Made by a program: the position numbers and the translations under genes. A stretch of DNA of 39,320 bases from a virus: UHGV virus genome UHGV-0083030; one strand, written 5' to 3'. Below, piece after piece: positions 1-39,320 of this stretch (position 1 is its first letter; each line of letters begins with the position of its first letter). The notes under the pieces were generated by a model. The model saw nothing but the letters and a program-made list of their open reading frames with translations, searched no databases and had not been told where the DNA came from.

Positions 1-46
1 AAACCTCTTACAGACTGCTATCATTTTGATATTAGGAGGTGGAAAG

Positions 47-163
47 ATGATTCAGACAACGATCCGGTTTCCGGAAAAGTTATATCGGAAACTGAAAAGA
101 GAGGCAAAGAACAGAGGAATGTCATTGAATGCATTTGTGATCAGCGTGTTGTGGGATGTGTGA
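47..163 (+). CDS. Small ribbon-helix-helix (Arc/CopG-like) DNA-binding protein, 38 aa (MIQTTIRFPEKLYRKLKREAKNRGMSLNAFVISVLWDV)
   Basis: ATG at 47 preceded by AGGAGGTGG; beta-strand then two helices typical of RHH; too short for the ORF track; sits just downstream of cro-like gene if genome is circular. Confidence 0.45.
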   Translation: MIQTTIRFPEKLYRKLKREAKNRGMSLNAFVISVLWDV

Positions 164-209
164 AGAAATCTCCACAGACACACAAAGCAGTGAGTAGGGA
201 GGTGAGTAG

Positions 210-380
210 ATGAAGGGACCAAGAGGAACGGATTCTGCAAGAGTAGTTTCCGTAATTGAGACGAGGGCTCTTAGAGGAATTGGCACAGAAAAGGATAAAT
301 GCAGGATAGTCATACAATATTGGGATTTTGAAGGAAATTTGCTTGCTGAAAATGATCCATGTGCAAAAGAAAAAGAGTAG
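210..380 (+). CDS. Hypothetical 56-aa protein (MKGPRGTDSARVVSVIETRALRG...)
   Basis: ATG at 210 with GGGAGGTGA 5 nt upstream; stop TAG 378-380 forms part of a terminator stem; not in ORF track (<60 aa). Confidence 0.35.
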   Translation: MKGPRGTDSARVVSVIETRALRGIGTEKDKCRIVIQYWDFEGNLLAENDPCAKEKE

Positions 381-390
381 TTTCCTACTC
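375..390. terminator. Compact bidirectional intrinsic terminator between convergent genes (GAGTAG-tttc-CTACTC)
   Basis: 6-bp perfect inverted repeat with 4-nt loop; A-tract upstream (aaaagaaaaa) and T-tract downstream (agttttctttc) give U-runs on both transcripts; the two convergent stop codons lie in the stem. Confidence 0.4.
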
Positions 391-1056
391 AGTTTTCTTT
401 CGTTCCTGTTGTTTTGCTTGATCAATGCCGATTATATCAGCAAAGAGTTCTTGTTGATTATGTCGTTCAATATACCATTGTTGGAGTAAAAGTTCGATTA
501 ACTTTATAAGCTTTTGAGCTTCATCTGGTTCGATATCAACAATAAGATTTATATCTTTTTCCATATGTGCTCCAATATTTCCAATACGGCGCACACCATC
601 TAAAACAGCCCATTGTTCTGCCGGAATTTTATCTTTAATAGCGTTAATTTCTTCGAAAAGATTACCTTTAGAAATTTGGAAGAAATCACGAATCATACCT
701 TGTAGGCATCGACGGGATAAAGTCGCGGATGCTTTAGGGCTTAAATAAAGAATGGCAGAAGCTTCTTCGTAGTCGGACCGGATTGCTAAGGGGATATAGT
801 CAGGATATTTACGGGCTTGAGATTGTGGACGAATCGCAATATTAACATCTTTAACAGCGGAGCCAATTCCTTTAGCGAGAATGGTATATTCTTTGCAATG
901 TGGACATTGATAAAAACTTACTTCCAAACATGAGTTGGACCTTTTTTGTGTAAAGAGTGATTCGTCTTGGTAAGAGAACGATGGACATCGAACTCTTTGA
1001 GTATCAGGTGTTACGGCCATTACTGCCGAACAAAATGGACATTGAAATCCAGCCAT
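385..1056 (-). CDS. Zinc-ribbon protein with C-terminal DUF4145-like helical domain (possible abortive-infection/defence moron)
   Basis: 223 aa; N-terminal CPFC...C and CPHC cysteine pairs; C-terminal region (SPKASATLSRRCLQGMIRDF ... RRIGNIGAHMEKDINL ... LIELLLQQWY) resembles the DUF4145 pattern (conserved R..LE and GN.aaH); opposite strand to surrounding early genes; own sigma70-like promoter at 1089-1117. Confidence 0.65.
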   Translation of the reverse strand: MAGFQCPFCSAVMAVTPDTQRVRCPSFSYQDESLFTQKRSNSCLEVSFYQCPHCKEYTILAKGIGSAVKDVNIAIRPQSQARKYPDYIPLAIRSDYEEASAILYLSPKASATLSRRCLQGMIRDFFQISKGNLFEEINAIKDKIPAEQWAVLDGVRRIGNIGAHMEKDINLIVDIEPDEAQKLIKLIELLLQQWYIERHNQQELFADIIGIDQAKQQERKKTE

Positions 1057-1088
1057 AATTCATCATTCCTTTCATCATTTGATAGGAA

Positions 1089-1117
1089 AATTATACCAGA
1101 GACCGGAAACAAGTACA
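1089..1117 (-). promoter_or_regulatory. Sigma70-like promoter for the minus-strand DUF4145-like gene (-35 TTGTAC, 17-nt spacer, -10 TATAAT)
   Basis: Reverse complement reads TTGTACttgtttccggtctctggTATAAT; -10 at 1089-1094, -35 at 1112-1117; gene start at 1056. Confidence 0.5.
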
Positions 1118-1154
1118 AACCGTAGCACATAAACATAATCAGGGAGGTGGATAG

Positions 1155-1307
1155 ATGGTAGTAGAAACAATATCAATCAGAGACGGCACGTATCATTTTG
1201 ATGATGAAGTGTACAAAGATCAGACACCGGAGCAGACGGCAAGGATCCTGCGGAACTACTCAGAGTTCATTGCCAGATGTTTGCTGAGAAAGATAAAGAC
1301 CGCCTGA
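1155..1307 (+). CDS. Hypothetical 50-aa early protein (MVVETISIRDGTYHFDDEVYKDQTPEQTARILRNYSEFIARCLLRKIKTA)
   Basis: ATG at 1155 with AGGGAGGTGG upstream; below ORF-track size cutoff. Confidence 0.3.
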   Translation: MVVETISIRDGTYHFDDEVYKDQTPEQTARILRNYSEFIARCLLRKIKTA

Positions 1308-1329
1308 GGCGGTAGAAAGGAGGACAAGC

Positions 1330-1437
1330 ATGGAATGGGAAGATGTAAAAGAACTGGCAGTGATCCTGTTGGAAGTAATGATTGTGGTCGGAGCAATGAT
1401 TCTGTTCCCGTCAGCAGCAATCCTGTTACTGGGATAA
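1330..1437 (+). CDS. Hypothetical 35-aa hydrophobic membrane peptide (MEWEDVKELAVILLEVMIVVGAMILFPSAAILLLG)
   Basis: ATG at 1330 with AAAGGAGG 7 nt upstream; single predicted TM helix. Confidence 0.3.
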   Translation: MEWEDVKELAVILLEVMIVVGAMILFPSAAILLLG

Positions 1438-1523
1438 AAAAGAGCACCCAGATAAGCCGGCAAGCTAAGGGCGCTCAAACAATAAACCAATTAAATTGTA
1501 GTGGAAAATGAAAGGAAAGTCAA

Positions 1524-1892
1524 ATGGAGACGATAAAAATTACGACAGACAACAAGATTTCTATTATTGATCTGGATTTTAAAAATTACAAGGCGATTCA
1601 GAAAGAGATCGGCGGACATTTTGAAACTGTGAAAACAAAGCGGTTACTCGATTATTTTAAAGCACCGGTTATCATGCTGGTGGATGAAGAAGGAATTATC
1701 AAGGGACTTCCTTTCAATGCGGTAGCCTCCGGATTTTACGGAACGGATGAGCACGGGCAGCCAATTGTTGGCGATGCGATTCTGTGTCTGGCATTGGGAG
1801 AGGACATCACAGGACTTGGGAATAGAGATTCTGAGCAGTGGATGGAGAAGATGCTGAAAGATTTTCAGGGGTTGCAGAAGAATGATGCGTAG
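1524..1892 (+). CDS. DUF3846-like phage/plasmid protein
   Basis: 122 aa; pattern ...IGG.FE.V.....LVDEEG..KGLPFN..AS..YG......IVGDA... matches my recollection of DUF3846; first gene of the rightward early operon. Confidence 0.6.
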   Translation: METIKITTDNKISIIDLDFKNYKAIQKEIGGHFETVKTKRLLDYFKAPVIMLVDEEGIIKGLPFNAVASGFYGTDEHGQPIVGDAILCLALGEDITGLGNRDSEQWMEKMLKDFQGLQKNDA

Positions 1893-2067
1893 AGAAGACT
1901 GGGATTACGATGATTATCTTGACTGGGCGGATCAGGAACGGATCGTCCGGCAGGAGGTAAACGAGATGCAGCAAAGAAAGAAGAGAGCTGCTATATACAT
2001 GGAGGTAGAAGATGGAAGTGAAATGGATCATAAACATTTCGGTCAAGAAGAAAACACACTCGTCTAA
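1882..2067 (+). CDS. Hypothetical small acidic protein (61 aa)
   Basis: ORF overlapping the stop of the preceding gene (ATGA-type coupling); no recognisable domain. Confidence 0.4.
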   Translation: MMRREDWDYDDYLDWADQERIVRQEVNEMQQRKKRAAIYMEVEDGSEMDHKHFGQEENTLV

Positions 2068-2224
2068 GGACAAGCAGCCGGTGACGCGACTGGAGCGGGA
2101 AACTTATGATCGATTGGCCGAGATTTCGGGAGAGATGGGAATCCCGATGAAAAAGCTAGCATCGGAGCTGATCTTAGAAGCAATGAAACACATGGAATTA
2201 AATAAGACGATGCAGGAGGAATAG
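2012..2224 (+). CDS. Ribbon-helix-helix-like small protein (70 aa; start uncertain)
   Basis: Segment VTRLERETYDRLAEISGEMGIPMKKLASELILEAMKH looks like an RHH/CopG fold; overlaps preceding ORF by 55 nt so the true start may lie further downstream. Confidence 0.4.
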   Translation: MEVKWIINISVKKKTHSSKDKQPVTRLERETYDRLAEISGEMGIPMKKLASELILEAMKHMELNKTMQEE

Positions 2225-2226
2225 GA

Positions 2227-2712
2227 ATGGCAACATTATACGAATTAACAGAGGAATACAGACAGTTACTGGACATGATGGAAGATGAATCCGTGGATCC
2301 GGAGATCCTGAAGGACACGCTGGAGGGCGTAGACGGCGAGCTGGAGATCAAAGCAGAGAACTGCGCGAAGGTCATAGCAGAGCTTGGCGGAAAGATAGAC
2401 GTGATCGATCGGGAGATCGAACGACTGAAAGGGAAGAAGGATGTGCTGAACAATAACATCAAGTGGATTAAGCAGCAGATCGAGAAGTCCATGATCGATA
2501 CCGGCAAGAGAAAATTTAAGACAGATCTGTTCAGTTTCGGCATCCAGAAGAATCCACCGGCAGTCGTGATCGATCAGGAAGATCAGATCCCGGAAGAGTA
2601 CTGGATCGCACAGGAACCGAAGCTGGACCGGACGGCGATCAAGAAATGGCTGAAAGAGAATGAAGCAGACTGGGCGCATTTGACACAGACGGAAAGTCTG
2701 CGGATTCGATAA
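2227..2712 (+). CDS. Siphovirus Gp157-like protein (phage recombination/replication-module protein)
   Basis: 161 aa; MATLYELTEEYRQLLDM...KFKTDLFSFGIQKNPP...ESLRIR strongly resembles Sipho_Gp157 family proteins of Streptococcus/Lactococcus phages; followed by AAA_24 ATPase as is typical. Confidence 0.8.
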   Translation: MATLYELTEEYRQLLDMMEDESVDPEILKDTLEGVDGELEIKAENCAKVIAELGGKIDVIDREIERLKGKKDVLNNNIKWIKQQIEKSMIDTGKRKFKTDLFSFGIQKNPPAVVIDQEDQIPEEYWIAQEPKLDRTAIKKWLKENEADWAHLTQTESLRIR

Positions 2713-2724
2713 GGAGGGGAGCAT

Positions 2725-2907
2725 ATGTGGGAAGTAAGGGTTACACAAAAATATATGGCGGATTATGGCCGTGAACGAGAAGATGTATCAGCTTTTAGCG
2801 TGAAATCCCTGGAAGAAGCAGCAGATATCGTTGCAATGTTTGAGAAATACGGTGTCGGGAAAATTGATTATTCCATTACCCAGAAACACGCAGAAGAGGA
2901 GGCATAA
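2725..2907 (+). CDS. Hypothetical 60-aa protein
   Basis: Strong RBS (TAAGGAGGGGAG) upstream of ATG 2725; lies between Gp157 and the AAA_24 ATPase. Confidence 0.55.
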   Translation: MWEVRVTQKYMADYGREREDVSAFSVKSLEEAADIVAMFEKYGVGKIDYSITQKHAEEEA

Positions 2908-2910
2908 CAC

Positions 2911-3567
2911 ATGGCAATCCCAGTTTTGATTATTGGAAGATCCGGAATGGGCAAAAGTACAAGCCTCCGGAACTGTGTAGGAAATGATAACTGGAACCTG
3001 ATCCGGGTTCTGGACAAGCCGTTACCTTTTAAGGGGAAAATCAACGGATGGCATTCCGATGATTACCAGCAGATCATGAAGTTGCTGGTTGCGTCAAAGG
3101 CGAAAAACATTGTAATTGACGATGCCGGCTATTTGATCACCAATATGTTCATGAGCAAACACAGCTCCGCCGGAGCGGGAAACGGAGTGTTTACCTTATA
3201 CAACCAGATCGGGGATCACTTCTGGAACCTGATCCAGTTTATTTCCACCAAGGTGCCGGCGGATAAGATCGTATATATGATCATGCACGAGGAATCCAAC
3301 GATCTGGGCGAAATCAAGCCGAAGACAATCGGAAAGCTGCTGGACGAAAAAGTCTGCGTGGAAGGCATGTTTACCATTGTCCTGCGGTGCATTGTGGAAT
3401 CCAGTAAGCACCTGTTTGTGACGCAGGCAACGGACGGAGCAGTAAGTAAGTCGCCGATCGGAATGTTTGAGAGCCTGACGATTGACAATGACATTCTTTT
3501 GGTGGAGAAGGCAATCCGAGATTATTACGAAATGGGAGGAACGGAAAAGAATGAGAAGACCGAATAA
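2911..3567 (+). CDS. AAA_24 (Sak4-like) phage ATPase
   Basis: 218 aa; Walker A GRSGMGKST at the N-terminus, Walker B-like IVIDDAG; typical size and position next to Gp157 and DUF669. Confidence 0.85.
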   Translation: MAIPVLIIGRSGMGKSTSLRNCVGNDNWNLIRVLDKPLPFKGKINGWHSDDYQQIMKLLVASKAKNIVIDDAGYLITNMFMSKHSSAGAGNGVFTLYNQIGDHFWNLIQFISTKVPADKIVYMIMHEESNDLGEIKPKTIGKLLDEKVCVEGMFTIVLRCIVESSKHLFVTQATDGAVSKSPIGMFESLTIDNDILLVEKAIRDYYEMGGTEKNEKTE

Positions 3568-4162
3568 TTATGATGCAGCGAAAGTCCAGGGGGAATATAC
3601 GCCGGTGGAACTGGGCGGACATAAGATGGTGATCAAGGGCGTTGAAGAGCGAATGACCAAAACCAACAGACCGATGTTGGTAATCTTTTTCGACTTCGCT
3701 CCGGGAGATAAGCAGGCAGGTTATTTTATGGAGTCTTTTAAGAACGATATCCGGCCGGAAAAGAAATGGCCGAATCAGGGAACTGCTTACGTCGTTGCGG
3801 AAGACGCAGAGGGAAACTGTACGTCACAGTTGAAAACACTGTGTACGTGTGCAGAACATTCCAATGCCGGATTCGAGTGTTGGAAACCGGATGGAACGCT
3901 TGATATTACCGGCATGAAAAACAAGCTGATCGGCGGAGTGTTCGGTCCGCAAAAAGACTATTACGAGGGCAGAGTCCTGGATAAGAGAGTCTTCCGGTGG
4001 TTCGTGTCGGTTGACAAGGTTGCGGAGGCTCAGATTCCAAGAGAGTCTGAAACGCAGGCCTACAGGAATCATCAGGAAGGGTATGCGCAGGGATCCACTC
4101 CGGTTGGGGATGGCTTTATGAATATCCCGGACGGAATTGATGAAGAGCTGCCGTTTAATTAG
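3551..4162 (+). CDS. DUF669 family phage protein (Sak4-associated, putative ssDNA-binding)
   Basis: Start reassigned to ATG 3551 (MRRPNNYD...; GGAGGA 10 nt upstream) in the frame of track ORF 3482-4162; N-terminal NYD motif and size fit DUF669, which usually follows AAA_24. Confidence 0.75.
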   Translation: MRRPNNYDAAKVQGEYTPVELGGHKMVIKGVEERMTKTNRPMLVIFFDFAPGDKQAGYFMESFKNDIRPEKKWPNQGTAYVVAEDAEGNCTSQLKTLCTCAEHSNAGFECWKPDGTLDITGMKNKLIGGVFGPQKDYYEGRVLDKRVFRWFVSVDKVAEAQIPRESETQAYRNHQEGYAQGSTPVGDGFMNIPDGIDEELPFN

Positions 4163-4164
4163 GA

Positions 4165-4701
4165 GTGATGCAAGTGGACATACAAATTGATACAAGGGAA
4201 AAGCAGCGTGCTATCCGCAAGATAGTCAAGACATTCGAAGAGAATGGTGTGAAGCATTTCTCCAGTAAACTGTTGGTTGGTGATTATATGAGTCTGGACA
4301 ATCCCAGGCTCATCATCGACCGGAAGCAGAACCTGCAGGAACTATGCGGAAATGTCTGCCAGCAACACGAACGGTTCAAGCGGGAATTGCTGAAAGCAAT
4401 CGACGCAGGAATACAGCTTGTGATCCTGGTGGAACATGGGCCGGATATCCAGAGCCTGGAAGATGTGTGGTTCTGGAAGAATCCAAGGAAGCACGAAGTG
4501 AGATGGCGGATGGTGAACGGGAAACGTGAAAAATACGTGGTATCAGCCAAGGCGGTTGATGGGAATCAGCTGTACAAATCCTTGTGTACTATCCGTGACC
4601 GCTACAATGTCCGGTTTGAGTTCTGTGAAAAGAAGAATACCGGAAAAGAGATCATACGGATCCTGTCAGGAGATGGAGCGATTGACCAGCGAGGAAATTA
4701 A
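4165..4701 (+). CDS. ERCC4/XPF-Mus81-type nuclease domain protein
   Basis: IQIDTREKQ ... VGDYMS ... LIIDRKQNLQEL fits the ERCC4 signature (DxREx ... GDY ... ERK); start may be GTG 4174 (better RBS spacing). Confidence 0.65.
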   Translation: MMQVDIQIDTREKQRAIRKIVKTFEENGVKHFSSKLLVGDYMSLDNPRLIIDRKQNLQELCGNVCQQHERFKRELLKAIDAGIQLVILVEHGPDIQSLEDVWFWKNPRKHEVRWRMVNGKREKYVVSAKAVDGNQLYKSLCTIRDRYNVRFEFCEKKNTGKEIIRILSGDGAIDQRGN

Positions 4702-5191
4702 GCAGATATATAGCATGCGAGATATTTTAAGCAGATGCGGGCTCCCTCAGCCAAACAGGGCGGGATTTATCCAGTGTCCGTTCCATAAAGGAGACAGGGA
4801 AGCATCTATGAAAATCTACGAACATGACTTTCATTGTTTTGGATGCGGAGCGAACGGAGACATTTTCCGGTTCGTGCAGATGTATGACGGACTTACCTTC
4901 AAAGACGCGTTCCTGTCCCTTGGCGGAACCTATGAGAAGCCGACCTTCGAGTCAAAGCTGGCAATCTACAAAGCGGAAAAAGCAAGAGAGATGCGGAGGA
5001 AAGAAGAGCTCCGCATCAAAGAAAAGAAGAAACTGAATAACGATCTGATTGACATTTACCGGGATTGTTATAGAAAGGCGGAGCCGTTCTCTGATGCGTG
5101 GTGCGACTCTTACAATGCATTGCAGTACCAACTGTATCTGCATGAAGTATACGCTCAGGAGGAGGCGAGGAAAACATTGTGCAGCCATTAA
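4673..5191 (+). CDS. CHC2 zinc-finger (DnaG primase zinc-binding domain) protein
   Basis: Start reassigned to ATG 4673 (MERLTSEE; GGAG upstream) within track ORF 4526-5191; CPFHKGDREASMKIYEHDFHCFGCGANGD is a textbook CHC2 primase zinc finger; no TOPRIM domain seen. Confidence 0.7.
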   Translation: MERLTSEEIKQIYSMRDILSRCGLPQPNRAGFIQCPFHKGDREASMKIYEHDFHCFGCGANGDIFRFVQMYDGLTFKDAFLSLGGTYEKPTFESKLAIYKAEKAREMRRKEELRIKEKKKLNNDLIDIYRDCYRKAEPFSDAWCDSYNALQYQLYLHEVYAQEEARKTLCSH

Positions 5192-7062
5192 GTAAATATG
5201 ACAGAAAAACCATTCTTGCAGAAGAGGTCTTCATAGAGATCTTCGAGCAGGAGGACGAGATAAAGAAAGCCCAGATGCTGCTGTCTTTTCAGGACAGGGC
5301 GAAGGAACTGGGCGTGAAATCCCAGTTCGATATGCTGGTCCGGGCATATAGAAGGGTAGAAAAAGAATCCAAGGCACAAAGGCGAACACAGAACAGTCTA
5401 TTGGAGAACTGGACGAACTTTACCGGAAAGTATGAAGCAATGAAGTGCGGTTCCTGGATCGCTTCGGACGAGGGGATTCATACATTTAACAAGGATTACA
5501 CCAACGAAGTTATTGTGTGTTATCATCCGATCCTGCCGATCGGGAGGTTGAAGAACTTAGAAACCGGAGAAGAACAGATCCGGTTAGCTTACAAACGGAA
5601 TCATAAATGGACGGAGATCACAATCCCGAAAGATATGATCACGTCTGCCAGTAAGATTGTGCAACTCTCCAAGCTAGGAGTGTCGGTTACATCAGAAAAT
5701 GCCAAGCTACTGGTGAAGTATCTGTCAGATGTGGAAAATCTGAACGATGATGATATCCCAGTCCAGAAATCGACTTCGAAACTGGGATGGATCGGTCAGG
5801 ACTTTATTCCTTACGATACCGACATCATTTTCGACGGAGATACGCAGTTCAAACAGCTATATGAATCCATAGGATGCTATGGAAATAAACAGATGTGGAT
5901 GGATCATGTGCTAGAACTTCGGAAGAGTGGACGGATGGAGATTAAATTCTTTTTGGCAGCGTCGTTTGCCAGCGTATTGGTTGGGATGACAGGAGCCCTT
6001 CCGTTCATTGTGGACCTGTGGGGTGAAACGGAAGGCGGTAAGTCGGTGGCAATGATGCTTGCGGCATCCATCTGGGCAAATCCGGCGGACAGCATGTACA
6101 TCGGAGATTTCAAGACAACAGACGTGCAGCTGGAAGTCCGATCGGATCTGTTGAACCATCTGCCGCTGATGTTGGATGATTCTAGCAAAGTCAGCGCAAG
6201 AATACGTGATAACTTTGAAGGCGTAGTTTACGACCTTTGCTCCGGAAAAGGAAAGAGCCGCTCCAACAGAGAACTGGGAATCCGAAAAGAGAACCGGTGG
6301 AAGAATGCAATTTTGACCAACGGGGAGCGTCCGTTAAGTTCGTATGTGACGCAGGGCGGAGCCATCAACCGAATCCTGGAAGTGGAATGTAAAGAAAAAG
6401 TGTTCCAAGATCCGCAGTACACAGCAGAACTGCTGAAGAAGAATTACGGCTTTGCCGGAAAAAGATTCATCCGAATCCTGAAAGAAATGGGCGTGGATGA
6501 GATCAAAGAAATGCAGCAGAAGATTCAAAAGGAAATTTACCGGGACGATGTAATGCAAAAGCAGAGTATAGCGCTTTCGGTGATTCTGACGGCGGATAAG
6601 ATTGTCACAGAGCACATTTTTCATGATGGCCAGTATATTGACCTGGAAGATGCAAGGAGCCTTCTTGCCAGTCAGAGTGAAGTCTCGGAGCATGAACGCT
6701 GCTATCGATACCTGATTGATAAGATCAGCATGAACCACCAGAGATTCGATCCGGCGGTCAATATGGAGCAATGGGGCGTTCTGGAGGACGGATATGCTGT
6801 GATGCACCCTCAGGCAGTAAAAGATCTGTGCAGAAATGGAGAGTTTTCCTACAAAGCGTTTATGAACTGGGCGGATCGGCAGGGGCTTATTCAGACGGAT
6901 GGAACGAATAAGACAAAGGTCAAAAAGATCGACGGAAGATCTGTGCGATGCGTCTGGCTGAAGCTGAATGAATTCGAAGACAGGGATGGATTCAGCCCCG
7001 TGAAGATAGGTGACGAAGAAGAAAATGTGCCGTTTGAGCAGGAAGAATTGCCGTTTAAATAA
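5179..7062 (+). CDS. Large P-loop NTPase, primase-associated helicase-like (DUF927/VirE/D5-like)
   Basis: 627 aa; Walker A GETEGGKS and Walker B LPLMLDDSS in the C-terminal half; directly follows the CHC2 zinc-finger gene, as in phage/plasmid primase-helicases. Confidence 0.75.
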   Translation: MQPLSKYDRKTILAEEVFIEIFEQEDEIKKAQMLLSFQDRAKELGVKSQFDMLVRAYRRVEKESKAQRRTQNSLLENWTNFTGKYEAMKCGSWIASDEGIHTFNKDYTNEVIVCYHPILPIGRLKNLETGEEQIRLAYKRNHKWTEITIPKDMITSASKIVQLSKLGVSVTSENAKLLVKYLSDVENLNDDDIPVQKSTSKLGWIGQDFIPYDTDIIFDGDTQFKQLYESIGCYGNKQMWMDHVLELRKSGRMEIKFFLAASFASVLVGMTGALPFIVDLWGETEGGKSVAMMLAASIWANPADSMYIGDFKTTDVQLEVRSDLLNHLPLMLDDSSKVSARIRDNFEGVVYDLCSGKGKSRSNRELGIRKENRWKNAILTNGERPLSSYVTQGGAINRILEVECKEKVFQDPQYTAELLKKNYGFAGKRFIRILKEMGVDEIKEMQQKIQKEIYRDDVMQKQSIALSVILTADKIVTEHIFHDGQYIDLEDARSLLASQSEVSEHERCYRYLIDKISMNHQRFDPAVNMEQWGVLEDGYAVMHPQAVKDLCRNGEFSYKAFMNWADRQGLIQTDGTNKTKVKKIDGRSVRCVWLKLNEFEDRDGFSPVKIGDEEENVPFEQEELPFK

Positions 7063-7070
7063 GGGCAAGG

Positions 7071-7287
7071 GTTACAAAGTTACAAAAGTTACACTCACTT
7101 TTCTTATATAAAAAAAGTTTTTTGTGAGTGTTTTATATAAAAAGTTTTTCCATACGAGGAAAATGTATGTAACTTCTGTAACCGTAATAAAAAAACGTGA
7201 TAAACGTTGAAAATACGCGGTTTTATGGTTACAAAACGAAATGTAACCATCTAAGAAAAAGTGTAACAATGTCAAAAAACTGTAACT
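7071..7287. repeat. Iteron array: 9 copies of GTTACA/TGTAAC in an AT-rich 230-bp intergenic region (putative origin or regulator binding array)
   Basis: GTTACA at 7071, 7079, 7088, 7228; TGTAAC at 7168, 7177, 7242, 7262, 7282. Also a GGTTACA-n8-TGTAACC inverted pair (7227-7248), a CACTCAC/GTGAGTG inverted repeat flanking an A/T block, and a duplicated TTATATAAAAAAGTTTTT unit. Confidence 0.6.
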
Positions 7288-7307
7288 TTTAAAATACGGA
7301 GGGCATT

Positions 7308-7529
7308 ATGCATGAAAAAATAGCAGATATCCAGAATTGTATCTGGAAAGCCTATAAGGATTATACAAGACACAGGGACATGAAGCAATACCAGGCGGAT
7401 ATGCGGAAGGTCGGTGTGAAGTATCAGAACGATCCATTGATGTTAAGATTTTATAACAATCTGGCAATCACATGGACGCCGATAATCGTAGCAATCCAGC
7501 AGGAATGGAACCGGAGGGAACAAGCATGA
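7308..7529 (+). CDS. Hypothetical 73-aa protein
   Basis: ATG 7308 with GGAGGG upstream; stop overlaps the next start (ATGA). Confidence 0.5.
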   Translation: MHEKIADIQNCIWKAYKDYTRHRDMKQYQADMRKVGVKYQNDPLMLRFYNNLAITWTPIIVAIQQEWNRREQA

Positions 7530-8686
7530 ATGAAGAAAAATGGTATCTGAATATTACATATCCGGAATTAAAAGACATTATCCTCGAAAGCATCGCGAAT
7601 ATGACAAGAGAATTTGTGGCTGTGGGGTATTACCTGAAATACGTTCGGGATCATGAGATGTATCTGGCAGATGGGTATGCATCAATCTGGGAATTTGCTG
7701 AGGACCTGTATGGAATCCAGAGATCAACCTGTTCCAGGTGGATGGCGATCAATGACCGGTTTTCGGTCCAGGGTAATTCACCAGTTCTGGATAAGCGATA
7801 TCGGCAATACGGGAAGAGTCAGCTTCAGGAGATGCTGTATCTGGATGATAAGCAGATCGAGGAAGTAAAACCGGATATGACCGTGAAAGATATCCGGGAG
7901 ATCAGGAAACCTGAATCGGTTCCGGAAGTGGTAGAAGTACCAGAGATAAAAGAACCGGATACGGAAGAACAGATTCCCGGCCAGATGAATGTGGAAGATT
8001 ATCCGGAAATCCTGCCAGATGATAAGCCTGAGATGGTTGAGCAAGATGCGATGTGCGACGTCGCACATGATGAGACACCCGAGCTGGTGGAAGATGTGGT
8101 GATCGAGCCGGTAGCTGAAGTGATAGAAGAATCAGATCCAGTGGAACTGTATGAGGAGACATCTGGCAAGAGTGATCTCGAGATTGCCAGGGAAGAGAAT
8201 GAAAAGGCTCGGAGATATCTGGAGATGGCTAAGGAAGAATTTGGTCCGAATGATATCAGGATCAGAAAGCAAAAAATTTTGATTGCAGCACTGGCAGGAT
8301 ATATCTGTGAGATGGATGCAATTGAGAATCCACCAGAAGAACCGGAACAGCCGGAACTTCCGAAACTTAGGAATAACGATCAGCGGAAAGACTGGCTGAA
8401 AAATTATAAGACCTGGGGATTATGGTACCGGGATGAGAACATTGATGTGAATTATTACAAGTATGATTTTGAAGATGGCAGCCGGCTGGTGGTAGCAGAG
8501 TATCCTCAGAGAGAACAAGCTTGGAAATGCGTGCCTCGTGATGAGCATCACTACCATCTGTTGGAGAAGGGAAAGAGAAAAGCCGGCACAAGAAATGAGA
8601 CTTATGATCAGCAGTATATACACTACGCAGAGAGTGAAACATACCTGATAGAATTCCTGAAGAACTTGCAGAAGGGAGAACGATAA
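7526..8686 (+). CDS. Putative DNA-binding protein with N-terminal HTH-like domain and long acidic linker (possible origin-binding/replisome-organiser or regulator)
   Basis: Start set to ATG 7526 (GGAGGG 7 nt upstream, ATGA overlap with previous stop) in the frame of track ORF 7472-8686; N-terminal YYLKYVRDHEMY...GYASIWEFAEDLYGIQRSTCSRWMAIN looks HTH-like; a D/E/P-rich low-complexity middle; lies immediately downstream of the iteron array. Confidence 0.55.
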   Translation: MNEEKWYLNITYPELKDIILESIANMTREFVAVGYYLKYVRDHEMYLADGYASIWEFAEDLYGIQRSTCSRWMAINDRFSVQGNSPVLDKRYRQYGKSQLQEMLYLDDKQIEEVKPDMTVKDIREIRKPESVPEVVEVPEIKEPDTEEQIPGQMNVEDYPEILPDDKPEMVEQDAMCDVAHDETPELVEDVVIEPVAEVIEESDPVELYEETSGKSDLEIAREENEKARRYLEMAKEEFGPNDIRIRKQKILIAALAGYICEMDAIENPPEEPEQPELPKLRNNDQRKDWLKNYKTWGLWYRDENIDVNYYKYDFEDGSRLVVAEYPQREQAWKCVPRDEHHYHLLEKGKRKAGTRNETYDQQYIHYAESETYLIEFLKNLQKGER

Positions 8687-8862
8687 TGGGAATGGATTTT
8701 AATTTTTCCGAGGGCTTCATGCATGATTTGATGGAAATCCTGAAAGAATGCGACAAGCGGAATGAAAGCGGTGGGCGCTTAACGTTTGCTTTTGGAGAAG
8801 ATATCCTGAACGTAGACATTGAGTTCTTGGTTGAAGAAAAAGCGGAAGAGGTGGACGCATGA
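8686..8862 (+). CDS. Hypothetical 58-aa protein (MGMDFNFSEGFMHDLMEILKECDKRNESGG...)
   Basis: ATG 8686 overlaps the TAA of the preceding gene; GGGAG upstream; its stop overlaps the next ATG (ATGA); below track cutoff. Confidence 0.4.
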   Translation: MGMDFNFSEGFMHDLMEILKECDKRNESGGRLTFAFGEDILNVDIEFLVEEKAEEVDA

Positions 8863-9137
8863 GTTGGATAAGAGAAAGCAGTAGAACAGGAGCACTGGAA
8901 GCATTTTTGAAAGGGGGAAAGGTGCTAGTGCTTACGGAGTTTGATGATGGGAGCGTTGCAATCCAGAGATTGGAAGAATTATTACCGGAAGACACAAGGT
9001 ATCTGGTGGATGCAGTGCCGGCGGTAGAAAATCCGGAATTTAAACAGAAGACAATTGAAGAAATGGTGGAGCAGAAGACGGAGGAACTGACAGAAGAAAG
9101 TATTGTCCCCCAGATACGTCGGAGGAGCCAGAGATGA
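8859..9137 (+). CDS. Hypothetical 92-aa protein
   Basis: ORF in a translationally coupled chain. Confidence 0.5.
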   Translation: MSWIRESSRTGALEAFLKGGKVLVLTEFDDGSVAIQRLEELLPEDTRYLVDAVPAVENPEFKQKTIEEMVEQKTEELTEESIVPQIRRRSQR

Positions 9138-9502
9138 AGCCAAAAAGAAAATCAATCCCTCTGCCAGAGAGTGAGAATGAAAAGCGCAGAACCATAATTG
9201 GAGAACTGGTGGAGCAAGGCTACCAGAACAAGGAGATCGCAGAGAAGACAGGGATCCCTGTTGGTTCAGTCGCTCGTTACGCGACCGCGTTCCGGAAACA
9301 GAAAAAGGAAGCGGAGAAAGGAAAAACCGGAAAGAATGCGGATCGGCATCTGTGTATGTCCTGCAAGTACCGAAGCGCACGTACAGAAGTCAATGGATGT
9401 GACTATGCAGGGATTATGGAGCACAGCCGAGGATGCACAGTAGAAGAGTGCACGGTGTATGAAAAGGGAGCAAGGTTGAAGATGAAGGAGTGGAACGAAT
9501 GA
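9134..9502 (+). CDS. HTH protein with C-terminal Cys-rich (putative zinc-binding) region
   Basis: 122 aa; GYQNKEIAEKTGIPVGSVARY is an HTH; CMSCKYRS...NGCDYAG...RGCTVEEC cysteine cluster; ATGA overlap with previous gene. Confidence 0.55.
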   Translation: MKPKRKSIPLPESENEKRRTIIGELVEQGYQNKEIAEKTGIPVGSVARYATAFRKQKKEAEKGKTGKNADRHLCMSCKYRSARTEVNGCDYAGIMEHSRGCTVEECTVYEKGARLKMKEWNE

Positions 9503-9747
9503 GCAGAATGATTAGCGTGGACGGATTGGTACATGGACTGTCAGCAGACTATATGACCGGGAAAAAGACACTGCTGCAGGTGATTGATGAGCAGCCAACA
9601 GCGTTTGACCGGTATGCGGTGATCGAGCAGCTGAAGGAGAAAAGCCGGTATGCGAGGATTATCGGAGAGGACAAGCCTTGTGAGCTGCTGAAGCTGGCAG
9701 AGGTGATTGAGATCGTGGAAGGTGGAGGAGTAGATGGGAAAGGTTGA
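9499..9747 (+). CDS. Hypothetical 82-aa protein
   Basis: Start placed at ATG 9499 (GGAG 8 nt upstream, ATGA overlap) in the frame of track ORF 9490-9747. Confidence 0.5.
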   Translation: MSRMISVDGLVHGLSADYMTGKKTLLQVIDEQPTAFDRYAVIEQLKEKSRYARIIGEDKPCELLKLAEVIEIVEGGGVDGKG

Positions 9748-10117
9748 TGAGTATACATCCGGTAGGATGCAGGGACTACTACAGGCAAGAGACCTTGTGA
9801 AAGCCGGAGGATTGGAAGAACTGGACAAGGAAATCAAATTCCGGAATATGACAGGAATCAATACCGCGTTGACCAGAAAAGAGCTGGATAAAGCCTGTGA
9901 CAAGATCAAGGCAATGACACTGGATACCATGCTTGTGATCGGAGTGGCAACGCTGCATGATGAGTTTGGTTTTGGCGAGAAAAGGTGTCAGCGGTTTATC
10001 GAGAGGGTGAACCTTAAGGCAGATTGCCTGATGAGTGATATGGCAACGTGGACGGATTACATTGAGATGATCCGGGAAGAAATAGGAATTGATATGGTGA
10101 TCAGGAGGAATGATTGA
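9734..10117 (+). CDS. Hypothetical 127-aa protein
   Basis: GGAGGAG RBS before ATG 9734. Confidence 0.55.
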   Translation: MGKVDEYTSGRMQGLLQARDLVKAGGLEELDKEIKFRNMTGINTALTRKELDKACDKIKAMTLDTMLVIGVATLHDEFGFGEKRCQRFIERVNLKADCLMSDMATWTDYIEMIREEIGIDMVIRRND

Positions 10118-10488
10118 TGAGGGAAGAGATGAAGCTCGTACAGAACGATGCTGGTAAGTGGGAAGCATATGATGATACTTATGACATCACGATTCATTGC
10201 GAATCAGAAGAAGAACAGGAAAAAGCGTTAAGCATGTTGAAAAACATTCAGTGGATTCCGATAACTGAGCGAACACCAGAGGATGAAAGTTATATCCTTG
10301 TATCATTTGAGAACTATACAGGACTGGATATCGCAAGATACGAAGAAGATGATGAGGGAGGCAGGTTCTATCCGGGCGATGATGACGAGGCTTATTCGAA
10401 GTGCGGGATCTATGTGAATGCTTGGATGCCACTGCCGGAACCGTACCGCGAAGTAACTGATGAGGATAACCTGGAATCAAGGAGGTAG
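10117..10488 (+). CDS. DUF551-like phage protein
   Basis: Start ATG 10117 (AGGAGG 8 nt upstream); WIPITERTPEDESYILVSF...YVNAWMPLPEPY resembles the W.P..E.lP repeats of DUF551. Confidence 0.6.
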   Translation: MREEMKLVQNDAGKWEAYDDTYDITIHCESEEEQEKALSMLKNIQWIPITERTPEDESYILVSFENYTGLDIARYEEDDEGGRFYPGDDDEAYSKCGIYVNAWMPLPEPYREVTDEDNLESRR

Positions 10489-10494
10489 ATATGA

Positions 10495-10737
10495 TTGCGA
10501 GGACGAGACAAGAAAACAAAGGCATATGATAAACTCCGCAATGACGATGTCTTTGAAAAGAGAGTAGACGAGGCAGCCAGAGAACGGTTTCGCAGACCGG
10601 CATATCAGGCAGGGAGTATGGTGCAGGCGCAGGGGAGACAACTGGAGCACCGGACGCTGATCGAGTACATGGCAGAGCGGTGTGATATTAAGGCGGACTT
10701 GGAGGAAGAGACCGATGGAAAGAAACATTCTGGTTGA
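10495..10737 (+). CDS. Doubtful 80-aa ORF with TTG start
   Basis: Only a TTG start; overlaps the following regulator gene; may be non-coding leader. Confidence 0.15.
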   Translation: MRGRDKKTKAYDKLRNDDVFEKRVDEAARERFRRPAYQAGSMVQAQGRQLEHRTLIEYMAERCDIKADLEEETDGKKHSG

Positions 10738-11209
10738 GTATGCAGACATGTTGGAAGAAATCAAAGACTTGCGGAGAAGAATTCAGGAAGATCAGAAAAA
10801 GATCGATCAGCTGAGTCAGACCATTGTTTCGGACTCTGTGACTTGTGGGAAGAAAGGAAAGAAGCCGCTGCGGACGGTCAAGATCAAAGGTTTTCCCAAC
10901 ATGGAGATCAATCGCCGGATCGGACTTCTGAAGAAGCGGAAAGCCAAGATGATGCTTCTGGAGAGTGACCTGTTGGAAAAGCAGATCCAGGTGGAGGAGT
11001 ACATAGACGGAATTGACAAGAGTGAGCTGCGGATGATGTTCCGGTTGTATTATCTGGATAATCTGACCTACGCAAAGGTAGCAATGCAGATGAATCAGAT
11101 CCATCCCAAGCGCAGAATCAAGTACACGGACGAGAACGTAAAGAAGAAAATGCAAAGATTTTTGAAAAAGTTTGAAAATGTCCCCCAATGTCCCGATGAA
11201 TCGTGCTAG
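10715..11209 (+). CDS. Putative late-gene transcriptional activator (sigma-70 region-4-like HTH; ArpU/RinA/DUF1492-like)
   Basis: Start set to ATG 10715 (MERNILVEY; GGAGGAAG upstream) in the frame of track ORF 10682-11209; C-terminal SELRMMFRLYYLDNLTYAKVAMQMN resembles sigma70 region 4; position just upstream of the packaging module. Confidence 0.6.
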   Translation: MERNILVEYADMLEEIKDLRRRIQEDQKKIDQLSQTIVSDSVTCGKKGKKPLRTVKIKGFPNMEINRRIGLLKKRKAKMMLLESDLLEKQIQVEEYIDGIDKSELRMMFRLYYLDNLTYAKVAMQMNQIHPKRRIKYTDENVKKKMQRFLKKFENVPQCPDESC

Positions 11210-11293
11210 TATGTTAAAAAGCCAAAAATTTCATAGATGAGAAGCTCTCAGAAGAAGGTGATCCGAAAGGGTTGCCTTTTTCTATTGGAGTGA

Positions 11294-11935
11294 ATGGGAG
11301 GCGAGGATGTGCAGGAAAGGACTTTTGAAAATCAGCAAAAGATGATATTTGATGGCATGGGAGAATTTCAGATTCCGGAGATTGAACCTACACATTTTGA
11401 ACCTTGTGATTTCATTTCTTTCAATTATGCAAAGAGCTGCAAGGAGCGACAAAATAAAGGCTGCCATTTCTTTATTGATGACTATCAGTTTCAAAGATTG
11501 TGGAATCAGCCGGACAAGTATCTCGATATGCTGATGGAGTTTAGATATGTATGCAGTCCGGATTTTAGTACCTATACAGATTTTCCGAAGGCATTGCAGA
11601 TATATAATCATTTTCGAAAACACTGGATAGGAGCTTACCTGCAAATGTACGGAGTGGATGTGATCCCGACGATCAGCTGGAGTACAGAAGAATCGTTTGA
11701 GTGGTGCTTTGATGGAGAACCTGTTGGCGGAGTCGTTGCGGTTTCCAGTGTGGGAACGCAGAACAGCAGAATAAAAAGGGAGTTGTTTATACGAGGCTAT
11801 AAAGAAATGGTCAGACGCTTGCAGCCGGAGACGATTATCTTTTACGGCAATGTTCCGGAGGAATGCACAGAAAATATTGTGCGGATTAAGGCATTCAGTG
11901 AGAAATTTAACGAGGCGAGATGCAATGGGTGGTAG
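11294..11935 (+). CDS. DUF4417-like phage protein
   Basis: 213 aa; resembles DUF4417 proteins found near terminase genes; alternative start ATG 11342 is coupled (ATGA) to a 12-codon mini-ORF (11307-11345) that has an ideal GGGAGG RBS. Confidence 0.5.
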   Translation: MGGEDVQERTFENQQKMIFDGMGEFQIPEIEPTHFEPCDFISFNYAKSCKERQNKGCHFFIDDYQFQRLWNQPDKYLDMLMEFRYVCSPDFSTYTDFPKALQIYNHFRKHWIGAYLQMYGVDVIPTISWSTEESFEWCFDGEPVGGVVAVSSVGTQNSRIKRELFIRGYKEMVRRLQPETIIFYGNVPEECTENIVRIKAFSEKFNEARCNGW

Positions 11936-12317
11936 AGGATCATCAAGCGGAATGAGTGACAGCGGAAAGAAGTATGGCACGGAGTATACGACATTGTATC
12001 AATCTGGGAATATAAAATTTGTCAGGTATAAAAATGGCTCAGCAACTGCTCCGGTGGAAACAATGACGAAAGGTCGAGTATATGTTACGGTAAATGCTAA
12101 AGATAAAATAAAAAGCATAACCTATTATGACAAGCATAACAAACATTATAAACAGATTGATATAGGACATTCACACAAAGTTCAGGGAATAAAGAAAGAT
12201 CCTCATACTCATAGAGGGTATATACATGATGAAAAAGGGACATATGATGTTAGTCCAAAAGAAAGGAAAATGATTGATAGGGTGCAAAAAGCATGGTATT
12301 ATCATAATAACAGGTAG
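11925..12317 (+). CDS. Hypothetical Gly/Ser-rich N-terminus protein (MGGRGSSSG...KAWYYHNNR), paralog A
   Basis: Start ATG 11925 (GAGG upstream; overlaps stop of DUF4417 gene) in the frame of track ORF 11850-12317; followed by intrinsic terminator 12384-12410. Confidence 0.55.
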   Translation: MGGRGSSSGMSDSGKKYGTEYTTLYQSGNIKFVRYKNGSATAPVETMTKGRVYVTVNAKDKIKSITYYDKHNKHYKQIDIGHSHKVQGIKKDPHTHRGYIHDEKGTYDVSPKERKMIDRVQKAWYYHNNR

Positions 12318-12383
12318 TAGTTTAGGAAGGAGAACGCGTAGCGATACGAGGCTCCGGTGGTCAATCCGGACACCTGTTTAGAA

Positions 12384-12410
12384 GAGATCCAGAGATGGGT
12401 CTCTTTTTGT
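12384..12410 (+). terminator. Rho-independent terminator (GAGAUCC-agagau-GGGUCUC + UUUUUGU)
   Basis: 7-bp stem with one G-U pair, 6-nt loop, T5 tract; directly after paralog A. Confidence 0.55.
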
Positions 12411-12430
12411 ATGCAGAAATGGAGGTAATT

Positions 12431-12794
12431 ATGGGAGGAAGAGGCGGATCCTCAAAAGGCGGAAACTCAGGAACAGGGGGGGGCGAAGTGGTCTGGCGTC
12501 AGTATAACACGTGATGGAGAGACAACAGATTATTATTTCACCAAAAAGGGAAATCAGAATTATTACAGGAGAGGAGCTGGCGGAATGCCGGAGCCTACAC
12601 CGTTGAATATGTCAAAAACAGAATTCGTGAAAAGAAGTAAAGCTTCCGGAAGTACAGTGAAAGCAATTACGAAGTCGGAGCAGGCAAAGAAAGAGGCGGC
12701 ATACAAAGAAGATCGAAGGGAGACGAATGATTTTCTAAATAAAGCGTGGTATCATGCTGGCCCAAGACCGAGAAAAGGATGGAAAGGTCACTGA
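12431..12794 (+). pseudogene. Paralog B of the MGGRG gene, split by a frameshift at a G8 homopolymer (12476-12483); a G7 state would give a 121-aa ORF
   Basis: ATG 12431 with GGAGG 5 nt upstream; as written it encodes 27 aa (MGGRGGSSKGGNSGTGGGEVVWRQYNT); minus one G it joins track ORF 12585-12794 in frame (ending ...NKAWYHAGPRPRKGWKGH). It shares the N-terminal MGGRG and the C-terminal KAWY motif with paralog A. Confidence 0.45.
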
Positions 12795-12828
12795 TAGTAT
12801 TAGGAAAATAATTGAGGAGGTGAGTCTG

Positions 12829-13221
12829 ATGACAGCATTGAAAAATGCAAGGCATGAAAAATATGTGCAAAACTTAATAGCAGGAATGAGCCAGCGTCAG
12901 GCTTACATAGAGGCGTTCCCGCACTCCAAGAAGTGGAAAGATGCGACCGTAGACAGCAAGGCGAGCGTGCTTCTATCTGGAAAGGTTTTGGAAAGGTATA
13001 ACGAAATTCAGGAAGAGCAGAAAAAGGAGGCTCTTTTGACACGTTGGGAGAAGAGGAAGATACTTGCTGATCTTGCAAGGAATGAGGAGAATACACCGTC
13101 TGACAGGACGAAAGCAATTGACACGGATAATAAGATGGAGAATGAATACGTAAACAAGGTGGAAATATCCCGGCCTGTGGATGATACGATAAAGGAATTG
13201 GAAGAGTATTTCAGTGGATAG
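12829..13221 (+). CDS. terS: Terminase small subunit
   Basis: Start ATG 12829 (GAGGAGG 8 nt upstream) in the frame of track ORF 12754-13221; HEKYVQNLIAGMSQRQAYIEAF matches the terminase small subunit HTH pattern (..F..EYL..G.N.TQAAI.AGYS); directly upstream of TerL. Confidence 0.65.
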   Translation: MTALKNARHEKYVQNLIAGMSQRQAYIEAFPHSKKWKDATVDSKASVLLSGKVLERYNEIQEEQKKEALLTRWEKRKILADLARNEENTPSDRTKAIDTDNKMENEYVNKVEISRPVDDTIKELEEYFSG

Positions 13222-14485
13222 GGAAGAAATAAAAAAGCTTATAAAAAATGAGCCGTACAAAATAGGGCATTTCGTTGGATTCAAAGACCTAACTGTTCTG
13301 CATAATGAGTGGCTAAGGTCTTTTTTGTATGCAGATAAAGACCAGACGATTCTTGCGCACCGTGGGTCTTATAAGACAACAGATTTGTCACTATTCCTCG
13401 CAATCCATACAGTCATTAAACCGAATGAGAATGTAATGTTCTTTCGAAAAACGGACACGGACGTCAGCGAGGTGATCCGGCAGACTCAAAAGATTTTGCA
13501 CAGTGGCTGCATGCAGGAGATTGCGTCGGTACTGTACTATGGCCGAGATATCAAATTTTTAAAGGAAACAGATTCTGAAATACATACAGACTTATGCACA
13601 TCCACAAAAGGTGCAAGTCAGATAGTTGGGCTTGGTATCGGAACTTCTATCACAGGAAAGCATGCGGACGTTGTTGTGACAGACGATATTGTGAACCTGA
13701 AAGACCGTATCAGTAAAGCGGAGCGGGAGCGTACAAAAATTCAGTATATGGAACTCCAGAATATCTGCAACCGTGGCGGAAGATTCATCAATACGGGAAC
13801 GCCCTGGCATAAAGAGGATGCCATTTCCTTTATGCCGAATGTGAGGAGATATGATTGTTATTCTACGGGGCTGATCACGCGGGAAAAACTGGAAGAACTG
13901 CGGCAGTCCATGAGCGACAGCCTGTTTGCGGCAAACTATGAGCTGAAGCATATCGCAGATAAAGACGCAATGTTTAAAGAGCCGAAGTTTACCACAGAAA
14001 CAGAACTGATTTACGGCGGGATTGCTCATATAGATGCTGCCTATGACGGTGAGGACGGCACAGCGTTCACCATTCTGCATGAGCTGAGGGATGGCCGCAT
14101 CGTTGGATTTGGAAAACGGTGGGATAAGCACGTAGATGATTGCCTGACTGAAATCGGCATGTACCACAAAGAGCTGTGGGCAGGAATGATTGAGTGTGAG
14201 GATAATGCAGACAAGGGTTATCTCCGGAAAGAAATTAGCAAAAGGGGGATTCCGGTGCATGGATATCACGAAAGCATGAACAAATTTGTGAAGATATCCA
14301 CGTATTTGAGGAAGAACTGGAGGCGGATTATCTGGCTGGAGGATACGGACCCGGAATACATCAATGAAATTCTGGACTATAACGAGTTTGCTGACCATGA
14401 CGATTCGCCGGACAGTGCTGCGAGCCTACTTAGGCACATGGAAAGCAGGCCAAGGCTGAACAGAAATATCAAGGGAGGGCTGTAA
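13214..14485 (+). CDS. terL: Terminase large subunit
   Basis: 423 aa; Walker A-like AHRGSYKTT, Walker B VVVTDD, C-terminal nuclease-like region; GTG start overlapping terS end; followed by portal. Confidence 0.85.
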   Translation: MDREEIKKLIKNEPYKIGHFVGFKDLTVLHNEWLRSFLYADKDQTILAHRGSYKTTDLSLFLAIHTVIKPNENVMFFRKTDTDVSEVIRQTQKILHSGCMQEIASVLYYGRDIKFLKETDSEIHTDLCTSTKGASQIVGLGIGTSITGKHADVVVTDDIVNLKDRISKAERERTKIQYMELQNICNRGGRFINTGTPWHKEDAISFMPNVRRYDCYSTGLITREKLEELRQSMSDSLFAANYELKHIADKDAMFKEPKFTTETELIYGGIAHIDAAYDGEDGTAFTILHELRDGRIVGFGKRWDKHVDDCLTEIGMYHKELWAGMIECEDNADKGYLRKEISKRGIPVHGYHESMNKFVKISTYLRKNWRRIIWLEDTDPEYINEILDYNEFADHDDSPDSAASLLRHMESRPRLNRNIKGGL

Positions 14486-14486
14486 G

Positions 14487-15854
14487 ATGCAGAACTTATA
14501 TAGACTGCCGTCAGAGGAAGAACTGACGGACAACAAACTGAATGAATTTATTGCCAGGCATGCTGCTGAATGTTCCTTCCGGTACAGACAGTTGCAAGAT
14601 GCCTACGAAACGGAGTATCCAATCTTCTTAGAACCGGCAAAGCCAAAATGGAAACCGGACAATCGGATTGCTGTGAATTTTGCCAAGTATATCGTGGATA
14701 CGATGAATGGGTTCTTTATCGGGCATCCGATCAAGCTGCAGGTGGATGATGACGATGAGGCCGTCAAGAACTATGTGGAACTGCTGGATCAGTACAACGA
14801 TCAGGATGACAACAATGCGGAGTTGTCTAAGATCTGCAGCATCTTTGGAAAAGGGTATGAAATGTATTACGTGGATGAAGAGAGCAACATCTGCATCACT
14901 TATTTGAGCCCGATGGATGCTTTTATGGTCTATGACGATTCTGTTTTGCAGAAAGAGCGTTATTTCGTGAGGTTGTACGTCGATGCAGATCAGATTCTGC
15001 ACGGCAGCCTGTCTGACGAAGAAAAAGTACGCTGGTTCACAATCAAAGGTAAGCTTGTCTGGGATGAAGATGAGAAGCTGCATGGCTTTGATGGAGTGCC
15101 TGCTACAGAATATGTGGAGAACAAGGAGCGAATGGGAATCTTCGAGCCGGTGCTGACGATGATTAATGCTTATAACAAGGCAATCAGCGAAAAAGCAAAT
15201 GATGTGGACTATTTTGCGGATGCCTACCTGAAGATCTTAGGACCTCCGTTAGACGAAGATGAACTGAAGCATGTAAGAGATGACCGAATCATCAATTTTG
15301 ACGGAGATGCGGAGCAGGTGATTGTGGATTTCTTACAGAAGCCGGACGGAGACACAACGCAGGAACATCTGATTGATCGATTAGAGAAGCTTATCTTCCA
15401 GATTAGCATGGTTGCGAATATTTCGGATGAGAACTTCGGAACGAGCTCTGGAATTGCTATGAAGTATAAGCTGCAGGCCATGAGCAACTTGGAAAAGACC
15501 AAGGAGCGGAAATTCACTTCCGGAATGAACCGGAGATACCGGCTAATCTTTTCAAATCCGGTCTCTGGAATGAAAAAAGATGCCTGGGTGAAGATTCATC
15601 CGCATTTCACACCGAACTTCCCGGCAAACCTGCAGGAAGAAGCTGAAATTGCAAGGAATATAGATGGACTTGTGAGTCAGGAGACGCAGTTGGGTGTTCT
15701 TTCGATTGTAGATAACACAACGGAAGAGATCAAAAGAATGGATGATGAGAAGAAAGAGAGTTCCGGAACTTCTGATCTGACGAGGTTGTTCGGATTGAAT
15801 AACGATGGAACCGGTGGTGATGGAGATGGCACAGAAAATCGTACAGAAGAGTAA
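14487..15854 (+). CDS. Portal protein (SPP1 gp6-like)
   Basis: 455 aa; size, position after TerL and before MuF; acidic C-terminus; GGAGGG RBS. Confidence 0.8.
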   Translation: MQNLYRLPSEEELTDNKLNEFIARHAAECSFRYRQLQDAYETEYPIFLEPAKPKWKPDNRIAVNFAKYIVDTMNGFFIGHPIKLQVDDDDEAVKNYVELLDQYNDQDDNNAELSKICSIFGKGYEMYYVDEESNICITYLSPMDAFMVYDDSVLQKERYFVRLYVDADQILHGSLSDEEKVRWFTIKGKLVWDEDEKLHGFDGVPATEYVENKERMGIFEPVLTMINAYNKAISEKANDVDYFADAYLKILGPPLDEDELKHVRDDRIINFDGDAEQVIVDFLQKPDGDTTQEHLIDRLEKLIFQISMVANISDENFGTSSGIAMKYKLQAMSNLEKTKERKFTSGMNRRYRLIFSNPVSGMKKDAWVKIHPHFTPNFPANLQEEAEIARNIDGLVSQETQLGVLSIVDNTTEEIKRMDDEKKESSGTSDLTRLFGLNNDGTGGDGDGTENRTEE

Positions 15855-17418
15855 GAGCAGTACCGAATACTGGCGAAAAAGAGAAGAAGAGAACCTGAAA
15901 AAGAATCTTCTGACCGAAGAAGAGTATGTACAGCATATTCATGACATTCTGGACTATACCGCAGATCAGATCCAGAGAGAGATCAATGGATTCTATACCA
16001 AGTATGCTAGGCAGGAAGGTATTTCTCTTGCGGAGGCGAAGCGCCGGATCAAGTCCGCTGACGTGGAAGAATTTGCCCGGAAAGCGAAGAAGTATGTGAA
16101 AGAAAAGAACTTCTCCAAGCAGGCAAATGAGGAGATGCGTCTGTACAATGCCACCATGAAGATCAATCGCTTGGAACTGCTGAAAGCAAACATCGGTCTG
16201 GAGCTGGTTTCCGGGTTCGACGAGCTGCAAAAGTACAACGAGGAGATCCTGACGGACCGGACGAAAGAGGAACTGGAGCGTCAGGCCGGAATCCTTGGCG
16301 GAACAGTCCAGAACAATGAGAAGATGGTCAGCTCCATCGTCAACGGTTCTTTTCACAATGCGACCTATTCGGAGAGGATCTGGCTGTATCAAGACATGAT
16401 GAAGAATGAGCTGGACAAGCTCCTGAGGCAGGGGCTGATTCAGGGGAAGAATCCCAGACAGCTGGCGACACATCTTCAGAAGCTGTTTGGAACGTGCAAG
16501 TACGTGGCAGAGCGTCTGATGCGGACAGAGTTGGCAAGAGTCCAGATCGATGCACAGAAGCAGTCTTTTGAGAAGAACGGGTATGAGCAGTATACGTTCC
16601 TGTCGCTTGGAAGTGCCTGTGGTTCTTGCAAAGCTCTGAACGGAAAGCATTTCGACGTGTCGAAAATGATGCCGGGAGACAATGCTCCACCGATCCACCC
16701 GAACTGCCGGTGCTCTGTGTCTGCTTATATGGACGATGACAGCTATAATGAGTGGCTGGATACGTACAAAGAGCATGGATTGAGCTATGAGGAGTGGATG
16801 GAGAGAAATTCAGTTGCAAAGAGTGGTAGAAGTGATATAATTGAACCAGAAGATGAAGGGGCTTTATTTACTGATCCAAGGAATATGTCTAATAATTTGG
16901 AGGAGATGTCCTTACAAGTAAATAATTTTCTTGATTCATTAAATCTTCCAAGTAGCAAATGGAGTGGAATAACAAAGGTTGTAGGACGTAAAGATTTACG
17001 AAGTGCTATTGGAAGAACCAAATCTAATGGTGATATATTGTTGAGATCGGGTGCTGGAGTTAAAACAGTAATTCACGAACATTTGCATACGAGATCTGTT
17101 TTGTATAATACGAGAGCATATCGAAAATATAAATGGTTTGAAGAAAATGCATGTGAGATGCTTGCAGAAGAGTTATGTAATAAATATGGAGTGAAATATA
17201 CGAGGACATATAAAAGAGTGGTGGAGCCACTAAGAGATATAGCAAGAACTACGAACTTTTATGTGTCAGACTATGATTTCGCAGTGGACTATTTTAATGC
17301 AGGCATTGAAAATAGAGAACAATGGCTGATAGAATTAGTAAATAAAGAAAAGGATTTATCCGTAAAGGAGCGCATACTCAAATCAATAGAGGAGATTAGA
17401 AATGTCAAAAAGCCTTAA
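15805..17418 (+). CDS. Minor head protein, MuF/SPP1 gp7 family, fused to a low-GC C-terminal HExxH (putative zinc metallopeptidase/effector) domain
   Basis: 537 aa; MuF hallmark NGKHFDVSKMMPGDNAPPIHPNCRCSV (about 16640-16720); the C-terminal ~200 aa (from ~16800) are clearly AT-richer and contain VIHEHLHT (HExxH, 17074-17088); start could also be ATG 15820 or 15826. Confidence 0.85.
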   Translation: MEPVVMEMAQKIVQKSKSSTEYWRKREEENLKKNLLTEEEYVQHIHDILDYTADQIQREINGFYTKYARQEGISLAEAKRRIKSADVEEFARKAKKYVKEKNFSKQANEEMRLYNATMKINRLELLKANIGLELVSGFDELQKYNEEILTDRTKEELERQAGILGGTVQNNEKMVSSIVNGSFHNATYSERIWLYQDMMKNELDKLLRQGLIQGKNPRQLATHLQKLFGTCKYVAERLMRTELARVQIDAQKQSFEKNGYEQYTFLSLGSACGSCKALNGKHFDVSKMMPGDNAPPIHPNCRCSVSAYMDDDSYNEWLDTYKEHGLSYEEWMERNSVAKSGRSDIIEPEDEGALFTDPRNMSNNLEEMSLQVNNFLDSLNLPSSKWSGITKVVGRKDLRSAIGRTKSNGDILLRSGAGVKTVIHEHLHTRSVLYNTRAYRKYKWFEENACEMLAEELCNKYGVKYTRTYKRVVEPLRDIARTTNFYVSDYDFAVDYFNAGIENREQWLIELVNKEKDLSVKERILKSIEEIRNVKKP

Positions 17419-17584
17419 AGAGCTAGAAGAAATGATTTTTGAAGGAGATAGAACGGATGAGGAATGGCTGAGAGTAGAAAAGGAAGTAGAAGAAGCATGG
17501 GGATATTCAAGTGATGAGGAAAAGCGTGACTTTGAAGAAAGCGGTGCTGGGGATATGCTTGGTCAAATAATCGAATTTTTGTGA
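17402..17584 (+). CDS. Small acidic protein (60 aa), candidate cognate partner/immunity of the MuF C-terminal domain
   Basis: Overlaps the MuF stop; same low-GC island; very acidic (MSKSLKELEEMIFEGDRTDEEWLRVEKEVEEAWGYSSDEEKRDFEESG...); followed by a strong terminator. Confidence 0.5.
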   Translation: MSKSLKELEEMIFEGDRTDEEWLRVEKEVEEAWGYSSDEEKRDFEESGAGDMLGQIIEFL

Positions 17585-17611
17585 TTTATTATAGATTGAA
17601 AATAAGACAGA

Positions 17612-17645
17612 ATACCACTGACCATAATGGTCGGTGGTATTTTTA
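17612..17645 (+). terminator. Rho-independent terminator (12-bp stem AUACCACUGACC/GGUCGGUGGUAU, one mismatch, + U tract)
   Basis: Inverted repeat 17612-17623 / 17629-17640, loop ATAAT, then TTTT. Confidence 0.65.
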
Positions 17646-17669
17646 TGCGCATTTTTAGGAGGTAAGACC

Positions 17670-17936
17670 ATGAAAACAAATCCTGAAACACAAGAAAGAT
17701 GGATTGAAGCGGTAAAAAGCTGTGGACAGTCCTTGATTGATAATGCTGAAGAAATTGCTGGAGATTATGAGTATGAAACAGGAGTAGATATCACAATTTC
17801 GCTCAAGCCGAACGAAATTGCGGAAATAAAAGTTGCGACAACCTTTATCCCGAAAACCAGAAAAGGGGAAGGAATAGTGACTCTTCCAAATGGAACAACA
17901 GATAATAAATACCGATTCTTTAATGAGGAGAGATAA
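17670..17936 (+). CDS. Hypothetical 88-aa protein (MKTNPETQERWIEAVKSCGQSLIDNAEEIAGDYEYETG...)
   Basis: Start ATG 17670 with AGGAGG 7 nt upstream, in the frame of track ORF 17634-17936; in the low-GC island. Confidence 0.5.
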   Translation: MKTNPETQERWIEAVKSCGQSLIDNAEEIAGDYEYETGVDITISLKPNEIAEIKVATTFIPKTRKGEGIVTLPNGTTDNKYRFFNEER

Positions 17937-17937
17937 A

Positions 17938-18225
17938 GTGAATATACCAAAGTCAGTCAAAATTCTGTATAAGAATTATAAGATCGAAAGACGTGAGGAA
18001 CTGCACGATGGAGCAGAAGAGTTGTATGGACAGATTCAGTATCTTGAAGGAAAGATTCTGCTTCGGGAGGGTGTGTCTGTGGAACAGCAGGAATCGACAC
18101 TTTGCCATGAAATGCTGCACGGACTTGATGACATGTATTCTATTGGCTTGAAAGAAAAGCAAGTAGAAAAGCTTGGAAATGCATTGTATATGTTGATTCG
18201 GGACAATCCGGAGATTTTCAGATAG
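17938..18225 (+). CDS. Minimal ImmA/IrrE-like (DUF955-type) HExxH metallopeptidase-like protein, 95 aa
   Basis: GTG 17938 right after the previous stop with GAGGAG 8 nt upstream (track ORF 17890-18225); ...GVSVEQQESTLCHEMLHGL... matches the ImmA pattern (..s.e.qrFtlAHELGH); low-GC island. Confidence 0.5.
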   Translation: MNIPKSVKILYKNYKIERREELHDGAEELYGQIQYLEGKILLREGVSVEQQESTLCHEMLHGLDDMYSIGLKEKQVEKLGNALYMLIRDNPEIFR

Positions 18226-18237
18226 GAGGCGAGATTC

Positions 18238-18309
18238 ATGGCAACATCAACCATTAATATTTTAATCATCTGCATCGCCATCATTATTCTGGCAAGGACA
18301 GGACGATGA
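18238..18309 (+). CDS. 23-aa hydrophobic peptide (MATSTINILIICIAIIILARTGR)
   Basis: ATG 18238 with GGAGG 9 nt upstream; ATGA overlap with next ORF; very short, speculative. Confidence 0.25.
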   Translation: MATSTINILIICIAIIILARTGR

Positions 18310-18515
18310 AAGCGACGTATATCGTGACCGATGTAGCAGATCGGATTGCTCCGAAGTGGCTGGCGAACCGGATCAGCTACAAAGGCGTGAAGTTTCTGTA
18401 CACGTTCGATGATGGGAAATCTGTACTGAAGGGAGTGAGAATTGGGGATGAAATGGCAAGAATTGGGGATGCGATACATTTTGACGGGAATCGGATGTCA
18501 ATAGAGAGGCGGTGA
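18306..18515 (+). CDS. Hypothetical 69-aa protein
   Basis: ORF coupled to the upstream peptide; no recognised domain. Confidence 0.4.
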   Translation: MKATYIVTDVADRIAPKWLANRISYKGVKFLYTFDDGKSVLKGVRIGDEMARIGDAIHFDGNRMSIERR

Positions 18516-18569
18516 TCCTTACATCTCCCACCGGCAGGGAACGACCGGAAGAAAAAGGAGTGGTGTGAT

Positions 18570-18857
18570 TTGATTGAGGTAAGCGTGAGGCTGGATGGAA
18601 TTACGATATCCGGCCATGCAAATTATGCACCGGAAGGATCCGACGTGGTATGTGCTGCGATTACGGTCCTGACGCAGACGCTGATCCAGTCGTTAGAAGA
18701 CTTATCAGCGGACAAAATTGAATACGAAATGTCACCCGGATGGTTTGATATAAAATGCAGGAATCTGTCAGAGGAAGGTTGTCTTCTGGTGGATTCCTTT
18801 TTCATTGGCATCTGTATGGTGTCCTATGAATTTCCGGAGTGTGTCCGGATTGTGTAA
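18570..18857 (+). CDS. prp: Prp-family cysteine protease (ribosomal-processing cysteine protease homolog; phage prohead protease for scaffold/capsid N-terminal trimming)
   Basis: 95 aa; ISGHANYAPEGSDVVCAAITVL carries the conserved His and Cys dyad context of Prp/DUF464; TTG start with AAGGAG upstream; lies immediately before scaffold and capsid genes whose N-termini carry the Prp cleavage motif. Confidence 0.75.
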   Translation: MIEVSVRLDGITISGHANYAPEGSDVVCAAITVLTQTLIQSLEDLSADKIEYEMSPGWFDIKCRNLSEEGCLLVDSFFIGICMVSYEFPECVRIV

Positions 18858-18985
18858 CGGGTGTGTCCGAAATGACGTAAAACTATGATTCGACGGAATG
18901 CCCTGGGCTTCAGTGAATGGGGTGGGCCAGAAAGGATAGATGTATGAAACACATGAACAACTTTTATGGTGGTTGGAGAATTCCA

Positions 18986-19636
18986 ATGACCAATTTGCAG
19001 CTGTTTGCGGAAGGTGATGGAGACGACGGCGGATCCGGAGATGGAAACGGTGACGGTACCGGAACAGGGGATGGAAATGGCGAAGGAAACAATGGAAATG
19101 GTTCGATGTCATTTGACGACTTCCTGAAAGGGGAAGGAAATCAGGCAGAGTTTGACCGCAGAGTCCAGAAAGCAGTCAAGACTGCAGTGACCAATGCACA
19201 GGAGAAATGGCAGGCACTGACAGATGACAAACTGTCGGAAGCGGAGAAACTGGCGAAGATGACCAAGGAAGAGAAGACGGAGTATGAAATGAACAAGCTG
19301 AAAAAGCAGCTCGCAGATCTTCAGAAGCAGTCAAATCGTTCCGATATGGCAAAGACTGCAAGAAAGATGCTTCAGGATGAAGAGATTAACCTTCCAGATG
19401 AATTGCTTGGACATCTGATCACAGACGATGCTGATGGAACAAAGAAAGCGGTAGAGTCTTTTGCGAAGCTGTTTAAAGAGGCAGTTCTGGCCGAAGTAAA
19501 GCAGACTTTAAAGGGAAAAACTCCAAGAGCAGGTTCAGGTGGCAAGGGAACTATGACAAAAGAACAGATTCTGGCAATTAAGAATCCGTCAGAGAGACAG
19601 AAACTGATTGCTGAAAATCTGGAATTATTTCAATAG
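18986..19636 (+). CDS. Scaffolding protein with Prp-cleavable leader (MTNLQLFA|EG...)
   Basis: Start set to ATG 18986 (GGAG 8 nt upstream) in the frame of track ORF 18917-19636; Gly/Asp-rich low-complexity segment then coiled-coil-like helical region with lysine-rich C-terminus; position between prp and capsid. Confidence 0.7.
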   Translation: MTNLQLFAEGDGDDGGSGDGNGDGTGTGDGNGEGNNGNGSMSFDDFLKGEGNQAEFDRRVQKAVKTAVTNAQEKWQALTDDKLSEAEKLAKMTKEEKTEYEMNKLKKQLADLQKQSNRSDMAKTARKMLQDEEINLPDELLGHLITDDADGTKKAVESFAKLFKEAVLAEVKQTLKGKTPRAGSGGKGTMTKEQILAIKNPSERQKLIAENLELFQ

Positions 19637-19654
19637 AAGAAAGGTAGGAAGATT

Positions 19655-20863
19655 ATGAATAAGAATAGAAAATTCGGTTTACAGATTTTTGCAGCTCCGG
19701 ACAACATGACCGGAACAGCACAGGTTCAGACAAGAGCGAGAGAAATTGATTTTGTAACATCTTTTAGCAAAAACTTACAGGCGTTGCTGGATGTTATGGG
19801 TATTACCCGGATGATCAAAAAGGAGAATGGTTCTACTTTAAAGACCAAAAAGGTTACCGGAACACTGCAGAGCGGTGCGGTAGCGGAAGGAGATGAAATT
19901 CCGCTGTCTCAGTACCAGGTGGAAGAAGTGCCGTTCGATACAATCCGCATCGAAAAGTACAGAAAGGGAGTATCTCTGGAAGCGATTGCAGAAAAAGGCT
20001 ATGATGCTGCAGTTCAGTCCACGGATGATGAATTCAAGTCTGATCTGATCAATGTGGTAACTGGAAAATTCTACACGCAGCTGAAAGCAGGCTCTCTTGT
20101 GGGGCACGAATCCACCTGGCAGATGGCTGTTGCTATGGCGATCGGAAAAGTTGTGGACAAGTTCCAGAAAATGAAGAGAACTGCAACTGGTGTGGCGCTC
20201 TGGGTGAACACACTGGACGTGTATAAATACATCGGTGCTGCTGACATTACTCTTCAGACCGCTTTTGGATTTAAGTATGTGACGGATTTCATGGGAGCAG
20301 ATGTCGTGTTTGTTTCTTCTGAGATTCCGGAGAATGTGGTTGTAGCGACTCCGCTGAACAACCTGGTTGCATACTACGTAGATCCAGGCGACTCTGAGTT
20401 TGTGAAAGCAGGACTTCAGTATACAACTGATACTGAAACAGGCTTCATCGGATTCCATGCGCAGGGAACTTATGAGAGAGCAATCTCTGATATGTTTGCA
20501 ATCATGGGCCTGAGACTGTTCTGCGAGTATCAGGATGCAATTGCTTATATCGCAGTTGGCGGAGCTGATACACAGACACTTGGAACCCTGACCGTAACAT
20601 CCGAAGCAGGAAGCGAGACAGGAAAGACAAAGCTGTCTGTATCAGAACAGCTGCAGTCTCCGAGAAACTGTTGGAAGTATAAGGATGCGGCATCTGCTAC
20701 TTCCGTGACTTACGGAATGGATGTGAAAAACTGGAGCAAATGGGATGGAGAATCCGAGATTAGCTCCACGGCAACACACCACATTACTGTAGTGGAATGT
20801 GATCAGAACTACAAAGCCGTGAAGTCCGGTGATGTGGCTGTTACAGTCAATGCTGGAGATTAA
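19655..20863 (+). CDS. Major capsid protein with Prp-cleavable leader (...KFGLQIFA|APDN)
   Basis: 402 aa; position after scaffold; N-terminal LQIFA motif like L27 and staphylococcal phage 80alpha capsid leaders; possible C-terminal Ig-like decoration domain. Confidence 0.8.
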   Translation: MNKNRKFGLQIFAAPDNMTGTAQVQTRAREIDFVTSFSKNLQALLDVMGITRMIKKENGSTLKTKKVTGTLQSGAVAEGDEIPLSQYQVEEVPFDTIRIEKYRKGVSLEAIAEKGYDAAVQSTDDEFKSDLINVVTGKFYTQLKAGSLVGHESTWQMAVAMAIGKVVDKFQKMKRTATGVALWVNTLDVYKYIGAADITLQTAFGFKYVTDFMGADVVFVSSEIPENVVVATPLNNLVAYYVDPGDSEFVKAGLQYTTDTETGFIGFHAQGTYERAISDMFAIMGLRLFCEYQDAIAYIAVGGADTQTLGTLTVTSEAGSETGKTKLSVSEQLQSPRNCWKYKDAASATSVTYGMDVKNWSKWDGESEISSTATHHITVVECDQNYKAVKSGDVAVTVNAGD

Positions 20864-20874
20864 GGAGAATTCGC

Positions 20875-21105
20875 ATGTATCAGGTGATGGAATATTTTAC
20901 AGATCTCCATGATGCGGATCATGAATATCATCCGGGGGACATTTTCCCCCGTGAGGGTATTTCGGTGTCAGAGGAGCGCTTGAGAGAACTGTCCGGATCA
21001 GACAATAAAAGAGGGATGCCTCTGATTGCGAAGATCCAGGACGAACCGGAACAGTCAGAAGGAACAGAACCGAACACGGATATTGCAAAAGCAACAGAGG
21101 CCTGA
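20875..21105 (+). CDS. Hypothetical 76-aa head-module protein
   Basis: ORF between capsid and connector genes; no recognised domain. Confidence 0.45.
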   Translation: MYQVMEYFTDLHDADHEYHPGDIFPREGISVSEERLRELSGSDNKRGMPLIAKIQDEPEQSEGTEPNTDIAKATEA

Positions 21106-21118
21106 TGGAGGTGAGAAG

Positions 21119-21448
21119 ATGCTGGAAGATTTGAAAAGTCTGCTTGGCTTGCCGGAAGAAACGGACGAAGCGCTGGACAAGCGATTGAACCTGATTCTGT
21201 CAGGAACCAAGAGCCGATTGAAGAGTCTGCTTGGCGGGATCGAGCCACCAGAAGAACTGAACTATATCATCCTGGAAGTGTCTGTGATCCGGTACAACCG
21301 GATTGGATCCGAAGGCTTATCTGCTCATACCGTCGAAGGGGAGAGTCAGTCGTTTTCTGCTGATGATTTCTCTGGGTATCGTGATGATATTCAGGATTTT
21401 TTGGACAGACAACAGGATGCATTAAAGGGTAAGGTGAGATTCTTATGA
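21119..21448 (+). CDS. Head-tail connector (gp6/gp15-like DNA-packaging/head completion protein)
   Basis: Start ATG 21119 (GGAGGTGA upstream) in the frame of track ORF 21026-21448; MLEDLKSLLGLPEETDEALDKRLNLIL... matches the typical connector N-terminus. Confidence 0.65.
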   Translation: MLEDLKSLLGLPEETDEALDKRLNLILSGTKSRLKSLLGGIEPPEELNYIILEVSVIRYNRIGSEGLSAHTVEGESQSFSADDFSGYRDDIQDFLDRQQDALKGKVRFL

Positions 21449-21750
21449 GATATGATACCAGAATCTACATGAGAACGGTGGAACTGGGAACCTATGATCC
21501 TGCAACCGGAAACTACGGGGAGCCGAAGATCTCCGAAGTGGAACAGATGGCAGCCATTCAGGATACTGGAGAGGAACGGATGAAGCTGCTGTACGGGAAG
21601 CTTAGTCAGGGGAGTCTGACAATCCAGTTGCAGAATCATTATGACGATCCGTTTGACCGGATTCGGATTGGTGAGAAACTGTACACCGTAGATATGAGCC
21701 GGAGACTCCGGACAAAACAGATCTATGTGGTGTCGGAGGTGCAGGAGTGA
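21445..21750 (+). CDS. Head-tail adaptor/head closure protein
   Basis: 101 aa; position and size; ATGA coupling. Confidence 0.55.
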   Translation: MRYDTRIYMRTVELGTYDPATGNYGEPKISEVEQMAAIQDTGEERMKLLYGKLSQGSLTIQLQNHYDDPFDRIRIGEKLYTVDMSRRLRTKQIYVVSEVQE

Positions 21751-22079
21751 AGATAAAGATCACGGGAATGAACGAACTGAGAACCGGACTGGATAAGAGG
21801 ATGGATCTGAAAGCTGTCCGGACTGTGGTACAGAAGAATGGTGCAGATCTCCAGAGAAACGCACAGGAAAAAGCTCCGGTGGATACCGGAACATTGAAGC
21901 GGAGTATCGGTCTGAATCTGACAGATTCCGGTCTGACGGCAACCGTTGCGCCGACGGTAGAGTATGCGCCCTATCAGGAATTTGGAACCCGGTATATGGA
22001 TGCGCAGCCCTTTGTGGGACCGGCATTCAATGAGCAGAAAAATAAATTTGTAAACGATATGAAAAAACTGGTGAAGTGA
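21747..22079 (+). CDS. HK97 gp10-family tail-proximal protein
   Basis: 110 aa; TG.LKRSI...YA.YQEFGTRYM.AQPF pattern typical of the HK97-gp10 family. Confidence 0.65.
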   Translation: MKIKITGMNELRTGLDKRMDLKAVRTVVQKNGADLQRNAQEKAPVDTGTLKRSIGLNLTDSGLTATVAPTVEYAPYQEFGTRYMDAQPFVGPAFNEQKNKFVNDMKKLVK

Positions 22080-22090
22080 GGTGAAGGCAG

Positions 22091-22486
22091 ATGGATCCAC
22101 AACAGGAATTATTCAGCTCATTGCTGGTGAAGTTACGTAAGGCGTTTGAACAGGAAGGAATTTCTGTGTATGACGGAGTGCTCCCGCCAAAAGGAACGAC
22201 TTATCCGTTTGTGTATCTGGCAGAATCCCAACAGGTTGATGCGGCAAACAAGACGGCAATCTTCGGCTCCGTCTATCAGACAATCAACGTCTGGCACAAC
22301 GAACCGCATCAGAGAGGGACGGTTTCCAAGTGTCTGCTGATGATCAAGCAGATCAGCCGGACTCTGGAACATACGGAGAATCATGCCTGGTCAGTGGGAG
22401 ACGTGAATCAGCAAATTCTGCCGGACAACACCACCAGTGAGGCATTGTTACATGGAATATTAAACATAGAATTTAAATTCAGCTAA
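22091..22486 (+). CDS. Putative tail completion/terminator protein
   Basis: 131 aa; position immediately before the major tail protein. Confidence 0.5.
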   Translation: MDPQQELFSSLLVKLRKAFEQEGISVYDGVLPPKGTTYPFVYLAESQQVDAANKTAIFGSVYQTINVWHNEPHQRGTVSKCLLMIKQISRTLEHTENHAWSVGDVNQQILPDNTTSEALLHGILNIEFKFS

Positions 22487-22499
22487 GGAGGAAAAGAAT

Positions 22500-23030
22500 A
22501 TGAGATTTAGCAAATTGCAGTTATTTGCAGAGGCGGTACAGGGAAAGAAAATCATTTATCTGTATCGGGTAAAAGAGGAATCGGCAACCGAAGATGCCAT
22601 GCAGCTTGCATTTACCACGGAAAACGGAAGAACAAAGAGTAAGGATGCAGATTCCACTGCTACAAAGGACGGCTCCATTCGGACTCCGGGCGTGGCAGAG
22701 GTAGAGATCACAGCCACCAGCATCCTGTCGAAAGGAGACACGCTGATTGAGAAACTGGAAACCGCATTGGATAAGGACCAGCTTCTGGAGATCTGGGAAG
22801 TCAATCTGGAAGAAAAGGGAACGACTACAAATTCCGGGAAATTCAAAGGAATGTATTTCCAGGGCTATCTGACAGAACTGGAAAAGACATCCAATGCAGA
22901 GGACATGGTAGAGATTTCCCTGACCTTTGGATGTAACGGAAACGGAAAAACAGGATATGTGACTGTGACAGAGGAACAGCAGGAAGCTGCAGACTATGTA
23001 TTCACAGATACACAGAAGACAGGGGCGTAA
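22500..23030 (+). CDS. Major tail protein (TP901-1-like) with N-terminal LQLFA motif
   Basis: 176 aa; position before chaperone/TMP; MRFSKLQLFA|EAV resembles the Prp cleavage motif; followed by a strong terminator. Confidence 0.75.
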   Translation: MRFSKLQLFAEAVQGKKIIYLYRVKEESATEDAMQLAFTTENGRTKSKDADSTATKDGSIRTPGVAEVEITATSILSKGDTLIEKLETALDKDQLLEIWEVNLEEKGTTTNSGKFKGMYFQGYLTELEKTSNAEDMVEISLTFGCNGNGKTGYVTVTEEQQEAADYVFTDTQKTGA

Positions 23031-23047
23031 GCGATACGCCCTTTTTT
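23023..23047 (+). terminator. Rho-independent terminator after major tail gene (GGGCGUA-agcga-UACGCCC + U6)
   Basis: Perfect 7-bp GC-rich stem containing the stop codon, then TTTTTT. Confidence 0.7.
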
Positions 23048-23064
23048 GATGGGAGGAAAACATT

Positions 23065-23433
23065 ATGGTAATGGAGATTAAAGGCACAGAGTACGAAGTG
23101 CATTTCGGGATCAAATTCATCCGGGAACTGGATAAGAAGTATGAAATCGAGCGGGAGAACATGAAGTTCGGAGCAGGTCTGGAAATGATCGTTCCGTTGT
23201 TGCTTGGATATGATGCGACGAAGTTGTCAGAGGTTCTGTATCTCAGCACTTGTACAGAGAAGAAACGCCCAAATCAGGAAAGCGTGGACGAATACGTGGA
23301 GAATCACGAAGACATCGAGAAGCTGTTCGAGGAGGTCATGGATGAGTTAAAAAACTCGAATGCTACTCGTCTGAAAGTGAAGGATCTCATGGAAGGTCTG
23401 GAGGAACTGGAGAACGGGAAGACAGTAGCGTAG
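23065..23433 (+). CDS. Tail assembly chaperone (gpG-like)
   Basis: 122 aa acidic protein between major tail and tape measure; overlapping downstream ORF in the -1 frame. Confidence 0.65.
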   Translation: MVMEIKGTEYEVHFGIKFIRELDKKYEIERENMKFGAGLEMIVPLLLGYDATKLSEVLYLSTCTEKKRPNQESVDEYVENHEDIEKLFEEVMDELKNSNATRLKVKDLMEGLEELENGKTVA

Positions 23434-23807
23434 AGAAAAGCTCGGAAGAAATGTATCAGGAGTTGCTGGTGAATTGTTTCCGGGGACTTGGAATCCGAAC
23501 TCTGAAAGAGGCGGAGGAAATGAGTTTCTATGAATACAGGATTCGGATGGAGGCTTATAACCTGCGCCAGTTCGATACGGAGTTCCATCTGCACGAGCTG
23601 GCATGGCTGAATCGTGAAGTGAAGGCAGAGCGGAAATCCGGAAAGAAAACGAAGCCGGTTTACAGAACCTTCAAGCAGTTCTTCGACTATGAGAAGATCC
23701 TAGACCGGTTTCGGGGCAAGAAAGAAAAACAGGACGAAACCAATTCAGCAGCGGCGAGGTACAGAGAATATATGAGAAGGAGGGGAGAGCATGGCGGAAA
23801 GTTATAG
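23349..23807 (+). CDS. Tail assembly chaperone -1 frameshift extension (gpGT-like product; slippery A_AAA_AAC at 23349-23355)
   Basis: -1 frame opens at 23346, just after a stop, and the heptamer AAAAAAC sits in the X_XXY_YYZ register of the G frame; the extension runs to 23807 (track ORF 23451-23807 is its internal-Met part). Confidence 0.5.
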   Translation, partial: KKLECYSSESEGSHGRSGGTGEREDSSVEKSSEEMYQELLVNCFRGLGIRTLKEAEEMSFYEYRIRMEAYNLRQFDTEFHLHELAWLNREVKAERKSGKKTKPVYRTFKQFFDYEKILDRFRGKKEKQDETNSAAARYREYMRRRGEHGGKL

Positions 23808-26800
23808 TGTAAAGGCGGTACTCAGTGCGGTAGACAAGAACTTCTCCAGTACGTTCAGCAGTGCGCAAAAGAGCATCAGCGGAATTTCTGACGGTGTGAA
23901 CAAGGCTACCGGAGCTATCGGCAGGATCGCCGCCGGTATCGGAGTGTTCAAGGCTCTTTCCGCCGGTGCAAATCTTCTGTCCAGTTCCGTTTCCTCTGCG
24001 TTTAGCAGACAGGACACCATGGAGCAATTTAACCGGACGATCACGACCATCACAGGAAATGCAAATGCAGCCAGTGGTGCACTGGAAGAATTAAAGGGTA
24101 TCACTAAGGGAACAGCCTACGGTCTGGATGCGGCAGCGAAAGCAACGCAGAACTTTGTGACCCGTGGTATGAGTCTGGAATCGGCGACGAAGTCAGTCGG
24201 TGCCTGGGCGGATGCGGTAGCGTTTTACGGCAAAGGCACCAATGAACAGCTGGAAATGGTAGCGGATGCCATCGGTAAGATGCGAACCAAGGGAACGGTT
24301 GAGATGGATCAGCTGAACCGATTGTTTGATGTTGGAATTGATGCGGTCGGAATGTATGCGAAGGCTGTTGGACGAGACTCTGCATCGGTGCAGGATGATC
24401 TGTCAAAAGGCAAGATCTGGGCAGATGAATTCCTGTCTACAGTGGAAACTGCAATGATGGAAGGAACCAATGGAGTCCAGAAAATCTCCGGAGCAGCGAA
24501 AGAAGCCGGTGCAAGCTGGAGCGGCACCTTCGATAATATGCGTGCGGCTGTTACCCGTGGAACCTTAAGTATTATCAACGCAGTGGACGAGATGCTGAAA
24601 AAGAATGGGTTCCCGACCATGAGGGAGTCCATCAAGAAGTTCGGAGACACGGCGGAGAGTGTGCTGAATAATGTGGCGGACGGGATTAAGAATCTGTCGA
24701 ATGTGGGGGATGTGTTTTCAAGATTGGGAAAAACCTTTGCAAAGACAGGTGCAATCAAGGCGCTGTCCAAAGCGTTTCAGAATGTAGGAAAAGCGGTGCA
24801 GCATATCATCACATCACTGGAAAGCACAGGAGTGTTCGATCAGATCGTAAAGGCTTTTGGAAATATCGTAAAAGCTGCATCAAATGCGGTCAGTGCGATT
24901 GCGAAGTTTGTGAGTGGATTGAGTCCTGGACAGATCAAAGGAATTCTGACAGGAATCGTTGGACTGAAAGGTGGTTTTACGGCCTTCAAGTTTTTGAAAT
25001 CCTTTAATCCGTTTCAGTCTTTTAAGAAGAATGCGGAAAAAGGAACGGATGATGCAGTAAAGGCATGTACAAATTCAAAGTCAAAAATCGCTCAGGTGAT
25101 TGAGAGTATCGGAACGCTGTTTAAGTCTGTTGGACAGGGAATCTCGACGGCAGCAAAAGGAATTGGAACCGGTATTTCCACGGCGTTCCGGGGAATTGGA
25201 CAGGCGTTGAAGATTGCGAATCCGGTAAATATCCTTGCATTAGGTGCGGCGATTGGAATTGTTGTAGTGGCCATGACGCTTCTGGCAACACAGGGAAGCG
25301 GAGTTGCGGAGATTATCTCCAGTTTCGGAACGGCAGTCGGAAACTGCGCTCCGTTCATAACGGCTCTGGGACAGGCTATCAGTGAGATTGTGGGTACGGC
25401 GATTACATCACTTGCAAATGCACTGTTGATCTTGTCACCGGTATTGCCAACAATTGCAGCGTCTTTTGCAGCTTTATCTCCATTAGTAACAGCACTTGGA
25501 GTGGCGTTTTCATCAATTATCACTGCGATTGGTGGTGCTGTCAGCCAGATTGTGACGGCTTTGGCTCCGGTGGTTCAAATTATTGGAACTGTTTTTACGC
25601 AGTGCGTTCAGATCGTAGCGAATGCGATTGTGCAGATCGTGGAGGCATTGGCTCCATTCATTCCCAACATACAGGCGATTGTAGAGTCTGTGTCGGCGGC
25701 GGTTCAAAGTATTGCAGAAGTCTTTACAACTCTGCTCAGTCAGATCAGTCCGATTATAGACAGCTTGTCAGAACTGGTAACGAACCTTGGGACAGTCATC
25801 AGTGATGTATTCCAGGGGATTTCGGAAGTGGTAACATCGGTTGGTGATGCGATATCTGGAGTACTGGATTCTGTGGCAGGAATCTTTGATTCCATCGGAG
25901 AGGCTGCATTGAATGCCGGAAAAGGATTTAAAAAACTGGCGGAAGGCGTGGAGAAACTGACGAAATTGTCTCTGCTTGATATGGCTGCGTCGCTTGGAGC
26001 GGTTGCAACTGGAATCGGAGCAATCACGGCAGTGTCTGGTGGCATGGCAGAAGCCGGCACAGGGATTCAAGCGATTGGAACAGGGCTTACATTAATTGCA
26101 GCGTCTGCAATGGCAGCGGTGAGTGGAATGAATGCGATCGGGACAGCAATTCAGCCATTTATTACATCGGTAACTACGCTGTCCTCATCGTTACCACAGG
26201 CAGCCACATCGATGCTCGGATTCGCAACAGGTGTTATGACTGCGGCAGCATCGATCAGTGCATCAGCTGCAGGGATTCTGGTGATGGCTGCAGGTGTTTC
26301 TGTTTTGGCAAGTTCGTCAGAAAGAGCGGCATCTGCGATCAGCGGAATCGGAAATGCATTATCAGGCATTTCAGGATCATTTCAGGGAGTTGCGGTAGGT
26401 GCGCAGAGCGCCATTGCAAGTATGCAGGGCATGGTCCCGGTGTCCGCATCCGTAAGAAGCTCACTGGCAGAGATTGCATCTTCAGGACAGCAGTCTATGA
26501 CAAAATTGCAGACCGCATTGACGACAGCAATGAATCAGGCAAAGGTAGCAGGAAAAGGGATTGGAAATGGTGTCCTCAATGGGGCAAGGCCAGGATTTAC
26601 ACAGTTGCCTGGGATCGCATCGAATGCAGTTAATTCTACATTGTCAATGCTGAGAGGTGCGGCGTCCGCAGCGTATAGTTGTGGATATTATATCGGTATC
26701 GGACTTGCTAACGGGATGAGATCGACGCTTGGAACTGTGCAGGCAGTAGCCGCACAACTGGCAAGAGCAGCAGAACAGGCTGTTATTGCAAAGGCGAAGA

Positions 26801-27138
26801 TTGGAAGTCCCTCCAGAGTGTTCCGAAAATTGGGAGCATTTATCGGAGAGGGATTCGTTATCGGTATTGAGTCGATGGAAAGAAATGTAGAACAGGTATC
26901 TGCGCGTCTGGTATCAATTCCAGACACACCGGCAATTGTAGGAGCTGGAATGAACAATTATTCTGTGCCGATAGCAGAAATGCGCAGCGAATACAGTTAT
27001 ACTCCGGTTATCTATGTCAATGCAGAGGTGACAAGCGTAATGGATGGTCGTGAGGTCGGCTACGGCACTGCCAGATATGTTCAGGAAAAGAACAATAATG
27101 ACGCAAAAGTCAGGAAGTATATCACAGGAAAACGATAG
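23791..27138 (+). CDS. Tail tape measure protein
   Basis: 1115 aa; A/G/S/T-rich with many GxxxG-type helix motifs; C-terminal KIGSPSRVFRKLGAFIGEGF motif typical of TMPs. Confidence 0.9.
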   Translation: MAESYSVKAVLSAVDKNFSSTFSSAQKSISGISDGVNKATGAIGRIAAGIGVFKALSAGANLLSSSVSSAFSRQDTMEQFNRTITTITGNANAASGALEELKGITKGTAYGLDAAAKATQNFVTRGMSLESATKSVGAWADAVAFYGKGTNEQLEMVADAIGKMRTKGTVEMDQLNRLFDVGIDAVGMYAKAVGRDSASVQDDLSKGKIWADEFLSTVETAMMEGTNGVQKISGAAKEAGASWSGTFDNMRAAVTRGTLSIINAVDEMLKKNGFPTMRESIKKFGDTAESVLNNVADGIKNLSNVGDVFSRLGKTFAKTGAIKALSKAFQNVGKAVQHIITSLESTGVFDQIVKAFGNIVKAASNAVSAIAKFVSGLSPGQIKGILTGIVGLKGGFTAFKFLKSFNPFQSFKKNAEKGTDDAVKACTNSKSKIAQVIESIGTLFKSVGQGISTAAKGIGTGISTAFRGIGQALKIANPVNILALGAAIGIVVVAMTLLATQGSGVAEIISSFGTAVGNCAPFITALGQAISEIVGTAITSLANALLILSPVLPTIAASFAALSPLVTALGVAFSSIITAIGGAVSQIVTALAPVVQIIGTVFTQCVQIVANAIVQIVEALAPFIPNIQAIVESVSAAVQSIAEVFTTLLSQISPIIDSLSELVTNLGTVISDVFQGISEVVTSVGDAISGVLDSVAGIFDSIGEAALNAGKGFKKLAEGVEKLTKLSLLDMAASLGAVATGIGAITAVSGGMAEAGTGIQAIGTGLTLIAASAMAAVSGMNAIGTAIQPFITSVTTLSSSLPQAATSMLGFATGVMTAAASISASAAGILVMAAGVSVLASSSERAASAISGIGNALSGISGSFQGVAVGAQSAIASMQGMVPVSASVRSSLAEIASSGQQSMTKLQTALTTAMNQAKVAGKGIGNGVLNGARPGFTQLPGIASNAVNSTLSMLRGAASAAYSCGYYIGIGLANGMRSTLGTVQAVAAQLARAAEQAVIAKAKIGSPSRVFRKLGAFIGEGFVIGIESMERNVEQVSARLVSIPDTPAIVGAGMNNYSVPIAEMRSEYSYTPVIYVNAEVTSVMDGREVGYGTARYVQEKNNNDAKVRKYITGKR

Positions 27139-27149
27139 GAGGTCACAGG

Positions 27150-28682
27150 ATGTATAAATTTACAGATACGATCGGTGATCCGGAAAGCCAGAGTCTCCCG
27201 GCGGAGGCTCTGAGCATCAATGGAACTTATATAGAAAATGAGGTGGCGGGCTACACCACGCTGAGCGTCAGTGGCCGAGAATTGCTGGAGTCGGAGATCG
27301 GAGAACTGGAGATCGGCCACATGACCGGTTCCCAGTACCGATACAAGCGAAGACCGCCCAGAGAAATTACGGTGACGTATCAGCTGTTGTCTTCTTCGCC
27401 AAGAGAGTTTCGGGAGAGATACAACAAGCTGTGCGCGCTTCTGGAATTTGAACAGGCAAGACTGGTCTTTCTGGATGAGCCGGACAAGTATTTTATCGGG
27501 ACAAAGAAAGGTGTCGGCAGTGTACCGGAAGGTCAGCTAAATGTGACGGGAACCTTTGTGATTTACTGCACGGATCCACATAAATATGCAGTGAACGAGA
27601 AGAGTTTCACGGCGGAGGCAAACAGTGACGGGATTCTGGAAGTGACGATCGTCAATGACGGTTCGGTTTCGGCGGCAGTGGATTACGAGATTACTCACAA
27701 TCACGAAAATGGTTACCTCGGGATCGTGTCAGAGTATGGTGCAATCCAACTGGGAAATGCTGACGAGGTGGACAAGGAGACAAGGCAGAAGTCGCAGATT
27801 CTGGCCAGTTATAAGAATTATGAGGACTATGCTGCCATGACCGATAATCAGGGTATGTGGGATGGCGGTCATTCGGAATATCCGAAGAACGGAACCTGGG
27901 GAAGATATGTCTTAAAAGGAATGGACTGGTTGGGGCTCACCAGTGTAGGTTCCGGTCCCTCCTGGCATGGAGCAACGAAGACGATCACACTTCCTGCTGA
28001 TTCAAGCGGACAGACAGGCGCATCCAGTTTTCTGGCGCAGACAAGAATTGCCGCAGAGACTGGCCTGGTTCCTCAAACCGGAACCTTGCAGATGGTTATT
28101 GGAGATGCCAGTGGCAAGCATCTGGCTTCCATGCATTTCGTAAAACGGAGCACCACGAATAATACGGCATCTATGGTCATGCAGGTGCAGGAAAAAGAGA
28201 TCAAGCGAATCAAATATGAGCCGACCAACTGGTCAAGCACCGGAAACGGAGGTTCTAACATTTATATCCGGAAGATGGGAGAACTGTTTGAGTTCTATTT
28301 TGCAGGACAGAAATATCAGTTCCGGTATCCGGCACTGAAGAATACGAAGGCGTTAACACTGACGTTATGCGCCGGGCAGTTTGGAGATCGTGGACTTAAT
28401 AACCTTGTAACCAGAATGTATTTTCGGGACACCTTTTTCCGAAAAGACAACGTGGCCTATCTGTATGATATTCCAAACCGGTACCGGGCAGGAAGTAAGG
28501 TCAGCATCGAGGGAAGTGCCGCAAAGGTTTATGTGGATGGGATCCCGTCTCTGGATGATGAAGTGCTGGGTTCCAAATTTTTTAAGGTGCCGCCGGGAGA
28601 AACGAAAGTGCGGTTCTATTATTCTGCCTTCAGCAGTCCGGCCCCGACGATCACAGCAAGAATAAGGGAGGCGTATATATAA
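27150..28682 (+). CDS. Distal tail protein (Dit, siphovirus tail component) with C-terminal extension
   Basis: 510 aa; position after TMP; N-terminal region typical of Sipho_tail family. Confidence 0.75.
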   Translation: MYKFTDTIGDPESQSLPAEALSINGTYIENEVAGYTTLSVSGRELLESEIGELEIGHMTGSQYRYKRRPPREITVTYQLLSSSPREFRERYNKLCALLEFEQARLVFLDEPDKYFIGTKKGVGSVPEGQLNVTGTFVIYCTDPHKYAVNEKSFTAEANSDGILEVTIVNDGSVSAAVDYEITHNHENGYLGIVSEYGAIQLGNADEVDKETRQKSQILASYKNYEDYAAMTDNQGMWDGGHSEYPKNGTWGRYVLKGMDWLGLTSVGSGPSWHGATKTITLPADSSGQTGASSFLAQTRIAAETGLVPQTGTLQMVIGDASGKHLASMHFVKRSTTNNTASMVMQVQEKEIKRIKYEPTNWSSTGNGGSNIYIRKMGELFEFYFAGQKYQFRYPALKNTKALTLTLCAGQFGDRGLNNLVTRMYFRDTFFRKDNVAYLYDIPNRYRAGSKVSIEGSAAKVYVDGIPSLDDEVLGSKFFKVPPGETKVRFYYSAFSSPAPTITARIREAYI

Positions 28683-31600
28683 ATGGAATCAATCAGAATA
28701 ACAATCCTAAGCACGCATGATGTGGTGTGCGCGCGCATGGATAATGAAGCACCGGATGCGCTGCATTATTATGATGACGAGCTACATTCTTACCTGGAAG
28801 GGACGGCAAATACCTTTTCGTTCAAGGCGCCGGCAGACCATGAGGATGCTCAGTATCTGACCGTAGGAAACAAGCTGGCTTTCCAGAAAGACGGCCGGGA
28901 TTATTACTTAAACATTGTCCAGTCCACACAGGATGAGGAAATTGTGGACGTAATGGCGTACTCGTTGTCCTTTGAGTTGCTCAATGAAGAGAACACGGCA
29001 TACAAGGCCCCGAAAGCCATGTCTTTTGCGGAATACCTGGCAGTATTTGACTGGGAGAAGACGGTCACGCTGGGAATTAATGAGGTATCAGACAAACGGA
29101 TCAGCCATGAATGGACAGGATCCGATACGATCCTTGCCAGGATCTTTTCACTGGCTAATGTGTTTTCAGCAGAGGCGGAATTTGTGCCGGTATTGAATCC
29201 AGACTTTTCGCTCCAGAAGATTGTGCTGAATGTCTATAAGCAGCACTCGGACACCGTGCAGGGGATTGGTCAGAACCGGACGGATGAACGTCTGCGGTAC
29301 GGTGTTAATATCGAGGGCATTACTAAGACGTCAGATATTACGGAGCTGTTTACGGCAATCCGGCCGTTTGGTCGGGATAACTTAACTGTTACCAGTCTGG
29401 CGAAGACGGAATATGATGAAAATGGAAACGTAGAATACATGACCGCCGCAGGCAACAGGAACATTCTGGCACCACAGGCAAGAGACCGTTTTCCGTCCAA
29501 TTTGTTGAGCTCGGCCAATGACCGGTATATCGCAAAGGTCTGGAATTATGATACGGACAACGTGAATACCTTATACGGTCAGGCACTGGCGGAGCTGAAG
29601 AAAGGATGCGTGCCGAAACTGAGTTATGAAGTGGATGGATATGTGGATGCTCATGTGGGTGATACGTTCACAATCATTGATGAAGAGTTCAATCCGCCAT
29701 TGTATTTGCAGGCACGAGTGAAAGAGCAGGTAGAAAGCCTGACAGATGAGACAAAAAATAAGACGACATTCTTCAATTATGAGGAACTGCAGTCTCAGAT
29801 TGATCCGGAGCTGTTGCAGCAGGTCAATAATCTGATCGCTGCCAATCGAGTCTATACCTGTTCGGTGATCTCCAGTAATGGGATCGTGTTCAAGAATGGG
29901 GAAGGTTCTACCACGCTGATAGCTGTTGTGAAGAATGGTGGTCTGAACATTGCGGATCAGTTCAATATCCAATGGTATAAGGATGGAGAAGAACTGAGTT
30001 TAGGTGCAGAGGTCACAGTGAACGCTGCGGATGTGCCAGACAAAGTGACCTACCGGTTTGAAGCAACGGATTCCGGTGGAATCTTCCGGGGACAGTATGA
30101 GGTAACGGTCAGCAATGTGAACGACGGAGAGAAAGGCGCAGACGGAGAACCGGGAAAAGCCGGAGAGGATGGAGTCAGTCCGATCATCAAGGTGAATCCG
30201 GACACATCCCTGACGATCACAGATAAAAACGGGGAACAGACCACGCCAACGCTGAAAGGAGAGGATGGAACCCGTGGCAGTGAATGGTATGCCGGAGATA
30301 AGCTGCTGGGAACCAGTACAGACGGAATGATCTTCCCAGAGTCAGGAATCAGTGACGCAAGAGTCAATGACCGGTATGTGAATCCATTTACCGGCAACCT
30401 GTATGCCTGTGTGCGTGCCGGTGCGGCAGACGTAGCAAAGTGGGCATACATTGGAAATATCAAAGGCCCGAAAGGGGATCAGGGAGAAAAAGGAGATGCC
30501 GGAAAGATCGAAGTGTCTGATATCGAACCGGAAGAAAAGATTGAAGGAATGTTGTGGAAACACACCGGAACCGTGGAAGGTCTGATCCAGAATGCAACTT
30601 ACCGATGGGATGGAAGTGCGTGGCGGTTGTATAAGTTCGTGGCAGAGAATATCGAGGTGGATCAGTTGTCTGCGATCACGGCAGATCTTGGGATTGTTAA
30701 TGCCGGGCAGATCAATGGTGTGGAGATTAACGGATCGGTGTTTAACAATAAGTTCCACAAAGAAGATGAACGGTACGTATTTGAGGGATTAACGAAAATT
30801 GAAAACGGAGTATTATCGATTGAAACAGAGGAATATACGATCAATGATGAAATGCCGAGCATCACAAATATTACAACTATCGAGCTTAATCCATCGTTAA
30901 GAGAAATTACTATAACAAATTCAGATGGAACAATGTCAACATTAGGAAATGATGGGCTAGCGGTTGGCGCACAGACGAGTATGCAGGATATAATACCAGC
31001 TGGGACATCAGTAGGAAGAGGAGAGATATTACTTCAGGATAGCGACAAAGTCAAAGTGAGCATTACTCCTACATCTTTTAATAATAAGGTGAATAAATCC
31101 GGCGCTGTCATGAACTCTGATGTCACCATCAATCCTCGTGGCTCCGCCGGAGATAATGGACACCTTAAATTTCCATCAGGAAACAAGGGGCTGACTGGCT
31201 ATATTGGTTCTTGTAATAATACGCTTCGGATGTATGGTTTCAATTCAAGTGGGACGTATAAGGATGCGTATTTGCAACTGACAGATGGATCATTTTACGT
31301 AACCGGCGGCATCAAAGCAAAAGGGGGAGATGTTACCAATAGTTCCGGACAGACACTTGGTGGAGCACATTACAGGCTCCCTAAATTTTATAGCAAGTCC
31401 GGAACAAATGTATCTTTAGCAAATGGTAGTTTTTCAAATGTTGCGGTTTATAACGTACCTAGCAACGGATACGCGCTTGTTTCGCTGGGAGGACTATTTT
31501 CTGGTATGGGAACTTCTAGCGTGGTGAGAAGAATTGCCGGGTTGCTATTGAATGGGGCTGAATATATGAACTTTGAAACCACTACAGGATCAACGGCAAG

Positions 31601-31733
31601 GCTTTGGTCGTCGGGATGTATCGCCATCCCTGTATCAAAAGGCAATACGATCACTGGAAGATTCTACCAGAACAGTGGTGCTGCAAAAACATTGGAGCAG
31701 TGGAAATTCAGCGTCATATTTTTCCCAAATTAG
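28683..31733 (+). CDS. Tail-associated protein (Tal)/receptor-binding fibre with collagen-like repeats and a low-GC C-terminal head domain
   Basis: 1016 aa; N-terminus typical of prophage tail endopeptidase/Tal; Gly-X-Y runs GEKGADGEPGKAGEDG (~30124-30177) and GPKGDQGEKGDAGK (~30465-30506); an abruptly AT-rich segment from about 30800. Confidence 0.8.
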   Translation: MESIRITILSTHDVVCARMDNEAPDALHYYDDELHSYLEGTANTFSFKAPADHEDAQYLTVGNKLAFQKDGRDYYLNIVQSTQDEEIVDVMAYSLSFELLNEENTAYKAPKAMSFAEYLAVFDWEKTVTLGINEVSDKRISHEWTGSDTILARIFSLANVFSAEAEFVPVLNPDFSLQKIVLNVYKQHSDTVQGIGQNRTDERLRYGVNIEGITKTSDITELFTAIRPFGRDNLTVTSLAKTEYDENGNVEYMTAAGNRNILAPQARDRFPSNLLSSANDRYIAKVWNYDTDNVNTLYGQALAELKKGCVPKLSYEVDGYVDAHVGDTFTIIDEEFNPPLYLQARVKEQVESLTDETKNKTTFFNYEELQSQIDPELLQQVNNLIAANRVYTCSVISSNGIVFKNGEGSTTLIAVVKNGGLNIADQFNIQWYKDGEELSLGAEVTVNAADVPDKVTYRFEATDSGGIFRGQYEVTVSNVNDGEKGADGEPGKAGEDGVSPIIKVNPDTSLTITDKNGEQTTPTLKGEDGTRGSEWYAGDKLLGTSTDGMIFPESGISDARVNDRYVNPFTGNLYACVRAGAADVAKWAYIGNIKGPKGDQGEKGDAGKIEVSDIEPEEKIEGMLWKHTGTVEGLIQNATYRWDGSAWRLYKFVAENIEVDQLSAITADLGIVNAGQINGVEINGSVFNNKFHKEDERYVFEGLTKIENGVLSIETEEYTINDEMPSITNITTIELNPSLREITITNSDGTMSTLGNDGLAVGAQTSMQDIIPAGTSVGRGEILLQDSDKVKVSITPTSFNNKVNKSGAVMNSDVTINPRGSAGDNGHLKFPSGNKGLTGYIGSCNNTLRMYGFNSSGTYKDAYLQLTDGSFYVTGGIKAKGGDVTNSSGQTLGGAHYRLPKFYSKSGTNVSLANGSFSNVAVYNVPSNGYALVSLGGLFSGMGTSSVVRRIAGLLLNGAEYMNFETTTGSTARLWSSGCIAIPVSKGNTITGRFYQNSGAAKTLEQWKFSVIFFPN

Positions 31734-31746
31734 GAAGGAGGCAAGC

Positions 31747-32127
31747 TTGAAAGAGTTTTTATTCCAAACGTATCTCATTGCCCTGCCGATCTTTTTAACT
31801 GCTATTATGGGGTACATAATTTGGCTCCTGAAGGAACAGAAAAAACAGAAGATCGCAGATACCAAGGAAAGAAATGATCGCATCGCCAAGGAAACAGAAG
31901 AGAGATTGGCGAATAGCAAGGGTACAATGCTCCTGTTACGGGTCCAACTGATCGAGTATCATGACAAGTACATGAAGATCGGAGAGATTCCGTCCTATGC
32001 ATACCAGAATTTCTGTGAAATGTACGAGGCATATCATGAATTGGGTGGCAATGGGATGATAACGAAGATGATGCACGAGATTGAAGAGCTGCATCTTAAG
32101 AAGAAAGAAAAAGAAAGAGAAAGGTAG
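31747..32127 (+). CDS. Membrane-anchored hypothetical protein (N-terminal TM helix, charged coiled-coil C-terminus)
   Basis: TTG 31747 with GGAAGGAGG 6 nt upstream (track ORF 31573-32127 cannot be real before 31733 since it overlaps the Tal gene); possibly lysis-associated. Confidence 0.45.
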   Translation: MKEFLFQTYLIALPIFLTAIMGYIIWLLKEQKKQKIADTKERNDRIAKETEERLANSKGTMLLLRVQLIEYHDKYMKIGEIPSYAYQNFCEMYEAYHELGGNGMITKMMHEIEELHLKKKEKERER

Positions 32128-32136
32128 GAAAACAAC

Positions 32137-32430
32137 ATGGAACAGATTATGAATTATATTAAACCGGAACTGGTAGTTGTAGCAGTGGTGCTGTACTTTG
32201 TCGGAATGGCTTTGAAGAAAGCACAGGCCGTAGCTGATAAGAATATCCCGCTGATCCTTGGTGGTTGCGGAATCGCTCTGTGCGCCGTTTGGGTCTGGGC
32301 AAGTTGTCCAATTGGAACCGGTCAGGAAATGGCGATGGCGGTATTCACTTCGATCGTTCAGGGTATTCTAACGGCTGGATTAAGTACGTACGTAAATCAG
32401 ATCATCAAGCAGGCCGGGAAAGACGAATAA
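32137..32430 (+). CDS. Holin
   Basis: 97 aa; two or three hydrophobic helices, charged C-terminus (KQAGKDE); immediately upstream of the endolysin region. Confidence 0.7.
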   Translation: MEQIMNYIKPELVVVAVVLYFVGMALKKAQAVADKNIPLILGGCGIALCAVWVWASCPIGTGQEMAMAVFTSIVQGILTAGLSTYVNQIIKQAGKDE

Positions 32431-32527
32431 GAATTGCGGTAACACAGAAATGATGATAAGATAGATTCAGAGCAATCGTGTTGCAGGGTGGCTGACCTCT
32501 ATTCTACATAGAATGGGGGTGGTGCTG

Positions 32528-32620
32528 ATGGACAATAATCATTTTGATTTCAACGACCTTATGGCGTTTGGCATGTTCATTCTTGCATTGCTGACATTCG
32601 TTTTTACGTTTATCAGATAA
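32528..32620 (+). CDS. Hol-Tox-like 30-aa hydrophobic peptide (MDNNHFDFNDLMAFGMFILALLTFVFTFIR)
   Basis: ATG 32528 with GGGGGTGGTG just upstream (ATG 32513 also possible); LM.FG.FILALLT resembles the putative holin-like toxin family of Firmicutes; not in ORF track. Confidence 0.4.
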   Translation: MDNNHFDFNDLMAFGMFILALLTFVFTFIR

Positions 32621-32829
32621 TGTTTTAAAGCATAGAAAAACCACCCCGAAACTTTGGCCTAGTGAAAGGGTGGTAATTCTATGAATTTCCAATTTTTCTT
32701 GAGGTCAACCCACCTTGTGGGCGATTGCTCTATCTGCTTATATTATATGCCACGTACAAACAAATATCAACACTTTTTTAGAGAGTCAAATGTTGGCTCT
32801 CTTTTTGTATGCAAAGAAAGGAGCAGAAA

Positions 32830-33006
32830 ATGACAGAGCAGACAGTACAGGAAATCGTAAAGAGTTTCGCTTACGGTTATACAGCGGAGAAAGTTGCAGA
32901 GCTCGAAGAAATGACTCTGGAAGAGTCGCAGAAATTTGAGCAGGAATACCAGGCGGAGATTGAACAGAAGAAAGCAGAGTTGAAGGAGGGCGGTTGGCTT
33001 GAGTAA
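32830..33006 (+). CDS. Hypothetical 58-aa acidic protein
   Basis: ATG 32830 (AAAGGAG 8 nt upstream) in the frame of track ORF 32809-33006; overlaps endolysin start. Confidence 0.45.
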   Translation: MTEQTVQEIVKSFAYGYTAEKVAELEEMTLEESQKFEQEYQAEIEQKKAELKEGGWLE

Positions 33007-34078
33007 ATTAATCGTGGACGTGAGTTATCACAATGGTGTGATCGACTGGAACAAGGTCAAAGCGGCCGGAATCCAGGGAGCAATCATCCGGTGCGGATAT
33101 GGTGACAACATTGCATCCCAGGACGATAAGCAGTTTAAGAGAAACGCAGACGAGTGTACACGTTTGGGAATCCCTTGGGGCGTGTATATCTATTCCTACG
33201 CTAAAAATACCGCACAGGCTAAGAGCGAGGCGGCGCATGCCCTCAGACTGGTTGCTCCGTATAAAGGCAAGATGTCCTATCCGATCTATTATGATTTAGA
33301 GGAAAAAGGTACTGAATCAGTAGCAGTTCAAAACGCTATTGTATTTGGAGACATCATTGAGAAAGCCGGGTATTGGTGTGGAATCTATTCCGGTCAGTAC
33401 TGGTGGCAGAAATATCTTGGGAACAAACTGGATCGGTTCACGAAATGGGTTGCACGGTATAGCAGTCAGAAGCCGGTAGGTATATCCGGCTCCTATGACA
33501 TGTGGCAGTATAGCAGTTCCGGAAGTGTGCCGGGAATCTCCGGCAGGGTGGACATGAACGAAGTGTATCGTGACTTCCCAAGTGAAATTCTTGGCGGTGG
33601 ATCTTCCGGTGGAAATGGTCCGAGACAGATGCCTGGTAATCCGGTTAATGATATGGGCTTGAAGTATAAGGCTCACTGCCAGACTATCGGAGACTGCGCA
33701 GAAGTCCGGGACGGACAGACTGCCGGAACAACCGGATATGGCAAACGACTGGAAGCGCTCTGGATCAATCTGGAAGAAGCTGCAAGAAAGTTGGGAGTAG
33801 AGCTGCGGCTGAAAGGCAAATGCCATATTCAGGGTACCGGTTGGGTAGATCTTGGTTACATTACCAAGGACACCATGATCGGCTCAAAGGGACAGTCTAA
33901 GCGTTTGGAAGCAATTATCTTAGAGATCGAGGGACTGCCGGATGGCTATGAGTTGCAGTACCGAACTCACATCCAGACTATTGGTTGGACTGGTTGGGTA
34001 GCTGCCGGATTCGCATCTGGTTCTGTTGGATTCCGTAAGGGAATTGAAGCAATTCAGATCCGCCTGGTCAAGAAATAA
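32999..34078 (+). CDS. Endolysin: GH25 muramidase with three C-terminal ChW (clostridial hydrophobic W) repeats
   Basis: IVDVSYHNGVIDWNKVKAAGIQGAIIRCGYG is classic Glyco_hydro_25; C-terminus has three ~40-aa repeats Y[KR].H.Q.IGW...G.TGYGKRLEA; terminator follows. Confidence 0.9.
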   Translation: MSKLIVDVSYHNGVIDWNKVKAAGIQGAIIRCGYGDNIASQDDKQFKRNADECTRLGIPWGVYIYSYAKNTAQAKSEAAHALRLVAPYKGKMSYPIYYDLEEKGTESVAVQNAIVFGDIIEKAGYWCGIYSGQYWWQKYLGNKLDRFTKWVARYSSQKPVGISGSYDMWQYSSSGSVPGISGRVDMNEVYRDFPSEILGGGSSGGNGPRQMPGNPVNDMGLKYKAHCQTIGDCAEVRDGQTAGTTGYGKRLEALWINLEEAARKLGVELRLKGKCHIQGTGWVDLGYITKDTMIGSKGQSKRLEAIILEIEGLPDGYELQYRTHIQTIGWTGWVAAGFASGSVGFRKGIEAIQIRLVKK

Positions 34079-34093
34079 TAGAAAATTAAAAAG

Positions 34094-34140
34094 CGGAGTC
34101 TGCAAACAGTCTGGATGACTGGATGCAAGCTCCGTTTTTT
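34094..34140 (+). terminator. Rho-independent terminator after the lysis cassette (long imperfect hairpin + T6)
   Basis: CGGAG..TGCA / TGCA..CTCCG outer stem with an inner CAGTC/GACTG stem, followed by TTTTTT. Confidence 0.55.
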
Positions 34141-34267
34141 GATCAGCATTATTATAGGTAGAAACTCGTCCGGAAATTGGGAGTTTTCCGGCAAGAAATT
34201 CTGACAAAAACAGACAAAAATACGAGATATGAAAAACTCGGAAACCCTTGTAAATAGGCGGTTTCAC

Positions 34268-34321
34268 GTTACTTCTACCGAATACTGGACAACGAAGTTT
34301 CCCATTTTCTGTAGAAGTAAC
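34268..34321. other. Candidate attP-like inverted repeat (GTTACTTCTAC ... 32 bp ... GTAGAAGTAAC) between lysis cassette and integrase 3' end
   Basis: Perfect 11-bp inverted repeat, no U-tract so not a terminator; ~54 bp overall, the size range of serine-integrase attP; canonical position between lysin and int. Confidence 0.3.
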
Positions 34322-34331
34322 CGAAAAGCCC

Positions 34332-35888
34332 CTAAATACGCGGGATTCGAGGCTTTATAGTTAGTTCAAAGGACGCATCATCTTTGTACCCTTTTTTATT
34401 TTTCTTTAATTTCTTATATTCTACACTATGTAATAGCATCTTCAAAGCTTTATTCTTCTCGGCAACAGATAAATCCCAATAGCAGGAGAGCAGACCTTTA
34501 CAGGATGGAATAAAACTATGGATATGTGCATCGTTATTTTTCTCGTATTCGATCTCTTTTTGTAAGTCGAGGATTTTATCGTCCACGGCATTAATTCGTT
34601 CCTGAAGGACGTGGGAGCGTTCCAGGAAGACTTCAGAAGAGTATACGCCCTGCTCCAAAAGATTGAAAAGGTTTTCTTTCTGAGAGAGAAGAGCAGACTT
34701 TTCTTTTTCAGTGGACTCCAGGAGATCTGTTAATTCTGGCACCTTGCTTTCAGGAGTAACATGATCTAATTCATAATCCTTTACCCATTCACTCAGCGCA
34801 TCGATGACGGAATGTTCCAGGAGATCCAGACTGCAGCCTACGGTCAGGCAGCCTTGCGTATTGCAGAGGATGGAATCATAGTCAGCACCATGCTTACTTC
34901 CGGATGGTGCGGCAGGACGCCGGAGCATTTTCTTTTTACACTGGCTGCACACAATCAATCCGGCCAGTGGATTTTTCACGCTGTACTGCTCCGGAAGTTT
35001 AGGTTTTCCTCTTCCAAGGTAGCTCTGTGCTTCCATCCAGACATCGTGATCAATGATACGAGGATGCTTGGCGTGGTATATTTCGTAATCATCGCATCGG
35101 GGACGCTTCTTCACTGGTTGACCGTCTTCCAATGCAGTAATACATTTTCTTCGACCGATTGCAACCATCTGGTCATATACCGGATTAGCCAACATTTCGC
35201 GGATCATACTGTCCGTCCATAATTTGCCGGAGCGTGTGAACATCTGGTGGTCATTCAGGTAGCGTCGGATTGTAGTTATGCCAACTCGGTCAGGTCCGGT
35301 GTAACGCGCATATACCAGTCGCACAATGGGAACCTCATCCTCTTCCAATGCAAGTGTCCATCCCTTTTCTTTTGAGAGCTTGAATCGGCGGAAACCATAA
35401 GGTGCTGCATTAAATGGCCATTTTCCTTCTTTGGCCGCTGCATAACGACCGGCCTGCATCCGGCGCTTGATGGTTTTATATTCCCGGCGTGACATGAATA
35501 ATCCGAACTCAAAGTATTCTTCATCGAATTCATTGGCAGGGTTGTAGACTTTGACTGGCGTTACGATCAGAGTATCCGTGTACTGGAATGCTCTTTGAAC
35601 AATGCCCTGATCGATGGTGTCGCCTCTGGCCAGACGTTCTACTTCCATAACCAGTACGCCTTTCCATTTGCCGGACTCCACTTCTGATAAGAGTTTTTGC
35701 ATTTCAGGACGGGCAGAAATAGAGTCACCAGAAACCACTTCACGGTAGATCGCAGTGATCGACAGATTCATCTGTTTGGCCAGATCCAGGAGTGTGCGCT
35801 CATGCCGTTCCAGGACATCTACGCCCATAGCTTCAAGAGCGGAATCACCACGGGATTTTCTCAGATAGATACAGTATTCATTTTTCAT
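34332..35888 (-). CDS. int: Large serine recombinase (phage integrase)
   Basis: 518 aa; N-terminal resolvase catalytic domain (YLRKSRGDS...), recombinase domain, zinc ribbon (CSQCKKKM...C..C), long coiled-coil C-terminus; GGAAGGTGA RBS. Confidence 0.9.
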   Translation of the reverse strand: MKNEYCIYLRKSRGDSALEAMGVDVLERHERTLLDLAKQMNLSITAIYREVVSGDSISARPEMQKLLSEVESGKWKGVLVMEVERLARGDTIDQGIVQRAFQYTDTLIVTPVKVYNPANEFDEEYFEFGLFMSRREYKTIKRRMQAGRYAAAKEGKWPFNAAPYGFRRFKLSKEKGWTLALEEDEVPIVRLVYARYTGPDRVGITTIRRYLNDHQMFTRSGKLWTDSMIREMLANPVYDQMVAIGRRKCITALEDGQPVKKRPRCDDYEIYHAKHPRIIDHDVWMEAQSYLGRGKPKLPEQYSVKNPLAGLIVCSQCKKKMLRRPAAPSGSKHGADYDSILCNTQGCLTVGCSLDLLEHSVIDALSEWVKDYELDHVTPESKVPELTDLLESTEKEKSALLSQKENLFNLLEQGVYSSEVFLERSHVLQERINAVDDKILDLQKEIEYEKNNDAHIHSFIPSCKGLLSCYWDLSVAEKNKALKMLLHSVEYKKLKKNKKGYKDDASFELTIKPRIPRI

Positions 35889-35909
35889 AACATCACCTTC
35901 CTAAGTATA

Positions 35910-35925
35910 TGTGCGACGTCGCACA
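35910..35925. promoter_or_regulatory. Perfect 16-bp palindrome TGTGCGACGTCGCACA 22 bp upstream of the integrase start codon (candidate operator)
   Basis: Exact reverse-complement symmetry; abuts a TATACT -10-like hexamer and the int RBS. Confidence 0.4.
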
Positions 35926-35980
35926 AAAATGGGTATAAAAATAACAGCCAGCGAGGAACGGGTGTTCCGCTTGCGATAGC

Positions 35981-36033
35981 TGCCCGAAGATGATACAATA
36001 TTATTCGAACGTACTAGTGTATCCTTCGGGGCA
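35981..36033. other. Second candidate attP-like site: 53-bp imperfect palindrome centred on TTCGAA, upstream of int
   Basis: TGCCCGAAGatGATACA [atattaTTCGAAcgtactag] TGTATCcTTCGGGgCA; arms ~15 bp with small bulges; centre at 36006/36007. Confidence 0.3.
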
Positions 36034-36148
36034 TTAGTCTCAACCGTCTCTGTTACCAGCAGGGGCGGTTTTTATTTGAAAGGCATATCCAACACCTCAT
36101 AAATTAGTTATATTTGAAGATTCTTATAATATCGATTGAAGATATTTT

Positions 36149-37333
36149 TTACTCATTTGTTTCGGGGAACGTAATAGAAGATATATCAGAATCTTCTTTA
36201 ATAAAAATGTTCATCCCTAAAATAGGATAATCTTTTAAAAGATTTGCACAACATTTTTGGCAAGGCGAATAGCCATTTTTTATAGCCGACACGATAGGTA
36301 ATTGGTTGTGCGATATTAATCCAGAACAATGTCTGTTTAAGTGGTACTTTTTGGTTGATTCAGAAGTCCAAACTATTAATTCCTGTTCAATAGATGTGCC
36401 AGTTATGCTGGAAAGCATAGGTACGTCTTGTGGATACAGAGAACAATGTCGATTTACTTCGGTATTTAAAGCATCTTGTATAGTAAAAAAAGGTTGCTTG
36501 TATTTGAAAAGATCCAATAGGAATAGTAATGATGCTAAACCATAGGTGTTCTTTCTTTGATTGAAATCAGTAATTAAGTTCTCGAGGCACTGGCTACTTT
36601 TATCGGAAAGACGTGTTTTGCTATGAGGAATATAATTATATACACGTCCACCATGTGCGGCAAGGTTTCGATATTCAAGACAAATAAAAAGTGTATCAGT
36701 TAATAGATTTACAATTGCGTCCATATGTTTAATATCTTTTGGAAGACCATACATTTTTGATGCCAAATCTACTTTTTGAGGTTCTTTGAATAGACGGACA
36801 AAATTGACCAATGTACTTAAAAATACGCCTTTGAAAAGAACCCAAGGAGGCACGCAGTTATATGTATCACGATAGTATTTAATAGGATTTTTATCGCTGC
36901 ATTTTGCATTTTTACGAAGCACATCGAGAATACTATTAAGAGAAAAACGGGGATCTTTAATTTTTCTATCTCGATAATTTTTAAATTGTAAATATTGTTC
37001 AGGCGATGTACCGAAGTTTCTTGCAACAATTTCAGCAGTAACAGCACGAAGGTGTTCTTCTAGATCTAGCATTGCAATCATAATAGAGTTGCGAAGAACG
37101 TGATCCAATTGGTACAAGGAAAAAAGTTGTTCAAAAGAAGTCCCTTCCTTATATCGCTTATTACCATTTCCATCGGTAATAATAAATGGTTCCTTATAGC
37201 TGTTTACAATATTATAATAGCCGTATGTTTGTAAATATGAGCAAGCTCTTTCCATATCTTCAACTTTTAGACCTTGCTTTTGCAATTTTTCTAGTTGTTC
37301 AAGTTCTGTTGTATATTCTATTTTTTCTTTCAT
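36149..37333 (-). CDS. Abi_2 family (AbiD/AbiF-like) abortive infection protein
   Basis: Start set to MKEKIEYTTELEQLEKLQKQGLKVEDMERACSYLQTYGYYNIVNSYKEPF..., which matches the Abi_2 N-terminal consensus (MKEK...LL..RGL......A...L..i.YYRLs.Y); ~394 aa; low GC; own promoter. Confidence 0.8.
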   Translation of the reverse strand: MKEKIEYTTELEQLEKLQKQGLKVEDMERACSYLQTYGYYNIVNSYKEPFIITDGNGNKRYKEGTSFEQLFSLYQLDHVLRNSIMIAMLDLEEHLRAVTAEIVARNFGTSPEQYLQFKNYRDRKIKDPRFSLNSILDVLRKNAKCSDKNPIKYYRDTYNCVPPWVLFKGVFLSTLVNFVRLFKEPQKVDLASKMYGLPKDIKHMDAIVNLLTDTLFICLEYRNLAAHGGRVYNYIPHSKTRLSDKSSQCLENLITDFNQRKNTYGLASLLFLLDLFKYKQPFFTIQDALNTEVNRHCSLYPQDVPMLSSITGTSIEQELIVWTSESTKKYHLNRHCSGLISHNQLPIVSAIKNGYSPCQKCCANLLKDYPILGMNIFIKEDSDISSITFPETNE

Positions 37334-37342
37334 AAATTTCAC

Positions 37343-37384
37343 CATAAACAAAAAGAGCCTCGAGACAACTCTCAAAGGCTCTTT
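37343..37384 (-). terminator. Intrinsic terminator-like hairpin + U-tract on the minus strand, between the Abi promoter and the Abi start codon
   Basis: AAAGAGCCU/AGGCUCUUU 9-bp stem (37352-37360 / 37376-37384) with inner GAGA/UCUC stem, followed by UUUUUGUUU running into the ATG. Confidence 0.5.
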
Positions 37385-37422
37385 CGTGACCGGACACCAG
37401 TCATTCACTAATTGCAATTAGT

Positions 37423-37450
37423 ATTATAGCATATGTAGAGACCTTGTCAA
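37423..37450 (-). promoter_or_regulatory. Near-consensus sigma70 promoter upstream of the Abi gene (-35 TTGACA, 16-nt spacer, TGcTATAAT extended -10)
   Basis: Reverse complement reads TTGACAaggtctctacatatgcTATAAT; -35 at 37445-37450, -10 at 37423-37428. Confidence 0.55.
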
Positions 37451-37502
37451 GTATTCATCAATAATGTCTTTTTTTAAATAATATTAATCATAAGTATGAA
37501 AA

Positions 37503-37958
37503 TCATATCATTTCAGTGACCATAAGATTTGGAATAAAGTAAATTATGTAGTTGTCAACAGTAGTGTATATCCCGTACTTATCTCGATAGCATTCGATAC
37601 ATTCTTCCAGAAATTCATCTGTGACTTCCAAAAATTCTGCAATCTCATACCGGTTCCGGCAACCGTGTTCATAGGCTTCGATCAGCCCCGCGAGTCCGAT
37701 CAGGCGATTATATCCGTGCAAGCGTGCCTGACGCTCCTGTTTCCGGTTCTGGATAGATTCCATATCTAAGATATTTCCAACAGTCGTATAATGATGCCCC
37801 ATTTCCTCTGCCAGTACACAGGTCTTTTCCGTTGTATTCATATCTTTTCTTAAATAAATATCTTTGCCTTTTAATCGTCCGTCGTAAGTCTTGAAAGGAC
37901 GTTCCTTTATGGAAATACCTTCGGCATTGGCTTCATCTAGTAAAGCATCGTATTCCAT
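37503..37958 (-). CDS. ImmA/IrrE-family (DUF955) metallopeptidase-like protein with a variant motif (AEEMGHH rather than HExxH)
   Basis: Start ATG 37958 (GGAGG 8 nt upstream; the track start at 37967 is a GTG inside the RBS); directly downstream of, and co-oriented with, the XRE repressor as in ImmR/ImmA pairs; ...TCVLAEEMGHHYT aligns to the ImmA AHELGH segment with the first His replaced by Glu. Confidence 0.65.
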   Translation of the reverse strand: MEYDALLDEANAEGISIKERPFKTYDGRLKGKDIYLRKDMNTTEKTCVLAEEMGHHYTTVGNILDMESIQNRKQERQARLHGYNRLIGLAGLIEAYEHGCRNRYEIAEFLEVTDEFLEECIECYRDKYGIYTTVDNYIIYFIPNLMVTEMI

Positions 37959-38010
37959 GGTCAACACCTCCAGTGTAATAGTAAATGATTAGCTGTCCGA
38001 TAAAAAGAAC

Positions 38011-38463
38011 TTAGTCCAGCATATCCTCATCGTCCTGACGTTCTTCAGGTGTGAATGGTTTTGTGCTTTCATGTGCTGCGTTTGGCATGAGATCCTCTTC
38101 CATTTGCTGATTGGTAAGAAGAGTAGTTGTATATATAGAACATTTTTTCTTGTTCTGATCGTTTAACTTCCGGTAGGAGAGAACCAGATCGCGTTCATCT
38201 TTTGTCTGGAAATGACTCTCATTAATATCGTTAGATGATTCCGGTACTTCCATGGGAACATCAAAACCCATAAGCCATAAAGGATTGACGTTTAAAATTC
38301 GAGCCATTTTTCCGCTGCTCAGATTAGAAGGTGAATGAGATCCGTTCAAGTATTGACTGATAGATGCTTTGTTCACCCCGGAAGCATTGGATAATTCTTG
38401 AGGAATCATGTTTGCGTTTGCCAGAGCTAAAGAAAGTCTTTGCGCTGTAATTGGGTTTTTCAT
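38011..38463 (-). CDS. XRE-family HTH repressor (CI/ImmR-like)
   Basis: Start ATG 38463 (AGGAGG 8 nt upstream) in the frame of track ORF 38011-38514; ITAQRLSLALANANMIPQELSNASGVNKASISQYLNG is an XRE HTH; acidic C-terminal tail; divergent from the cro-like gene. Confidence 0.75.
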   Translation of the reverse strand: MKNPITAQRLSLALANANMIPQELSNASGVNKASISQYLNGSHSPSNLSSGKMARILNVNPLWLMGFDVPMEVPESSNDINESHFQTKDERDLVLSYRKLNDQNKKKCSIYTTTLLTNQQMEEDLMPNAAHESTKPFTPEERQDDEDMLD

Positions 38464-38489
38464 ATGAGGTACCTCCTGTTGATAAATGA

Positions 38490-38518
38490 AGTATAACATA
38501 ATAATGTTAAACAATCAA
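38490..38518 (-). promoter_or_regulatory. Candidate repressor promoter (-35 TTGATT, 17-nt spacer, -10 TATACT) overlapping a GTTAAAC half-site
   Basis: Reverse complement reads TTGATTgtttaacattattatgtTATACT; GTTAAAC at 38506-38512 lies in the spacer. Confidence 0.4.
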
Positions 38519-38559
38519 ATAAAAAGTTTAATTATTTTTAACTTTCTTGTTGACAAATG

Positions 38560-38578
38560 AGTTAAACGATGTTAAACT
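38560..38578. promoter_or_regulatory. Operator-like element AGTTAAACGATGTTAAACT (two GTTnAAC palindromic 7-mers, 11 bp centre-to-centre) in the cI-cro intergenic region
   Basis: Overlaps the candidate rightward promoter (TTGACA 38550-38555; TATAAT 38578-38583); a near-identical copy lies at 39171-39189. Confidence 0.5.
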
Positions 38579-38624
38579 ATAATCATACCAAGGAAATAGA
38601 GCTTTTCGGAAAGGAGGAAGTAAA

Positions 38625-38747
38625 GTGGATGACTTGATAAAGGGCATTAAAAAAGCTGAGAAAGTGATAACCGCACTTACTCAGCTTGCCCTAAGCATCG
38701 GAACTCTCTTAGCCGTCATAAAGATGGTTGTAGAAAGTCTGATGTGA
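38625..38747 (+). CDS. Speculative 40-aa amphipathic/membrane peptide in the immunity intergenic region
   Basis: GTG 38625 with AGGAGG 7 nt upstream; (V)DDLIKGIKKAEKVITALTQLALSIGTLLAVIKMVVESLM; followed by a hairpin and T-rich tract (38752-38790). Confidence 0.25.
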   Translation: MDDLIKGIKKAEKVITALTQLALSIGTLLAVIKMVVESLM

Positions 38748-38961
38748 TTGATAAGCGGGGGAAGTAATTCCCCTTGCTTATTTGATACTTTATCATAGAT
38801 CCATTTGAAATACAACTATGCTGTTTAAGGAAGTTGTAAAACTTATTGTAAAAGTGCTTTTTCTGATAGCAGTAATACTCGGTCTCGTAATCTTGTTTGC
38901 AAAATAAGAGGCGAAAGCTGTCCTATCGGCTATACGGGGAGAAATGAGGTGAAAAAAGAAA

Positions 38962-39168
38962 ATGGGATACTCTTATGATAAGCTAAGAGGTAGAATTATT
39001 GAGAAATATGGAAGTCAGGAACGATTTGCAGAAAGCTTAGGGATTTCGACAAATTCATTATCCAAAAAGATGACTGGAAAAACAGGATTTTCGCAAAAAG
39101 ATATAGTGGTATGGTCACGCTTGCTTGAGATAGACAAAAGTGAGTATAGTGAATATTTTTTTGCTTAA
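38962..39168 (+). CDS. Cro-like small XRE HTH protein
   Basis: 68 aa; FAESLGISTNSLSKKMTGKTGFSQKDIVVWSRLL is an HTH; divergent from the repressor; GAGGTGA RBS. Confidence 0.65.
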   Translation: MGYSYDKLRGRIIEKYGSQERFAESLGISTNSLSKKMTGKTGFSQKDIVVWSRLLEIDKSEYSEYFFA

Positions 39169-39170
39169 AA

Positions 39171-39189
39171 AGTTAAACGGAGTTAAACT
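39171..39189. promoter_or_regulatory. Second operator-like element AGTTAAACGGAGTTAAACT immediately after the cro stop
   Basis: 17/19 identical to 38560-38578; same tandem GTTAAAC pair with 11-bp periodicity. Confidence 0.45.
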
Positions 39190-39320
39190 TTAGAAGGCAA
39201 TCAGATACAAAGTGAGGTGAGACATGACGGAAGAAATAGCTAGGAAGATCGCAGAACTGTTAGGTACATAAAAGTATATGAGATAAGCACTTGACAAACC
39301 TCTGAGCTGGCGCTCATCAG

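What the first reader, a model, noticed from the sequence alone, without database searches (positions are those of the whole stretch)
15805..17584. MuF minor-head protein fused to a low-GC HExxH domain, with a tiny acidic partner gene
The first ~330 residues are a standard MuF/gp7 head morphogenesis domain (NGKHF...PPIHPNCRCS). From about nt 16800 the gene becomes markedly AT-richer and encodes a ~200-aa extension carrying VIHEHLHT (HExxH). A 60-aa highly acidic ORF overlaps its stop, and a strong terminator closes the unit. This matches the architecture of MuF-borne polymorphic-toxin/effector domains with adjacent immunity-like genes in temperate Firmicutes phages. Here the cargo domain looks like a zincin/ImmA-type peptidase rather than a nuclease or ART. 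The compositional break suggests a recent domain swap.
Basis: partly seen in the sequence, partly recalled or inferred. Interest (0 to 1): 0.7.

Follow-up and report, generated by a model that had tools for sequence, protein, structure and literature searches.

The report
Phage head protein carrying swappable protease cargo
A temperate gut-Clostridia phage has its MuF minor head protein fused to an uncatalogued zinc-protease-like domain that always travels with a tiny acidic partner gene as a swappable cassette, a new example of the known 'MuF polymorphic toxin' design.

Summary
ORF 15805-17418 encodes 537 aa: a MuF/SPP1-gp7 core, a linker, then a roughly 190-aa C-terminal domain with HEHLH (H424/E425/H428) and E446/E447. 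GC falls from 0.50 to 0.34 at about nt 16798. A 60-aa ORF (pI 4.1) overlaps the stop codon by 17 nt, and a strong hairpin with a T-tract follows.

Across 107 related loci, the partner sits directly downstream in 28 of 28 assessable carriers. It is absent from the 76 loci that lack this domain. Its divergence tracks the C-domain (rho 0.84), not the MuF core (rho 0.22).

Phages with 59-98% identical MuF cores carry at least 12 other cargo classes in the same slot, or none. These include ART, PBECR nuclease and papain-fold toxin. An intact orphan partner beside a catalytic-core-deleted remnant survives in Massilistercora chromosomes.

Best reading: a capsid-carried, probably injected, zinc peptidase effector plus a cognate inhibitor (immunity) protein. 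It is a new member of a known kind. Activity, toxicity and binding are untested.

The parts
15805..17418 (+). MuF minor head protein with a C-terminal HExxH cargo domain (537 aa). An alternative start at 15826 (M8) is likely.
   Evidence: ORF listing. phrog_115 'minor head protein' E 9e-113. Homologues align from M8.
15805..16713 (+). MuF / SPP1-gp7-type core, ending at the HPNCRC motif (residues 299-304).
   Evidence: Pfam PF04233 E 1.8e-15. TIGR01641 E 2.6e-23. GC 0.498. Homologous at DNA level to relatives that carry other cargo.
16714..16857 (+). Junction and linker (..SAYMDDDSYNEWLDTYKEHGLSYEEW..SGRSDIIEPEDE). This is the left-hand boundary of the swappable cassette.
   Evidence: DNA homology to relatives with other cargo ends at varying points between 16700 and 16841. 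The junction motif is shared by all cargo classes. The residues are disordered in the AF2 model, with pLDDT below 50. P0005 matches the window closely up to ..IIEPEDE and then diverges.
16858..17418 (+). C-terminal gluzincin-like zinc-metallopeptidase domain with no curated family. HEHLH lies at nt 17074-17088 and E446/E447 at nt 17140-17145.
17306..17335 (+). Sigma-70-like promoter candidate inside the cargo ORF, 66 nt upstream of the partner gene (TTGAAA-18-TAGAAT with a TG-extended -10).
   Evidence: 10 of 12 consensus match. Only 2% of 160-nt windows in the sequence reach this score. Relatives carry perfect 12 of 12 promoters at the equivalent place. Function is inferred only.
17389..17394 (+). 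Ribosome-binding site GAGGAG of the partner gene, 7 nt before its ATG.
   Evidence: Read directly from the sequence.
17402..17584 (+). Partner gene: a 60-aa, highly acidic, four-helix protein. It is the putative cognate inhibitor or immunity protein of the peptidase domain.
   Evidence: Overlaps the MuF stop codon by 17 nt. pI 4.09, charge -13.5. AF2 pLDDT 94.9, four helices. 77 homologous clusters, all unannotated. Present in 28 of 28 assessable carrier loci and in none of the 76 loci lacking the domain. Its divergence tracks the C-domain, rho 0.84.
17612..17645 (+). Intrinsic-terminator hairpin with T-tract (ATACCACTGACC ATAAT GGTCGGTGGTAT TTTT). This is the right-hand boundary of the cassette.
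   Evidence: The 76-nt stretch 17585-17660 containing it folds at -25.3 kcal/mol, z -6.2. Homology to L013, L014 and L019 resumes at 17625-17632, inside the hairpin. A conserved CCACC..GGTGG-T-tract hairpin occurs once per locus in 96 of 108 sources.
16701..17631 (+). The swappable cargo cassette as delimited by comparison: junction, peptidase domain, partner and the terminator left arm.
   Evidence: blastn against L014 (83% identical flanks, different content) and against L013/L001. GC 0.364 against 0.45 for the whole window.

Best explanation
This is a MuF-type polymorphic toxin (effector) cassette in the head-morphogenesis operon of a temperate siphophage of gut Clostridia (Lachnospiraceae/Oscillospiraceae).

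Proposed mechanism, step by step:
1. The N-terminal MuF/gp7 core places a few copies of the protein in the capsid at the portal. This rests on established knowledge of SPP1 gp7 and Mu gpF.
2. Its roughly 190-aa C-terminal domain is an active HExxH...E (gluzincin-like) zinc metallopeptidase. Being tethered to MuF, it would be carried in the virion and released into the next host cell with the DNA. This step is inferred.
3. There it would cleave one or more host proteins, acting either as a growth-inhibiting toxin or as a host- or defence-manipulating effector. The substrate is unknown.
4. The 60-aa acidic four-helix protein encoded immediately downstream is its cognate binding partner. It would neutralise the basic peptidase domain in the producing cell and in lysogens, acting as an immunity protein or inhibitor. 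This is inferred.
5. The partner is translationally coupled to MuF by a 17-nt overlap. It probably also has its own promoter inside the 3' end of the cargo ORF and its own terminator, so a prophage could express it without the late operon.

The cargo, partner and terminator form a low-GC cassette. It is exchanged among phages between a conserved junction after the MuF HPNCRC motif and a conserved terminator hairpin.

Shown here: the architecture, the motif conservation, the fold similarity, the strict linkage and co-divergence of domain and partner, and cassette polymorphism at this slot.

Inferred only: catalysis, packaging and ejection, toxicity, physical inhibition, and promoter activity.
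For: - MuF core lies next to the SPP1-type portal (E 7e-124) and the terminase.
- The phage is temperate: serine recombinase, ImmA(M78)/HTH_3 module and an Abi_2 moron.
- H424, E425 and H428 are invariant and E446/E447 at least 90% conserved across 84-91 homologues. HExxH is present in 151 of 153 members.
- The family has 326 representatives at 50% identity. The domain is terminal, with a median tail of 3 aa. 79 of 84 full-length carriers have a Phage_Mu_F, Phage_min_cap2 or VG15 N-terminus.
- Polymorphism at the slot: at least 12 cargo classes on MuF cores 59-98% identical, including ADPrib_exo_Tox, PBECR2, Gln_amidase/Tox-PL1 and DUF6883. Most have their own small downstream ORF. Short MuFs without cargo also occur.
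- Cassette boundaries are defined by an 83%-identical relative with different content.
- Partner linkage: 28 of 28 assessable carriers, none of the 76 loci lacking the domain. Starting from the partner, it lies directly after Phage_Mu_F or Phage_min_cap2 genes.
- Partner identity tracks the C-domain (Spearman 0.84), whereas the C-domain does not track the MuF core (0.22).
- Charge complementarity: domain pI 9.2, partner pI 4.1.
- An orphan intact partner sits beside a remnant whose catalytic core is deleted, among housekeeping genes and a tRNA cluster in Massilistercora, on at least 23 contigs.
- Partner paralogues occur in tandem or fused.
- Perfect TTGACA-17-TATAAT promoters are rare in 0.9 Mb of loci. 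Two of the few unique sites lie inside the 3' end of a MuF cargo ORF just upstream of the partner gene: one in this family, one in an unrelated HEATH class.
- Literature: MuF toxins with downstream immunity genes are known, and 20% of them carry metallopeptidase domains (PMC5576092). Experimentally confirmed cases are Apk2 toxins with binding immunity proteins (PMC12226406).
Against: - No experiment or complex model supports binding or inhibition.
- The domain reaches no curated toxin family: Tox-MPTase4 scores 16 bits against a 25-bit cut-off.
- Among the carriers examined, the domain appears only on MuF-type proteins. Classical polymorphic-toxin domains are shared with other delivery systems.
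- The partner's fold is a generic helical bundle with no informative neighbours.
- A toxin made late in a lytic cycle does not obviously need immunity.
- The window's own promoter candidate matches only 10 of 12 positions in AT-rich DNA. The region as a whole has no excess of promoter-like sites (8 found, 6.2 expected).
- The orphan partner could be a recent decay product rather than a selected immunity gene.
Confidence: 0.68

Rival explanations
1. The HExxH domain is a self-processing or assembly peptidase rather than an effector. It would cleave MuF itself, for example in the conserved ..IIEPEDE.. linker, or other head proteins during maturation or after ejection. The acidic partner would be a chaperone or timing inhibiting factor that keeps it silent until assembly.
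For: Zincin domains in phage and plasmid polyvalent proteins have been proposed to act as autoprocessing peptidases (PMC5512222). The domain was found almost only on MuF-type proteins. The linker carries a motif conserved among the closer subfamilies and is predicted to be disordered.
Against: Closely related phages make heads with short MuFs lacking any extension, or with ART, nuclease or papain-fold cargo in the same slot. The domain is therefore dispensable for morphogenesis. The phage already has a Prp-type head protease at 18570-18857. An intact partner retained without the peptidase, and the embedded promoters, fit immunity better than an assembly chaperone.
Confidence: 0.15
2. The small acidic protein is an independent moron, for example a DNA-mimic anti-restriction or anti-defence protein. 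On this view it merely hitch-hikes next to the cargo domain and does not act on the peptidase.
For: It has an extreme negative charge (-13.5 over 60 aa) and a compact helical fold, typical of DNA mimics. It may have its own promoter and terminator. It occurs alone in a bacterial chromosome.
Against: It co-occurs perfectly and exclusively with this cargo type: 28 of 28 assessable carriers, none of the 76 loci lacking the domain. This holds across different MuF families and phage backbones. It is translationally coupled or within 4 nt of the MuF stop in the 12 viral-contig loci examined. Its divergence tracks that of the domain. In most sibling cargo classes the downstream small ORF differs.
Confidence: 0.1
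3. The extension is a catalytically inert structural or decoration domain of the minor head protein, and the HExxH motif is a relic.
For: No curated peptidase family matches above threshold. There is no sequence match to any solved structure.
Against: H, E and H are invariant. The downstream EE pair and about 15 other positions are at least 90% conserved across proteins only 17-48% identical overall. That pattern indicates selection on an active site. The fold neighbours are active gluzincins.
Confidence: 0.04

Closest known systems
MuF polymorphic toxins of temperate phages (Jamet et al. 2017, PMC5576092; Zhang et al. 2012, PMC3482391). Experimentally studied members are the Apk2 (p)ppApp-synthetase toxins with IapK/Aph1 immunity (PMC12226406).
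   Same: N-terminal MuF domain in the head module next to the portal, in a temperate Firmicutes phage. Variable C-terminal enzymatic domain. Small cognate gene immediately downstream. The same slot holds ART, nuclease and papain-fold toxins in sibling phages. Metallopeptidase cargo was already counted in about 20% of MuF toxins.
   Different: This cargo domain and its partner belong to families with no Pfam, NCBIfam or PADLOC model. No metallopeptidase MuF toxin has been characterised experimentally in the papers I could search. The domain was not seen on non-MuF delivery modules.
Gluzincin metallopeptidases (thermolysin M4, LTA4 hydrolase and aminopeptidase N M1).
   Different: Sequence identity is only 8-13%. 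It is a much smaller stand-alone catalytic module, with no N-terminal beta domain of the M1 or M4 type. Activity and metal binding are untested.
Tox-MPTase4 (PF15640) and the other Tox-MPTase1-5 zincin toxins of polymorphic toxin systems.
   Same: A small zincin-like HExxH domain at the extreme C-terminus of a delivery protein. This is the only Pfam family giving any signal (E 0.012 for this protein, 2e-4 for two homologues).
   Different: The score is below the gathering threshold. Tox-MPTase4 is described on RHS, T6SS and T7SS toxins without a listed immunity protein, not on MuF.
Zincin-like MPTase domains of phage and plasmid polyvalent proteins (Iyer et al. 2017, PMC5512222).
   Same: Virion- or transfer-associated proteins carrying HExxH...E zincin modules. 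These are proposed to act as injected effectors or as autoprocessing peptidases.
   Different: Here the architecture is a simple two-domain one with a dedicated partner gene. Membership of any of the 12 polyvalent MPTase clades was not testable.

Membership tests
MuF polymorphic toxin family | N-terminal MuF (Phage_Mu_F / SPP1 gp7) domain | tested here: met
   PF04233 E 1.8e-15, 58 bits against a 29.6-bit cut-off. TIGR01641 82.5 bits against a 39.65-bit cut-off.
MuF polymorphic toxin family | Gene lies in the head module (terminase, portal, MuF, scaffold, capsid) of a temperate phage or prophage | tested here: met
   SPP1_portal lies immediately upstream, with the terminase before it. The scaffold-like ORF (homologous to loci with Pfam scaffold hits) and the putative major capsid ORF lie downstream; they were assigned by position and not scanned. 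Serine recombinase and ImmA/HTH lysogeny module are present.
MuF polymorphic toxin family | C-terminal extension is polymorphic among closely related MuF cores | tested here: met
   At least 12 unrelated extension classes, plus short forms, among 80 loci with 59-98% identical cores. The cassette is replaced in L014 between 83%-identical flanks.
MuF polymorphic toxin family | C-terminal domain is a recognised toxin domain shared with other polymorphic-toxin delivery families | tested here: not met
   Only a sub-threshold Tox-MPTase4 hit. 79 of 84 carriers are MuF-type, and no other delivery domain was seen. Sibling cassettes do carry recognised toxin domains.
MuF polymorphic toxin family | Cognate immunity gene immediately downstream | tested here: inconclusive
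   Genetic linkage is perfect (28 of 28) and the partner co-diverges with the domain. An orphan copy is retained. Protective function was not testable.
MuF polymorphic toxin family | C-terminal domain is toxic when expressed and is neutralised by the partner | not testable with these tools
   This needs expression assays.
Zincin / gluzincin metallopeptidases | HExxH motif plus a downstream Glu as third zinc ligand, both conserved | tested here: met
   H424, E425 and H428 are invariant; E446/E447 are at least 90% conserved. The spacing H428 to E447 is 19 residues.
Zincin / gluzincin metallopeptidases | Zincin catalytic fold | tested here: met
Zincin / gluzincin metallopeptidases | Zinc-dependent peptide-bond hydrolysis | not testable with these tools
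   This needs a biochemical assay.
Tox-MPTase4 (PF15640) | Score at or above the Pfam gathering threshold | tested here: not met
   16.0 bits against a 25-bit cut-off, E 0.012, with only 30 residues around HExxH aligned. 2 of 84 homologues reach E about 2e-4.
ImmA/IrrE (Peptidase_M78, PF06114) | Match to the M78 profile | tested here: not met
Moron (autonomous promoter-gene-terminator unit) for the partner gene | Own promoter upstream and own terminator downstream | tested here: inconclusive
   The terminator is strong. The window's promoter candidate matches 10 of 12 positions with an extended -10. Relatives have perfect consensus promoters at the equivalent place. No transcript data are available.

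The most novel reading that the evidence does not exclude
The region between the MuF core and a conserved CCACC..GGTGG-T-tract hairpin is a dedicated cargo slot in the head operon of gut-Clostridia siphophages. Its right arm reads GCTGGTGG, Chi-like, in some lineages. On this reading, low-GC cassettes of 'effector domain, embedded promoter, cognate inhibitor, terminator' are exchanged there by recombination between the two conserved flanks. This particular cassette would encode a previously undescribed family of virion-delivered gluzincin proteases that cleave a host regulator or defence protein on injection. Their 60-aa inhibitors would be retained by bacteria as orphan immunity against superinfecting phages.
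Probability: 0.25. Interest if true: 0.7.

Novelty: new member of a known kind. Interest (0 to 1): 0.5.

Why it matters
MuF polymorphic toxins are widespread in temperate phages, yet their physiological role is still open (PMC12226406). In the literature I could search, only the (p)ppApp-synthetase class has been studied experimentally.

This locus defines a large, uncurated metallopeptidase cargo family (326 clusters at 50% identity) and its dedicated 60-aa partner family (77 clusters), both in abundant human- and animal-gut Clostridia. The data give clean cassette boundaries, catalytic residues to mutate, natural negative controls (sibling phages with other cargo or none) and a natural orphan-immunity case.

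That makes several questions directly testable:
- Is a peptidase injected with phage DNA?
- What does it cleave?
- Does prophage- or chromosome-encoded immunity shape superinfection among gut bacteria?

The two families could also be turned into annotation models.

Tried and rejected
- Structure libraries: the Foldseek afdb50 library was unavailable. BFVD gave a single uncharacterised Siphoviridae hit.
There is therefore no complex model.
- Sequence searches against PDB: the full protein and the domain profile found nothing meaningful.
- Curated families: NCBIfam and PADLOC found nothing for the domain or the partner. Pfam found nothing for the partner.
- Hairpin: Rfam has no family for it.
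- Literature: the Jamet 2017 supplementary tables naming the metallopeptidase Pfam families are truncated in the held copy. I could not check whether this family was among their 20%.
- Genome scan: a broad domain alignment was too diverse for the genome-contig scan. The narrower alignment returned 9 loci.
- Terminator: the simple scanner missed the hairpin, so folding was used instead.
- 'ImmA-type peptidase': considered and rejected (no M78 signal, gluzincin fold neighbours).
- 'Low GC means a recent swap': considered and rejected (all cargo classes in relatives are AT-rich).
- 'The two downstream low-GC ORFs (17670-18225) belong to the cassette': considered and rejected. They are conserved in L014, which has different cargo.
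- Other HExxH cargo classes as the same family: rejected. hhalign probability is 10-37%, covering only the HExxH helix.
Full report
**Observation.** The window is a roughly 39-kb temperate siphophage or prophage of gut Clostridia.
- The only DNA-level relative in the phage collection is Dorea phage DO134P1, 77% identical over 17% of a 7-kb query.
- Lysogeny genes are a large serine recombinase (34332-35888, minus strand), an Abi_2 gene, an ImmA/IrrE Peptidase_M78 gene (37503-37967) and an HTH_3 repressor.
- The head module runs in this order: terminase 13214-14485; SPP1-type portal 14487-15854 (E 7e-124); the ORF in question 15805-17418; several small ORFs; a Prp-type cysteine protease 18570-18857. 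ORFs 18917-19636 and 19655-20863 follow at the scaffold and capsid positions; they were not scanned, and the scaffold-like ORF resembles homologous ORFs in related loci.

**The ORF and its neighbours.** The 537-aa ORF has a MuF/gp7 core: PF04233 E 1.8e-15, TIGR01641 E 2.6e-23, phrog_115 E 9e-113. The core ends at HPNCRC, residues 299-304.
- Homologues align from M8, so the real start may be nt 15826.
- GC is 0.498 in the core and 0.340 in the C-domain. GC3 is 0.65 against 0.27, and the sharpest drop is at nt 16798. Only 5% of equal-sized windows in the sequence are as AT-rich as the cassette.
- The 60-aa ORF 17402-17584 overlaps the MuF stop by 17 nt. It has a GAGGAG site 7 nt upstream, pI 4.09 and net charge -13.5.
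- The hairpin ATACCACTGACC-ATAAT-GGTCGGTGGTAT plus TTTT lies at 17612-17645. The 76-nt stretch 17585-17660 that contains it folds at -25.3 kcal/mol, z = -6.2. The simple scanner missed it.

All elements of the observation are therefore real.

**What the C-terminal domain is.**
- Curated libraries do not recognise it. Pfam gives only Tox-MPTase4 at 16 bits against a 25-bit cut-off. NCBIfam and PADLOC give nothing. PHROGs gives an unknown-function family, phrog_28652. No PDB sequence matches.
- An exhaustive profile search found 326 representatives at E up to 1e-3. The domain is terminal, with a median of 3 residues after it, and HExxH is present in 151 of 153 listed proteins.
- Of 84 full-length carriers, 41 have Phage_Mu_F, 34 have Phage_min_cap2 and 4 have VG15 N-termini.
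- In alignments of proteins only 17-48% identical overall, H424, E425, H428 and R504 are invariant. E446/E447, the SKWSG motif and about a dozen other positions are at least 90% conserved. The second His to E447 spacing of 19 residues is the gluzincin arrangement.

It is thus a zincin of gluzincin type, not ImmA/M78. The similarity is moderate.

**The slot is polymorphic.** I fetched 80 viral loci whose MuF cores are 59-98% identical to this one.
- Their C-terminal extensions fall into at least 12 unrelated classes, plus short MuFs with an 18-aa tail.
- Pfam labels several classes as bona fide toxin domains: ADPrib_exo_Tox (9e-10), PBECR2 nuclease (2e-8), papain-fold toxin 1/Gln_amidase (2e-13) and DUF6883 (5e-17).
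- Others are different HExxH classes (HEATH, HEMAH, HELFH, HEYKH). They share only the active-site helix with this family (hhalign probability 10-37%).
- Most classes have their own small ORF starting at -31 to +1 relative to the MuF stop.
- All extensions are AT-richer than their cores, 0.33-0.43 against 0.42-0.51.
- At DNA level, L014 is 83.5% identical up to window position 16700 and again from 17632. Between these points it carries a different extension and an HNH homing endonuclease.
- The near-identical phage L001/L013 (96%) matches through the partner gene. It then has 645 bp in place of 47 bp, encoding a partner paralogue and a zinc-ribbon ORF, and resumes at 17632.

The cassette is therefore 16701-17631. 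The two low-GC ORFs beyond it (17670-18225) belong to the backbone of this lineage.

**The partner.**
- In all 12 viral loci found with the C-domain (35-97% identity to it), a 58-93-aa acidic ORF (pI 4.1-4.7) starts at -16 to +4 nt from the MuF stop. The closer members share motifs (..D[EK]EW....E[ED]SGAGD[MT][LI]..).
- A profile search found 77 clusters, all 'hypothetical' and without Pfam domains. Hosts include Merdimonas, Hespellia, Mediterraneibacter, Massilistercora, Clostridium and Oscillospiraceae.
- Starting from the partner, it lies directly after a Phage_Mu_F gene (L093) or a Phage_min_cap2 gene (L095).
- HMM searches over all 107 fetched loci give: domain plus partner 28; domain only 1 (L106, whose contig ends 42 nt after the domain); partner only 2; neither 76. 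Some loci are duplicates, but at least 10 distinct lineages are represented.
- Pairwise identity of partners tracks that of the C-domains (Spearman 0.84). The C-domain does not track the MuF core (0.22, not significant). For example, L004 has C-domain 70%, partner 57%, core 23%, whereas L005 has 42%, 38% and 69%.
- The domain is basic (pI 9.2) and the partner strongly acidic.

**Evidence bearing on an immunity role.**
1. In Massilistercora timonensis-type chromosomes an intact 61-aa partner (60% identical to this one) sits among housekeeping genes, beside a six-tRNA cluster and a HicB gene. It is preceded by an 88-aa remnant made of the MuF junction, the first roughly 25 residues of the C-domain and its last 14 residues. 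The catalytic core is deleted. This arrangement is on at least 23 contigs.
2. Partner paralogues occur in tandem (L001) or fused (P0154), as immunity arrays do in polymorphic-toxin loci.
3. Perfect TTGACA-17-TATAAT promoters occur at only four or five unique places in 0.9 Mb of loci. Two of these lie inside the 3' end of a MuF cargo ORF just upstream of its small partner gene. One is in this family (L006, L007, L095, L102, L104, about 110 nt upstream). One is in the unrelated HEATH class (L024-L077).
4. The window has TTGAAA-18-TAGAAT with an extended -10, 66 nt upstream of the partner. It matches 10 of 12 positions, and only 2% of windows score as high.

Together with the terminator, this makes 'promoter, partner, terminator' a plausible autonomous unit that a prophage could express. 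These are consensus matches, not transcript data.

**Mechanism.** The best-supported reading (about 0.68) is a MuF polymorphic toxin or effector: a capsid-borne zinc peptidase, probably ejected with the DNA, with a cognate inhibitor.
- Packaging and ejection rest on what is known of SPP1 gp7 and Mu gpF, and on the published MuF-toxin model (PMC5576092, PMC3482391).
- Inhibition by binding follows the precedent of IapK for Apk2 toxins (PMC12226406).
- Rivals are an autoprocessing or assembly peptidase as proposed for polyvalent-protein zincins (PMC5512222), about 0.15; an unrelated DNA-mimic moron, about 0.10; and an inert domain, about 0.04.
- The first rival is weakened because sibling phages do without the domain. 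The second is weakened by the exclusive co-occurrence and co-divergence. The third is weakened by active-site conservation.

**Comparison with what is known, and novelty.** The architecture is that of MuF polymorphic toxins. Jamet et al. already reported that 20% of 191 MuF toxins carry metallopeptidase domains.
- Membership features met: MuF domain, head-module context, temperate phage, polymorphic C-terminus, tightly linked downstream gene.
- Feature not met: a toxin domain shared with other delivery families.
- Features untestable here: toxicity and neutralisation.

The cargo and partner families themselves are uncurated and, as far as I could search, uncharacterised. I rate this a new member of a known kind, with interest about 0.5. 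It is not surprising to a specialist, but it is a well-delimited and experimentally tractable system.

**Limits.**
- There is no complex model and no afdb50 search.
- The Jamet tables naming their metallopeptidase families were truncated.
- Counts over loci include near-duplicates.
- The p-value for the mirror test is nominal, because the pairs are not independent.

Noticed in passing
window 17612-17645; one site per locus in 96 of 108 sources (e.g. L027 6325, L007 4279, L093 4201, L097 5189): A sequence-conserved hairpin with T-tract, (T)ACCACCAGTC-loop-GRCCGGTGGT(A)TTTT, marks the 3' edge of the variable region after MuF. It appears whatever the cargo class, in very different phage backbones, and directly after the orphan partner gene. 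The core pairs CCACC/GGTGG are nearly invariant, inner pairs vary partly in a compensatory way, and an A.C mismatch is frequent. In some lineages the right arm reads GCTGGTGG, the E. coli Chi sequence (from memory). Rfam has no match. It may be both a terminator and a recombination anchor.
   Followed up: partly
L006 4401, L007 3945, L095 3864, L102 3401, L104 949; L024-L077 (e.g. L025 5333): Perfect sigma-70 consensus promoters (TTGACA-17-TATAAT) are embedded in the 3' end of two unrelated MuF cargo ORFs, just upstream of their small downstream genes. Only four or five unique perfect sites exist in 0.9 Mb of loci.
   Followed up: partly
L097 4742-5186 and L098 2263-2707 (Massilistercora-type chromosome): An orphan intact partner gene is preceded by a MuF-junction/C-domain remnant lacking the catalytic core. 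It lies next to a six-tRNA cluster and a HicB antitoxin gene, among housekeeping genes.
   Followed up: yes
window 17938-18225 (+), GTG start; homologues in L014 6478-6816, L005, L023, L033: A second small HExxH protein (95 aa..TLCHEMLHG..) matches phrog_1233 (E 7e-21) and phrog_13742 'peptidase'. It lies between the cassette and the Prp protease and is conserved in relatives regardless of cargo class. It has no Pfam or NCBIfam family.
   Followed up: partly
window 17670-17936 (+): An 88-aa ORF with a strong AGGAGG ribosome-binding site lies right after the terminator. It has no family in any library and is conserved in L001 and L014. It lies in a low-GC tract (17632-18225, GC 0.39) that is backbone rather than cassette.
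   Followed up: partly
window 18239-18307 (+): A tiny 22-codon ORF encodes a hydrophobic peptide (MATSTINILIICIAIIILARTGR). It lies between the small HExxH ORF and the 69-aa phrog_13199 ORF and overlaps the latter's start.
   Followed up: no
L001 4772-5400 (same contig as L013 5781-6425): The 96%-identical sister phage has a 645-bp insertion after the partner gene. It encodes an 82-aa partner paralogue (40% identical) and an 82-aa zinc-ribbon protein. A metagenomic protein, P0154, is a fusion of the two partner types.
   Followed up: partly
L014 4022-5418 and 5637-6203: In the 83%-identical relative the MuF reading frame is broken at the HPxCRC motif. This is either a frameshift or a sequencing error. 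Its slot holds a different extension followed by an HNH homing endonuclease.
   Followed up: no
window 36149-37417 (-), with 37503-38514 (-) and 34332-35888 (-): An Abi_2 (abortive-infection-like) gene sits in a second low-GC island (GC about 0.33). It lies between the serine recombinase and the ImmA(M78)/HTH_3 lysogeny switch and is a likely defence moron.
   Followed up: no
window 18570-18857 (+): A phage-encoded Prp-type cysteine protease (PF04327, E 7e-19) lies just upstream of the putative scaffold and capsid ORFs. It is conserved in nearly all related loci and is presumably the head-maturation protease.
   Followed up: no
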